From positions 670,833 through 734,832 of the forward strand of contig NW_003314281.1 in NCBI RefSeq assembly GCF_000143415.4: a stretch of DNA of 64,000 bases, written 5' to 3'. The notes below the pieces were generated by a model, which saw only the letters and a list, made by a program, of their open reading frames with translations, made no database searches and was not told the origin of the DNA. This DNA comes from Selaginella moellendorffii. Taxonomy: Eukaryota; Plantae; Lycopodiophyta. This document shows positions 1-64,000 of the stretch, piece after piece. The translations under genes were made by a program, and so were the position numbers. Positions within the stretch are counted from its first letter, which is position 1; each line of letters opens with the position of its first letter.

Positions 1-1564
1 CATTGGGTGCTATGTTTCTAGGCATTAACTTTGCTTTTAATATGGTCTTTATTCAATTGACCACCTCATAATTCACACAAATCAGGTGACTAATCTATGA
101 CTTGTGTTATGGTTAACTTCAAAAATGTTTTACAATGACATGTCATTTGGATATTCAAGAGCTTTGGCCTCTGGTTGGATCAAGCCCATTAAATTTAAGA
201 GCAAGAGTATTGATTAATTGAGGGATTGGAATGCTTGAAATCTGTAGTATAGGGGGATTGTAACTTAAATACATGAGCAAGCCATGCTAGAGGGGTGGGT
301 GTTGTGGCAGCATGTAAACAGTCAAATGCAATGGGATGTAATTGTCTCTTCACCGTACCTCATTTATATTTTTTATCATGCCACATTCAATTAATTCTAA
401 TAATCTTGTAGTTCAATCCAATTAGTCTTTGATTTCCTTGATTTGGGATTGATAAGATGATGTTTTATTTAATTATATATATAAAGAATAACATTTTTAC
501 TATTGAGCGAAAGTTAATTAACTTTCACAATGGAAGTAAAAAAAACATCCACTTCCTCCTTCCTTTTCACATGTTGAAGTAGTTTAAAAATGTTAAGTTT
601 GCCCAAAGATAATAGTTTTTTTGTGAATTTAATTAAAAATTCAAAATTAGTAAACAATTTAAAACTTAGAAATTCTTAATTGTCATTTAAATTGTTCATC
701 TTTTGAATTTAGTGTGCCTTTTATTTTTTCTTTTTATTTTCCTAGCCTCCTTAATTTTTATTTTAAATTCTAACTAACAATTTAAACCACCACTGCCTAA
801 AAAACAATAATGTTTCTTCTTTTTCTTGAAGAGATACCAAGAATTTCGCTAGACTAATTAATTTGTTTTTTCGGCAATTCATAAATTACAGACCTTACAG
901 AATATTTTTAAATATTTTAATTTTAATGTTAACATTGGGATTTTAGGAAAAAATGCTAGTCTAATTTAATATTTATTTTTGGTGTGAATAAATTAATATT
1001 AAATTAAAGTCTATAAAAATGGTGTGAACACTTTACTATTAAATTAATTAGTTCCAAGGATTTTATTTTGTATGTTGGCTTTTTGAATTAGTAATGAAGA
1101 ATTTTTAAAAAAAAATTTAATTTTATTAATTTTTTTATATAGTGTTTTTCGCTAAAACTTTAATATGCTGTATAGTAGATATATATTTTTTCTTAATGCT
1201 GATCATGAATTTTAAGGGAAAATAAAGAGATTGATCATTATAATTTTAAAATTCTCAAAATAAAAATAAAGTTTCTTATAGTCGGAATAAATATGGATAT
1301 ATATTGTTTTTGAAATTTTTTCTAGAGGAAATTTATTTAAAGTAACATTACTCAATTTTGGCATCAAACATTCAAAATGTGTTAAAAATAATTAATTGTG
1401 CTAAAGAAGTAATATTAAAATATAATTTTAAGATTTACATGGTTGTTATAACCTTTAATTAAGGTAAATATTTTTATTATTATTTAAGATGTTAATTTGT
1501 TTTAAAGGTTGAACATTTATAAAATTTATGTGTTTTGGGAAGTAAAAAAGAGGATTTGTGATCA

Positions 1565-1849
1565 ATCCTAAATGTGAATAAAATACATTAATGTGAATTA
1601 AGTATGAATAGGAATATATTAAACTAACTAATTGAATGGGTATATAAACCATTCATCATTAATTTAGGTGTTTTTAAAAAAATATTAAATGGTACTATTA
1701 ACTAATATCCTAAATGTGAATAAAATACATTAATGTGAATTAAGTATGAATATGAATAGATTAAACTAACTAATTGAATGGGTATATAAACCATTCATCA
1801 TTAATTTAGGTGTTTTTAAAAAAAATATTAAATGGTACTATTAACTAAT
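1565..1849. repeat. Tandem duplication of a ~142-bp AT-rich unit
   Basis: ATCCTAAATGTGAATAAAATACATT...GGTACTATTAACTAAT starts at 1565 and again at 1707 with few mismatches. Confidence 0.9.
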
Positions 1850-1877
1850 ATTGATGTGAAAACAATCTTTTGTAGCA

Positions 1878-2300
1878 TTGGGCCTGAAATGCCATAGCAT
1901 CCGCAACCCCTATGTGGGTGTGCTCAACCCAAAGCAACTTGGTGAAGTTGTCAACAAAATCAAGCTCCCAAAGTTCAAACTTAAACAGGGGGTGAAGATT
2001 ATCACCAATGAGAAGGCCACTAATGTGATTGCTTCTAGCTTGGATGATGCTGCCAACATCTGATTTAAATCACTGCCAACAGGAGAAGGTCAAAATTTTC
2101 TCTTTCGTTCTTTTTATTTATGGAGCTAGCTGAGATCCCTGACGTGGACAAGCTGGAAAGATCATTCCAGCCATTGTGACAACGGCACTAGTGACTGTGG
2201 AACAAGGTTTTCCAAGACAAGACGTTCACCAACTTGGCACTGCCGCTCTTCCCAATGGCCAAGCCAATTCCTCCCAAGTCGTTCAACCATGTCAAGGGGA
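1878..2300 (+). pseudogene. UBA1: Ubiquitin-activating enzyme E1 C-terminal fragments
   Basis: NPKQLGEVVNKIKLPKFKLKQGVKIITNEKATNVIASSLDDAA, then EIPDVDKL / GKIIPAIVTT / TFTNLALPLFPMAKPIPPK, match plant E1. Stops and frameshifts are present. Confidence 0.8.
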
Positions 2301-2409
2301 CCTCTCCTGGAGAGATTGACAGCCTACAGCATCTCGTGTGGCCAAAGCCTGCTCTACAACAGCTTGTTCCAGAGCAGCTCATTCGCCACAAGGCGCTGGA
2401 GGATCCACC

Positions 2410-2500
2410 TGTGGATGGATTCAGATACACCGGAGAGGCCTAATCTCCTTGTGGACATGTATGGTAAATGCGGCAGCTCCGCGGCACAAGGAGCGCATGT
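2410..2500 (+). pseudogene. PPR gene fragment
   Basis: NLLVDMYGKCGS is a typical PLS-PPR motif; here it is isolated. Confidence 0.55.
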
Positions 2501-3655
2501 CAGAGCTCGCAAAGGAGGTGGCGAAGCTGGTTCTATGGGCTAGAGGTGATTGTGATAGAAGAAAAACAAACAAGAGTAACAAATGTCTCTCAATGGTTTT
2601 CTGAATGGTGGTATTTACAGAGCAGATCACTCACCTAATTATAGATGCGTTGCCTCGCTTGAGCAGCCTGATTTGAATGGCAGGTCATCACAGGGAGAAA
2701 GAAGGCGGCGGTGGCACACCGCCACTAACATCAGTGCTGTACGTCGCCAAGACCTCAGTTAGGCCTGCTCCCTAGATCATCACGTTCAAAGATCAAAGAG
2801 ATTCTTGGCCGCCAGCACTGTGGAGATCATGCTCGACAAAATACCACCACCACCTCCAGGATTAGAATATCGCCGTGAATTGCGTTTCTTGAAGTTGCAA
2901 TGTGCGCCCTTCGAGTGATGATCATCTGCTGGTTGCTCGATGGAAAAGGCGCATAGTCCTTCCTCCCTAGTCGTGTTGCTCCACCGAATTCTGTTCAGCT
3001 GCCTCGTCCTACAATACTGCGAACAAAACATGTTTTTGATCTATGTCCTTGCAACGGTCATGATCATAGGATCACTGCACTGGCATCATTCTCGAAGCTC
3101 ACGCAGCTTCTCATCGCTAGCAGCTGCTTCGTTTCCATCACTATCTCCTCGTAGTGGATGACGGGCTTGGCCAGGCACTCGGCCTCCATGAGCAGCTCTT
3201 TTGCTGCTGGTGTCCATGCGCATCGGAGCGCTGCTGGGCGTCCGCCCCAATCACCGTCCCGAGGATGTAATCTGCAGCTTGCTGCCGCCCACCATGGGAT
3301 CCCTGGGACTATCAAACACTCCTCCTTCCCTGGACGACAGAGCGCGAGATAAGAACGCAGACATAGGTGCATCGATCAGGAACTGAGGCAGAACTTCGTG
3401 TTGCTCAAGCGGTAGAGTCGCCTAGCGAGTGTTGGACGTCTGGATCAACACGTAGTGAATATGGAAAACACACGCTGTTTATAGTAAGACTACTTTTGGG
3501 CAACGTAGCGAGCGAGTGGCAGGGAAAAAAACTTATTTGCCAATGGAAGTGAGAGGCAGACAACAGACACGCTCAAAGTGCACGACTTTCGACGTGGGAT
3601 GGTCTTCACCTGCTTCAGTTTGTCTGATAGAAGCTGTTGACTCAAGTGAAAAAAA

Positions 3656-3910
3656 ATGAGTTTGTCACAGTACCTGGCCAACCTCGCGATGTCAAATTGG
3701 ATGCCAGAACATGAATCTGTCGTACGAGCTGCGACGCATGGTTCCATCAATTCTTGGCGCGCCAACAATCATCTTTGGAGCGGATGTCTCTCATCCCATG
3801 GCCCGCAAAGTCCCTCCATCGTGGCGAGCATGGACTGGCCATCGGCGGTCAAGTATCTCGCTTGGGCGAAGGATCGAGCACCAGCAAGGAGATGGTGGTC
3901 GAGCTCATGA
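3656..3910 (+). pseudogene. AGO: Argonaute MID/PIWI fragment
   Basis: QYLANLAM, PTIIFGADVSHP and SPSIVASMDWPSAVKY are split over two frames. Confidence 0.85.
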
Positions 3911-4219
3911 GGTAACACCCGACTTACGACATCCAATATGCTGGAGAGTTTGTCTTCTACCTTTGCACTACCGCTTGACAAGAATGGCTTCAAGATCGAG
4001 CAGCCCCATTTCCAAGCACTCTAGAAAAGGATGCCGCATCACTTTTTGGTTTGATCCAAGCTGCCAGACATGTTTGAAACTATGCGATTCAGCGGGAACA
4101 AGTACATGAAGAGTCTTTTAGCTAGCTAGACTAGGAAATAATCGTTACCGTCGGTTGTCGGACGCATCTGAGCCCTTGAATCCTTGTATAAGAAAGGGAA
4201 TAGAGAAAAGGAGGTAGGG

Positions 4220-4534
4220 ATGGATACGAAGGAGACGACTCGCGTCACGGGACCGGATGAGTATGGTCTGATTCAGGCGTTTACACCTGTGGATTGGAAC
4301 GGGCAGAAGCGAATCCTCCAAGCGCTCTACGTCGTCGAAGATGGCTTCCTTGAGGCTGCTGCGAAAGTGGACAAGTGGACTCCAGCCGTGATCGAGGACG
4401 CAGTGCAGCGGAGAATGATCACGGATTATGGGGTTGCCAATGTCGCCGAGGATGATCTTGTGGAGCCGATTAGGATCTACGAAGTGAGAGAGAGGATGAT
4501 CAAGAAAGGGGTGCTCCCAGCAGAGTATCAGTAG
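4220..4534 (+). CDS. Small protein of unknown function, paralog A
   Basis: Intact ORF from the ATG at 4220; collinear protein-level similarity to 7050-7436 (TGP..YG.IQ.F.P.DWNG.KR.LQ..YV...LEAAAKV.KWTPA.IE.A). Confidence 0.6.
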   Translation: MDTKETTRVTGPDEYGLIQAFTPVDWNGQKRILQALYVVEDGFLEAAAKVDKWTPAVIEDAVQRRMITDYGVANVAEDDLVEPIRIYEVRERMIKKGVLPAEYQ

Positions 4535-4599
4535 AATGTCTATAATCAAATAATCCCTGCGCCTTGGCGGCAGAATCCCAGGGAGAATGCTTCTTCTCC

Positions 4600-6910
4600 T
4601 TCTTCCTCGCCATTGCAGCAGGGTTTTTACTTCAAGTTCTTTCAAGTTCTTAGATTGAGCGAGGACATGGCGGTAAGCTTGGCGGTGAGGATTTTCTAAC
4701 ATACAGTCGTAGACAAATGCCAATTGTTAACAAGCACTCCAGGCTTCAGCTCCCTTTCACAGTAATTTCTTCCAATGGTAAACCAATATTGAAGTTCCAC
4801 TTTCTACAAAAGCAACTCACAACTTTCAAACTAATGGCGAAATTCTTTCTGCCTGCGGCCCAGTTTTCCCAGGCAGGCATTCGCTGAAATACCTTCTCTC
4901 GAGGTCCTCAGAGGTAGAGGCTCACGAGCTCAGCGCTATGAGAATACCTGGCAATGTTCTCTGTCAGTGTTAGTGCTCGCTCTAAGTTGATGAGCTTTTT
5001 ACCTCTTTGTATCCCTCCACATAAGGTTGTTGATAGCCTGTGAACCCCCCATGCCGAATAGAGCTGATGCCTCTCACTCCTGCTCGCATAGGCGCCTATG
5101 TTGATGTAAATCTTATCTCTTTGCTGCTGTATAAGCTCCTTTGCAGCCCTTCGAGACTTAGCACTCTTGTCGATGTTCTGCAACGCGTGGATCTCCCAGG
5201 CGATGCACGGTGCCTCTTTTGTAGAAAGCTGAAAGAAAAGAAGCATAAGTTTTGTAGCGCCTGGTGTATACGGGATTCACATACCTCAGATGAAGAGCTG
5301 ACCGCAGTGAGCATCTTAAACCTCAAGGAACGGGTCAGTAGATCGACGTCTTGCTCCTCCCACACTGCACAGAGCCTCTTCAAGGACGATGTCAAGCGAT
5401 TGTCGCTAGAGTGACAAGTGCATGTGGCGCCAAAACTAGAGTTGCCTGTCCGGGACTCCTCGGTTCTTAATGCTTGCAGCTGGAGGTGGCACTGGCGTTG
5501 GTTCCGAGGAATCCAGTGACTCTTCCAGACCTCCAACTTTGTCAAAAAGCTTCTCCAGCAGGATGTTCTCGCAGGAGAACAAGGCCTTGACGTACTCTAT
5601 CGAAGCCGACAGGTTTGGTATCTCGAGCAAAAAGTCTGCAAGACTTAGCTTCGCAGTGTGCTTGGCGAGTTCGTCTTCTTCTTGCTCCGTCTGTCGCGGT
5701 GGAGTGGCCGCCCCAGCTCGGACATCAATTTCTTCTCCGCACCCGAGGAAAGAGAGGACTCCGGTCTTTCCAGCTGCTCAAGCCGCGTAAAAGTTGCATC
5801 GAAATCAAGCGAGGCAGAAGTTTTGCGCTTTGGAGTGGAAATCCCAGTCTCAGCACCAGTCTCAGGAACGTTCTCAGCAGAGACTTGCATAGCTCGGCTG
5901 TCTGGATTCATAACCGGCGTGGTGTAATCAGCCTGCTCTGGAACTGGAGAGAACTCAAAAGCTTTCATCGTTTCTTCGGTCGACACACTCCGACAGCTCC
6001 AGTGGCAGTAGCCGAGCCAACTCCGTAAGAATCTGTGGAAGAAATGTCCGTGAAAGGGAGTCTTCGTACTTGAAGCCTGGCGTGCTTGACAATCGGCAAT
6101 CGTCTTTCCGCAGCTAGGACTTTCAAACCTGTAGATGGAGAAACTTTTAGAAAATCCTTGGCAAAGAGAGATGAAAGGGAGCCTCACCGTGCTTCAGCTT
6201 GCATTCTATTCGTTTGTCCAGATTCGTAAACTTGGAAGTTGATGGATAGATCTTACATTCGGGTCTCGCAGGCGACGGAAAGGGAGAGACGTGCTTGTGA
6301 TTGTCTTCCAGGTGCCTGCAAACCTTGCTCCAGTAATACGTTGTCTTCTCTCTTTGAGGACCTTGAGGACAACCTACAGTCTCAAAGAGGAAAAACGAAC
6401 CCTCAGCAAAAGCTGCTACGTTCCATCCATCACACATCGTACCTTTGTGAATCTTAGCTAGAATTTCCCAGTCATGTTGTGTTAGAGCTTCCGAGCAGTA
6501 CCTCATCCAATATGCCACCACTGTGTTCTCCGCGTGCTCTAAATCTCTGGACTAACTACTGTCAGAAACCAACGAAGAAAATAGAGAACGAAGAAAGAGA
6601 AGAACCATACCGGCAGCGTAGCCAGGATGGCTCCAGGCATCGACATGGTAGTGCTCGGAGATCTGGAGAGGCCCAATGCTAGCACCACCGTCTCCATCGG
6701 GACAGTATTGCTCGACTCAAGGAGGGGACGAAGCTATGCTCGATAAGCTCGCATCGCGTCCTCCACACCGCTTCATCTTCCGCGACATTATGACGCTCTT
6801 GCGGACATAGCTCGCCTGCTGCTGCTGCTGCTGATTGCCCGTCTCTTCTTCTTCTGCGATGACGACGTCCTGGCCGGCAGCGCGACCCCATTCTCGGACA
6901 CGCCCGGCAT
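4600..6910 (-). pseudogene. Multi-exon decayed gene with an N-terminal i-type lysozyme/destabilase-like domain; remainder unidentified
   Basis: LESSN, PDGDGGASIGPLQISEHYHVDAW, CRDLEHAENTVVAYWMRY, DWEILAKIHKG-CPQGPQREKTTYYWSKV, with GT-AG introns and frameshifts. Boundaries are approximate. Confidence 0.65.
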
Positions 6911-7049
6911 GGAGAAAGATGAATTTAACCTAACACTCGCCCTAAAATCTCGCCTAAATTGTACGAAATAATCATCACCGTCGGTTCTGTGACCCATCTG
7001 AGCCCTTGAATCCTTGCAATAGGGCGAAGGGTAGGGTCAAAGCAGAAGG

Positions 7050-7436
7050 ATGGAAAGGACGGAAAGGATTGATGAGCTCCGAGACGCCATGGCTGAGCTT
7101 TCCAGGTCTGGTGAGAAGGTTAGCATCACGGGGCCGGGTCCGTATGGTGTGATCCAGACGTTTTCACCTCTGGATTGGAACGGGGAGAAGCGATTCCTCC
7201 AAACGATGTACGTGATCGACGATGACTGCCTTGAGGCTGCTGCCAAAGTGGAGAAGTGGACTCCAGCCGCGATCGAGGAGGCAATGGAGAAGGGAATGTT
7301 CATGGATTGTGGGACTGCCAATGTTACCCAGGACGATCCTGTGGACCCGTTTATCATTCACGAGGTGAAAGAGAGGATGATCGGAAGAGGGGAGCTCCCA
7401 GCAGACTTCTGGGACAATCTTGAATGTAACAAGTAA
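7050..7436 (+). CDS. Small protein of unknown function, paralog B
   Basis: 128-aa ATG ORF paralogous to 4220-4534, with a shared upstream motif. Confidence 0.65.
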   Translation: MERTERIDELRDAMAELSRSGEKVSITGPGPYGVIQTFSPLDWNGEKRFLQTMYVIDDDCLEAAAKVEKWTPAAIEEAMEKGMFMDCGTANVTQDDPVDPFIIHEVKERMIGRGELPADFWDNLECNK

Positions 7437-8629
7437 ATGAAAATCTGTCTGAAATCGATTCAACTCTTGGTTTTTGTGCTTGTGTGTCCAAGGGAGTGGA
7501 AGATCTGTTGTTGGCGAGAAAGCGTTTCATGGTTGGCATAGTAGTCTCTTGGTTCACGAGATCTCAGCGTGAGGACCTCTCTCGAAACCATGAATCGAAT
7601 TTCACGAGTATTCCCTGTGGATATGTCTCTGCCATGCTGAAGGATGGCCACCTGAGCTGCAAGAGCACCATCGTCGTCGGCATATCACCTGCTTGAAATA
7701 CCATTTTGCACCAGTTCTTGTTTAAGCTTGCTTCGATGATTGTGCCACTGGCCTCACGATGAGGATTGGATCGTTAGTCTTGCATCTAGCAGGGAAGCAA
7801 GAAAAATATGAGCTCCAACCTAGATTACTGCACTGTACCTCATCTCCAGTGACGATCGTGGTGGACCTCCTGCTCCAGTGTCGAGAGCTGCTGTCACTCC
7901 TGGTGTTGCCTCATCACTCCTTGTCGAAGAAGAATGAGCGGAAGAAAAAAGAGGTGTAGCGCTCGGTTCCACCAACGTTTTCGTCCTGCTGGACCTTGTG
8001 TCTCCACGATTCCCATCTGCTGGAAATTGTGCTTTGCTCCACAGGACCAGCTGCCGCACCGATGGAAGATACGAGCAACTAATATTCCCGATAGCGCTGT
8101 AGCAGCTAGTCTCATCGGGGAGCAACTCTGACCAATCCCGCTGGATAATACCGCGAGGGTAGTTCAGCAACAAGTCTAGCCAGCATGCTCTGAGCATAGC
8201 TACAGCTGGAGCTGGAATTCTTGGAGAAGCTTTGAGCCGGAAATATCCCGCATACAGCTTTCCACTTTCTGGACAAGCTCAGCGTTCAACCTTACGAAGA
8301 GGTAAAAGCTCATCATTTGAGAATGAGCACTAACTGAATAAGTTCTCAGGTGTGGATACGATTGCATGGTACCTCTTTGTATACTGTCCAAGTCTCCTAC
8401 ATTCCAAAGCACTTGTTCCAGTGAATTCATTGACTCTTTTCAGTCCCCCAACTTTGTCACAAAGTTCCAAACTTGTACACCTAATCTCTTGTAAAAAAGT
8501 GCTAAAGAAATTGAAACAAAAAAACAATGTACCATTTATTAGCATTTGGCAAAATAGGCATAATTCCCTATAAACATTTATCATGTGAAGGTTTAAGAAT
8601 TTATATGTTAATGTTCCTTTTACTTCCCT

Positions 8630-9900
8630 TTAACACTTCAATTGTATATATCATAACTTGTTGTAAGGGGTGTTAAAAATTTGATATTTCCACTTCAATT
8701 GCACCTATCATAATTTGTTGAAAGATGTTAAAAACTTGATATTTTTGAAACAACCATGAAGCTAAAATGTAAAATTAGTAAAAAGAAAATAATTTTGAAA
8801 TTCTTACATATTAGACATTTACTTTTCTTGCAAATTTTTCCTTTGTTCTTCTATGTTTAAAACTGTTATTAGAAGTCTTGAAGCTGTTATATCAATTTAT
8901 TTTTTTAACAAATTTCAATAAATTTATCCACCACTGCTAAAGTGTCCATAAGTTTGTTTTGATACCTACTATGCCCCTGTTTTATCCTCTCTTGCAAAGT
9001 ACAATTATAGGCATTTCTCAACTATCAAAAGGATGTTAAAATAAATGTTAGCAATGATAAAATAAAACACAATAAAAAAGTTTACCATCACAACTTATGA
9101 GAATTATGTTTATATCAACTCCATTGTTAAACTTGCACAATACTTTTGACACTATTATCTTGGCAAAAGACATAATAACAATAAAATTTATAATTACCTT
9201 CAACTAATAATTTCGTATATAGATTCATATGGCACTTTTAGTAAAATTTTAAATATTCTAGAATAAATTATATATTAGTTTAAGAATAAAAACATTATAA
9301 AAACTGTATTAAAATTAAAAAGCTAAAGTAAAAAAATAAATATATTAAATTTAGATATAGTTAATTTATATAATATTTATATGGAGTTTCTTTTGTTATT
9401 TTAATAAATATACTTCAAGAATAGCCGACTTGTTTTCAAAGAGTTGCAAAAGTTTACAATGAACAGTATTACTATAAATGTTTGCATTTAGGCTAGCAAA
9501 ACTTTTATTTAAAATTGCTGAAAAAATTGAAACAAAAAATATAATATACAATTTATAAACTTTATACAAAATTCCATAGTTTTTCACTAATGAATATCTT
9601 GTGAAAGTTTAACAACTCATATGTCAATTTTCCCTCCACTCTTCTTTAACATTTCAATTACATCTATCATAATTTGTTGCAAAATGTTAAAAACTTTATA
9701 TTTCACGAGCAAACATAATTTTTCAACAAAGCTAAAATGTAAAATTAGTAAAAAAAAAGAATATATGATTTTCTTGCAATTTTTTTCTTTCTCATTTTAT
9801 ATTTAACATTGTTATTCTTGATTGAGGAAATCTCAATTTTTTTTTAAAATTTTTTTTTAACACTATTATCATAATGTCTATAAGTTTGATTTAATAGCTT
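8630..9900. repeat. AT-rich degenerate direct repeats, probably TE-derived
   Basis: TTCAATT..ATCATAATTTGTTG...TGTTAAAAACTT and AAGCTAAAATGTAAAATTAGTAAAAA recur at ~8630-8790 and ~9650-9760. Confidence 0.6.
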
Positions 9901-10057
9901 TCATATCCTTGACTCTATAATATTTTATTTATTACTAGTTTTCTTCTATAACAAGTTTATTGGGATGTGTTGTTTGAAATACAACATTTTTTACCATTAA
10001 TGAAAAGTTCAAAGACAAAAAAAATTTAAAAAACTATACGACATTAAAATTTAAAAA

Positions 10058-10060
<3 letters not shown>

Positions 10061-10126
<66 letters not shown>
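10061..10126. repeat. (AT)n microsatellite
   Basis: Perfect AT run. Confidence 0.98.
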
Positions 10127-10129
<3 letters not shown>

Positions 10130-11310
10130 AATATATATATAAAATGAGAGGATGTAATATATGTTAATTTTCTTTTTAGTTTATATTTTAATGTTTGATT
10201 CTTCTTTTCACTCTATGTTGTTTTCTAAAAACACTGTTACAACTAAGGAAATAAATACAAACGTGTCACATTATGAGCCTGAGATTTTTGCAAAACCTAG
10301 CAAATTCATTAAAAAAGATTTTTTTAGTAAATGCTATTTTATTTTGTGGTCTTTTCACATATTTTTTTATACTTGTTTTTTACAACAAGCTTAGTAGGAT
10401 ATATTGTGGGAGACACAACATTACTTGTTGCGGGCCAAAAGTTCACAGTAAAAAACCAACAAAATCAAAATTTATGATTTAAAAATCAGAAAAACTAATG
10501 ACAAAAATAAGTTATAAATGTATGTTTAAAATGTTTTATAAACTTTTTTTTTGCAAGAAATATCATAAAAATTTGGTGCATTTATAACAAATTGTGAAAA
10601 ACATATGAATAATATTTATAAGAAGTTTGAGTTAAAACACTTTTTATAACTTAGAAATAATACTGAATTTAAAAAGATTATATACAAAATTTAATTAATT
10701 TTTATCTTTTAATTTTTATATATGTTACTTTTGAATTTAAATTCAAAATTATTATAAAAAGTTTTAAACCTTAAGAAAATTTCAAGCAGAGCAGACTCTC
10801 AAAACTTTTTTACATTATTCAAGTTAAATTTTCTAAGTTAACACAAAATAAACAGTTTTTAGACAGAAACTAGAAAGAAAGAGTAAGAAAAAAAAAGAGG
10901 AAATAAAACAAAGAGTGCTTGCTTGCTTGCTTTTAGCTAACCAGCTCAGTCCCTCTCAGGCTTGTAAAAGAGTGAAGGCGATCTCTCACGAGAATGCCCA
11001 CGAAAAAGCCCAGAGAATAGCATAGAAGGCTGCTCGCAGAGGGTGGAATGCAAACTTAGCAACAGCGGTGCTACCAAGATTTGCAAGAAAAAAATACCCC
11101 GGAGCAACAGCATCTAGCTACAAAAACTGGTACACTTGGATGGAACCACCAAGCCTAAGGAGCTAGAAAAAGAAGAAGCAGCTCGCACGCCCCCTAAAAA
11201 ACAAACCAAAAGGAGAGGAACTAGATGATCACTGACCAGCGTCATGGTGTCTTGAGGCCGAGCGTCATGACCGTGGCCAGATTATTCCTTAGCCGCCTCC
11301 AAACCGGTGC

Positions 11311-12695
11311 TTAAAAGGTGACCGTCTTGAGAAAATCCCGAAGGGCTCGCACCAGTTCCTCGGGTGCCAGATGAAACTCCTCCTCCATCTGTGCATAAAA
11401 AAATAACTTTGGATCGGTACGAGAAAAACAAAACGAGAAGGTACCTGTGCGGTGAAAGTGAAGTCGTGAACAGTGTCCGAGAAGGACAGTGCGCTGGCGT
11501 TGATCACCAGCAAGTTTAGCTTCTCCAGCTCTCCCAGGCACTTGACCAAGAGGCCCTTGCGCTTCTCGCAGTGAACTCTCACCAGGACGTTCTTCCCCAT
11601 GTAGCGGGCTTCGATCTCCGGAGGACAAAAGTCGTCGTCCGACACGCTCCCGTATTTGTCCTCCTGCTTACTGCCGCCGTGCATTGGAACAGACTTCTTG
11701 CAGTAGGCAACGGACTGGACGCCTTTCCTGGAGACGTGCTCCTCAAGAGACTTCAGCCTTTCTTGCAGTTGCTTGACATACTTGATCGCGTCGCCAAGAA
11801 CCGAGGCCTTGTCCATCTAGAGGAAACATATTCCATCACGTCAAAAAAGCACGACCCATTTTAAAACACAGAGCAAGTGATAGCGTACCTTTTTCAATCC
11901 CGGAACAATGGCGGAGAGTGCGATGAAACGTTGACTGAGCTTCTCTCTCCGCTTCCGTTCGGCCATGATGTGATCCAGCGTGTGCCCGGATGTCTTTCCC
12001 TGTGGGGACGACATCTTGGCGGCACTTGGAGCTTCCTGCTTGATCGCCATGGGACTGGAGAGCTTCTCCACGGATGCCGCCGAGGAGAGCGTGTCCATGA
12101 CTCGGTTGTAGTCCAGGAAAGAGTTCTCCTGAACCACTGAGCCTGGCGAGCCGCCGACCTCGACCTGGATCGTAGGAGTCTGTGGTGCCACCGTCTCGTA
12201 GCCCTCGTCTTGTAGCATTGGGAGATAAGATCCCAGACCTGGAAACCTCTTGTGCTGATACTGGAACCGGCCGCCAGTCTTCATGTTCTTCGAGTCTTGC
12301 AAATAGAGAGGAGGACCGCCGTGTGAGAAGCCTTGGTACTGTTGCTGCTGTTCCCAAGCATTCGACTTTACCATCTTGGCTGGTCGCTCGTAGCAAAGGT
12401 AGTCGTCCACAGTGATATCGGACCTCTGGCGAACACCCAGCTGGGCTCGAGCGAGAGACTCCCCAACTTTGTACTCGATTCCTCCAACCTCGTTGTTGCC
12501 ACCACCACTTTGCCATCCCATGAGAGCGGCCAGATGCTCCGAGGCTGGAGCCGAGAGAGTCACAAGGTTAGGATCTTCCATGCCCTGCAGCAAAACAAAG
12601 AGATCCGTGAGCAAAGAAGAGCAAACGAAAGAACTCCAGACCATTTCCGAGAGCCATTGCACTGGGCAAGTGGCTGGCGAGCGTAGAACCTCCAT
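11311..12695 (-). CDS. bHLH transcription factor (subgroup IVa, bHLH18/25-like) with ACT-like C-terminus; 4 exons
   Basis: DHIMAERKRREKLSQRFIALSAIVPGLKK|MDKASVLGDAIKYVKQLQE; PEIEAR...VLVRVHCEK; GT-AG introns. Confidence 0.92.
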
Positions 12696-13874
12696 CCGGT
12701 GCCAGCGCCCTTTCTTCTCCAATCTGGCGATCAAGCAACACAAGCACAGCCACGCTTCACGAATCAATAGAATCGAGAAAACGAAAGGAAGAGAAAGACA
12801 AGGAAAAAAGTCCAAGCTACAGTGGCGAGGGAGGACTAGTGCTCTTCGCCGTCAAGCGAGGACGAGAGAGGAGCGAATCAGTGCCTCGACACCCTACCTC
12901 TTGCGAAGCGGAGCTCCAAATTCCCGGGAAATCGCCTCGTGGCGAGCTGCAAACACCGCATTTCAGCGCCATTGCACGGATTCCAAACGGCGATCGATCG
13001 GCATCCATTGATCGCTCGAAATCTTGGGGTAGAATCACAACGCACCTCTCACGGACGCGCTCGTCGCCGCCTTCCTTTGCCCCGGCGCAGTAACGAACGG
13101 AGGTTTCTTTTAAGTGGGCTGAAGCCCCCCAAAAGCACAGTGTCCTTGCGCAGCTCACGTTTACACTGCAAGGACTGGTGACAGGTGTCATCCATCGGCC
13201 CAGTGGCAAAAGCATAACATATACCCACTACCGTTGATTGGCCGCATGCCCAACTAGTTAAGCTACCAATGCATTCACATGGACAAATTGGAGATTCTAG
13301 AATATTTTACAGATCCCCAGAGTGGGCGATCATATCCAAGATCTCCATTTGATTACTCCAAACAAAAGAACACTGGGCGCAAACTTTGGATCGATCAAAG
13401 AAAAAACTCCGGCGTTTGTTATTTTAGTCGCGGCTCTTCTCGGACTTGCAACGTGACAAAACACCACTTGCGAAAAGATTCCATGGCATATTCTATCGCA
13501 TCCCAGGAGATTCCTTTGTCTTGAATGGCTGGTAAAGCTGAGGTTTCATGTGTAGGCACTCCCGCAAAGGCTACGTAGATATCTTCCCCTTTTGTGTGGA
13601 AAAAATATCACATGCTTCATGGCCAAGGAGACGAGCCACGTGGTGGTAAAGGTAAAAATCTCACTAAATGGGAAAAGCATTTTTATCTTTATCTTTCCAG
13701 AAGGAATCTTTTCAATCATATATATGATCATTCCTCCCATTGCGCCACGTCACGCGAGCTGATCTGGCGAGCACTTAACTAACAAAGCCGGCCAATGTTG
13801 ACGATGGAAGTTAACAAGAAAACGCGTCAAGCACGATGGAACATTCCACCGTCTGTTAGGGCAAAAAAAATGGG

Positions 13875-15300
13875 CTATGAGTCAGCATCGTGACGCGGAT
13901 GCCGCGTGGCAGACTTGTCCAGCTCAAGCTCTCCCACCACTCGGCCATTCTCGAGCCTGATCCAAGTTCTCGGTTTCTCGCCGGAGTTCTCGGACAGTTC
14001 TATCACTCTCGCGCCTCTCGTCCAGCTTCCATAGCCTCCATAGCCACTGTGCCGAGCAAAACACAGCCAGAGGCCGCCACTGCCGCTTGGGCAGCACCAA
14101 TCCAGGCCGTGGTTATGCCCGACCACCACTGCCTGTGTGATAAGATTCATAGAACTGTTAGAATCGATCGAGAAGTTTTGTAGCGAGTGATCACTTACCT
14201 TTGCCGATGGTCTCTTCGCGAGAATGCCCATGATTCCCCACTCGGCCGACTGGCTCGCGACGTTTTCCTCGTTGAGGGATCCGATGCATGGAGCCGCTAT
14301 GGGCGAGCTTGGCTTTGGAGCCACGGATTCGTAGGCCTTGCTTGGAATGTGCCAGAAGACGAGCTCTTGCGTCCTGGACAAAGTTCCAAAGCGTTATTCT
14401 ACCAGGAAAGTTGGAAAACTTGGATCGAGCAAGAAGGCTTAACTGGTTGTCGGGGTTGAGAGCTGCCGAAACATCTCGGAACCAAGATGCTTGTTTCGCG
14501 GAGATGACTTGCGGGTAAGAACCGCCACCCGAGTCCATCAAGTAGAGAAGTGCTGCTGTGGATCCCGGTTTCCTGTGAGACGCAATTGGAAGAGCGAAGT
14601 TGGAGACGCTGGGCCAGAGTGATGGCGGGCCTTGCACGGAAACGGACAATGCACTCTTGAGATCTTCTTCCATGAGCTCTGCACGACTCGTGCCTTGGAA
14701 GTAGGCGTAATGTCCTGGACAAGGGAAAAAAGAAAGTTTTTCGATAGTTCAACTTGATGATGATCTAAAGTCTACTTGAGAGATTGCTTTTACCTGGTGA
14801 TGCTCCAGGAACTCCGGAAGGTCCAAACCACTGTGCGGGCCATTCGAAGGGCGCGTCATCGTGGTTCCCAAAAACAGCCGCCCATGGAATGCTTCTCTTT
14901 GCGGTGGCCTCGGTTGCCTGCTTCCAGTACTTTGTAGCATTCTTCACAGGAAGATTGTTGGCCGTCAAAACATCACCCAAGAAGACCACCAAGTCTGCAA
15001 AACAACCCAGCTCTCAATCAAACTAAATGAAAGATAGATCTTGGCGAGTTTTTCCCCCAGTTTTTTCTCACCTGGCTTTTCAGCATCGAGAATGTAGGAC
15101 ATGACTCGGTCGGATTTTCGGTCCTGCTCCGGCCCCCAATTCTCCCAGGCATTCTCTCCAAAGTGCAAGTCTGCGAAAGCGACGATCTTAAACTTGCCTG
15201 TGGCTCCATCAAAGCGCAGCGATCTTTTGGGCGAATCCTGGCATGTGGCACGGAGCAAGAAAGAGATGATGAGCGCGACGGAGATCACCACACCACCCAT
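13875..15300 (-). CDS. Calcineurin-like metallophosphoesterase, PAP16/DCR2-like; spliced
   Basis: Signal peptide, [34 protein letters not shown]. Confidence 0.88.
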
Positions 15301-15431
15301 CTTACAAGGAGCAGCATATACTAAGACGCATATACCATTCATCATAAGAAAAGTTAAAATTTAAAGGAGTGTTTCCATGTTATATTCTCTTAGAATAATC
15401 ACTCCGTACTTAAGGTCGTGGCATGAATTTT

Positions 15432-15451
15432 GCCACGTGGTACCCACGTCA
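15432..15451. promoter_or_regulatory. G-box/ABRE pair in the 184-bp divergent PAP16-like/CHL intergenic region
   Basis: GCCACGTGG followed by CCACGTCA. Confidence 0.45.
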
Positions 15452-15484
15452 GACAATGTGATCTGGCAAATCCATTATCCGGCT

Positions 15485-16695
15485 ATGGCTTGCTCAGCGT
15501 CAAGAGCGATCCATCCGGTAGCTTGGGCTCGTCCAGAAGTTCCATCTCCATCACCTTCTCGTCACAGGTGACAGATAAAAATCCAGGCGTTTTTCTTTTT
15601 TATGATCGGTTTTGCAGCCAAGGGGATCATGTCAAGCTGCCTTCCGCGGCAAACGTTGCTCAACGCGCTGCAGTGGCGGCGGCTGTTCTAGTCCTATGCA
15701 CGAACACGAGCGAGGTAAGAAACACTTCTTTAAAGATCACGCACAAAACGTTTCGAGAATCTGGAGTTCTCTAACAGGCCATGGAGCAGACGGCCAATGT
15801 TGATCATTCCTTGGTGTCCACGATCAGTTCGAGCGAAGAAGAAAAGCCGCCGCCATTTATGATGGCCGGGATGACCGCCAAGAACTTTGATCCCGCCAGG
15901 TATGCCGGTCGATGGTTTGAAGTCGCGTCTCTCAAGCGAGGATTTGCCGGACAAGGCCAGGAAGATTGCCATTGCACACAAGTAAGTTCCAAGTTCTCTC
16001 GTTCTCGCTTTGAAACTCTCTTCTTCTTCATGGGCTTTTCATCTGAGATCCTGTACAGGGAGTGTATCGGTTCGACGAGGCCAACCGAGCGCTCCAAGTG
16101 GACACATTTTGCGTGCATGGCTCCCCCGATGGATACGTGACGGGGATCAGAGGTAAAGTCCAGTGTACCGCGGACACCAGCCTCAAGCGCGAGGTGGCGG
16201 CGCTGCAAATCGAAGGTGGCGTCTCCGAGAGGTGCTACCTTCGCTTCCCAACGCTGCCATTCATCCCAAGGGAGCCATACGACGTGATCTCCACGGACTA
16301 CGACTCGTACGCTCTTGTCTCGGGAGCGAAAGACACGAGTTTCGTCCAGGTTGGTTGCTTTTCTCGAAGCTTTTCGAAGATCTCCTCCATTTTTTCGATG
16401 ATCCAACTAGATCTACTCGCGGACTCCAAACCCGGGGCGAGAGTTCATCGACAAGTACAAGGCATTCCTTGGAGAGCTGGGATATGACGACGCTGCGATC
16501 AAAGACACGCCTCAAGACTGCCAGGAGATGTCCATGGGCGATTTGTCAGCGATGATGGCAGCTCCCGGGATGGAAGAGATGATGAGCAACACTTTCTATC
16601 CTCCTCCACTGGGCCTCACCAAAGCGGTGGAGTTCAATCCATTCACGAGCATCTTTGACACCCTGAAGAAGCTTGTCAAGCTCTACTTCTCGTGA
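15485..16695 (+). CDS. CHL: Chloroplastic lipocalin; spliced
   Basis: Transit-like N-terminus, FDPARYAGRWFEVASLKRGFAGQGQEDCHCTQ, PYDVISTDYD, C-terminal FDTLKKLVKLYFS. Confidence 0.92.
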
Positions 16696-16784
16696 ATCTG
16701 ATCAAGACAAAACTTTCTTTTGATCGTGAAAAGTTTTCCTTGTCTTTGATTTACGCGTCGTTTTCACTTCTTGGACTTTCGGCT

Positions 16785-17974
16785 ATGGCGGAGGTTCCCT
16801 CCTTGACGCTCAAGAGTCCTTCGCACATCGCCATGCCGGCTCTTGGGTTTGGCAGTGGAACCCGAAGTGACTCCCAGGAGATCAGCGACGCTGTTGTTTG
16901 CGCGATCAAGGTATCTTTTTCCCCCTCTGCTACAATGGAATGCTAGAACTTTGTTCCTCCAGCTTGGATATCGGCACTTCGACACGGCCAGTGTCTATGG
17001 AACCGAGGCTGCGATTGGAGCCGGCCTCGCACAGGCTATGGATGCCGGCCTCGTTACAAGACCCCAGCTTTTTGTCACTTCCAAGCTCCATAGCGACATG
17101 CACGACGACGTTCTTGGAGCTGTGAAAACAAGCCTCAGGTATTCATCTCTTTCTCTCTTTTCAGCTCATTCTAGCTTTTTCTTTCCTGTGTTTCTCCAAA
17201 GCAATCTCAAGCTGGACTACTTGGATCTATATCTGATCCATGCTCCACTTAAGATAAGAAGAACGAACTACGCATCCTTTCCAGCCGAGGAAGACTTCTT
17301 GCCATTAGATTTAAGAGGCACTTGGCAGGGAATGGAGGAGTGCTTGCAGCAGGGTCTTGCTCGAGCGATTGGAGTGAGTAACTTTAGCGTGAAAAAGCTC
17401 CAGGACTTGATGGAGCATGCCAAAGTCATCCCAGCAGTTAACCAGGTAGCCACATCTTTCACTCCTCTATAGCAAAGATCACCATAACATTCGCTTGTGT
17501 GTTTCCAAAAGGTTGAGCTTCATCCAGTGTGGCAGCAGCGAAAGCTTCGAGACTTTTGCAGCAGCATGGGGATCCAAGTCGTGGCATGGTCTCCACTGGG
17601 TGGTCTTGGAAAACCATGGGGCTCTCGCAGCGTTTTAGACAATCCAGTCGTTCAAGAGCTCGCATCCAAGTACCAGAAAACTCCAGCTCAGGTGTGTAGC
17701 AAAGGAAAAGTTCCTGGAAAAGTTTTTTCATCTTGTTTTCCAGATAATTCTTCGCTGGATCACCACGCTCGGACTCGGTGCCATCGTCAAGAGCTACAAC
17801 CCCGATCGACTCGCGCAAAACCTCCAGAGCTTCGACTTCTCTCTGAGCGAGCAAGATCTGGCAAAGATCGAAAGCATCGCTCCGCAGGAGAGGCTGGCGA
17901 AGTGGAAAGAGCTGTGTAACTCCACAACCAGTCCATACAAATCTCCACACGAGCTATGGGATGGCGAGCTCTAG
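16785..17974 (+). CDS. Aldo-keto reductase (AKR4-type); spliced
   Basis: MPALGFG, GYRHFDTASVY, LFVTSKL, DLYLIH, IGVSNFS, NQVELHP, C-terminal ELWDGEL. Confidence 0.93.
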
Positions 17975-17987
17975 CTGGAGAACTTTG

Positions 17988-19766
17988 CTAAGCTCTTCGT
18001 GTGCTGGTTATATTGGCAAGAACAACGTAAGGTGCCGCGCTTGTGGGTTCCAATCCAACTGCGCGCCTCGTCGCCACAGCCCCCCGGCGAGGATCCGTGA
18101 AGCTGGAGCAAGCTCCCAGCAAGGATTTCCAATCGCTAGCATCGCCGACGAATGGCATGGAGGTGATGAGCTCCTCCGCCTCGACCAAGTATCCCGCTCG
18201 TCCCAGCAGATCGATCATGGCGCTGTAGTGCTGCTTGATCGCTGCCAAGCCAAAATCCACGACCATGGACGCGAAGCACGCAACCCCGCGATCGACGTCG
18301 CCGGCATGGCTAAGCGCGACGAGGATGGAGCAAAAGGATACCGGGCTCGGCAGGATCTCGTCGCAGGCGATGGCGATCTGGAAGAAGTGGATCGCGAGCT
18401 CGGGATCGGCGTTTTGGGCGAGTGCCGCGAGGATTGAGTTCGCGGCCAGCGCGTCCCTGTGGAACATCCGGTCGAAGAGGAGCTTGGCTTCGCGGGTGTG
18501 GCCGTTTTGAGCGTAGGCGGAGAGGATCGAGCTCCATGCAGCGTAGCTCTTTTCAGGCATTGAATCAAACATGGAGCGAGATTTTTGGAGCTCGCCATTG
18601 CGAGAGAGAGCGTGGATCATGGCCGAGGTGGAGACGATGTCGCGGTGAGGCATCGAGTGGAAGATCTCCTGGGCGAAGTCAAGATGCCCAACTTGGGCAT
18701 ATGCGTGGAGCATCAGAGTATACGATACTGTGTCCCATTCTAGCATTTGATCAAACAAATATTTGGCTTTATCAATGTCTTTGGAGTGAACAAACGCAGC
18801 TAGGATAGCATTCCACGAAATCAAGTTTCTCTCTTTCATGGAATCAAATACTTTCTTCGCCATAACAAGATGCTCGTTCTCGGCATATGCTGTTATCATG
18901 GCCGTCCACGCGATTACATCGTGACGCTCCATTGCGTAAAATATCCTTTCGGCCTCCTCGATCTTTCCTACTTTTCCGTAGACTCCCAAGATTGCGGTGT
19001 CTGCAACATTGTTGCGCAATGGCATTTTCTCGTAGAATACCAGAGCATCTTCCAGATGACTGCTTTGGGCATATGCCGAAAGCATTGCGTTTAGCGATGA
19101 AAGGTCCCATTCTGCCATTCTATCAAAGAGATGCTTTGCTTGGCTTAACTGGCCGTTCACGGAGAAGGCAGCGATCATAGCATTGCATGAGACAGGGCTC
19201 CACTCGGGCATCCTCAGGAATATTCGTAATGCCTCTTCCGTACGTCCGGCCTTGGCATATGCCGACACAAGGGAAGTCCATCCATAGAGATTCCTCTCCT
19301 TCATTCTATCAAAGAGGATCTTTGCCCGAACGCAGTCTCCTGCCTGCGAATATGCATCCAACATGGCAGACCAAGATACCAAATTCCGCTCGGGCATGGA
19401 ATCAAACACGAGTTGTGCTGCGGGAATATGCCCGTTCTGGGAATATGCCACCACCATGGCCGTCCACGAGAGAAGATTCCTCTCCGGCATGGAATCAAAC
19501 ACGTCTTTGGCTTGGACCACATTTCCGTGCCTGCCGTACGCCGACACCATTGCCGTCCACGTCACCACATTGTGCTCCGGCATGGAATCAAAGAGCCTCT
19601 TGGACTCCTCCAGATACCCATTCTGGGCATATGCGCAGAGCATATTCACCCACGAGTACGCGTCCTTGCGCGCGATCCCATCGAACACGTGGCGCGCATG
19701 GTCGACGCGGCCGCCGATTCCCAGCGCCCGGATCAACCGGTTGCGGTCATACACGGCGTCCAGCAT
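17988..19766 (-). CDS. PLS-class PPR protein with E1-like C-terminus, no DYW
   Basis: Tandem 31-aa repeats (FDSMPERNLVSW) ending HYSAMIDLLGRAG...PYVVLANI. First in-frame ATG is at 19766. Confidence 0.9.
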   Translation of the reverse strand: MLDAVYDRNRLIRALGIGGRVDHARHVFDGIARKDAYSWVNMLCAYAQNGYLEESKRLFDSMPEHNVVTWTAMVSAYGRHGNVVQAKDVFDSMPERNLLSWTAMVVAYSQNGHIPAAQLVFDSMPERNLVSWSAMLDAYSQAGDCVRAKILFDRMKERNLYGWTSLVSAYAKAGRTEEALRIFLRMPEWSPVSCNAMIAAFSVNGQLSQAKHLFDRMAEWDLSSLNAMLSAYAQSSHLEDALVFYEKMPLRNNVADTAILGVYGKVGKIEEAERIFYAMERHDVIAWTAMITAYAENEHLVMAKKVFDSMKERNLISWNAILAAFVHSKDIDKAKYLFDQMLEWDTVSYTLMLHAYAQVGHLDFAQEIFHSMPHRDIVSTSAMIHALSRNGELQKSRSMFDSMPEKSYAAWSSILSAYAQNGHTREAKLLFDRMFHRDALAANSILAALAQNADPELAIHFFQIAIACDEILPSPVSFCSILVALSHAGDVDRGVACFASMVVDFGLAAIKQHYSAMIDLLGRAGYLVEAEELITSMPFVGDASDWKSLLGACSSFTDPRRGAVATRRAVGLEPTSAAPYVVLANITSTRRA

Positions 19767-19973
19767 GGCGGAATATCCCGCCGGGGGCGTTACGCCAGCA
19801 GAATATCCCTCACAAGGACGTTTTTTGGAAGGAATATTCCCGGGCGCTAGGTTTTCGTGGTTGTTTTTTTTTTTTCCTCTTTCGAGCGACAAGGGCGGTG
19901 TTGTGAGAGGTTCGATCGTCTCTCCTTTTTGGTTTTGTGATCTTGATCCTTGGATCGGGAGGCGCGAGAGGCG

Positions 19974-20500
19974 ATGGCGGAGCCGCTGCGCAAGCCGGTG
20001 TTTGGCAAGGTAGATCAGCTGCGGCCCGGCACCAACGGCCATACCCTCGTCGTCAAGGTCTTGAGCTCCAAGCTCGTCCTCCAGAAGCCTCGCCCTGATG
20101 GTAGCCAGGTCCGCCAAATGCGAATCGCCGAGTGTATCGTCGGGGACGAGACCGGAGTGATCGTTTTCGCCGCAAGAAACGAGCAAGGTAAGACCCTTTT
20201 GGATCTCCTCTCTTTCGGATTCTTTGCTTGACTGAGATCTTTTGTGGTTTGGATGGATTTTGGCTGTGATCTTACTGAGAACTTTTTTGCTTGTGTTCTT
20301 CTCCAGTGGATCAAGTGAAAGAAGGCACGACGATTATCATCCGCAACGCGAAGATCGACATGTTCAAGGGATCGATGCGCCTGGCGGTGGACAAGTGGGG
20401 GAGGATAGAGGTGACGGATCCGGCGGACTTTGTGGTCAAGGAGGACAACAATCTCTCCCTGGTGGAGTACGAGCTGGTAAACGTGGTGGACGAGCACTAG
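19974..20500 (+). CDS. OB-fold nucleic-acid-binding protein (At4g28440-like); 2 exons
   Basis: LRKPVFGKVDQLRPGT, GDETGVIVFAARNEQ|VD, NAKIDMFKGSMRLAVDKWGR. Confidence 0.92.
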
Positions 20501-20692
20501 GTAGTGGCTTTGGGTTTTCTTCTACGCTTGCTACACGGTTTCTCAACAATAAGCACAGATCGATCGAGCACAGAAAATCGGGAACCAAAAAAAAATGAGG
20601 AGGCCTTTTGCTAGAGCATGGTTACGGTGGTGGTGTGGTGGTGGTGGTGGGAGGAAGATATTTCTAGAGTGCCAGTGTTATGATTTCCATCA

Positions 20693-21214
20693 TCATAAGT
20701 CTTCGATCCTCGGAGTGCTGGAATTTTTTGCAAGCCACGTTTGACACTCCCGGCAGCTGTTATTGGTATCTCGATTTCTCTCTTGGCAACCGTGGTGTGG
20801 TTTTTCTTCTCTTTGCTTGAATCTTATAAGCTGTGATATCTTCCAGAGACATGGTGCCAGTCCTAGAGAACGTAGCGAAGCGCTCGTCAGAGACATGGTG
20901 CCAGTCCTAGAGAACGTAGCGAAGCGCTCGTACGTACTTGAGCAGCTGGGTCCAGTGATTATCAGCGGCATCTTCTTCAGCAGCTCGTACGAGTCTCGCG
21001 AAATCTGGAGATAATGGCGATAAACAGGGACTGGCAGAGGAGCTTCAAAGAGCCTGGAGAGATCATTGTGGTGGAACTCCATCCCCATGCACAGCTCGAG
21101 GAGCACGAGGGTGGCGGGAACCTCCTCCTGCGAGGTCATCCATCCAGCCATCGCTCGTTCGCCATCGTCGGTGACACTGATGGGAATTGTAGAAGTCAAT
21201 CTTGCAAGATCCAT
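20693..21214 (-). other. Unidentified 173-aa ORF, possibly a disrupted gene
   Basis: ATG ORF with GC-rich codons; contains a 44-bp tandem duplication. Confidence 0.3.
20844..20931. repeat. Perfect 44-bp tandem duplication
   Basis: CAGAGACATGGTGCCAGTCCTAGAGAACGTAGCGAAGCGCTCGT x2. Confidence 0.95.
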
Positions 21215-24200
21215 ATCTTTGGATCTATTTTATACAAAGCTCTTCTGCTCTTGTTAAGATTGATTCTTCCGCTTTGGGCATGAAGGAAAGGAACTCGCTC
21301 GTGACGTGCGGCACGTAAAGAATGTTTTTGGATCGTGTTTTTTCTCTTTGGTGTGGTGTATGTGTATGTTGAACATACATTTTTCAGTCAAAGCGAGATG
21401 TTCATTCCAGCAAGATGATCGAATGATAAATAACACAATAATATTATTATGAGAAAGGAAAGAGTAGACATCGCGTGCTGCCAAAGCTGATGTAAGAATC
21501 AAATTGCCCAGCAGGCATTCAGAAGCCTTGGAAAATACTCACTGAGATTTTGGGATCTGCTGTCAAAGAAAAGATTTTAAGGCTGACTTGAAAATCCTGC
21601 ACCATGAACCACCATTTCTTTTTGCAGAAGTTGGAACAATGTATGAAACCATTTGGTTGGTACTTCCATTCAAGCATAAAGCTGTGCCTCCTTCGTCGGC
21701 TTTAAATTGGTTTTCTTCTTATTCTTCTGGTTCTTGTCCAAGTTTTTTTGCAATTTTTCTATGTGGAAACACACTTTCTTTTCTTATGCCTCCAGAACAG
21801 ACCCCAAAAACATGTATTATTATTATGAATTTTCCTCGAGGATCCCAAAGAGCATACAAACGGCTTACCATGTGGTGAAGCTTGTCTCTTTCTGTTGCTT
21901 AGCAAAAAGATCACTGCTATTTTGTTTGTGTTTCATTTTCAAAGAAATGAAGTCGTGCGAAATATATCTTTTGCAATCCGTGCAAGAATCATTCTTGTTG
22001 ATTTTGGCAATAAAAATTTTTCATAGAAGTTTTGGCGCCCTTGGGGTTGGGGGTACAGAATAAGAGGAGAGGTGGAATGTTTAGAAAGATTCATGGATAT
22101 ATGCTTTGATGCTATGGGACGGACTCAAGCAGGGCCAGGAGTCAGCATCCATAGTTTTGTGTGGATACAGGTATCTTCTTCCCCAGGGGGCAGCAGTAGC
22201 TCTCAGTTGGTCCAGGTCTTATGAATGGTGGCATTAGTATTGGCATATAAAAAATGAAAAAGAAAGACATAGAAAATTTAGTATATTAAAAAGCTTGAGA
22301 ACTTCTTGGGAGGTGTGAAGAACCTGGAGGCAGTTAATGATTGAGTTAATGATGATAAATGCCCATTCCATCGATTCATCTCTCCAGACACTGTTGGATT
22401 GACATGAGAGATTTGATAATTCAGGACAGTAAATAGTTAGTTCTTTTGTATATAGAAAAGAAGGAAAATGGAGCTAAAATTTCCATGGAAACTTATCATT
22501 CAGCAGGAGCTTGGAATTGGTGTTAGCCCTGCAGTCTAGACTACGTAGGTGTTTGCTCTGACCTCTTGTTCTTGCCTTGCTCAGAGAGAAGCAAGAGCAT
22601 TAAAGAGTACAGGGAGATTCCTTTGTTGCTGCTGGATTGAATGGAAACAAAGAGGTGAGATATGATATAGGTATGCAAGTTTCTGATGCAGCGAGGTTAT
22701 ATTGCACGGTCTTTGTGTGTTTTTTTTTCTTTTCTAATGCTTATTAACAACACACACAAAAGTTGCAGCACTGAAAGGGAGTCTCTCTTATATTCACCTC
22801 TATGCAGTAATGGCTAGCTAGTGACAAGAATGGTACAAGAGGGTTTCCACCTGGGCTGATTCATGGGGCAGAGTTCCTAGCACTTTTGGATATGAGCATT
22901 CAAGTCATGGTATATTTATATTGATAATTGTGACAATGCATGCATTTGTTTTTCTTACCTGCAAGAATGCCACAATTAGGCACTTGAGGCTGACACTAAC
23001 AGCAGCAGCATGGAGTTACCTGCACTTCACTTCTGCTGGGTATCCAATTCTGTATTCAAGGGGATGAAAGCAACAAGGGCTAGTGGAAGAATAATTGTCT
23101 TTGTATTGCAGGCTTGTCTTTTATAGTACTTTTCTTCCTTTTCTTTTTTAACCAGTCAAAAGCTTGTCTTTGCAACAACAAATGGGGCAAAATGCCCTTA
23201 AGTGGCATTTTGCAGGGGTAGAGGCAGACTGTGATTTAGGACCCTCTTTGTGCATTGGCACATTTGCATTGAAATTACTTCCCTCCTCCTTAAAGCTAAA
23301 ACCGTACGTTTGGGAGCGCTTTCAGCAGCTCCAGTGGCCGTATATATAGAAGCTCTGTGCAGTGTGCGAAGATGGTAACAGCTTTTTGATTGATGGATTT
23401 GTTGACATTTTCTTTTTTCGTTTTCTTTTTTATTGCAGGGAGATTTTGAGTTTTTTTTTTCAGAAAACTCCCTTTCTTTTGCTGCGGAAGACAAATTAAA
23501 CAGTTTCCATTTTCAACAACCAGCAGCAGCTAGAGAAGACAAGGGTACATTTCTTCCTTGCATGACAGTACCAACGTGCAAAATAGGAATATGTACGGCC
23601 GTTGTCACTAAAGTATTTGAAACTGGCAGAAGATTTGGCACAAAATAATGTAAGCTAGCTCTCTCTCTCTCTCTCTCTCTCTTGTGTGTGTGTGTGACTG
23701 ATATGCATTGGTGGGAATATATATCACTCGATCTGTTTCTTCCATGTGACAAGGTTACACTTCCTATGAGTCAGAAGGGCATTCAAGAACTTTCAAGGCT
23801 TGCAAATCTGGAGAGGTTAAGGTTCCTGCTAGGAAAATGACACTGGCACATGGCAACATTGCAAAGGCTTAAAATCAAGACAAGATCCTTGCAAACATAT
23901 GCCCATGTATACATAAATATATATACACGTATAATATATCTATGATTGCTGGGTCGAAGTGATTGACTTTTACCCAAGCTTCCAAGCTTGACTCACGAGT
24001 GCCCCTCAGTTTCTTATACTTTACACGACAAAACAGGATCTCATTCTTTTACTCGAGATTGGAATACTACAAGTCTTGATTGGGCTGGGCTGTGCCAGCC
24101 ATGGCCAAGTCTGCAGCAACACACAAGTAAGCATCACGTTTTGATCGAGACAAGCAGCTGGCTGGATCGTCTGGATGCGAAAACTCTACTTGCTGTCAAC

Positions 24201-27200
24201 CAAAAGATTTCTTATGGTCCACGGTTTAGCGACGATGACACTTGGCCCAGACATTGCGATGGAAAGTACCCTCAGCCCAGCCCACGCAATTTTCAAGCGC
24301 ATCAAAATCCAAGATAGTGAAATTCGTTTACAAGTCGCGAGAGCTTTTTCATTTCATGCGCGGTCAAAGTCTGGGCTGCTGCATGGTGACAAACAAGAAG
24401 AGAAAAAAAAGACGTAGAAAAGAGACATGGAGTTAAACTTCTCCTTTTGCAATTGGTGGTCCATTCAAAAGTTGTGATAGCGAAATGCAAAATCAGTCCT
24501 TGAGCATGAGCTCGCTCGTAGTTTATAGCACACAAGTGTTTCAAATAAAGAAAAGATTGGATGCATGGCTAATATGATATCCCGATATCAAACGTTTCTC
24601 CTCCAAACATTGTATGGCGGCACAAGTTGCCAAGGCCAGCTTTTTACGTTGTTACATTCCAAAGCGACCGCACAAGTTGCGTCTTGTGCCGTGTCTCTTT
24701 TGCAAGTGTTCGTCTCTCCGGTCTCACGGGTCTTTGATACAACAAGAAAAAGGAAAACCAAATTGCTCCATGGTGTGCAACGCAATTATTATATATTCTC
24801 CTCTTCCCAAGATACAAAAGCAGTGTCGCTGAATAGATCATATTTATATGGATTCATATATTCCTTCCATTGCCTTTGTTACGCAGGCGACAAGTATCAA
24901 GAATTATTATGGATCGGGAATATACGGCCAAAAGAACATAGAACAGAATGTGTGGAGAAAGCCATCTTGCTACGTGGGCGTTTGACGTGGCGCGTGACTC
25001 AGCACGTCAGTGAAGCATGCATGCACACGAGGCTCCCGAAATCTACCGAAATGGAATTGCCCAAGGGTGGCGGCCGTTCACTCTTCCGCACGATGCGCGT
25101 AGCCCTGTCTTCCTTGTAGGTATTTGGACGCATAAATGCCAATAGAATTGGCTGCTAGCTACAAAAAACGCAAAGAGGAACATTACAGAAAAGAAAAAAC
25201 ATTATTTTAAAATGTAGAAAATGTATATATTAAAAGATGACAAAAGTTTCTACCTAGTCGAGAACTGAGTACTCGTTTGTCTCATAATGCAGCAAGGCAG
25301 GCCGTCGAATTCAGAGGTTGAAGTAAGTACTGGTTCAGAATATGGCGGTGCTCGTAAATGGTATGATAGGACTCCCATATCTACTACGACTGCTTTTGTA
25401 TACTTTTTTTCTCTCGCTTTTCTCGCGGGCAATTAAGATTGTATTTACCCAGATGCGTCTTCTGGGCACGTATATATATATATATATCCCCTGTTGTATT
25501 TTCATATATCTACTTCTGGGTCGTATCCAATACAAAATGTAATGTAGATTCGACAGCTGCCACCACCCAAAATACTTTAGCACGTAAATCTGCTTCAATT
25601 CAAAGGGAGGCTTTTAGTAATTTGCTGTACTCCTTGTCTCGTGTTGCTGGGCAGTTTGTATACCTCGTCCTAGCGAGCGTCACTTGGCTTTCAAGTACTG
25701 GATTGTCCACCTTGTAAAGGGAGGAATTGGATTGTTTTACGTGGGAATTTGGAGAGGTTGAATCTTGCGTGCTTAGAGGTGTATTATCAAGTTTGGAATT
25801 TCTTGGTCGCTTGCAAGTTGCGAAGTCGGAGCGAAGGAACATAGGCCCCTCCATCTTGACAACCTGTGCAGAGCTGCGATGGATCATATAAATTGTAGAC
25901 ATGCCTCTGTCTGTCTCTCCGGAAAGTTTTGGGTCTTGTCTCTGATTGACAGGTATAGAATTTAAGTGGCTGCTGGGATAGTTTCGGTCGTTGATTGAGA
26001 GAGAAGAAGAAGAAGAAGAAGAAAACTGGTGGTCCAGTGCGAACCTCCTCGTTTGTATATGCATCAAAAAGATGAAGAAGCTGCATGCATTCAATATCAA
26101 CTTTCTCTTGTCAAGGCCAAGCAAAGCAAAGTTGTGGTGCTGGAACATAGGACCACAAGTGTGCTGCCACATTCATCTCCAATTGCCAGGAAGGGAAAAT
26201 CCACGGATCTTTCCATTTGCAGAGTTGCATGGTTTTGCAAAGTGTCTTTAGCTGGCTCGTCAATAGCATGGAAGACGAGATAGATGAGAGAGGAGGGGAC
26301 CTCCCTGGGCAGCACCACCACCACCACCTTGAGAAACCCTAAAGACATGGCAGCAATGATGTTGTTTTCATTCAAAGTGAGTGTCCACTCGTTCTTTCTT
26401 CCATGCAACTTCCTGGGTTGCCTTGCTACTACAAAAGTATTGCACCGACTAAAACCATGGCCTGTCGGTATGATTGTCATTGTTCCAACTGTATGCGCTG
26501 CAAAAATGCATAAACAAGCCAGCATCTGGCTTTTTGTTCTTTTTAATTTTGTCACTCTCTGGTTGCTTTAATAGAATTTAAGAGGAATATCAATCAAATG
26601 CTTGTATTTTGACCGTGATGCGGTGATAATGACACGAGTTTAGTGTCAACATACGTTGTTTAAGCCACCCAAGGCTATCGTGAGCAGGTTGACAATCTCC
26701 TACGTACATACAACTTTCAAAAAATTTAAGAACCCTGTTCATAATATGGTTTAGAGCTGTGGTGTCGACACAGATGCCAACACCAAGAGTTTGCAACTAA
26801 ATGTATAGTTGATGGAGAGATGAAATATCTCAGATTTGAGATATTATTTATCTAGAGACCCGCTAATTTGGTTTGTTTGTACGCGAAAGAATATTATGGT
26901 GGCTGTGGGTTTGATATTGGAAAATCGACCCTACATTAGCTTGACCTTTGGTTGAAATCCCACACATTGACTTTTTGACCACAGTGCAAAAACTTTTTTT
27001 ATATAAAGAGCAAAGTAGAGTGTCGGTGAAAGTCATACCAGTCCACTCCACGAGTGGTAGAACCTGATAGTAAAAAAACAAAACCTCTCCATTGAACAAA
27101 AGTCATTCCATGTGGAATCCAGCCATCAAAGGTCCAGAGGTGATTCCTTTTTAATTTATAAATTATATTATTTACAAATATTGCCAAAATCAAGCTTTTT

Positions 27201-28472
27201 AATAAAAACTCGATCTTTTGTTATATATAACCAAAGCTGTCAACATTCTCTCCTCTTCCATTCCGCCTGCCACAAGTGTTCTTGCAAAAGATTCTGGACC
27301 ACACTGTTGTGTCCCTCTGGGCTGGCATGCTAACAAAAGGCAAAATAAAAATGAGAAAAACAAAGCTTTGGGCATTCAATCAAACACGATTATAAACCAA
27401 AACCACACCTTTATATTTCTATTTCTTCTGCGTACCATGGTTGTGGGGTCCGTTTATACTGCTTTGCTTAAGAAGGAACTTCCCTCTTTCTCTGTTGGGT
27501 GTATAGTGGTCGGTCGCATCTCATGATAAAAATTCTCCTAGGCTGGGCTTCTTTCCTCACAAATTTTATATACATGTGTGCGTGAGGAGACGAGGTTGAT
27601 ATTCTCCTTGCGAAGAAAAGTATATGGCATCTCCAGTTGAATGGCCTCTCAAGCCAAGTAAGAGATAAGTTCTTAAGGGTATGGTCACTTCCCCAGCAAA
27701 AGAACCACCGAGAAAAAGCAAAGCATGTTTTAAGCCTCGCGCTTAAAGGGGTTAAAGTGCTGCGGCGAGGGAATTTCACGCTGGGTGATTTCACACGGGT
27801 GCTCGCCACACGGAATATCCGCTTACCTGACGGCGGAGATCGTCTCCGCTTTGATATATATACACTCGTGCATATGTTGCTGTTCTTCCAGTTCTTTGCC
27901 TTGTTTTCTCGTTGTTTCTCCTGAGCGCGCGGCCCGCGATCTACTGCAAAAGCGAAAGCGAGCGAGGGAAGTGAGTGAGAGAGCCTGGCGAGGAAAGGAG
28001 AGAAGGAAAACGTCTTCCTGTGAAGGAGGAAGGAACGAAAGGAAATGCGCCTGTGTTACTTACCTCTATTGTCTCCGGGAGAGCTTTGATAAGATCATCA
28101 TCATCACCCAGCGCAGAAAGCCTAGCTAGATAGCTGGTTTCCCCGAGATCGTGTGTCACAAGGCAACTTATTGACCAGGCCGAGTTCTTGGAGCGGGTGT
28201 CCAGGTGTACCAGGGCGCACAAACTCCTGTGTAGAACATAACAAGCCTGCCGTCATTTCTAGATGATCCGTATAGAGACAACTTACTTCCCCCATTGCTG
28301 ACTCGTCCACCATTCTTCTCAGCTTCTCGATCTTGTGTATGGATCACCACCACTACTGTTGATGCTCTTCTCGCGGCTCAATCACCACCAGCGACGTCGG
28401 TCGTCTAGATCCTGCGAATTCTAGTTCACTGCTTTCACGTCCAGTGAAGCATCATCATTCATACTCGTTCCC

Positions 28473-30538
28473 ATGGAGATTTCCAATGCGGCAGCAGCAC
28501 CAGCGCTCTTGCTCCCTGACTTGTCTTTGCAGATTAGTCCGCCGTGTTCCACAAGCAAAGCAGCACCGAGCCCAGCGGCTTCCAGTGGCCTCACGGACCA
28601 CCAGCTCTGGACCACCACCAGACCTTTGTCTTCCTCCTCCGGAACTGTAGAGCTCAGCAAGAGTAGTCCACCGAGGAGCAGCATCAACAGTGCAGCTAGC
28701 AGCAGCCTCGCCAGTGACAACTCCTCCAGCAATTCTTCCGGGGGAGAGACTTCCATCCAGCTATCGTTGGGAAGTCGCTACTTCAACGCCTTGGGAGGAG
28801 CTGACAAGAATAGACCAGTAGGGGCCGATGACGCCGAAAGGAAGCCTTCCAAGGTGCCGCTTTTCGGAGAAGATCGCTCGTTTTCCAGCCGCCTCGACTC
28901 GACGGACTCCAAGGCCGAGCAGCACAAGGCGAGCTTTGTCCAGTTTTCTTCGTCTTGTTCAACAAGCCACCACCATCGGCAGCAGCAGCTGCAGCAAGTG
29001 CTCCAAAGATACTCGTCCCCGGCAATGATGAACTTGTATCAGAGCGGCTTCTCCAGCGTCAGGATGAGCAATGGTGCGGTGGCGCCGCCGCCGCCGACGA
29101 CGACGACGACGACGAGAGATGGCAGCTTGAGTGCCTTGTTTGATGCAAGCTCTTCCTCTTGCGGTAGCAGCGTCCCGACCCCTTTGATTGCTGGCAATGC
29201 AGCGACTTCCAGCCTCCGATCCAGATATATCTCCAAGTTTCCAGTCAAAAGGAATGTCCGAGCTCCCCGGATGCGATGGACGAGCACCCTCCATGCGCAT
29301 TTCGTTCACGCGGTGGAGCTTCTCGGGGGACATGAGAGTAAGTTTTCAGTTTCGATCGATTGCCGGTCACTTTTGTTATTTGTCCGAGTTTCCTGGTCTC
29401 AATTCTGGAGTCTAGTCATTCACTGCCTGGGTGATGTAAAAAGCTCACGTCTTGTTTGTCTATCCTGCAGGAGCAACTCCCAAATCAGTCTTGGAGCTTA
29501 TGAACGTCAAAGATCTCACCTTGGCACACGTCAAGAGCCATCTACAGGTGAGTCGCTCCCCCTTTCCTCACGGCACTGTGCGTGGTTGGATCATCACAGC
29601 TACCAGTTGAAATTTCCACCTCGAAATCCATGTAGAAAACTCCGAACTTGGCTCGTTCCTCCTCCTGAGCTCTTGAATTTGTTTGACAGCTCCATCCAAG
29701 AACACCGACTGTAGTCTCGATTTCATGTCACGTAGTAGCTATCGTTTCTTGTCTTGCTGAGACTATCCCACTGCATATCCCGCCCCATGTGAAGCATTAC
29801 TGTCCTACAGTGAAAAGCCATATGCTGATTAGTTTACGAAATCCCGGAATGCAGATGTACCGCACGGTGAAGACCACTGATAAATCAGCTTCCACGGGTG
29901 AGTAGTCCGCCAATCCTCCAGAAAGAGAAGAAGCGAAGCCCTCGAAAGAAAATATGTAGAAGCCTCCAGATTGTTTGCTGCAGTCTGTCTCACTGTGTCT
30001 TTCCATGTCTCTCAGATCATGTGTCGTCCGTGGAGATGAGAAAGATGGATGATCCCAAGCTCATGCAGTGGAAGCCCGAGGCTGTCCAACCCAGATACAG
30101 TGACGAGCCGGCTCTTCAAAGTCGATGTCCAAGGTAAAAAGCCGTCTTTTGAGCTCGCAAGTGACCGAGAAACATACTGATGCCGCTTTGCTGCTCACAG
30201 ATCGCAGGAAGTCGTACCGCGGCCGAGCTTCAGCGATGGTCTGTGGCAGCAACATATGAAGCAGACGTCTCATGTACGTTGTTGCTGTCTCTTCGGGCTT
30301 AACATCTTTTTGATGACGGCTTCACTTTTCTCTTTCTCAGGGTGCGATGAAGATTGAGGACGGCCTCCAGCAGCGACAGTTTAGTGCAACGACGCTTTCC
30401 CAGCTCATGTCCTCTCGCATGAGCCACATGATTCCCAAGGTCCCCAGCCTGGAGTTCACACTTGGAAGGCCCGGGTACCACTTGGCAGAGCATTCGGAAG
30501 CTCCGCCACCACAAGAACTGCTGCTGCTAAGGTGCTAG
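28473..30538 (+). CDS. KAN: KANADI-family GARP transcription factor; spliced
   Basis: [36 protein letters not shown]|[26 protein letters not shown]|[10 protein letters not shown]-terminal [10 protein letters not shown]. Confidence 0.93.
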
Positions 30539-31119
30539 CTCTCCAGAATTTTCTTGAACTTTTCCCCCCTTTTTCTTGTTTTGTTTTCGCCGGCACCGAT
30601 TCTGTAACTCGCTCGACAGCTCCTGTACAAAAGCGGATATTCTTTGATTAGCAAAGAAAAAAGCAAGAGGCTCTGCTAAGTAGATGTTAAGCTTAAGTCC
30701 CAGTTAATGTATTTTCACCTTTTTTTTGGCTTGCGAGTGTCGATTGCCACCGATAAATCTCTCTGCGGGACAGAGGAGCAATACAAACGCTAGCTCCAAG
30801 ATAGCATTGTCTCCTGTAAACCAAACCACGCTGGGCTCACAGCAATCGATAAAGCCATATCAAGCAAGATATCTGATTCATGATAAGACTAAAACAAGAT
30901 ACAAAACTCATGGTTATGGCTAACATACCCCGTCAACGTGGTGGCATGATCACTCGCAACACCTAAAGCACGCAAGAGCTCTGTACAGTTCACTCATTAG
31001 ACGCTCATTGTGAAAAGCCAGAGAATGAAACCAGAAAGAGGCAAACAAACGAAAGAAGAAAAAAAAAAGAACGATAAAGTACAAGCAAGCCACTTACCGG
31101 TGAGACCTTGCAAATATCT

Positions 31120-33055
31120 TTATCGTGCTGCCGCTGCTCTCGCACTCAGAGAGGTATGGTAGTTTGTCCTCCGCTGCTTCCTGTACGACGTGTAGACATC
31201 ATCATACTGCGTGGCCTCGTTTGGATCCGCGGCTGCCCCGAGTCCCAACCTTCCGGTGGATGTCATTCCCGGTCTGTGTTCCAGACTTCCATCCGGCAAA
31301 GTTCCTGTCTGTGGATCGACTTGTTGCATCTGAGGCGGTGGAGGAATTCGAGCACCACCGCTGCCTGCTCCCTCGTCGTCTGAGTCCCCTGACGGCTTAT
31401 ACTTCCCGGCTAGAGGATCAGGCTCTCCGATCTCCTTGAAAAACTTCGAAACTCGGTCCATGATGTGTGACTCCGACGTCGCGGATGACGGTATGATAGT
31501 CGGGATGTCCAGCGGGCTGAGAGGGGAGTATGGAACGCCGCTTCCGATTTGCATCTTCCGGACCATGCCTGGAATTAGTCCCGGTGGAAAAAACGGATAC
31601 GGAGCTTGCTCTGCCCGGCCTGCTGGCTGTTGCGTCTGTGTACTTGGAGCTTGTGCAGCAAGAAACGGAGCCAAGGCTGGAAAGAGCGAAGCAACTGAAG
31701 GGCTTTGTGGAGGAGCTGGAAAGCTGGCAGCACTCGACTGTAGCTGATGATCCTCATCCCTCTCTGGTTCTGGCGGCGGCAATGTTTTCTCTCCGTATCG
31801 TCCACCAGCTGCTGCAAGTATCGAAGATACATTTTAGCTCCACGAAAACGAAAAACCAGCAAACTTACTTGAGTCAAATCTCATCTCTTTGTCGAGAGAA
31901 TAAACAGTATCTGGATCGTAAACCTCCTTGGTACGCCAAAACTGTAGCATCTTCTCCACCTGTTCGCGTTCGGCGTCATTCACCCGAGGATTTTGGTAGA
32001 TTGCCACCAGGATGGAGCTTAAAACAGGACGAAAAGCCAGTGCTACGCCGTCGAGCTCTTTGGTGTTGAGTCGAGACTGCAAGCTGTGAGAAAAGAATCG
32101 CGATTATCAACCAAAAGAAGAAAAGGAGAGAACAAAAAAAGAGAGCTTTGTACCTGCTGAAGAGAATGTCGTTGACAAGGTACAAGATGTTCATCTGGCT
32201 GTCAACGTTACCATCGGATTTAGTCACTCTGTCTCGAAGAACTTCCACCAGCGTGGGAGCAAAAGTCGACCTTTGCACAAACCAGTTCCTAGCGTTCTTG
32301 ATAGCCTCTTTAGTCCCGGACAAGTTATCCAGCAAACCATGCAACTCCGCCACCATCTCCGAGCTGATGATCTGCGTAGCAGCAGTAGCCAATGCTGGAT
32401 CGAAAAACTGCTGCTGGGGGTGATGCATGACCGGGGGAGCAGAAGCGGCGGCGGCCAGATCAAAAAACGCTGGGAAGGAACTCGCAGCCGCCGCCGCTGA
32501 TGGTGGTGGCGGAGGTGGCGGAGGCGGCGGAGTGATCCCAGCAGGAACTCCTATAGCCTGGTTCACCATGTTGAGAGCTGGATTGAAAGCCACGAGGTGG
32601 GGGTTGATCGTGATCCAGAGCTTGTACTGGTAGTAGCTATGGCCATCGGCTCCAAACAAGAACGCGTAGTCTGGATTCTCCTTTTGCTTCTCTTTCATCA
32701 GTGCCTCAAAGCCGGGACCGTTCTTGACATAGAACTCCACAAGCTTGTCGATGCGCTTGTGGAGCTCGGAGTCCTGCGGTGGAGGAACGGGCGTTGGCGG
32801 CATCTCCCAGGGATTGAAGAAGCTGTTGTGAGCGATCGGAGGAGGAGGAGGCGGAGGAGGAGGAGGCGCCGCCGCGGCGGTGGCAATGTAGGGAGGAAAC
32901 GGTTGCTGCGAGACGTACCCGTATTGGAAATGCGGTGGCGCTGGAAGCGATCTAAACGGCTGCTGCGCTGCGACTGGGGATTGCTGCGGCGGTGCCACGA
33001 ATTGCTGCTGCTGCTGTGGCGCCATCCCCGCGCCTCCAAAGAACTGGCCTTCCAT
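31120..33055 (-). CDS. SURP (SWAP) plus CID domain RNA-processing protein, CHERP-like; spliced
   Basis: [43 protein letters not shown]-terminal [11 protein letters not shown]. Confidence 0.88.
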
Positions 33056-33108
33056 CGCGAGGGAGAAATTAGGGTTCTTGATTTTAGGGCTCTTGGCTAG
33101 GATGATTG

Positions 33109-35052
33109 ATGAGCAATGGCTCCTCGACGATCGCCGCGCTGCTCCGGGAATGTGGGAGTTCACGCGATCTAGCTCGTGGCAGGCAGCTCCACAGCCAGAT
33201 TCTCAGCGCTGGCTACCGCTCGACGGTACTGGAGAATTCGCTCGTGAGGATGTATGGAGATTGCGGGAGCCTGGACGAGGCAGTGGATGCGTTCTCCAGG
33301 ATTTCTTCACGCAATGTCTTCTCCTGGAACATCCTTCTCTCGGCATTTGCGCAGCGAGGGCATCTGGATCTCGCGAGGGCGGTGCTGGAGATCTTCCCCG
33401 AATTTGACACGGTGAGCCACAATATCTTACTCGCTGCTTATGCTCGATCCTGCGCTATACCAGCGGCGAGAGATCTCTTCCAGCGAATGCCCGACAGAGA
33501 TCTTGTATCGTGGAACACTCTTCTCGCAGGCCTTGCCTCGAATGGCTACTACATTGACGCGAAGAACACGTTTGATACAATGCCGCGGAGAAACCTTCTC
33601 TCCTGGAACTCCATGCTCGCTACTGGCGATGGAGAGCAGCAACAGCTAGAAGATCTGGAAGAGCTCTTCGAAAAACTTCCACAGCGATGTATTGTCTCGT
33701 GGACGGAGATGGTGAGCGCTTATGCCCAGCACGGGCACTTCCAGAGTTCGTGGAGCTTGTTCTTGGCGATGCCCGAGCGTAGCATCGTGTCTCTCAACTC
33801 GGCCATGCAAGCCTTCGACCGCGAAGAAACCGTGGCGACCATTTTCGAGAAGATGCCCGAGAGGAACTTGGTCTCTTTCAATCTGAGGCTCGGTGCCACT
33901 GCAGACGGTGTCCAAGCGATGGAGCTACTCGATTTCATGCCCGAGAGGAACATCGCGTCCTGGACGTCGGTTCTAGCGGTCTTCTCCAAGAACAGTGACC
34001 ACCTCCAAACTTTAGAGCCTGCCGAGCGGATCTTCTCCAGAATGCCGCAGTGGGATGGCTTGTCGTGCAATGCCATGGCTCGTCTCTACTCGGAAGCTGA
34101 CGACTTGCCCTCCACCGCTAAGATCTTTCACACCAATCTACGAAGGGACGCGGTTTCCTGGAACACTTTGATCACGAGTTACGGCCGAAGAGGTGATGTC
34201 ACGAGTGCCAGAGAAGTTTTCCACCGGATGCCTCTTCACACACTGGCTTGCTCCACGGCGATGCTGGTGGCCATTTCTCGAAGTGGTGACGATAGCTCTG
34301 CTCGGGACTGGTTCGAGAGCATGCCTTTCCACGACATCGTTTCCTGGAACGCTATGATCTTCGCTGCAGCTGGAAAGAAGGAAAGTTTCGTGCTGTTTAG
34401 AAGAATGCAGCTAGAAGGAACCAGACCAACTTACGTGACTTACGCCACCATGATAGATTCCTGTGCCGAAGCCGCGGCTCTCGGAGATGGACGGGCGATC
34501 CACGAAAGGATACTCCAGCTCGGGTACTTTCCGGGAATTCTTGTCATCGGTAACTCACTGATCAACTTCTACAGTAGCTGTGGAGCAGTCGAGGAAGCAC
34601 TTGATGTGTTCCAAAGCATGCGGAGAAGAGACTTGATAACTTGGAGCACCATAGTGTCTGGATACGCTTGGAACGGGCTCGGCGAGAGATCGGCTCAACT
34701 CTTCCAGTTTATGTTGCTCGAAGGCTTGGATCCAAGCTCGGTCACTCTAGTGAACGTTCTCACTTCGTGCAGCCATGGAGGTCTGTTGGACTTTGGAAGA
34801 CGCTTGTTCGTGTTCGTGACCGCAGAAGTACCTGGATTTCCTGTCTGCCGAGAGCACTATGACTGCCTGGTCGATCTTCTCGGTCGATCTGGAAGGCTGG
34901 AGGAGGCTCTGGAGTTGATGGAGAGCATGCCATTCGAGCCTACTGCGCTGGGACGGATGAGCTTTGCTGCTTCGTGCAGGAAACAACACTTGGAAGGTGA
35001 TTTGAATTTACTCTACGAAGACACTAACTACATGGCTCTAAAGGGTGCCTAG
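33109..35052 (+). CDS. PLS-class PPR protein with truncated E region, no DYW
   Basis: Single ORF of PPR repeats ending HYDCLVDLLGRSGRLEEA...MPFEP. Confidence 0.9.
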   Translation: MSNGSSTIAALLRECGSSRDLARGRQLHSQILSAGYRSTVLENSLVRMYGDCGSLDEAVDAFSRISSRNVFSWNILLSAFAQRGHLDLARAVLEIFPEFDTVSHNILLAAYARSCAIPAARDLFQRMPDRDLVSWNTLLAGLASNGYYIDAKNTFDTMPRRNLLSWNSMLATGDGEQQQLEDLEELFEKLPQRCIVSWTEMVSAYAQHGHFQSSWSLFLAMPERSIVSLNSAMQAFDREETVATIFEKMPERNLVSFNLRLGATADGVQAMELLDFMPERNIASWTSVLAVFSKNSDHLQTLEPAERIFSRMPQWDGLSCNAMARLYSEADDLPSTAKIFHTNLRRDAVSWNTLITSYGRRGDVTSAREVFHRMPLHTLACSTAMLVAISRSGDDSSARDWFESMPFHDIVSWNAMIFAAAGKKESFVLFRRMQLEGTRPTYVTYATMIDSCAEAAALGDGRAIHERILQLGYFPGILVIGNSLINFYSSCGAVEEALDVFQSMRRRDLITWSTIVSGYAWNGLGERSAQLFQFMLLEGLDPSSVTLVNVLTSCSHGGLLDFGRRLFVFVTAEVPGFPVCREHYDCLVDLLGRSGRLEEALELMESMPFEPTALGRMSFAASCRKQHLEGDLNLLYEDTNYMALKGA

Positions 35053-36298
35053 AGTTGCAAGGACTGGATTGCTACCTTTGCTGCGACGGATGATCGGCTG
35101 TGCTGCGCATACTCCATGGACGAGGTTAATCTTTCAAGCGTATCCGTGGAATCCATGGCGACGAGCCTCCGTTCCAGCAGCTGCCTCAACTCGCCAGCAT
35201 TTGCACCTGAAGAGAACCACAAAGTTAGAACCCGTGCAAGACCAGGCTACTATACCACTAATTGGTTGCAAAGCTGCGAAAGATAGCCGTTCTTCACGAT
35301 TTGGAACGAAATAGCTGAGGTTCTCACCGAAGTTGGCCCTCTCAGCCCACTCCAATGCTCTTTGCAACGGAGTTTGCAAGAGCTCATCTTTGGAAGTCTG
35401 CAAAAGAAATGCCTCTAGACTCGAAGCACAGAGAAGAAGAGCACAGCTTACCTTGAGCTTGATTTGGAGCTGCTGGACGTCAGACAATGTTTTCTTCAAG
35501 CTCTCAACCGAGGATTGTATCCGGTCTGCGTCCTTCGGCGTCTCATCTTTCACGGGAACGACGACACCCTTGAGAAATGGTTCCATCTGCAAGCTGGAAA
35601 ATAGACCAATCGGTCGAATGAGGATCACAGTCGAAAAATCTACCTGGGACAAAGAGATCAGCCTCACTCGTCCAATTCCCCGTATCGTGACTAGAGCTCC
35701 AACTTCCAAGCGCTTCACCTGTGTGTTCAAACGATGAAAGACTTAGTAGCTACAGTGTCGGCAACTTACGTGCAGGATGTGGCTCAAGCAACCATATCTA
35801 AAAGCATACTCGTTCGCTGATCGTCCAGTTCTCTCAATCACAACATGGACGAAAAGATTGTGGCACTTTCGCAAAGCCTGCAAGGAAATAGAACAGTGAA
35901 CGAAACAATCGCGAGAAGAGAACGATTTTACCTCTTCCAGAAGTGCTAGAAATCTCGCCTCGTACAAATGCAAAGTCTTTGTAGACGAAGGAACCAAAAC
36001 CTGGAAAGAAAACCGTGAGTTCTCGATTGAGACTCACTTAGAGAGCATACCTCCGCGGCCTTGAAAGGAAGGCACGGGAGTTCCACAGCAGCTGCCTCTG
36101 GAAGCTCAAGAAGCTCTGGTAAGAAGAGAAGTGGCAAAATATTTCTTCACACTCACCATCGATTGCCGCTTCTGCGCAGCACTGAATCGAGCGCGACAGC
36201 ATTGGCGGCCGCATTCTAGATCTGAGGCCACTCGAAGCTCCAAACGCGCACCACGGCACGTTTCCAGGGAAGAATCCACACGAGACAGCCATAGCCAA
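35049..36298 (-). CDS. LON substrate-binding-domain protein, probably plastid-targeted; spliced
   Basis: Transit-like N-terminus, VELPCLPF, KTLHLYEARFLALLE, GALVTIRGIGRV, last exon ending AAKVAIQSLQL-stop. Confidence 0.85.
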
Positions 36299-36366
36299 AA
36301 TCTAGCACAGCTTAAATCGCCAAGAACCCTAAGAAAAACTTAAAGATTGCTAGGGTTTTTGGAGGG

Positions 36367-37887
36367 ATGGAAGGAGAGCCTCCATGGGCGCCACCGCCAT
36401 TGATCGCAATCCCGATGAGTACATCGAGCAAGCGCTTCTCCGGGTTTCGATCCCTGAGTAGCAGGCTAAAGGAAGATCTGGGCGCCGTCGTCGATGCCTC
36501 TCCAAAGATCGAGGAAGAGCACAAGAAGGAAAATTCCGGCGATCTCGAAGAAGGAGAGCTGCCGTGCGACGTTGGAGACAATCGCGACGAGCCAGGTACT
36601 GTGGTAGTGCTAGAAGCAGCGGCCGAGAAGACAATCATTCCGCCGGAACAGCCACTAGGTCTCATCGCGAAGGCAGGCTATCATTCTTTCACTGCAGAGC
36701 ATCTGGATCGGCAAAAGTCTGTAGAAGAGATGGAGCTCATGGATCGAAAGGAAGCTTTGCTAGCAAAAGTGGAAGAAGAAGCACACAACAAAAAGAGGAA
36801 AAAGGATGATCCGGAAGAGCAGGGACAGGAAAAGAAGAAGAAAAAGAGAGGTCTTTCCGACGAAGGCAAGAAAAGGAAGAAGGCCCGAGGGAAGATCAAG
36901 CGTGCCGAGAAGGAACGAGCAATGGGGGTGGCGAGGCGGCGGCCAGTCTACACGCAAGTCGAGAGGCCTCCAAAGCCGCGGCTGTTGTGCAGATACTTCA
37001 TGAAGGGGCGGTGCTCCAAAGGCAAGAGCTGTACGTTCTCTCACGAGGAAGTCCCCGACACGAAGCTCTACCTCTGCAAGTACTTCCTCACGCGCTGCTG
37101 CCTCAAGGGTGACGAATGCCCATTCTCTCACGACACGGCCAAGTTCCCGTGCAAGTTTTTCATCTCCCTGGGCTTTTGCAAGGATGGCGAGAGGTGTAAG
37201 TTCTCTCACGCGTCGGTCAGCAAGGAGGAGCGCGAGAAGATCATACAGCGGTTGGAGATCGAGAAGAAGCAAAAGCTGGAGGAGAAGAAGCAGACGCTAG
37301 AGGAGAAGAAGCAAAAGCTGGAAAGTGCTGGTGGTGGTGATGGTGGCGACGAGGAAATGGTCGAAGAACAAGCCAAGAACTCGAGCAGCAGTCCCGACTA
37401 CTATGATCCGGACTGGGAGGATTACTCCGCGACGCCGATGGACGAGGACAACTTCCTCTCCCGAGCCGCGAGGCAGGCAGCGCTGGAGCACATTGATCGG
37501 GAGGACGAGGCGAGCTACGATCCAGCTCCTGGAGAGTGGTGGAAGAACAATCGCTATAGCGCGTCGCCACCCAGAGAGGATAGTTTCTTAGCGAGGCAGG
37601 CAGCGGCACTCCAGGAAAATGGGAGAGAGGATGAAAGAACCAAGATCATCAGCTCTCCGGATCCAGGACAAGACAATCCCAGCAGCTCCACTGCTCCAGC
37701 AGTCTTGGCCGACGACGGAGAAGACGATCTTCTCGTCAAAATCGCGAGACAAGCAGCAATCGAGCAGTGTAACAGTATGGTTTCGTTCGCAGCTCCTCCC
37801 AGATCAAGCTGCTCGACGTCCGGCTCAAGCATCATGGATCAACTCCAGCAATCGGTCCGTGAATCTGGGATTGGGATTTTTTTCTGA
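36367..37887 (+). CDS. CCCH zinc-finger protein with three tandem fingers; single exon
   Basis: Three C-x7-C-x5-C-x3-H-like fingers (CRYFMKGRC, CKYFLTRCC, CKFFISLGFC). Confidence 0.9.
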   Translation: MEGEPPWAPPPLIAIPMSTSSKRFSGFRSLSSRLKEDLGAVVDASPKIEEEHKKENSGDLEEGELPCDVGDNRDEPGTVVVLEAAAEKTIIPPEQPLGLIAKAGYHSFTAEHLDRQKSVEEMELMDRKEALLAKVEEEAHNKKRKKDDPEEQGQEKKKKKRGLSDEGKKRKKARGKIKRAEKERAMGVARRRPVYTQVERPPKPRLLCRYFMKGRCSKGKSCTFSHEEVPDTKLYLCKYFLTRCCLKGDECPFSHDTAKFPCKFFISLGFCKDGERCKFSHASVSKEEREKIIQRLEIEKKQKLEEKKQTLEEKKQKLESAGGGDGGDEEMVEEQAKNSSSSPDYYDPDWEDYSATPMDEDNFLSRAARQAALEHIDREDEASYDPAPGEWWKNNRYSASPPREDSFLARQAAALQENGREDERTKIISSPDPGQDNPSSSTAPAVLADDGEDDLLVKIARQAAIEQCNSMVSFAAPPRSSCSTSGSSIMDQLQQSVRESGIGIFF

Positions 37888-38262
37888 TTAAAAAAAGGAG
37901 AGCTTTTTTGTTGGAGATCACATCGTACGCACAAGCAAATGCGCCAAGCATGATCACGACGTAGTGGGGATTTCTTTTGGAATTTTTACCGGCATCTTAT
38001 CCTTGTCACATATTCTACGAGGGATATGCTCACATTCTCGGCCTTACACGCCAGCTGGACGGTCCAGATTCGTCGTGGCTTGGTTGTCCTTGGCACGCTA
38101 AAGTAGAGCTCTAGAGCGATGGAGATGAGACCTCTCCCACCTCCACGCAATGCGCCTGGAGAGAATAGTCTCCACCGTGCACGCCTGGAATTTAAGGAGT
38201 GGTGTCGAAGAAATCCTCGCTTTGATCACGAATTGAATGAGCTCGAGCGTTAGAATTCCAGA

Positions 38263-40021
38263 ATGGATCGCGACGAGGAAGTGGCGCTCCTGGGAAGAAC
38301 CGACTCGAGCAAGGTGAGGCTGGATCATCAAGAGATCTATCTTTCTCGCTTCGATCTCATCCCTCTTCTTTCGCTCCACTTTGTTTTAGCTCAAATCTCG
38401 GGTCAAGCTCGCTGCTACTGGGTGTGCTCTTGGGATTTTTGCCGTCCTCGCCACCGTGTGGTTCCTCGATCTTGGTGGGTTCTTCCAATTCGACGCCGCT
38501 CGATGGGTGGAGATAACAGAGGATCCCATCGTCTCGCCGGTGGATCGGCGAGCTCCAGTGAATTTCCTGGCGCTGGGCGATTGGGGACGACATGGATTGT
38601 ATAACCAGAGCTTGGTTGCTTCCCAGGTCGGTGTTCTTTGTGACTCTTCTCTCCTTTTCTCAAGTTTTCGTGTGCATTGCTCTTCCAGATGGGAAAGATC
38701 GGCGGTGCGCTCGAGATAAACTTCGTGGTCTCGGTGGGAGATAATTTCTATAAGAATGGACTGACTGGAGTGGATGACATCGCATTTGATGAATCCTTCT
38801 CTCGAATCTATACTGCTCCAGCGCTCCAGAAACCATGGCACGCAGGTATGATATACAAATCTTTGATCAAGACTATCGATCTAATTATCTCTTTTCCTTG
38901 TGCTGGCAGTCTTGGGCAACCATGACTACCACGGAGACGTGTTCTCCCAGCTAGATCCACGGCTTGGTTTACGCGATTGGAGATGGCACTGCGTGAGAGA
39001 CGCACAACTTATCTTTGATTTGAGCCCATCTCTTTTCCGAGGTTTGTTTCGCCATAGCCATGCCTAGTAACCATGGTTTTACATGGTTTCTTTAGTTTGC
39101 GTGCTTTGAAAGCTTGCTAGATTTTTCCCACCTTTGCGTGCCTCCAAATCTAGAACTTTCTAACCGCCGCGCTTACTCTTCTACAGGAGACGTAGACTCG
39201 CGCGTTTCTACAGTAGAGCTCTTCTTCGTTGACACAGTTCCATTCATTGACCAGTATTGGGCGCCAAACCAGAAGCACGACTTTGACTGGAGGGATATCC
39301 TTCCTCGCCATCGCCATTTGCAGCAAAAGCTCGAGGTATATGCGCTCCATATCATTCACACTATCAATGTTTCACATTGGTTCTTCCAGAATTTGACAAG
39401 TGCTTTGAATGCTTCCACCGCGTCTTGGAAGATTGTGGTTGGCCACCACACTATAAGAAGCTATGGAGCCCACGGGGATAGCGTTGAGCTAGTGAGGCAA
39501 CTCCTTCCCATTCTCGAGGTAAATAATATATTTCTAAGCCTTGTGTCGCAAATCATACAGTGCATTTAGATTCTTTCCGTGACTTGTTTTATGTTCTGCA
39601 ATAATCTTTAAAACGAAGCCGCGTGTGCCTGTGATCAGTTCTAACCCATTGCTGCGCTGAAACAGGGAAACAACGTGGACGTTTACGTCAATGGGCACGA
39701 CCACTGCCTTGAACACGTCAAGAGAGACGACAGGTATCCTTAAGTTTGATTTGATTGTATTTGTAGTTGATTCATCCATCCTGACAATTCCACTCAACTC
39801 TTTCTATGGTTTTGATTTTGCACAGTCCAATCCATTTTATAACCAGCGGTGGAGGCTCCAAGGCCTGGAAAGGAATCTCGCCACCACAAAACTCGAATGG
39901 CTTGCAGTTCTATTACGACGGGCAAGGATTTGTGTCCTTCTCAGTCGCAGAGTCGTGGTTACAGATTGTTTACTACAACATTTACGGGGAAGCTGTTCAC
40001 AAAGTTCGGCTCACAAAATAA
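38263..40021 (+). CDS. Low-molecular-weight purple acid phosphatase (PAP3/8/17-like); spliced
   Basis: All metal motifs present: GDWG, GDNFY, GNHDY, GHH, GHDH; also TSGGGSKAW. Confidence 0.92.
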
Positions 40022-40078
40022 CATGTATATTGTTTTCTGTATAATTGAAAAAGATGAATACTTCACTTCAAGATCTGA

Positions 40079-41216
40079 CTAATGACAGTTGCTGGGACGC
40101 TTGAATCCCACGCCTTGCAATCTGCTCTCATAAGGTGTCATCGACTTGAACAGCTTCCAGTCTTCAAGTACCTGCTTCTGTCCCGCCAACTTTTTTGTAA
40201 GTCCGACGCAGCAAGTTGCATGGTTGGTGCAAACCTTTTCTAGATCCGAGCTCACCGTGCAGAAGCCACCGAAATAGACGGTAGGCATGAAGTTGAAGCT
40301 GAGATCAAGGTCTTTGAACTGCTGGGTCTTCTTGAGCTCGTAAAACACGTCTTGATCGTGAAGCCCAGGATGGAACCGGTGCATTTGCAGCCACAGATCA
40401 AACAGCCTCCTGGTGCGATTGCTTGCGACAACGTGAAGGAACCCGGTGTTTTGCAAGTTTGCGATATCTGACGAGTTGTTGTTGAAGACTTCGCAAGCCG
40501 ACTCAAAATCTGCGTGCTTGGAGAAGTGACGAAATGGAGGCCGGAACCAAACAATGTCGATATCCTGTCCAGAATTGGACCTCATAGATAACATGTCTAA
40601 GGAACAAATTCACCCAACTTACAGTGAAAATGAAGTTGAAATCGTACTGTAAAACGAGGGCGAGAAGGTAAGTCTTGAGATTTACCAATTTGAGGTAATC
40701 TGGAGCCATGGAGACTTGCTCCGCGGAGAAATTTACACCGGGCTTGAATCTAAACTGGAAGCAATGGACCTTCCCAGCGTGGATGCATTTCTCGTATGCA
40801 AAGCTATCCACAGCCACAATCACCATATGCTTGAGCAAATAGCTTATTCCTTCTCCCAGATCAAAGCTCTCCAAGAACGTATCGAACATTCCTCCTGGAT
40901 CACACCACGCCTTGTTGAGCAGCCCGATCAAGACGGTCTTCTGGTCATCAAGAGCCGCAACTTCAAGAACTTTCTTAAATCCCTGGAGATCACTGTTTGT
41001 CTGGAAGAACAAGAATTAGAGAAGTGTGTATATCCAAAAGATAAATATCACCATAGCTGTGAAGTTTCCAACAGGCTCTCCAAGTTTAACAAGGATTGGT
41101 CTTCCTTTTGATGCTTTATACCTGATTGTCACTAACGAGATCGCACAAAGTGTCAGACCAAGCAAGGGAAATCCATAGGAACAGCTCCTCGTTCTCATTT
41201 TCAATCTCATTCCCAT
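40079..41216 (-). CDS. Nucleotide-diphospho-sugar transferase (GT77-like/At4g15970-like); spliced
   Basis: N-terminal TM, FLESFDLGEG, FIFT|DIDIVWFRPPF (DxD), NTGF, HDQDV, HATCCVG. Confidence 0.88.
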
Positions 41217-41279
41217 CTCCTCTAGCTAGGTTAGCTGATTCATTAAACAAAGTAGCTAACCAACCATGGAAAAAATTGG

Positions 41280-41495
41280 CTGATTTTTTTCATGATAATA
41301 GTGACACGGAATCAGAATACAACCAGTAGTGTGTGACAGACTTTGGTGGTATCCACACAACCACAGTCGGAGACTCGGCCATGCTTGGAAGCTGCACGAA
41401 GTCTTCACTGGCCGAGCTTCGAAACACCGATGCTGGAAAGCCTTGGACGCTGGGAACGCAAGTTGCGGCCACTAGACTGTCTGTGAACTTCTCCG
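41280..41495 (-). pseudogene. Truncated duplicate of the GH30 gene 3' end
   Basis: High nucleotide similarity to ~45920-46230, with internal deletions. Confidence 0.9.
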
Positions 41496-41781
41496 GAAGT
41501 GTTTAACATCTAAAGTTCGCACAAGAAAAAGACAAACTTTGATTTGTTTATTTTGTGTCTATAATATCTATTTTTATCTCTTTGCAATTTGAACTTTTAC
41601 ATCATTGGTTTTAGTGTAATGTCAATATTGTTTGTCACTTTCTAACATGGGACAAGAACTATGTAAAACTTCTTAGAGTTTATAACAGCTAAAGGTTTGC
41701 TTAAAAGCAAACAATATAAAAAAAAATCCTTTTAACACTAATAAAGATTAAAGGCAGTTTATTTATAAACTATAGACAAAC

Positions 41782-42293
41782 TTAACAATAATTTACTTTA
41801 TAACGCAAGCTATCATATTCAAGCCAAGCTCTAACAACAAACTGTGTAGGTTGTGAAAATTTATAAGGTTCATCAGTTTCTGGAGGTGCAATTTCTACCC
41901 ACTCAACAAACCAAGGTGCCTCACCTCCCCAATTATCATGAGACAATTCCATTTTACAAATATGATCATATTCACCTAGACAAGGAGCTGATAATCCCCC
42001 AAAAACATCAGTATGACATCTTTCAAAATCGTTATAATTTTTATGGTCTAAATTGCGAAACATTAATGTTTGTCCCTGTGAAGTAAAAAATACAGCATTC
42101 ACATTTGCATCTGTGCCAGCATGGTCAACACATCCAGTCTTGATGGTCACTGTATATTGGCACTGAAAAACTCAAAAAAAATCAGTATACTAGAAATAAA
42201 TCAACCTTTTACCTGAGCATTAGCATCATGCAACAGAAAAATGAGAAGAAAGAAGAGGGGAGGAAGAACACAAGACCACAAATGTCTTCCCAT
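41782..42293 (-). CDS. Secreted single PLAT/LH2-domain protein; 2 exons
   Basis: Signal peptide MGRHLWSCVLPPLFFLLIFLLHDANAQ|CQYTVTIKTG...AGTDANV, FERCHTDVF, WFVEWVEI. Confidence 0.85.
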
Positions 42294-42736
42294 TTACTAA
42301 GAGATATTTAGCTTGTCTAATCTTGCCCTTTAAAAAGCAGGAATTTGTTTGTCATGACATGCTAAAAGTTTATGTATATACTTTGAATTATCCATTCATT
42401 TCCAATGACGGTAGCAAGTCCACCAAGTTTTGCCCACTCCACCAATGGCTAGATTTACAGTGCCAACTCTCTCTCTTGCAATATTATGTCTAGATTGCCT
42501 AGAGAGATGGCAAGTAATTTTTTCGAAGCTCAAGTGCCTAACCAGGCTGCAAGTGGACGTGACTGGCATAGGATTCAACATCGCCCAAGGAGTCGTGGAA
42601 ATAGAGCCCATTACTCGGTGGTGGTCAGGTTAAATTTGAAGGATGGGTTCAAATAGTTAGTAAAGAAAAAACATTTAAATTTCAGATCTTTAAACTACCC
42701 TATTTCTTTTACTAAAAGATGTAGTGATCAGGTTGG

Positions 42737-43976
42737 TGTCAGAGATTCAGTCTCAAGTTCAATCAACAGGTGAGAGCCTAACAAGAGTCAGGTGATAGGT
42801 ACAGTTTAGTATATAAACTAAACCCTTTATCAGCAATGGCCTATAGGATTCTTCCTTGTTTGTCTATCTGGCCTAGAGTTCTACAGTGGAGTCTTATAGT
42901 TTGATTCAATTCCCTTGAGTCCTTCAAGACTCTTATATTATAGCAAAGTTTTTTATGGTTCTTAGTCTTTGTGATTCTTTCAGTTCGAGCTAGCTTTTGT
43001 TTGCCACTTTTGGATTGTGGATTACTGGGCTGCAATCCTTTCCCCTTGGCTTCATGTGGTTGCAGCCCTAAAATTCTATTAGACTTAGACTCAGACTTAG
43101 GGACAACACACCAAGCTGTCCTCCTCCCCTCTTACTCGGCTCCACAGATCAACATCCAGCTCCAACTCTGGTTTAGGTGTGGTGTGGAGGCCATGCATGA
43201 GAAAAGGAGCTCCACATTGGCTTCTCATTCGAGATGTCGAGCATGTAAGTGTCACTAAGCAGCACCCCAAGTTGGCACATCTGCCATATACAACCAACCA
43301 ATACTAGATATCATTGTATGAGCAAAGGTTAGTCTAGAATGAGTGGAGGATCAAACTAACTACCTCTATAATTATTTTTTTCTTCTGATTTTCTTCTCTT
43401 TCTTTTTTCTCAAACACAAGCAGATGCAGGCCATATGCAGGTTAGGCATTTTCTTAGATGACTCATCTCCAAGGGGAATATTGTCAGAAATCCAGCTCAG
43501 GTTCAGGCTTAGGTAATCAAGCATAGTTCAAGCTTAGGGAATTGATCAGGTTCAATTGACAGGCAAGAGCTTAACAAAGCTGAAGCAAAATGTGACAAGA
43601 ACCTAAGGATAGGTTCCAGATTTTTGCATTGCCAGACAGCTCAAAGCAACAAAAGCAGTAATGGGACTTAAAACTTGCAATAGAGATAGGGCTTTGCAAT
43701 TGGGAAGAAGGGCTCACATAGGTATTTGTTGTTATAAACTGGAGAGTAGCTAAGTTATATCGACCTGCCTAGTTGATTTTTATTGCAAACTTAGAAGTGT
43801 GGTTCTGGCTTAAAAGGTTTTTGACTAGATGTCATTGAAAGATCTTGTGGTGTGGATGGGACTTGTAGTTGGATATGGTTGCCAAGGAGATGTTGCCTTT
43901 ATGTTTTAAGACTTTCACAACATGTGAGATCTCAACTTTCATCCTAATAGCTTTACATTCCTCTTGATCACTAACA
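42737..43976 (+). mobile_element. Putative LTR retroelement remnant (partial LTR-like copy, PPT and LTR at 43482-43976)
   Basis: Related TGTCAGA... starts at 42737 and 43482. The latter is preceded by the purine tract AAGGGGAATA and closes with CTAACA. Confidence 0.45.
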
Positions 43977-43993
43977 CTTGCAGCCATGTGGGG

Positions 43994-44093
43994 NNNNNNN
44001 NNNNNNNNNNNNNNNNNNNNNNNNNNNNNNNNNNNNNNNNNNNNNNNNNNNNNNNNNNNNNNNNNNNNNNNNNNNNNNNNNNNNNNNNNNNNN
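43994..44093. other. Assembly gap (100 N)
   Basis: N run. Confidence 1.
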
Positions 44094-44099
44094 AAAAAA

Positions 44100-45745
44100 A
44101 CAAAAAGGGGGGGGCAGACGGCAGGTCAGCTCTGATCCACTCTGAATACTAAATCAGGTGAGATCGGCAGTTGCTGTACTTGACGTTCAGTGTCCACAAG
44201 GTGCAGAGCAAGATCTACCTTTTCTTGATGAGGTTCGCGAGGCTCAAAAGATTGAAATGTGGATTCGAAGGCTTCGAGATGTATTTGAGAATCCTACATC
44301 ACTTGCTGATGACTTGCCTTTCCGGCATTTACATTCTCAATATCGCTTTGAAGATGGCCTTCTTTATTTTGTGGGAACAAGTCCTAATGATCATTTACGG
44401 TTGGTGGTGCCTTCTGTCTTTGTTCCGCGGTTTCTCCATGCCTACAATGATTCTCCTGTTCTAGGTGGGCATATGGGACATCGTCGTGTGACCGAGAAGC
44501 TACATAGGTCTTTCTATTGGCTGGAGATGCGACATGATGTTATTCGGTATGTGTAGCTGCGTTTGGTGCTAAGCTCGTAATACTCCCCCTTGTGTTGTGA
44601 AATGACGGTTGGAATCAATTACAGTTTCCCGTCTGTTTGAGCTGGTGGCGTTTGATCTTATGGGACCTTTTCCACAGTCGACTGTTGGCAATGAGTATGT
44701 TATTATTGCTTCTGACTACTTGACTCGTTGGGTGGAAGTTGGTGCTTTTGCTAGCGCCTTTGTAACTGTTGTTGGATACTTCCTCCTCAATCGAGTGGTG
44801 TTCCAGCATTCTTGTCCAGAGCGGATTCTTTCGGATAATGGTCCTGCATTTATGGCTGAGGCATTTCATGTTTTGACGTCTCGGCTGGGGATACGCCACA
44901 CTTTCACGAGTGCTTATCATCCACAATCAGACAATCTGGTAGAACGGCTCGTTCGAACATTCAAAGGGATGATTGCGAAGTATGTGAACTTTCAACATTC
45001 AGATTGGGATGGTTATTTGCCGTCTCTTCGGTATGCCTATGTCACATGGGTTGCAGAGTTCTATTGGTGCTTCACCATATAAACTTCTATATGGTCATAA
45101 TCCAATATTACCAACAGAGCTAGGTTTACTTTCGCAATTGCCACGAGCTTGATGAGCATTCTTCCACTTGTCCGAGCAGAGTTTGCCGAACACTTAGGCC
45201 GCGTATAAGTGGGACAACAACGGCGCTACAACTCCCATCATCATCCATTTGTAGAGTACAAAGTGGATGATTTAGTGTTAGTCCGTTTTCCCTATCTTAT
45301 GGTACGTGGTTTATCTAAAGGCTCCTTGCAAGTGGAAAAGATCGTATTGGGTGTTGCGGCAAGTTGGACCATAAGTTTATGAGGTTTGGCATGACGTCTA
45401 GCAAACCGATCCTCCGGAGATTATGCATGTGTAGCAGTTGAAACACTTCATACAAAAGGATCAAAAGCAATTAATACCATCTACAAATCCACCAATGCCT
45501 CCTCTTGACATTCCTCCAAATCCTGGCCCATCTACAAGAGAACTCTAACGGCCTTCCATTATTCCGAGAGGAGGGGATGATGTAAAGGCCAAGTGTATGC
45601 CGTATACTAATATTAGCATAGTGGGATTTTAGTAGCTGTCGAATTGGTTTCAATCTGGACCACTCACTCTTATATATAAGTTAGGGTTTTTGGGTTAGTT
45701 GATATACACATTTCTGGATTCCTTTTCCATATTCCAAGCACTCAC
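44100..45745 (+). mobile_element. Decayed Ty3/gypsy integrase region with PPT and start of 3' LTR
   Basis: GGHMG..VTEKLHRSFYW zinc-binding region, DLMGPFP, DYLTRW, ILSDNG, AYHPQSDNLVER; stops present; PPT GAGAGGAGGGGATGA then TGTAAAG at 45581. Confidence 0.88.
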
Positions 45746-45955
45746 AAGTAGATTTATAATGATGTCATATTATTTGGGATGATGTGGCATGTCTTACATG
45801 GCAAATTAAGATGTTATGCATACATAACAAAAATATTCTACTGCTGCCAATAATATGTGAGCAAGTTTTGCCGTTTTGTTATGTTTTGTCGAAACTTGCG
45901 AACTCAGAATTTTTATCAGAAAAAATGGGCTGAAATTTATTTCATGACAAAGGAA

Positions 45956-47863
45956 TTAGAACACAACCAGTGTTGTGACAGACTTTGGTGGTATCCACAC
46001 AACCACATTCGGAGACTCGACGGTGAAGGCCAAGCTTGGAAGCTGGACGAAGTCTTCACTGGCCGAGCTTCGAAACACCGAGGCCTGAAAGGCCTTGGAC
46101 GCGATCCTGGGAACGCAACCAGTGCTGTAGCTCACATCCTTGCTTCTCGAGGACGTGTTCGTGACAACGAGCACTAGAGAGGTCCCAGATTCGTCCCTTG
46201 CGGCCACTAGACTGTCCGCAAACTTCTCCGTTGGCAACATCTCAAAGCCTGGCCTGATGAATCTAGAAAAGTGCTTGAGTACCTGGTACTGCTTGCGGAT
46301 TTGTAGATCATGTTTTCCTTGGTACGTGAACAAGCACTGGATAAGACCCCATAAACTTCCTGGCACTTCGAGCGCTTGCCAGTAGCACCACGCCGATGGC
46401 TGGAGCTCGTTTATGTCCAGACTGATGTGCCTGGCTACTTGCACTGCCACCTCCCATTCGTTGCCATTCCAGTTCAAGGGCCCGTATTCCGACATCCAGA
46501 GTCTCTTTCCAATAGAGCTAACAGCCTGCCTTACCTGAAAAGCCGAAACACTTAGATCGCCCAACAAAAAAGAAGCGCTTCTTTCTCTACCTCTTTCCTC
46601 CTTGCAGTCTCTTCTCTCGTCACGAAGTTGATGTAAGTATGCACGTTTACTTGATCGATGGCCGAGACCAATGGCTCGTCCATCAAACGCAGCAGTTTTG
46701 GAGTGTTAAAGCTCCAGGCGTCAAAGACACTGAGCTTCGTGGACAGGCCCTTGTCGAGAAGAGCTCGTTTCACATCCAAAACGACCTGCGCAATTCTTTC
46801 TCCGTCTTGGTTCAGCTGGTTAATTAAGCGGAGATTTACCTGGCGCATGGACGAGAACCGAAAGTTACATCCCTCTTGCGCTGCTTTGCTGCGGTTGATA
46901 TTCCACCATCCCTCGACTGGCTCGTTGAAAGGTGCGAGATAGTCGAAGTGCAAGTCGTGCTCATCTTGGTAGTACCTCACAACTTCAGTCAAGTAGTCCA
47001 CAAAAGCGGTGTAATACTTGCCGTCCAGGTTATCCTGGCCCCAGTTGTGGTTCCCTGCGACACACCAAGATGGCTAGAAAAAAAGAAAGAGAAACGAAAA
47101 ATGAAAAAATGTAAGATCACCTGTGACAGAACCACTCATGGTCATCCACCACGGTGGCGAATTCGAAAAGGCCTCAAAAATCTGAGCGCCTCGAGCTCGA
47201 GCTCCCAGCAGAACTGAGCGTTGCCTGGCATCAGCAGCCCAGACATATGGCCCTGACGGGCCACCCGGACGAAAGCCAGGCATATCAGCAAACGGCCTCA
47301 AGTTGGAATCACCACCAGTATACGCTCCGCCGCCAATGTTGTAGCGGACAATGGTGAATCCCAGGCCTTTCTCCGCATCAAACAGCAAATCCAATACGCG
47401 TTGCTGCTCCTTCTCAGGCAATCCTCCTACAAAATTTGCCCACCTGTTTTACTATTCAGTAAGAGCGACCAAAGAAGCAAGAAAAGTTAAGTTACCAGCA
47501 CAGTGAAGTCCCCCAGCCTTCCCATTTGAACGATGGAGTGTTTGACGTATCTAAAACTATCATATACTCGTCCTGGACGAGTGTCACAACGCGTTAGAAA
47601 CACAAAGATGAGAAAAAGCTTACCTTTTCTAGAAGCCCAGGCCAGACTTTCATCCAAGACGAAAGCGTCAGCTTGTGTTCTAGAACAAGCTCTGGAAGAG
47701 AAGCCGCCGCCAGGCCGGAAGTGATCGACCTGCGCCATTTCTCAAGGTGAAACGAAGACCGAAAGATGGAAGCTACAAAATTCGAGGTGGAGAGTCGTCG
47801 TGCCGCGCAGCAGCTAGCGCAGCCACAAGCGGCGGTGAAGCTGGTGCTACACTCGAGAGCCAT
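45956..47863 (-). CDS. Glycoside hydrolase family 30, endo-beta-1,6-galactanase-like; spliced
   Basis: WEGWGTSLCW|WAN, GLGFTIVRYNIGGG, FEAFSNSPPWWMT, PFNEP, QEGCNF, LWMSEYG, AWCYWQ. Confidence 0.85.
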
Positions 47864-48338
47864 AGCCAGACAGCCAACCGACCAGCCAGCCAGCAGCACT
47901 CCTCTCACTCTTGCCTACCTAAAGCTCTGTGATGACACTTGGCATCGATGCGTTGCATACCCATCTCTACCGTTCGATCTCGGACAACGATCGGAGAGAG
48001 ATGAGAGCAATGCCGTGCCTGATAAGAGAAAGAAACTTTCAGTGCACCTCTCTCCGTGGTCTTATTTTTGAAACACGCCGAGAGAAGCTGCAAAACACAA
48101 AAGTAAATCACGCTCCCAAATCAAAGAAAAAGAGGGAAATCAAAATCAAAACGTACCGAAAATTCACAGAAGTGGTGCTACTGCCATCCTCAATAAAAGT
48201 CGCCTTCGGAAAATCTGCTACTCCACACCTCCTACTGTCGCGAAAACGCTCTACATCTGTACCAACGTCGGGGCGATAAGTATATATATGTTGTCTCTCC
48301 TGTCTGCTCTTCCAATCCAAAAATCCAAAACCGGTGAA

Positions 48339-49836
48339 TCATATCACGTAGAATTCCAGACCTGCACCGTTCTTGTAAGCACCCTGGCAATCCGGGCACA
48401 CGAAGATGGCGTCCGGCCTCCGGATGAAGTAGTCGGAGCTGCTCTCACACCCGGGCCTGTTGCACTCGAGGCACTTTGGGAGGCGAAGCCAGCAGTCGGA
48501 GCAAAGCAGCCGCAGGCAGAAGGTTTCCTCGTAGTCCGTGTCATCTATGCACATCCCGCAGTCTTCGCAGCGGGAGATGCAAAAGATACAGCCCCGGCAC
48601 TGCGGAATCTTAAGTGCCTTCCAATCGCGGCACTTGTCCCTCGTGCAGTCGAACACGGCTCTCGGCTGCTTGCACCTCGGGCACGCCTCGACGTCGATAG
48701 CTCGCTCGTCTACGAAGCTCGTGGTGGCGTCGCCACACAAGTAGTAGTGTGGTTTCAGTGACTGCTGCTGCAGCTGCGACTCGTCGACACCAAGTAGCAT
48801 TTGTAGCCGCTCAAGGTTGTCCTTTGTCACACCGGAGAGGCCACGGATCTTGATCTGCTTCACCCCCAGCCCCTGGGATCTTCCCCGCTCGAGAAACTCC
48901 ACCATCCTGACGACAGCGTCCACGCTGATCCTGATGCAGCCAGGGAGAAGAATCTGGGAAAAAAGAAGTGTCAGCTAAGCTAGAAAACTCTGAAGAAAGT
49001 ATGAGACTCACCCTCGAGAGCATGGGATTGGACGCCACCACTTGCTCGATAGCCTCGTCCGAGATCCTCAAACACTCGACGAGCATGAGACTCTGGAGCC
49101 GTCCCTGGCTCCTGGCCGCGAGCTTGAGCAGAGCCTCGTCCGTCAACTTTGTGTTGAGCGAGTGATCGATCTTGAGGTGCTGCCACAGCAGCACGTCGCA
49201 AGACACCGCGTCTTTCAGGGACCGGCAGACTTGCTCCACGGACAGGAGGTCCTTGAGCAGCAAGTATGGCAGGACGTAGAATAAACCTTCGTGCGGAGAA
49301 GTCGGCACGGAGCCTTCGAAAGGACCCTCCTTTCCAAAACCATCCGTGCTCCACAAAGACGAAGTCCCCTGGGTGAAGTACGATGGTCCTGTTGCCTCAG
49401 CCTCACCGATCTTCTTGTCAAAAAACCCAGCTTTATCCGCGTCCTCCTCGAGCATTCTCAGCTCCTGGCTGAAACCTTTGAATCCCAGGCCGGACATGGT
49501 GGCGTCCCAGTACCCACCACCCTGCTGGATCGCCTCCAGCTCTCGCTTGGCCTGTTCCTTCCTCGAGTCCACACAGCATGGCTTCTTACAGCTCCCGGTG
49601 ATGGCCTCTTCCAGCTTCCGCCTCGCATTCTCCAAGAGGCACGAGAACATGTCGGATCGAAACACGGGATCCATGCTCTCGCACTCGCTGTTCTTGGCGG
49701 CGTTGGCAGCGAACAAAGTCTCCACGCACACCCTGGGAAAATCCAGTGACACCCAGATGGAATCGTCTGTGCTCTTCCACTGCCTCAGCTTGCCGGGCGA
49801 TTCATCTTCGCCCACTGCCTGGTTCCCAAAATCCAT
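48339..49836 (-). CDS. F-box protein, SKIP14/SKIP28-like; 2 exons
   Basis: PHEGLFYVLPYL..KDLLSVEQVCRSL F-box, LRR-like region, Cys-rich C-terminus (IDVEACPRC, CRGCIFCISRC). Confidence 0.88.
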
Positions 49837-50341
49837 CCAGTTATGCTCCTATCCTCTAGCGACTAAGATCTTCTCTCTCTCTCTTTTTAATCTTTTTCTC
49901 CTCTCAAAAAAAAAAAAAAAAGGAGATCTTCCTCTCTTCGAGCAGTCAAATTCTATCGCCCTCTCTCTTTTTCTTCTTTTTTCCTGCTAGCTACCGATTT
50001 CTAATCTAAACGACTGTGTGAGCTGCTGGACGGGATCTAGACGAACCTGCGAGGACGAAATCCTACCGAGGGATGTATTGACAGGAGGACCAGCGATTGC
50101 TGGGGCTTCGCGCTGGCCGAGAATGCGGCAGCACAGAGAGGATGTCGGTCGGATCGACGGACACGGAACTGCCAACGAACGTGCCCTCTGTGAACCCTAA
50201 CCCTAGAAAAACGCTAGCCCAAACTGACAGAATAACCTCAAGCATCTTTGACAGAATATGCCTGTCTAGCAAGGCCAATCAGGGCCGTTGATTTTGTGGC
50301 ATTGGATCGAGCGATTAGGGCAGGGAGGGAGGAAGGAGCGA

Positions 50342-50674
50342 ATGGCGAGGTCGAACGGCGGGCTGAGCTGGTCCGAGCAGTGGGGCGGATCGCGCAGCAG
50401 TGATGGCGTCGGCGCTGGCGGCAATGCCGGCGGCGGGCAATTCGGATCGTCGGGGCCCAAGAAATCCTCCTCCAAGAGCGGCGGCGGGAAGAAGATCGAG
50501 GACGCCATGGCCAAGGCCAAGGTGGTAGCGTCGGCCGGGGCGGAGAAGGCGCGCGTCGCGGCTGGGATTGGGGCTTCCAAGGCCAAGATTGGAGCGCTCA
50601 AGGTGAAATCCGGGGCCGTGACAGGGTTTAAGTGGGTCAAGGAGCAGTACAGCAAGAGGACGACGAAGAAGTAA
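50342..50674 (+). CDS. Small basic conserved plant protein of unknown function
   Basis: N-terminal SWSEQW and C-terminal KVKSGAVTGFKWVKEQY resemble a widespread plant family; GC-rich codons. Confidence 0.75.
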   Translation: MARSNGGLSWSEQWGGSRSSDGVGAGGNAGGGQFGSSGPKKSSSKSGGGKKIEDAMAKAKVVASAGAEKARVAAGIGASKAKIGALKVKSGAVTGFKWVKEQYSKRTTKK

Positions 50675-50856
50675 GCGCGAACGAGCGATCGATCGATCGA
50701 TTTCCATGGCGAGAGAGTGCGAGGGCAGTGTAATTTTTGTGTAAGATTGGTAGCGCCGCGTCGAGTGTAGAAAGAAAAAAGAATACAAGAATATACCATC
50801 TTGGAGTAAAAGGATTTAACCTAAGGCTCGGAGGAAAATATTTCGAGAGCAGAGCT

Positions 50857-52853
50857 ATGGCGACTGCCGGTAAGAGTGGATCCTACATTCGATCTGGGCG
50901 CTCACTCGATCCATCCAGCAGGTCCGCTGCTCAATGACATCAAGATCTCCGCCACGCCGGTGGCGGGATCGTTCAAGGCCAAGTTTATGGATGCTTATCA
51001 CCGGCTCAAGAAGGAGCTCATCACCGATTCCGAGAGCTTTTCCCACACTTTCGAGTCGAGAGAATGGGTGTCCAAGGTGCTTGATCTCTTTTTCCCAATG
51101 CCAGACTCACATAGCCGTGTCTTTGTACCAGATGCTCGACTATAATGTTCCAGGAGGTTTGTTTTGGTCTCAAATCTCTCTTTGTTATTGGATTTGGAAG
51201 CGAATCTCTGGAGCTTTTGCTGGCAGGGAAGCTGAATCGGGGGCTCTCCGTGGTGGATAGCTTGGTGTTGCTCAGATCTGGCGAGGAGCTCAGCGAAGAC
51301 GAGCTTTTCCTTGCGTTTGCTCTTGGATGGTGCATCGAATGGGTAGGCATTCTTGTTTAGAGACGTGTTAGAAACGAGTTTTAACATTTGCTTGCACAGC
51401 TCCAAGCGTATTTCCTGGTCTTAGATGATATCATGGATGATTCACACACGAGAAGGGGTCAGCCTTGTTGGTTTAGACAGCCAAAGGTAGCTCTTTTCAG
51501 TTCTCATCTTTGAATTCTTTTTCCTTCTGGACAGGTTGGCTTAATTGCTGCAAACGATGGCATTCTTCTCCGGAATCACATATCCCGTATTTTAACAAGG
51601 CATTTCCATGACAAGCCTTACTACCAGGATCTGCGAGAGCTATTTGATGAGGTATTATTATCTGTTCACTCTGGGAGGAATTCTAATTAGTTTTCTTTAA
51701 ATGTCAGGTGGAGTATCAGACTGCCTGTGGACAGATGCTCGATCTTATTACAACTCCACCCGGCGAAGTCGATTTGTCCAAATACGTAATGGACACGTAA
51801 GAAATCTCATTTCTCAAACCTTTGTCTTGACTTTGTTTTCCATGCAGCTATTTAAGAATTGTAAAATACAAGACAGCATATTATTCTTTCTATCTTCCAG
51901 TAAGTATTGCAACCTTGTTCTATGACAGCTTGACTGTGTTTCTGGTGCTTCACAGGTTGCATGTGCTCTGTACATGTCTGGAGAAGATGATAAATCCAAA
52001 TTTGAATCTGCTGAGAGAATCCTTGTGCAGATGGGAACTTACTTTCAAATACAGGTGTGCATACAACTTTGTTTTCCAATCCTTACTGACAGAAATTTGT
52101 TTACCAGGATGATTATTTAGATTGCTACGGCCATCCCGACGTTATTGGAAAAGTAAGTTCTCTTGCGATTTACCTTAGTTTTTGCAGGAGAAACCATTCC
52201 CCGGGGCATAGTGATTTGCGTTTTCCTTGGTGCTAAAGCTTTGGTCTCTTCTTTGGTCCTACTAATAATCCTTTGGATATTCAGGTTGGAACCGATATCG
52301 AGGATACCAAATGCTCGTGGCTTATTGTACAAGCGATAGCTCGTGCAATCCCCGAGCAGAAATCCCGACTTTACAATAACTATGGACGCAAAGATCCAGC
52401 GTGCGTCGCGGAGGTGAAGAAGGTGTACAATGAATTAAACCTCGAGGTAAGAACTTACTCTTCTTGCTGTTTTAGCATTCTTGTTCTTGAGTGCTTTTCT
52501 TGTGATGGATGCCAACTCTTGACAAGATTGTATTGGAATGCGACAGTGAATGCCCCTCGTTTGAGGCCTGGATAAGCTTCTTGGTCTCGTCCAGGCTAGA
52601 AACGGGGCTAGAGAAGAACTCTTTCGCTCTGTGACTGACCTCGAGTAAGCATTTTTCTCGTTGTGCTGCAGAAACTTTTCCTCGATTACGAAAGCGAGAG
52701 CTATGACAACTTCATGTCGATAATCGACGACGAGAAAAGCATTGAGCTACAGGTAACTTACATTGTACACTCCAATCCCTCTCATTCGTTTCGTTTCCAT
52801 TGCAGCAAGTCTTGAAGCTCTTCCTTTCCAAAATCTACAAGCGTCAAAAATAA
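50857..52853 (+). CDS. FPS: Farnesyl diphosphate synthase; multi-exon
   Basis: DYNVPG|[44 protein letters not shown]|[23 protein letters not shown]-stop. Confidence 0.95.
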
Positions 52854-53226
52854 AATCGCCCAGACAGTGATGACAAAACCTTTTTTTCCAAAGCTTTTAA
52901 TCCCAGCCGTTGGTTGTGTTCCACGAAAAGGGACGTGAACTCTATATATCTCTTGTTTTAGGGTTCTTGGTTAGGGTTGGCGATGTCTTCTCTTCAAATG
53001 GACGATGACAAATTCTCTAAATGCAAAGAAGCGATCCAAAGACTAATGGCGACGATCGAGAGCTTTGATGCCAATTGTGATTACGATTCGAATTCCGATA
53101 TGTATGAAGATTATGCGCAGTTCCTCAAATCATCATCCAAGATTACAGAAGAGATTATCAAAGTAGACTCTCGTAGGTGGTCAAAAACTTGTTGAAAAAG
53201 TCAAACTGTAAATAAAGATAGTCAAA

Positions 53227-53950
53227 TTGTGCCAAAGACTCATTCAATCTTGCAACACTCGCGAATCTCGATTCCACGCCACGATTCCTACCTTGCGATC
53301 TTGGGATCTGCCTACTTCCGCGCCAATCGCCTCCTCGACGCGGCCAAGATCTTCAATTCCATGCCCACCAGGCGCCTCGTTTCCTGGAACATCATGGTCT
53401 CGACGTGCTGGGCATCTAGATCGCGCGCGCGAGCTGTTTGACAAGATGCCGCTCCGCGATGTCATCGGCTGGAATTCGATGCTGGCGGCATTGGTCTGAT
53501 TCGAAGGGATGCCCGGGAAGTGCCTCGTCTAGTGGAACTTTGATGCTCTCCCTCTATCCAAACTGCGATCTCGCCCAGGCCAAAACGATGATCGATGAGA
53601 TGCCGCAGAGAAATGTGATATCGTGGACGATTGTGCTCGTCGCCCTTGCCAAGAGTGGATATATGCGAGAGGCAAAGGCAGTGTTTGCTTCCATACCTGT
53701 TCACGACCTCTTCGCTCTCAACGCGATGCTCGAAGCATATGCCCAAAATGGGCATTTTTGCACTAGGCGCTGAAGCTATGTTTCCAGTTTGAGGGACGTG
53801 AACACGATTCAGCGTTGGCATGAAATGGTGAGCTGGAAAACGCCACGTTGGTTTCTAGCGCCATGCCGGAGAGGGATTTTCTGTCGTGGACGTCCATGCT
53901 GGTCGCAGCACGGGCATTTGGAGGAAGCAAAGCAAATGTTTGATGGCCAA
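53227..53950 (+). pseudogene. Decayed copy of the 5' part of the PPR gene at 56304
   Basis: Near-identical DNA to ~56320-57220 with deletions, frameshifts and stops. Confidence 0.92.
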
Positions 53951-55869
53951 TGCAAGGAATTATGGCAAGGGTATAGGCCCCTGAGCGTGGATCCTACTGA
54001 CTTGGCATCTTGTGAATATTCCAGAATTGAAGATCCATGATGAAGATCATGAAGCATGACATTTTTTCCCACTATGTGTTCTCGGAAACACATGCCAGCC
54101 AACCATTTTTTAATGGTTGCAAAATCCATGTGGCTATTCATGCCATTTTGAGTTGGTTTCATCATTAAAAACATGTACATTTAACCATCGTGAAATGAGG
54201 GGTGATGATCACAATCGACAATCTTCCATGGATTCCATCATGAAAATGGAGCTTAGACCATGGGCAAGCAGGCATTGGATTTTGTTTCTCATGGTGTTGG
54301 TTCATATTTACGGTGTGTTGGACTTGCAAAAACTCAAAGTATTGGTGAATGGTTCAGAGAGGCACGGCAAAGTGCTAGGGTTTGTGGCATGACGGCACCG
54401 ATCTTCGGGGGAGATTATTCTTTCTCCCCAACATAGCCTTTCATAGGGTCTTGTGACATCACACCAGCTCCAGCTCGCAATGGAGTGCTTGAGAAAGTAC
54501 ATATTAGAGGCAGGATGGACCTGGATGGGTGGGATGGCAAAGATTCGCAAGGTCTCTGGAGGACTTCAGGTCTAAGTTCTCAACAAAAGGCATGAACAAT
54601 TTCTCGCTTAAACACTGCAACCATCTTGCCATTGCATTTGAATGCTAGGAAGAAAATAAAATCAAAACAAATTATAGTCACAGTTATACATCTTTATTAT
54701 GTACTTTACACGAAAAATATTTAATGATGTTTTTATTAACATTTATTAAAGTTTCAATAATAAATATTTTTTATAAATTTAAAAAGTTTTATCTTTAAGT
54801 TCTTTTGAACTTGGATGAACTATATGTTTTGCAAATAAAATTATAGTGATGATAAATTCAATGTAATAAATTTTAAAAGTATTTGCTATAAAACTAATTA
54901 AGAAATGCTAGAAATATTTCTAATGAAAGCTATAATCCTCTAAATTTATATCTTATTTATTATGTTAAAAATAAGAACGATCTGGTAATTTTTAATTTTA
55001 ATTTTTTAAAATCTAACTTATTATTGATTAGTATTATTATAAAATAACAATTAAAACCATTTGTCATTCACTTAGCAGGTCACTTAGTAGGTACTGTTGC
55101 ATTATATTTTTTTATTATCTAAGTTATAAGTAATAGTGACTCTATAGAAGGAAGAGAGTACAATAATCACATTTGACTTTGAAAAGTGTAATATAGATGA
55201 ATTTTACATAAGAGGTATAATATCACATGAAAATTCAGGAGCTGATGCTGAATGTTGGGTTGATGTATTAAATTTATCAACTGGGTTTGTAACACGATTT
55301 AATTTAGCATATTTAAACCCAGCGGTCTCATGCTACTTGGGGCACTTGTAAACAGTATATAAATGAATGAATGAATATAGAAACCTGGATAGAGAAGGAT
55401 AATTTAGTGCATGTGGAAAATAAATGTAACATCTAGTAATAAATAATTTGCTACATTTAGTAGCAACATTTAGTTTGCTTTATTACAATGTTTATATATC
55501 TTGTTCTAGTGCTAGAAATGAAACAAGCAAAAGGAGTGCTGAATTTTTTTATAAGAAAAAATATTAAGCTGGAGATATAGTGTTTTTCTATAACCCATAA
55601 CATCTTGCAAGATACTGCCAGCAACCTCTGTAATCAGATGTTTTTTGTTTTAAGTAGAAATTTAAGATCAATCTCGCTAGGCTTAGACCTTAACAAAGCT
55701 ATTAAGCTCTATCAATTTGTTAAAAACTCATCAAAGACGGAGTTTACAATGTACAGGAAGTCTTAAAAAGCAGAAATTCTCCTTGATAGTTAGCAAGATT
55801 CCCTTCATGGGGATCCTCTAGTTGAGATGGCAAAATTACTGATTCTTGCTGATTGGGCATTCCATTCTC

Positions 55870-56153
55870 GAGTGTTTTCCTTGTGATGGATAACAAGATT
55901 GTATTCAAATGCGACAGTGAATGCCCCTCATTTGAGCTTCTTGGTCTCGTCCAGGCTAGAAATGGGGCTACAAAAAATTATTTTTTCTTTGTGCTGCAGA
56001 AACTTTTCCTCGATTGTGAGCTATGAGTTATGACTCTTCATATCGACAATTCGTGAAGAAAAAACATTGATAAACTCTAATCTCTCTCTCTCGTTTCAAT
56101 CGCAGCAAGTCTTGAAGCTCATCCTTTCCAAAATTTACAAGCGTCATAAATAA
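55870..56153 (+). pseudogene. Decayed duplicate of the FPS 3' end
   Basis: Matches ~52490-52853, including intron sequence and the last exon, with deletions. Confidence 0.9.
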
Positions 56154-56303
56154 AATCACCCCAATTAACAGACAGTGATGATTTCTCTCAAATCTTCTAT
56201 TAGGGTTCTTGGGTAGTCAACAAGGTTTTGACCACCTACGAGAGTAAGAACGAAAGCTCTCGATAGGAACGCTTTCAAATCCAATCTAGATCATGGTGAG
56301 AGT

Positions 56304-58439
56304 ATGGAAAGGAAAGAGTGCCTTGGACTCATTCAATCTTGCAACACACTCCCACGCGCGCTGGAGCTGCGCTCGCGAATCTCGATTCCACGCCACGATT
56401 CCTTTCTCGCCAACAAGCTGATCGAGATGTTTGGGCGATGCGGGAGTGTGGATCACGCCCACGAGATCTTCGCAGGGATGGGCGCCGCCAGGGACGATTT
56501 CTCCTGGGATCTCATGCTCACTGCCTACTTCCACGCGAATCGCCTCCTCGACGCGGCCAAGATCTTCGATTCCATGCCCACCAGGCGCCTCGTCTCCTGG
56601 AACATCATGGTCTCTGCCTATGCCCGTGCTGGGCATCTAGATCGTGCGCGCGATCTCTTTGAGAAGATGCCACTCCGCGATGTCATCTGCTGGAATTCGA
56701 TGCTGGCGGCATTCGTCCGGGCCGGGAGCGTGGAGGATGCGAAGGAGCTCTTTGATCGGATGCCCGGGAAGTGGCTAGTGTCATGGAACTTGATGCTCTC
56801 GCTCTACGCAAACTGCGATCTCGCCCAGGCCAAAGCGATGATCGATGAAATGCCGCAGCGGAATGTGATTACCTGGACGATTGTGCTCGTCGCCTTTGCC
56901 AAGAGTGGAGATTTGCGAGAGGCCAAGGCAGTGTTTGATTCCATGCCTGTTCACGACCTCTTTGCTCTCAACGCAATGCTCGAAGCATATGCCCGAAACG
57001 GGCATTTGCACGAAGCGATGAGACTATTTTCCCAGTTTCAAGAGAGGGACTTGGTGACATGGAACACGATCCTTGCAGCGTTGGCACGAAATGGTGAGCT
57101 GGAAATTGCCACGTCTGTTTTTAGCGCCATGCCGGAGAGGGATTTGCTGTCGTGGACGTCCATGCTGGTCGTGTATGCCCAGCACGGGCATTTGGAGGAG
57201 GCAAAACAAATGTTTGATGGCATGCCTGAGACGGACATGGTGACGTGTACTGCCATGTTGGACGTGTATGCGAGGCATGGAGATGCCAGGGAGGCAAGAA
57301 AAGTCTTCGATGACATGCCACAAAGGGATATGGTGTCTTGGACAGCGATGCTGACTGTATATGCCCAGGCGGGGGACTTGCTGGCAACGAAGAAGTTGTA
57401 TGACGAGATGCCACGTCAGGATTACGTGTCGTGGACTTCCATGCTTGGAGCGTACACGAGGCATGGCAGCGTAGAAGAGGCTAAGGGCATGCGTGCTGAT
57501 GTGGCACAGGACGACTTGATTCTCGGCACAGCAATGCTGACTGGATATGCCCAGCAAGGGCATATTCTAGAAGCAAAGCGAATGTTTGATTCTATGCCTA
57601 GGAGGGACGTGGTATCCATAAACGCGATGCTATCGACTTATGTGCAGGGTGGCTGCTTAGAAGAGGCACGGGCATTGTTCGATTCGATGCCAGAGAGGAA
57701 TCTTATTACCTGGAATGCCATGATCCATGGATATACTCTAAGAGGGCATTTCCAAGATGCTATTTTCTTGTCATGTAAGATTCCTGAGCACTCACTTGTC
57801 TCGCGGACTTTGGTGCTCTCGGCATATGCCCAGAATGGGAATCTGACTGTAGCAGAAAAACTCTTCAATTCTATGCCAGAGAGGGACACAATATCTTGGA
57901 ATGTGATGCTTGCGGCGTATACACAAAACGCGCAAATCACCGAGGCCTCTCAACTCTTTGAAGCAATGGCGTTAATACACAACCCGGACGAGATCACACT
58001 CATCTGGGTGTTGATCTCGTCCAGCCATTACGGCAAAGCTTTCGCTGCTAGGACAAATTTCCGATCCATGATCAGCGATTTCCAAATGAAACCCACAAAG
58101 CTCCACTACTGCTGCATGGTCGACGTCCTCGGCCGTGCAGGGTATCTAAGAGACGCCAGTGATCTCATCGCAAAGATGCCTGTTCTTCCCGATTCCTTGG
58201 AATGGACGAGCTTGCTGGGAGCTTGCTTGAGTCACAACGATCTAGAATTGGGAGAGGTCGCCGCGAAGAAGGTGGCGGGTTTTAATCCCGGGGCTGTGAC
58301 GCCATACGTGCTCTTGGCAAGCATGTATAGGAGCCGGGGCCACATCCGCCGTCCATTCCCAACGGGCGGATGCGGTGGCAATCTCGCCGTCCAAACGAAC
58401 GGCTGGGATGCGTCTTTTTCCCACCGACAGGGTATTTAA
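56304..58439 (+). CDS. PLS-class PPR protein with E1-like C-terminus, no DYW
   Basis: 711-aa ORF of 31-aa repeats ending HYCCMVDVLGRAG...PYVLLASMY. Confidence 0.92.
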   Translation: MERKECLGLIQSCNTLPRALELRSRISIPRHDSFLANKLIEMFGRCGSVDHAHEIFAGMGAARDDFSWDLMLTAYFHANRLLDAAKIFDSMPTRRLVSWNIMVSAYARAGHLDRARDLFEKMPLRDVICWNSMLAAFVRAGSVEDAKELFDRMPGKWLVSWNLMLSLYANCDLAQAKAMIDEMPQRNVITWTIVLVAFAKSGDLREAKAVFDSMPVHDLFALNAMLEAYARNGHLHEAMRLFSQFQERDLVTWNTILAALARNGELEIATSVFSAMPERDLLSWTSMLVVYAQHGHLEEAKQMFDGMPETDMVTCTAMLDVYARHGDAREARKVFDDMPQRDMVSWTAMLTVYAQAGDLLATKKLYDEMPRQDYVSWTSMLGAYTRHGSVEEAKGMRADVAQDDLILGTAMLTGYAQQGHILEAKRMFDSMPRRDVVSINAMLSTYVQGGCLEEARALFDSMPERNLITWNAMIHGYTLRGHFQDAIFLSCKIPEHSLVSRTLVLSAYAQNGNLTVAEKLFNSMPERDTISWNVMLAAYTQNAQITEASQLFEAMALIHNPDEITLIWVLISSSHYGKAFAARTNFRSMISDFQMKPTKLHYCCMVDVLGRAGYLRDASDLIAKMPVLPDSLEWTSLLGACLSHNDLELGEVAAKKVAGFNPGAVTPYVLLASMYRSRGHIRRPFPTGGCGGNLAVQTNGWDASFSHRQGI

Positions 58440-58473
58440 GTTAGGGTCGACCTGAGGTTTCTTCTTGTAGTGA

Positions 58474-60097
<1,624 letters not shown>

Positions 60098-60267
60098 TGA
60101 CAATGGATTGACTATGTACATATTTTTCTACTGTGTACAGAGCTTATTTAAATTTAATATTATTGTTATCTATCAATTAGTAGGTAGTTAAAGCGGTTAA
60201 GCAAGTGCTTATAAAGTATCATCCTTCAAACAAAAATCATAGTCACAACTTGTTGTATGTCCGACGC

Positions 60268-62157
60268 TTAAAGTTTTTCACCCACCACCAGTGCTGTTAA
60301 GTCTGTGTCTGTGACAATCTACCATGAAACAACTGAATAAGATCTGGAAACCAAGCCAAGATAGTAGAAGTGTCACCTTCTTCTCGTGGGCCACTGCCTT
60401 GAACCTCATGAAAACTTCGCCTAACGCTTCCGTGTCGAGATTATATCCCAGCTGAAACAATTCCAAAACCATCTACTTTGTGATCCGAAAGAGACATCAG
60501 TACCTTTGTCAAACGTGCACTGAGGGCGTGCTTGCCGCTACAACACGAAAGAAGAAGAAGATGACAATGTATAAGATTCTAGAAACACAAACCTGTGCTT
60601 CCCGAGGACTATGTGTTCGGCGTGTGTTTGAACGAGCCCGATATCGCTTGGTGATAAAATCTCGTAAGTTGCCCGGTTCTTGAGAATACCATCCTGACCA
60701 AAACAATTTCCACGTAAAAACTAAAAAGGTTTCGAGATGACATACTTGGTGAACTCCACTTTCATGAACAAAAGCGTTGGCTCCAACGATGGCTTTGTTT
60801 GGCTGGACGAGCATTCCAGTGTAGTCTTCGACCTGGAGCATGGAAACCAGGCCACAGTGAGTTTCTTCCAAGAAACTTGGAGAGATCTTCATCAACTTTT
60901 AGACGCCACAAGTTCCTTCCAAGAAACTTGGAGAGAACTTGTCAAGCTCTCTTACCGCTTGACTTGTTGGATATATGTGCTTGGTTTCAATCCCCGTGTA
61001 AAGACCTTGCAAGAGTGGATCTCTACTGCGGCACTTCATCGCCATCACCACCTAAATCGATCACGAGTGTCGACCGACCAAATCAATCAAAGTCTAAGAG
61101 TTCCCCACGCATACCTCCTCGAGTGACGCGTTTCCAGCTCGCTCTCCAATGCCATTCATGGAAACTTCTAGCTGGCGAGCTCCCGCAAGCGCTGCCTTTA
61201 ATTCGATCCAAAACCCAAAGGAGTCTCAAACAAAACGTGGGAAACTCCGGAAAAATGGTTTTTACCGCAAGCGTGTTGGACGTGGCGAGGCCAAGATCAT
61301 TGTGGCAATGACAGGAAATGGTTACTCCCTCGATTCCCTGGGTCCCCTGTTTCACCCGATTGACGAGGCTGGCGATCTCGGATGGAAACAAGTACCCAAC
61401 AGTGTCTCCAATCCCAACGGAGGTAGCTCCGGCCTCGATCACGGCCTCGAAAATCTCGCACAGAAACTCTGGATCGGATCTGTGGAGGAAAGGATTGCAA
61501 TTCGATGTGATCGAAAGAGCATTTGAATGGAATTTACCTCCCAGAATCCTCGGCACCGAACTGGATGTCGTGGCAGCCCAGGGATTTGGCGTAGGCCACC
61601 ATCTCCGCGGCAGTGGCGAGAACTTGCGAGGGCGATTTGTTGAGCTTGTGCTTCATGTGGATGTCGCTGGTGGAAATGAAGGCCAGGATTCGCGGCTTGT
61701 GGGCGTATCGGATGGCCCTCCAAGCAGCATCAATGTCGGATTTGACACAGCGCGCGAGTCCGCAAATCACTGGCACGTGTTGTTCTTCGCCTTGACCTTC
61801 TTCGTCTCGACCACGATGCAGATCTTCGCCTTGTTTGTAGCTCCCGACCTGGCGAGCGATGAGCTCCACTGCCCGCGACTCCTGGGGCGATGTCGCGGGG
61901 AATCCCGCGTCGATCACGTCCACTCGCAGCCTGGCCAGGCGCTTGGCGATGTCGAGCTTCTGCTGGATGGAGAAGCACACTCCCGGAGATTGCTCGCCAT
62001 CTCTCAGGGTGGTGTCGAGGATCTGGACATAGTTTTGCGGCAGAGATTGTTGCTCGCGAGTCGAGTGTGCGCGGCCATTTGCGGAGCTCCTGATTAGAGG
62101 CTGGATCCCAGCTCTCCTCGACTGCCCAAGACTTGGTGCCGTGCCGCCAAGCATCAT
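60268..62157 (-). CDS. 2-isopropylmalate synthase-like enzyme lacking the C-terminal regulatory domain (MAM-like); 9 exons
   Basis: [62 protein letters not shown]; ends [16 protein letters not shown]-stop. Confidence 0.9.
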
Positions 62158-62523
62158 CGTGAATCTTCTCAAGGAATGTAAATACCTAAAGTAAAAGCAC
62201 GTCATGACAAACAATTTCCTGCTTTTTAAAGAGCGAGGTGACGTAGACGAGATAAATATTTCTTAGTTAAATGGTCTTCCCCTCTTATTTCTTCTCATGT
62301 TTCTGTTGCATGAGCAGCCATTTTGTGTGCTTCTTCATTTTAGATGCTTTTGTGGTTTGTGGCTGTCCGAGTCTGTGCACCACCCATTCTGGCCTCCCTC
62401 AGCCCAACTGAGAAGAGCCAATTGACCTTCGACGCGGAAGCTCTTCACTGGTCACGATCCTAGGCCCTCTTCTTTCGTTGCCAGGTCGTGTCATGGTATT
62501 AGTTGTTGCAATGACGGGACTGC

Positions 62524-62566
62524 ATTCTAGGAGGATTCTAGGAGGATTCTAGGAGGATTCTAGGAG
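62524..62566. repeat. 11-bp tandem repeat (ATTCTAGGAGG) x~4
   Basis: Directly visible. Confidence 0.9.
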
Positions 62567-63822
62567 CGAGCCATGGCTCCCAGGCGCTTGTTGTTGAGCA
62601 CGGTGTCATGGGTTTTAGACATCATGGGGACTGAGCGCTTGTAGTTGTCTTCGGCAGTTGCCGGTTGCGCCTGTGAAGCCTTATCTTTTCCTCTTGCCCC
62701 GTTTCTAGCAAGACTTCTTCTCTAAAAGCCCATCAACGGTGCAATGCCCTCTGAGCTCGTACTGTGTTCCTAGCAAAGGGTGTGGCCTTGAAACTGCTGC
62801 CAGACAGTCTTAGCAAGCGAGTGGCAATGATCCACTTCAACAAATTTCATGCAAAAGTTTCCCAGATCGAATTGTGGTATTGTCCTTGAGAATTTAGGCT
62901 TCAAATTTCAAATTTAAGAATTCAGAATTACATTACAAAAGTTTTTCTACAATGCACCCAGGTTGGACAGCTCTACTGTGTTGGAAATTCTTGCAGTCCC
63001 CTCCTCATAAACGCTCTGATTCGATAAAGCTTCAATCTGTCGTTGTTGTGGCTTTACAAGGGACAGGGACAGAGAGAGAGAGACAACACACCTACGCACG
63101 CACAGTTAGAGAGAGAGTTAGAGAGAGAGAGAGAGATATTTTTAGGTCACCGTGGCACCAGTCTGGGGCGATGTTAGCGAGGATTTGTTGGCGTCGCTCA
63201 AGCATTGAAGGAAGGCTGCTCCCTGTCGACTCTATGGAGAGGAATCCCGCAAGCAAGGACGTGGTAGATTCTGGAAGGTATAGTTGCAGTCGTGTGTAGC
63301 CTGGGCAGCGAAAGATGGCATGTTCCACGTCCTCGATCTCCCTTTCACAGACTGGGCATCCCCAATCTCCCCAGGGGGTGGGGGACCGTCACCATGCTCC
63401 GATCACGCTATGGAGATTGTGCACTCTAGTCGGTATCTCGATAGCGTTTGCAGAGCGCATTTCCCGAGTGGGTTGTAGACTGAAGGCCCGATTGTTCGAG
63501 TGATGTTTACGTTGGTGAGATAGTATTGGAATTTTGTCTTGCAATCTGCACCATGAAGCCAGCCTGTAAATGCTAGGCTGATCCAGCTATCAAGGACAGT
63601 GGTAACTAGTTGCAGCATCCAGGTCGACTTTAAGTTTCTTTGTCCATCGCCTAGAGTCTTACCACCAGCCTGTGTTATGACTGTCTGCAAGTATGCATAG
63701 CAGTCCATATGGGAATCGGTTACAGAGACTCCATCATCAAGAAGTGGCGGTTGATGGCCTCGATGTCCGCTCACCCTTTGTCTGGTTGTCCTGGTGCCCA
63801 TGACACCCATGTAAGCACGAAA

Positions 63823-64000
63823 TTGCCCAAACCCAATGGCGGTAGCTCTGCAGCCTCGAAAATCTCGCACAAAACCTCTGGATTGGACATGTGGAGGAAA
63901 GGATTGCAATTCGATGTGATCCAAAGAGCATTGGAATGTCATGGCAGCCCAAGGATTTGGCACAGCGGTAGTGAGAACTTGCGAGGGTGTTTTGTTGAGC
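63823..64000 (-). pseudogene. Decayed partial copy of the IPMS-like gene, running off the window end
   Basis: Collinear with ~61405-61645, including intron 1, with deletions that remove the FGAED region and the splice donor. Confidence 0.88.

What the first reader, a model, noticed from the sequence alone, without database searches (positions are those of the whole stretch)
6310..6735. Intron-containing i-type lysozyme/destabilase-like domain in a land plant
Seen: stitching minus-strand frames gives LRPLLESSN / CPDGDGGASIGPLQISEHYHVDAW / SWLRCR|DLEHAENTVVAYWMRYCSEALTQHDWEILAKIHKG|CPQGPQREKTTYYWSKV. The GT-AG introns have a donor at 6610 and span 6442-6374. Known: i-type lysozymes and their bacterial relatives show the order ES...GP(Y/L)QI...W.DA...C...YM.RY...ARIHNGGP.G...YW.KV, and they are not a standard plant family. 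This copy needs at least two frameshifts, so it is probably a pseudogene, but the introns imply a nuclear, once-expressed gene. About 1.7 kb of further unidentified coding-like sequence follows and may belong to the same gene. Speculation: antibacterial defence, or remodelling of the plastid peptidoglycan that some non-seed plants retain. Horizontal transfer is possible.
Basis: partly seen in the sequence, partly recalled or inferred. Interest (0 to 1): 0.75.

Follow-up and report, generated by a model that had tools for sequence, protein, structure and literature searches.

The report
Dead spikemoss copy of lysozyme gene
This is a decayed, non-functional duplicate of a spikemoss (Selaginella) gene that joins an "invertebrate-type" lysozyme domain to a conserved helical tail. 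An intact sister copy lies 10 kb away, so the gene family is real and unstudied, but this locus is an ordinary pseudogene.

Summary

The window is Selaginella moellendorffii scaffold GL377585.1. The locus (ancestral ATG 6910 to stop 4908, six exons) is a tandem duplicate of an intact gene 10.3 kb downstream (XP_024533603). A second intact copy lies on GL377651.1 (XP_024517734).

Against both intact copies, this copy alone carries:
- nine frameshifting indels (-4, -8, -7, -10, -311, +1, -22, +1, -25);
- one CAG>TAG nonsense change;
- three in-frame deletions;
- Gly>Cys at a family-invariant glycine;
- a neutral-looking substitution pattern (19 non-synonymous : 10 synonymous, against 4:12 in the intact copies).

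The GenBank model EFJ26141.1 (UniProt D8RNU3, "lysozyme") is an ORF-preserving artefact.

The lysozyme call is right. A family profile hits solved i-type lysozymes at E=2e-16, and the AlphaFold model of the intact paralog matches leech destabilase. The "further 1.7 kb" encodes a disordered linker and a conserved tail that is weakly DUF3490-like.

The family runs from streptophyte algae to mosses, lycophytes, ferns and a conifer, so recent gene transfer is unlikely. This scan had already reported the two intact copies on other DNA (s1-402649, s1-421614).

The parts
4908..6910 (-). Whole footprint of the decayed gene, from the ancestral ATG (6910) to the ancestral TGA (4910-4908). It spans 2003 nt, against 2425 nt in intact paralog A.
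   Evidence: Three-way DNA alignments A1 and A2 with the intact copies; tblastn of P0001 on the window; ATG and first stop located.
6611..6910 (-). Exon 1 remnant: basic N-terminus plus the first half of the lysozyme domain, including the catalytic Glu codon (6718-6716) and the GDG Asp. Lesions: -9 (6899|6898, in frame), -4 frameshift (6835|6834), -8 frameshift (6769|6768), CAG>TAG (6736-6734), -18 in frame (6719|6718, removes DAIRFV), -7 frameshift (6707|6706), -10 frameshift (6632|6631). Read from the ATG, the ORF stops at 6790-6788 after 40 codons.
6547..6610 (-). Intron 1 (GTATGG...TCCAG), homologous to intron 1 of the intact paralogs.
6443..6546 (-). Exon 2, undamaged in frame (DLEHAENTVVAYWMRYCSEALTQHDWEILAKIHK). 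Carries an Asn>Lys change in the HNGGP motif.
6374..6442 (-).
6188..6373 (-). Exon 3, the end of the lysozyme domain (..CPQGPQREKTTYYWSKV..). The family-invariant Gly155 is Cys here.
6129..6187 (-). Intron 3 (GTGAGG...CTACAG).
5285..6128 (-). Exon 4 remnant: the disordered linker and the start of the conserved tail. Lesions: -3 in frame (6089|6088), -311 frameshift (6035|6034), +1 frameshift (5960), -22 frameshift (5713|5712), +1 frameshift (5470).
5229..5284 (-). Intron 4 (GTATGT...TTTCAG).
5003..5228 (-). Exon 5 remnant, the core of the conserved C-terminal tail. A 25-nt frameshifting deletion (5028|5027) removes the most conserved motif, GRLKKIVY.
   Evidence: Weak Pfam DUF3490 hit on window:4911-5276:- (E=0.035).
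4948..5002 (-). Intron 5 (GTAAAA...GCCAG).
4908..4947 (-). Exon 6 (..YSHSAELVSLYL plus TGA).
7050..7436 (+). Small ORF of unknown function, head-to-head with the pseudogene; part of the duplicated unit. Its paralog lies at 4184-4534 (+).
   Evidence: No Pfam hit and no Atlas hit.

Best explanation
The locus is an unprocessed (duplication-derived) pseudogene in the nuclear genome of Selaginella moellendorffii.

Its parent is a six-exon gene for an intracellular-looking, cysteine-poor i-type (destabilase-family) lysozyme domain. That domain is joined by a long disordered linker to a conserved, all-helical C-terminal domain that weakly resembles the DUF3490 tail of NACK kinesins.

A segment holding this gene and its small flanking ORFs was duplicated. 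One copy, 10.3 kb downstream on the same strand, stayed intact, as did a copy on another scaffold. This copy lost constraint and accumulated mostly small deletions. It cannot make the ancestral protein: translation from the conserved ATG ends after 40 codons.

Shown here: homology, intron sharing, the lesions, relaxed substitution, and the lysozyme fold of the parent. Inferred, not shown: that the locus is not translated into anything useful, and the parent's biochemical role (muramidase acting inside the cell, perhaps on plastid peptidoglycan).
For: - Identity of the locus: L002 1-16697 equals window 16697-1, on GCA_000143415.2 GL377585.1.
- Intact paralogs: the neighbour lies at L002 20331+ (XP_024533603 / EFJ26140). 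The second copy is L001 10001-12425 (XP_024517734), whose six exons rebuild the protein exactly.
- Lesions: all 13 indels and the nonsense codon are unique to the window copy, while the two intact copies agree with each other at each site.
- Relaxed constraint: window-specific coding substitutions fall 10/7/12 over codon positions, with 19 non-synonymous (one of them a stop) against 10 synonymous. The intact copies show 4 against 12. Fisher p=0.013.
- Invariant residue: Gly155, present in 29/29 family members, is Cys here.
- Lysozyme nature: profile A3 matches 3ab6, 4pj2, 2dqa and 8bbu at E=2e-16 to 2e-14 across the whole domain, with the catalytic Glu and Asp aligned. 19 of 27 relatives hit PF05497. 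Foldseek's top six hits are all i-type lysozymes.
- Tail: conserved in Diphasiastrum, Adiantum, Ceratopteris, Spirogloea and a Logan protein at 153-194 bits against my tail HMM.
Against: - No transcript data could be examined, so residual transcription or a truncated product cannot be ruled out.
- A GenBank protein model (EFJ26141.1, 441 aa) exists for the locus with canonical GT-AG junctions.
- With only three sequences the window-specific branch includes the internal branch, so part of its excess substitutions could predate the loss of function.
- The Fisher test rests on 45 substitutions.
Confidence: 0.9

Rival explanations
1. The locus is still a working gene that uses new splice sites, as in GenBank model EFJ26141.1 (441 aa). 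It would make a shortened protein with half a lysozyme domain and most of the tail, perhaps a regulator or decoy of the intact paralogs.
For: The model can be threaded through the window with GT-AG junctions and an open frame. All ancestral splice sites are still intact.
Against: - Only 2 of its 8 introns match those of the intact paralogs. Four have no counterpart, and one is 31 nt long.
- Its first 29 residues come from the wrong frame of exon 1, so it lacks the catalytic Glu78 and Asp89.
- It lacks the tail's GRLKKIVY core.
- The substitution pattern is neutral.
- The protein cluster look-up found RefSeq XP proteins for the two intact loci but only the GenBank EFJ model for this one.
Confidence: 0.06
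2. The frameshifts are sequencing or assembly errors and the gene is in fact intact.
For: One 4-nt deletion lies in a CAG repeat where the neighbouring copy also varies in length.
Against: There are thirteen indels of 1 to 311 nt plus a nonsense substitution, a change at an invariant glycine, and a relaxed non-synonymous to synonymous ratio, all in one copy. The flanking and intron sequence aligns cleanly.
Confidence: 0.02
3. The lysozyme domain reached Selaginella by recent horizontal transfer from a bacterium or an animal.
For: The nearest non-plant relatives are short metagenomic proteins, probably bacterial. Selaginella is known to have acquired a different lysozyme family, GH25, by transfer (PMC4241558).
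Against: - Two spliceosomal introns lie inside the domain.
- Homologs occur in Mesostigma, Chlorokybus, Spirogloea, Closterium, Sphagnum, Diphasiastrum, ferns and Cryptomeria.
- The same lysozyme-plus-tail fusion occurs in Spirogloea, lycophytes and ferns.
- My domain tree is unresolved at depth but places no bacterial-like clade inside a Selaginella-only group.
Confidence: 0.02

Closest known systems
Intact Selaginella paralogs LOC9637259 (XP_024533603 / EFJ26140, same scaffold, 10.3 kb downstream) and LOC9657483 (XP_024517734, scaffold GL377651.1)
   Same: Same six-exon structure and intron positions. 95-97% nucleotide identity in aligned columns. Same lysozyme-linker-tail order. For LOC9657483, the same flanking small ORFs.
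   Different: The window copy has nine frameshifts, a nonsense codon, a 311-nt internal deletion and neutral-looking substitutions. The intact copies are 97.7-98.6% identical to each other and evolve under purifying selection.
Animal i-type lysozymes / destabilase (PF05497; PDB 8bbu, 2dqa, 3ab6)
   Same: Same fold for the intact paralog (TM 0.66-0.72, 27-31% identity). The Glu/Asp catalytic dyad is aligned. The motifs GP(L/F)QI, Y(H/W)xDA, YWxRY, HNGGPxG and YWxKV are shared.
   Different: Only 4 cysteines in the domain (2 of them conserved), against 14 disulfide-bonded cysteines in destabilase (PMC10126035). The N-terminus is basic and helical rather than an obvious secretion signal. The domain is fused to a ~500-residue linker and tail. 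Most members fall below Pfam's cut-off.
DUF3490 (PF11995), the C-terminal domain of plant NACK-type kinesins
   Same: The C-terminal ~75 residues of family members from four lineages match profile positions 63-139 in the same register (E=5e-4 to 0.02).
   Different: All scores (14-20 bits) lie below the 25-bit cut-off. No member has a kinesin motor domain. Homology is therefore suggested, not shown.
GH25 muramidase acquired horizontally by Selaginella (Metcalf et al. 2014, PMC4241558)
   Same: A lysozyme-type gene in the same plant genus, outside the classical plant lysozyme/chitinase families.
   Different: It is an unrelated fold and family, with a recent bacterial origin. The present family is spread widely across streptophytes.

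Membership tests
i-type lysozyme / Destabilase (PF05497) | Significant match to the family profile | tested here: met
   The window's exon pieces alone give no Pfam hit. A profile of the plant family (A3) matches solved i-type lysozymes at E=2e-16 to 2e-14 over chain residues 11-114. Relatives P0004 (33.5 bits) and P0007 (27.1 bits) exceed the 26.2-bit cut-off, and the neighbour's model P0034 scores 25.4 bits. 19 of 27 members hit at E<=0.01.
i-type lysozyme / Destabilase (PF05497) | Lysozyme fold closest to solved i-type lysozymes | tested here: met
   AlphaFold2 model of intact paralog P0001: residues 60-185 mostly at pLDDT above 90. Foldseek ranks 1-6 are 8bbu, 8bbw, 4pj2, 2dqa and 3ab6, with target-normalised TM 0.66-0.72. 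This was tested on the paralog, not on the broken window copy.
i-type lysozyme / Destabilase (PF05497) | Catalytic Glu/Asp dyad (Glu34/Asp46 in destabilase, PMC10126035) | tested here: inconclusive
   In the family, Glu78 is present in 28/29 members and Asp89 in 23/29, and both align to the dyad. In the window copy both codons survive but sit in different reading frames, downstream of a premature stop, so no product can carry them.
i-type lysozyme / Destabilase (PF05497) | Dense disulfide network (14 Cys per 115 residues in destabilase) | tested here: not met
   The P0001 domain has 4 Cys. Only Cys118 (24/29) and Cys136 (28/29) are conserved.
i-type lysozyme / Destabilase (PF05497) | Muramidase activity | not testable with these tools
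   This needs a recombinant intact paralog and a peptidoglycan assay.
DUF3490 / NACK kinesin C-terminal domain (PF11995) | Profile match above the gathering score (25 bits) | tested here: inconclusive
   Scores are 14.3 bits for the window piece 4911-5276(-), 17 for P0001 and P0033, 20.4 for P0026, 17 for P0003 and 15.3 for P0007. All lie at the extreme C-terminus and all match profile positions 63-139.
NACK-type kinesin | Kinesin motor domain | tested here: not met
   No kinesin family hit in any member scanned.
Unprocessed (duplicated) pseudogene | Introns retained at parental positions, and an intact parent or paralog present | tested here: met
   All five GT..AG introns are conserved. Intact copies lie 10.3 kb away and on GL377651.1.
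Unprocessed (duplicated) pseudogene | Disabling lesions and relaxed constraint | tested here: met
   Nine frameshifts and one nonsense codon. The ORF from the ATG stops after 40 codons. The non-synonymous to synonymous count is 19:10 against 4:12 in the intact copies, p=0.013.
Unprocessed (duplicated) pseudogene | No functional transcript or protein | not testable with these tools
   No RNA-seq was available. Exact look-ups of P0001 and P0002 returned only the genome assembly.

The most novel reading that the evidence does not exclude
The decayed copy might not be inert. It could still be transcribed from the promoter region it shares with the divergent small ORF, and act as a regulatory RNA or a truncated tail-bearing protein that modulates its intact neighbour.

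At family level, the intact genes might encode an intracellular muramidase whose NACK-like tail takes it to a division site, linking plastid peptidoglycan turnover to the division machinery in plants that keep a plastid wall.
Probability: 0.08. Interest if true: 0.6.

Novelty: new member of a known kind. Interest (0 to 1): 0.3.

Why it matters
On its own, this locus matters little. It is a dead duplicate, and its public protein entry (EFJ26141.1 / D8RNU3, auto-named "lysozyme") should be treated as a pseudogene-derived artefact, not as a family member.

Indirectly it is useful. The contrast between its neutral decay and the strong synonymous bias in the two intact copies is evidence that the intact lysozyme-tail genes are under selection, and therefore do something.

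The family itself is a cysteine-poor destabilase-type lysozyme fused to a conserved helical tail. It is present from streptophyte algae to a conifer and was not found in the angiosperm-rich databases searched here. I found no paper describing it. Its distribution resembles that of plastid peptidoglycan, which is a testable lead. That lead belongs to the intact copies, which this scan has already reported.

Tried and rejected
- **Pfam on single exons and unspliced ORFs of the window**: nothing for the lysozyme pieces. They are too short and too divergent.
- I used exon-by-exon references, the unspliced ORF, and the database protein of the intact paralog instead.
- **Word-based search with the 134-aa ORF**: blank, because of the length filter.
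- **phmmer of that ORF against the PDB**: only a chance HapE hit.
- **ESM Atlas** on the tail and on the small flanking ORF: no usable hits.
- **Word-based searches with the tail and with the lysozyme domain of P0001**: these returned only 3 and 5 hits. No kinesin was retrieved, so DUF3490 homology could not be strengthened.
- **Domain tree**: deep nodes are weak and long branches attract one another. I use it only to say that it gives no support for a recent transfer.
- **PIWI-like motif:** I suspected an Argonaute fragment (PTIIFGADVSHP) in the + strand ORF 3660-4106. Pfam gives no hit, so I dropped it.
- **P0012:** the hit to a Paracaedibacter NB-ARC protein (seven stretches, 30% identity) aligns to the intron read-through part of the query, and I took it for noise.
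- **Literature searches** for plant i-type lysozymes or a destabilase-DUF3490 fusion: nothing found.

Full report
**What is in the sequence**

- LRPLLESSN at 6733-6707;
- CPDGDGGASIGPLQISEHYHVDAW at 6704 onward, in a second frame;
- SWLRCR in a third frame, running into a GT at 6610;
- DLEHAENTVVAYWMRYCSEALTQHDWEILAKIHK at 6545-6444;
- a GT..AG intron at 6442-6374;
- CPQGPQREKTTYYWSKV from 6373.

**Searches on the window's own pieces**

Exons and unspliced ORFs were searched by reference. Pfam found nothing for the lysozyme pieces. It gave only a weak DUF3490 hit (E=0.035) for window:4911-5276:-. The word-based protein search was blank because of its length filter.

The exhaustive HMMER search with the unspliced ORF window:6150-6551:- gave 32 hits. 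The top two were a 704-aa protein (P0001, 95% identity, E=7.6e-52) and a 441-aa protein (P0002, 99%).

**Where the window comes from, and the three copies**

Exact look-ups show that P0002 is GenBank EFJ26141.1 (SELMODRAFT_413249, UniProt D8RNU3, auto-named "lysozyme"). It lies on Selaginella moellendorffii scaffold GL377585.1, and locus L002 1-16697 is the reverse of window 1-16697. The three copies are:
- Copy C: the window locus.
- Copy B: on the same strand, 10.3 kb downstream and 3.6 kb beyond the window's start, at L002 20331 onward. Its models are RefSeq XP_024533603 (702 aa) and GenBank EFJ26140 (833 aa).
- Copy A: P0001 itself, XP_024517734, on scaffold GL377651.1 (L001 10001-12425). 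I rebuilt its six exons exactly from the DNA.

In aligned columns A and B are 97.7-98.6% identical to each other. C is 95.4-96.9% identical to either. A and C share their flanks: a small ORF head-to-head upstream and a related sequence downstream. B shares with A only the gene from about 160 nt upstream of the ATG.

**The lesions**

The three-way DNA alignments (A1, A2) show that the two intact copies agree with each other at each of these sites and the window copy differs.

| Change | Position in window | Effect |
|---|---|---|
| -9 nt | 6899\|6898 | in frame |
| -4 nt | 6835\|6834 | frameshift |
| -8 nt | 6769\|6768 | frameshift |
| CAG>TAG | 6736-6734 | nonsense |
| -18 nt | 6719\|6718 | in frame; removes DAIRFV just before the catalytic Glu |
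| -7 nt | 6707\|6706 | frameshift |
| -10 nt | 6632\|6631 | frameshift |
| -3 nt | 6089\|6088 | in frame |
| -311 nt | 6035\|6034 | frameshift |
| +1 nt | 5960 | frameshift |
| -22 nt | 5713\|5712 | frameshift |
| +1 nt | 5470 | frameshift |
| -25 nt | 5028\|5027 | frameshift; removes the tail's GRLKKIVY motif |

Read from the conserved ATG at 6910, the frame closes at 6790-6788 after 40 codons. All five introns keep their GT and AG: 6610-6547, 6442-6374, 6187-6129, 5284-5229 and 5002-4948.

**Relaxed constraint**

Substitutions were polarised with the three copies and classed in the intact reading frame.
- Window-specific changes fall 10/7/12 over codon positions, with 18 non-synonymous, one stop and 10 synonymous.
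- Changes private to A or B fall 1/3/12, with 4 non-synonymous and 12 synonymous.
- Fisher's exact test gives p=0.013.

The window copy also has Cys at Gly155, which is invariant in 29/29 relatives, and Lys at Asn153. This is the signature of an unprocessed pseudogene beside functional paralogs.

**The public gene model**

Threading EFJ26141.1 through the window gives nine exons. Only two of its eight introns coincide with the paralogs' introns. Four have no counterpart, and one of those is 31 nt long. The real intron 5 is read through, and the first 29 residues come from the wrong frame of exon 1. The model therefore lacks the catalytic residues and is an ORF-preserving artefact.

**Is it a lysozyme?**

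- An alignment of 27 relatives (A3) searched as a profile against all PDB sequences hits the i-type lysozymes of Meretrix (3ab6, 4pj2), Tapes (2dqa) and the leech destabilase (8bbu). E-values run from 2e-16 to 2e-14 over essentially the whole domain, with the family's Glu78 and Asp89 on the catalytic Glu and Asp (dyad per PMC10126035).
- Nineteen of the 27 hit PF05497 at E<=0.01, two of them above the curated cut-off.
- An AlphaFold2 model of P0001 built on a 29-sequence alignment has two confident regions: residues 60-185 and an all-helical 568-704. The rest is disordered.
- Foldseek's six best PDB matches are all i-type lysozymes, with TM 0.66-0.72.
- The domain differs from the animal enzymes in having 4 cysteines rather than 14, and in a basic helical N-terminus rather than an obvious signal peptide. 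The second point is judged by eye and was not tested.

**The 1.7 kb that follows**

It is the rest of the same gene: a long disordered linker and a conserved tail. A tail HMM built here scores 153-194 bits in Diphasiastrum, Adiantum, Ceratopteris, Spirogloea and a Logan protein. Pfam DUF3490, the C-terminal domain of NACK kinesins, matches that tail in four lineages in the same register. Every score is below the cut-off (14-20 bits against 25), and no member has a kinesin motor. I therefore call it DUF3490-like, not a member.

**Distribution and origin**

Named relatives come from:
- Mesostigma and Chlorokybus (short forms);
- Spirogloea and Closterium;
- Sphagnum;
- Diphasiastrum and Selaginella;
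- Pteridium, Adiantum and Ceratopteris;
- Cryptomeria.

There are also short metagenomic proteins. No angiosperm protein appeared, but my searches were not designed to prove absence.

A domain tree is unresolved at depth. Introns inside the domain and the wide streptophyte spread argue against recent transfer. The known transferred Selaginella lysozyme is GH25, an unrelated family (PMC4241558).

The plastid-peptidoglycan idea fits the distribution and the known peptidoglycan dependence of chloroplast division in charophytes, mosses and Selaginella (PMC4015805). It is untested.

**Relation to earlier scan notes**

The scan had already reported the two intact copies (s1-402649 is copy B, s1-421614 is copy A). 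I confirmed their positions, lysozyme nature and tail myself. I could not check that they are expressed. The Cryptomeria member extends the range those notes gave.

**Verdict**

The locus is an ordinary duplicated pseudogene of an unusual, unstudied plant gene family.

Noticed in passing
window 4746-6697 (-): GenBank EFJ26141.1 / UniProt D8RNU3 ("lysozyme", 441 aa) is modelled on this pseudogene. Four of its introns have no counterpart in the intact paralogs, and one is only 31 nt long. It should be flagged as a pseudogene artefact.
   Followed up: yes
window 4184-4534 (+) and 7050-7436 (+): Two paralogous small ORFs (81% nucleotide identity, about 55% amino-acid identity) flank the pseudogene. 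Related copies flank intact paralog A (L001 9624-9843 and 12919-13128). There is no Pfam or Atlas hit. Mismatches show no third-position excess (24/17/15), so they may be decaying too, or may not be coding in that frame.
   Followed up: partly
proteins P0003, P0069, P0026/P0051, P0007, P0013 (relatives, not in the window): Most full-length family members (Spirogloea, Sphagnum, Diphasiastrum, Adiantum, Ceratopteris) carry IQ calmodulin-binding motifs between the lysozyme domain and the tail. None was detected in the Selaginella copies.
   Followed up: partly
protein P0010 (Cryptomeria japonica GLJ42882.1): A conifer protein carries the same lysozyme domain, interrupted by an insertion, with no detectable tail. 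This extends the family into seed plants, beyond the range given in the earlier scan notes.
   Followed up: partly
protein P0070 (SELMODRAFT_426776, scaffold GL377651.1): A further, more divergent Selaginella protein (474 aa) is 49% identical over the lysozyme domain of P0001 by BLASTP, but it matches my domain HMM only partly (positions 15-73). It may be another degenerate or mis-modelled copy.
   Followed up: no
window 1-2000 and 8000-10000: Very AT-rich stretches (25-29% GC) bracket the 50%-GC block at 2000-8000 that holds the pseudogene. A 142-143-nt tandem duplication lies at 1565-1851.
   Followed up: no
window 3660-4106 (+): An ORF containing PTIIFGADVSHP, which I recalled as a PIWI-domain motif, is part of an annotated 180-aa model joined to the small ORF at 4184-4534. 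Pfam gives no hit, so the resemblance is unsupported.
   Followed up: partly

What the first reader, a model, noticed from the sequence alone, without database searches (positions are those of the whole stretch)
60268..62157. Truncated IPMS with MAM-type active site: candidate convergent 2-oxo-acid chain-elongation enzyme in a non-Brassicales plant
Seen: a 9-exon open gene with intact DRE and HCH metal motifs that stops at ...[11 protein letters not shown]. The convergent protease stop is only 170 bp away, leaving no room for the C-terminal Leu-binding regulatory domain. Pocket motifs read RILAFISTS (~61680), IQFGAED (~61550) and VGIGDTVG (~61405). Known, recalled from memory: canonical plant IPMS has RIHTFIATS, VEFSPED and LNIPDTVG, while Brassicaceae MAM enzymes have RILVFTSTS, IQFGCED and (T/G)IGDTVG-like motifs and also lost the regulatory domain. 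The H-to-L, S-to-G, N-to-G and P-to-G changes enlarge the substrate pocket. Inference: independent evolution of a feedback-insensitive enzyme that accepts larger 2-oxo acids, pointing to an undescribed specialised amino-acid or acyl chain-elongation pathway in a lineage not known to make glucosinolates.
Basis: partly seen in the sequence, partly recalled or inferred. Interest (0 to 1): 0.85.

Follow-up and report, generated by a model that had tools for sequence, protein, structure and literature searches.

The report
Truncated MAM-like IPMS in Selaginella
The spikemoss Selaginella moellendorffii expresses and maintains a copy of the leucine-pathway enzyme isopropylmalate synthase that has lost its leucine-sensing domain and has the widened substrate pocket of the mustard-family chain-elongation enzymes, so it probably condenses acetyl-CoA with a larger 2-oxo acid in an unknown pathway; this is a new lycophyte case of a trick already known in several flowering plants.

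Summary
Window 62157..60268 (-) holds a 9-exon, 452-aa gene identical to GenBank SELMODRAFT_173046 of Selaginella moellendorffii. It has the HMGL-like and HCS_D2 domains but no LeuA_dimer domain, and no trace of that domain lies downstream. Spliced transcript contigs from four studies match every intron and end about 120 nt past the stop, inside the 3' end of the convergent protease gene. All catalytic residues are kept. Four of the five substitutions that the literature uses to separate MAM from IPMS are present with the same residues (H>L158, S>G201, N>G229, P>G231); the fifth position (L134) is unchanged. The second haplotype carries the same ORF, with dN/dS 0.14, so the gene is under purifying selection. 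A full-length IPMS (624 aa) lies on another scaffold.

Independent origin is likely but not shown by trees. The branch is 4-10 times longer than canonical IPMS branches and moves between analyses. AU tests reject neither a clade with its own IPMS nor one with Brassicales MAM.

The same pocket signature also occurs in Adiantum, Cupressales, Asteraceae and a legume protein. This is a new member of a known, recurrent kind, and its substrate is unknown. Another scan note (s1-374979) flagged the adjacent, overlapping stretch of this genome.

The parts
60268..62157 (-). Coding span (ATG to TAA) of the truncated IPMS-like gene. It has 9 exons and gives 452 aa = SELMODRAFT_173046.
   Evidence: every intron is confirmed by spliced contigs
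60147..62174 (-). Extent of the longest single transcript contig (1497 nt): 17-nt 5' UTR and 121-nt 3' UTR. There is no further exon.
   Evidence: run X2 record 9. Contigs of the other three runs end at 62162-62178 at the 5' side, and at the 3' side three of them merge with the protease mRNA.
61538..62157 (-). Exon 1 (aa 1-207). It encodes a low-confidence N-terminal leader (aa 1-35), the R52/D53/Q56 catalytic motif, a 13-residue acidic loop insertion (about aa 108-125), L134 (unchanged Mt-L143 position), L158, S162, Q199, G201, A202 and E203.
61266..61479 (-). Exon 2 (aa 207-278). It encodes the pocket strand V-G229-I-G231-D-T233-V-G and the metal ligands H264 and H266.
60746..61195 (-). Exons 3-5 (61195-61115, 61051-60956, 60832-60746). 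They encode the end of the TIM barrel and the start of subdomain I, including H360 and the proposed general base H365 (BjMAM1-A H388).
   Evidence: PMC8468904
60268..60693 (-). Exons 6-9 (60693-60593, 60537-60504, 60451-60377, 60318-60268). They encode the HCS_D2 helical subdomain. The stop falls 16 codons into the exon homologous to exon 9 of the full-length S. moellendorffii IPMS.
60098..60267 (.). 170-bp gap between the two convergent stop codons. It is occupied by overlapping 3' UTRs and has no LeuA_dimer coding potential.
58474..60097 (+). Convergent RD21-like cysteine protease gene (Inhibitor_I29, Peptidase_C1 and Granulin domains). It bounds the IPMS-like gene at its 3' end.
63827..64000 (-). 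Decayed, frameshifted fragment of an older tandem copy ('copy B', which runs on to about 64331 beyond the window). It is 66-68% identical in nt to the gene's exon 1-intron 1-exon 2 region and is present on both haplotypes.

Best explanation
This is a functional, nuclear, IPMS-derived Claisen-condensing enzyme of the DRE-TIM metallolyase fold. Shown: it is transcribed, correctly spliced, under purifying selection and keeps every catalytic residue. It lacks the C-terminal LeuA_dimer domain. Four pocket-lining residues are replaced by Leu or Gly. Inferred: it uses the IPMS/MAM chemistry, in which a divalent metal held by D53, H264 and H266 binds a 2-oxo acid, and acetyl-CoA is enolised with H365 as base and added to C2, with R52 as acid, giving a 2-alkylmalate. 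Without the regulatory domain it should be insensitive to leucine. With the widened pocket it should prefer a 2-oxo acid larger than 2-oxoisovalerate. It would then be the committing step of a one-carbon 2-oxo-acid elongation route whose substrate and end product in Selaginella are unknown. It most likely arose by duplication of a plant IPMS within the lycophyte line and converged on the MAM-type pocket.
For: The gene model equals the GenBank protein. The domains are HMGL-like and HCS_D2 only, as in Capsella MAM and apple CMS, whereas SmIPMS has LeuA_dimer at aa 456-599. There is no regulatory-domain remnant in the window or in 22.7 kb of scaffold. Spliced contigs from 4 runs of 4 studies carry all 8 junctions, and one 1497-nt contig covers the whole mRNA. 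The second haplotype (P0358) has the same ORF and stop, with dN/dS 0.14, dS 0.054 and p=4e-6 against neutrality. The best solved relative is B. juncea MAM1-A (6e1j), at E=1e-138 over residues 40-448 by sequence and TM 0.88 by fold. R52, D53, Q56, E203, T233, H264, H266 and H365 align to BjMAM1-A R89, D90, Q93, E227, T257, H288, H290 and H388 (roles from PMC8468904). L158, Q199, G229 and G231 occupy BjMAM1-A V182, E223, A253 and P255; G201 aligns with BjMAM1-A G225. Four of the five MAM-defining changes (H167L, S216G, N250G, P252G) are present (PMC8490860). 136 of 157 universally invariant IPMS columns are kept, and the 21 changes cluster on columns also changed in MAM, CMS and FEN1-type enzymes. 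All 8 intron positions and phases equal the first 8 of SmIPMS.
Against: No enzyme assay or metabolite exists. Pocket residues do not predict the substrate: the identical L/Q/G-A/G-I-G set occurs in a legume N56/FEN1-clade protein, whose relatives make homocitrate. In MAM, single or few substitutions change specificity only modestly (PMC8468904). The L143 position is unchanged. No dedicated isomerase, dehydrogenase or aminotransferase gene lies nearby. No ortholog was found in another Selaginella species. Trees give no positive support for an origin from the lycophyte IPMS.
Confidence: 0.62

Rival explanations
1. It is a feedback-insensitive but otherwise ordinary IPMS, like tomato IPMS3 or the banana splice isoform. 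It still uses 2-oxoisovalerate and simply raises flux to leucine-derived products.
For: Truncation at the same hinge as other Leu-insensitive forms. L134 (the Mt-L143 position) is unchanged. It still scores above the cut-off of one NCBIfam IPMS equivalog model (546 vs 532 bits), though a Capsella MAM does the same.
Against: The H, S, N and P residues, invariant in all 23 canonical IPMS from bacteria to angiosperms, are all replaced. Removing these side chains should weaken binding of the small substrate. The S216G and P252G exchanges are the ones reported to introduce MAM activity into IPMS (PMC8490860).
Confidence: 0.13
2. It condenses acetyl-CoA with a different class of 2-oxo acid, for example 2-oxoglutarate (homocitrate synthase, FEN1-like), pyruvate or 2-oxobutyrate (citramalate synthase), or an aromatic 2-oxo acid.
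For: The pocket set L/Q/G-A/G-I-G is identical to Phaseolus P0305, which is sister to an Aeschynomene FEN1. 7 of the 10 fixed changes of that pair fall on columns changed here. Homocitrate synthases are among the solved relatives.
Against: Apple CMS fills the same positions with bulkier residues (C, T, V-C, T-F-T), not Gly, so pyruvate is unlikely. No basic residue was gained at the changed positions to bind a distal carboxylate (one search list). Selaginella has no known need for plant-made homocitrate (general knowledge).
Confidence: 0.17
3. It is a decaying or non-functional duplicate, transcribed but without enzymatic role, like the broken tandem copies beside it.
For: It has a very long branch (1.1-2.9 substitutions per site against a median end branch of 0.2-0.3 in the trees, most of them canonical IPMS). 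Two neighbouring partial copies are clearly dead. No ortholog was seen in other species.
Against: dN/dS is 0.14 between haplotypes, with an intact ORF and the same stop in both. All catalytic and 87% of universally invariant residues are kept. Splicing is exact in four studies. The barrel is modelled confidently (pLDDT above 90 for most of residues 40-340).
Confidence: 0.05
4. It belongs to an old vascular-plant paralogue clade, together with the truncated Adiantum genes and perhaps the Cupressales 'MAM-like' genes, rather than being a Selaginella-lineage invention.
For: It groups with the Adiantum truncated pair (bootstrap 91, SH-aLRT 51) and, in the quick tree, with Cupressales. It shares 10 of 20 Adiantum-fixed changes, 8 to the same residue, including positions not among the named specificity sites (A60V, F47L, L217F, T290S). 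It shares none of the residues unique to SmIPMS.
Against: Support is weak, and the partner changes with taxon and column sampling, as expected for long-branch attraction plus convergence. A profile of the putative clade recovers no further members ahead of canonical IPMS. The Cupressales proteins keep the regulatory domain.
Confidence: 0.2

Closest known systems
Methylthioalkylmalate synthase (MAM1/MAM3 of Arabidopsis; BjMAM1-A, PDB 6e1j), EC 2.3.3.17
   Same: It is the best solved relative by sequence and fold. It has the same two-domain architecture without LeuA_dimer and the same catalytic residues. Four of the five IPMS-to-MAM substitutions (H167L, S216G, N250G, P252G) are present, plus A>S162 and Q>H266 (PMC8490860).
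   Different: The host is a lycophyte with no known glucosinolates. Identity to MAMs is only 53-54%, lower than to canonical IPMS (55-59% in A2). L143 is not changed to Ile. The N-terminal RPEYIPN motif that MAMs keep is lost. The extra intron seen in a Capsella MAM gene is absent. The C-terminus is 16-27 residues shorter than in MAMs.
Canonical plastid IPMS (S. moellendorffii P0276, 624 aa), EC 2.3.3.13
   Same: Same fold and chemistry. All 8 introns lie at the same positions and phases as the first 8 of SmIPMS. Identity in the catalytic region is 62%.
   Different: It has no regulatory domain, since the stop comes 16 codons into the exon 9 homologue. The pocket residues H, E, S-P and N-I-P are replaced by L, Q, G-A and G-I-G. 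It has a 13-residue acidic loop insertion and a shorter N-terminus.
Tomato IPMS3, apple citramalate synthase (MdCMS, P0361) and patchouli IBMS1
   Same: These are IPMS duplicates recruited to specialised metabolism outside Brassicales and freed from Leu inhibition. MdCMS ends at exactly the same hinge position (PMC7826400; 10.1101/2021.09.28.462264).
   Different: MdCMS narrows the pocket (C, T, V-C, T-F-T) for pyruvate. By the preprint's account, IBMS1 keeps its C-terminal regulatory domain and differs from IPMS at only one of the seven named specificity sites (M at the L143 position), and IPMS3 is a true IPMS that lacks the regulatory domain; neither sequence was examined here. The Selaginella protein widens the pocket with Gly.
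Uncharacterised truncated IPMS-like proteins of Adiantum (P0174, P0376) and Asteraceae (P0165, P0170, P0185), and Cephalotaxus 'MAM-like' (P0154, P0373)
   Same: They carry the same L...G...G-I-G pocket signature. The Adiantum and Asteraceae proteins are truncated at the same hinge.
   Different: They come from different lineages and none has a published function in the library searched. The Cupressales forms retain LeuA_dimer. Relationship to the Selaginella gene is unresolved.

Membership tests
IPMS/HCS/CMS group of DRE-TIM metallolyases (Pfam HMGL-like + HCS_D2) | TIM-barrel HMGL-like domain followed by the helical post-HMGL subdomain | tested here: met
   PF00682 at 2e-81 (aa 44-338) and PF22617 at 1e-27 (aa 352-436). 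The AF2 model matches 6e1j with TM 0.88.
IPMS/HCS/CMS group of DRE-TIM metallolyases (Pfam HMGL-like + HCS_D2) | Catalytic set: Arg-Asp of the LRDGEQ motif, two metal-binding His (H-x-H), Thr of DTVG, Glu of the ED motif, His of HESGxHQDG | tested here: met
   R52, D53, Q56, E203, T233, H264, H266 and H365 align to BjMAM1-A R89, D90, Q93, E227, T257, H288, H290 and H388.
Canonical 2-isopropylmalate synthase (EC 2.3.3.13) | C-terminal LeuA_dimer allosteric domain | tested here: not met
   No PF08502 hit. No remnant in the DNA. Transcripts end 121 nt after the stop.
Canonical 2-isopropylmalate synthase (EC 2.3.3.13) | Invariant 2-oxoisovalerate pocket L143/H167/S216/N250/P252 (Mt numbering) | tested here: not met
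   Only L143 is kept. H>L158, S>G201, N>G229 and P>G231 are changed, while all 23 canonical sequences are invariant at these columns.
Methylthioalkylmalate synthase (EC 2.3.3.17) | Loss of the regulatory domain | tested here: met
Methylthioalkylmalate synthase (EC 2.3.3.17) | Five active-site exchanges L143I, H167L, S216G, N250G, P252G (PMC8490860) | tested here: inconclusive
   Four of five are present with the identical residue, and L143 is unchanged. Brassicaceae MAMs themselves vary at these positions.
Methylthioalkylmalate synthase (EC 2.3.3.17) | Descent from the Brassicales IPMS duplication (membership of the MAM clade) | tested here: inconclusive
   The AU test does not reject a clade with MAM (p=0.65 and 0.26), but the placement shifts with sampling. 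The host is a lycophyte, identity to MAM is lower than to IPMS, and the extra Capsella MAM intron is absent. Vertical membership is biologically implausible.
Methylthioalkylmalate synthase (EC 2.3.3.17) | Activity on omega-methylthio-2-oxoalkanoates | not testable with these tools
   Needs an enzyme assay.
Plant citramalate synthase (MdCMS type) | Pocket narrowed by bulkier residues for pyruvate/2-oxobutyrate | tested here: not met
   MdCMS has C/T/V-C/T-F-T where this protein has L/Q/G-A/G-I-G.

The most novel reading that the evidence does not exclude
A lycophyte runs a previously unknown acetyl-CoA-dependent 2-oxo-acid chain-elongation pathway, producing homologated amino acids or acyl chains. 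Its committing enzyme reached the same four pocket substitutions and the same domain loss as Brassicales MAM independently, after roughly 400 million years of separation. The same solution was also found in ferns, conifers and Asteraceae, which would make it a predictable, repeatable route of enzyme evolution across vascular plants.
Probability: 0.4. Interest if true: 0.75.

Novelty: new member of a known kind. Interest (0 to 1): 0.55.

Why it matters
Recruitment of IPMS into specialised metabolism by loss of the Leu-binding domain plus pocket remodelling is a textbook case of neofunctionalisation, but every characterised example is a eudicot. An expressed, selected lycophyte enzyme with the same four residue changes would extend the pattern to non-seed plants. 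It would give a clean natural replicate for studying convergent active-site evolution, and it points to an unknown class of elongated 2-oxo-acid-derived metabolites in Selaginella. The recurrence of the L/G/G-I-G signature in ferns, Cupressales, Asteraceae and legumes suggests a simple sequence rule for mining such enzymes. It also warns that trees of this family are misled by convergence and long branches.

Tried and rejected
1. Regulatory domain hidden downstream or under the protease gene: tblastn with the full-length SmIPMS at E<=10 found nothing beyond residue 466 in the window or in L001.

2. Gene-model artefact: rejected, because the GenBank protein is identical, the second haplotype is the same, and RNA contigs carry all the junctions.

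3. Pseudogene: rejected by dN/dS 0.14 and the conserved catalytic set.

4. Dating the duplication by phylogeny: five tree builds and three AU tests gave shifting placements, so this was abandoned as uninformative. Counting shared lineage-specific residues also gave no signal (0 of 15 with SmIPMS).

5. Intron evidence: the gene shares all its introns with SmIPMS, but a tomato-relative IPMS also has the long first exon. Only the absence of the extra Capsella MAM intron is informative, and only weakly.

6. Search for orthologues in other Selaginella species or a wider clade: none came above canonical IPMS in two whole-database searches.

7. Biosynthetic gene cluster: the neighbours are PPR, Surp/CID, CCCH, F-box, FPPS-like and protease genes.

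8. Literature: no paper in the library names the gene or a lycophyte IPMS derivative. The primary paper of de Kraker & Gershenzon 2011 (PMC3051243) is not held, so the five substitutions are cited through PMC8490860.

9. The Diphasiastrum IPMS locus could not be fetched.
Full report
**What is there**

The minus strand of window 62157..60268 carries a 9-exon gene. Every intron is GT..AG and 52-123 nt long. The 1359-nt CDS gives 452 aa ending ...[11 protein letters not shown].

A whole-library search with exon 1 led to a scaffold of Selaginella moellendorffii (GCA_000143415.2, GL377585.1), of which the window is a part. The spliced product is identical to the GenBank protein SELMODRAFT_173046 / XP_002972928 (P0151). 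So the gene is annotated, as 'hypothetical protein / 2-isopropylmalate synthase A'. No paper in the library names it.

Pfam finds HMGL-like (aa 44-338) and HCS_D2 (aa 352-436) and no LeuA_dimer. This is the architecture of a Capsella MAM and of apple citramalate synthase. The species' own IPMS (P0276, 624 aa, scaffold GL377709.1) has LeuA_dimer at aa 456-599.

**Is the truncation real?**

- tblastn with the full-length SmIPMS at E<=10 finds nothing beyond its residue 466 in the 64-kb window or in the 22.7-kb locus L001.
- The convergent RD21-like protease CDS ends at 60097, 170 bp from the IPMS-like stop codon at 60270-60268.
- Contigs of four public runs from four studies, laid on 58300-62700, carry all eight junctions exactly as modelled (CT..AC on the plus strand). 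This shows they derive from spliced RNA.
- One 1497-nt contig spans 62174..60147, that is 17 nt of 5' UTR, the whole CDS and 121 nt of 3' UTR.
- In the other three runs the contig runs on into the protease mRNA, so the two 3' UTRs overlap. No junction leads to any further exon.
- The stop lies 16 codons into the exon homologous to SmIPMS exon 9. This is the hinge before the regulatory domain, the same place where apple CMS and Asteraceae and Adiantum IPMS-like proteins end.

**Is it functional?**

The second haplotype (GL377651.1, P0358, 454 aa) has the same flanking protease and PPR genes. It carries the same ORF and stop, with 8 replacements and one 2-codon indel. Across the CDS there are 17 synonymous and 8 non-synonymous differences: dS 0.054, dN 0.0078, dN/dS 0.14, p=4e-6 against neutrality. 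Intron divergence is about 5%.

Of 157 catalytic-region columns invariant in 23 canonical IPMS, from Chloroflexota to angiosperms, the protein keeps 136.

An AlphaFold2 model has pLDDT above 90 over most of the barrel, with mean 79.8. The low-confidence parts are the N-terminal 35 residues, the inserted acidic loop and parts of subdomain I. Its best structural match is B. juncea MAM1-A (6e1j, TM 0.88 normalised by target).

**The pocket**

Against 6e1j (E=1e-138, residues 40-448), the catalytic residues align as follows (roles from PMC8468904):

| This protein | BjMAM1-A |
|---|---|
| R52 | R89 |
| D53 | D90 |
| Q56 | Q93 |
| E203 | E227 |
| T233 | T257 |
| H264 | H288 |
| H266 | H290 |
| H365 | H388 |

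The four BjMAM1-A residues said to guide substrate preference are V182, E223, A253 and P255. They correspond to L158, Q199, G229 and G231.

The literature separates Arabidopsis MAM1/3 from IPMS by L143I, H167L, S216G, N250G and P252G (PMC8490860, citing de Kraker & Gershenzon 2011). Here four of the five are present with the identical residue: L158, G201, G229 and G231. The L143 position (L134) is unchanged.

The 21 changes at universally invariant columns fall preferentially on columns that are also fixed differently in other derived forms:

| Derived form | Overlap | p | Note |
|---|---|---|---|
| Brassicaceae MAM | 8 of 16 | 2e-4 | 7 to the same residue |
| Apple CMS / Trema | 10 of 18 | 5e-6 | |
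| Adiantum truncated proteins | 10 of 20 | 2e-5 | |
| FEN1 / Phaseolus pair | 7 of 10 | 3e-5 | |

**Origin**

The protein is about equally distant from all canonical IPMS (57-63% identity) and slightly further from MAMs (53-54%). Its branch is 1.1 to 2.9 substitutions per site, against a median end branch of 0.2-0.3 in the same trees.

Its placement changes with sampling:
- with an Adiantum truncated gene and Cupressales in the quick tree;
- with the Adiantum truncated pair at the base of plants in the careful tree, support 91/51;
- unresolved at the base of Viridiplantae when only canonical sequences are included;
- beside the FEN1/Tarenaya/MAM group after removing 40 columns where it departs from the plant-invariant state.

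AU tests do not reject a clade with SmIPMS (p=0.41). They also do not reject a clade with Brassicales MAM (p=0.65, with a log-likelihood 12 units better than the free search; p=0.26 without the convergent columns). It shares none of the 15 residues unique to SmIPMS.

I read this as long-branch attraction plus real molecular convergence. The IBMS preprint describes the same artefact for MAM, CMS and IPMS3 (10.1101/2021.09.28.462264).

Gene structure fits vertical descent from a plant IPMS. All eight introns sit at the positions and phases of the first eight SmIPMS introns. An additional intron present in a Capsella MAM gene is absent.

Independent evolution is thus the most reasonable reading, because MAMs arose inside Brassicales. 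It is not demonstrated here. An older paralogue shared with ferns cannot be excluded.

**Context**

Upstream lie two dead partial copies.
- Copy A (L001 9916-11063, outside the window) is 80-95% identical in nt, present on haplotype 1 only, and stops at about residue 340.
- Copy B (window 63827 to about 64331) is 66-68% identical, frameshifted and present on both haplotypes.

GenBank merges them into the chimeric model SELMODRAFT_413264. This is the 'tandem array' of the scan's note s1-374979. There is one intact gene per haplotype.

No isomerase, dehydrogenase, aminotransferase or tailoring gene is nearby.

**Mechanism and standing**

Shown:
- It is an expressed, constrained IPMS-family protein.
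- It lacks the regulatory domain.
- It has a complete catalytic set.
- Four pocket-lining residues are changed, to Leu or Gly.

Inferred:
- It performs Leu-insensitive Claisen condensation of acetyl-CoA with a 2-oxo acid larger than 2-oxoisovalerate.
- This commits carbon to a one-carbon elongation cycle whose later steps could use the ordinary Leu-pathway isomerase and dehydrogenase.

The substrate cannot be named. The identical pocket set occurs in a legume N56/FEN1-clade protein, and MAM specificity depends on combinations of residues (PMC8468904).

Domain loss plus pocket remodelling of IPMS is already known in Brassicales MAM, tomato IPMS3 and apple CMS, with a variant in patchouli IBMS and banana splice isoforms. 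This is therefore a new member of a known kind. It is the first I can find in a non-seed plant, and it is a strong natural replicate of the MAM solution.

Noticed in passing
proteins P0174, P0376, P0154, P0373, P0158, P0165, P0170, P0185, P0305 (no window coordinates): The L/G/G-I-G pocket signature of the Selaginella gene recurs in truncated IPMS-like proteins of two Adiantum species and several Asteraceae. It also occurs in Cephalotaxus 'MAM-like' and Cryptomeria proteins and in a Phaseolus N56-like protein, all of which keep the regulatory domain. None has a published function in the library searched.
   Followed up: partly
window 61304-61302 (H266) and the alignment: Every canonical streptophyte IPMS reads H-C-Q-N-D at the second metal-ligand position. 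Bacterial IPMS and every derived plant form (MAM, CMS, FEN1, Selaginella, Adiantum, Asteraceae) read H-C-H-N-D. This looks like a recurrent Q>H change accompanying neofunctionalisation.
   Followed up: no
window 63403-64000 (-) and L001 9916-12299: The GenBank model SELMODRAFT_413264 (P0001, 500 aa) is a chimera. It stitches together two decayed partial IPMS-like copies and unrelated ORF sequence (window 63403-63963). Copy A is specific to haplotype 1.
   Followed up: yes
window 42226-42617 (+): There is weak nucleotide similarity (71-73%) to the 5' flank and part of exon 1 of the IPMS-like gene, in the opposite orientation. No protein-level match was found. It may be another old fragment.
   Followed up: no
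window 59973-60035 (+), protease gene 58474-60097: RNA contigs of three runs splice out an in-frame 63-nt intron in the granulin tail of the RD21-like protease. The 453-aa GenBank model appears to read through it. The protease 3' UTR overlaps the IPMS-like 3' UTR, so short-read assemblers fuse the two convergent mRNAs.
   Followed up: partly
window 17988-20186 (-), 33106-35052 (+), 56304-58439 (+), about 53200-54400 (+): There are three long intronless PPR genes, plus a decayed PPR copy closely similar to the 56304-58439 gene.
   Followed up: no
window about 50876-52575 (+): Several ORF pieces resemble farnesyl diphosphate synthase by eye. This was not tested with a profile.
   Followed up: no
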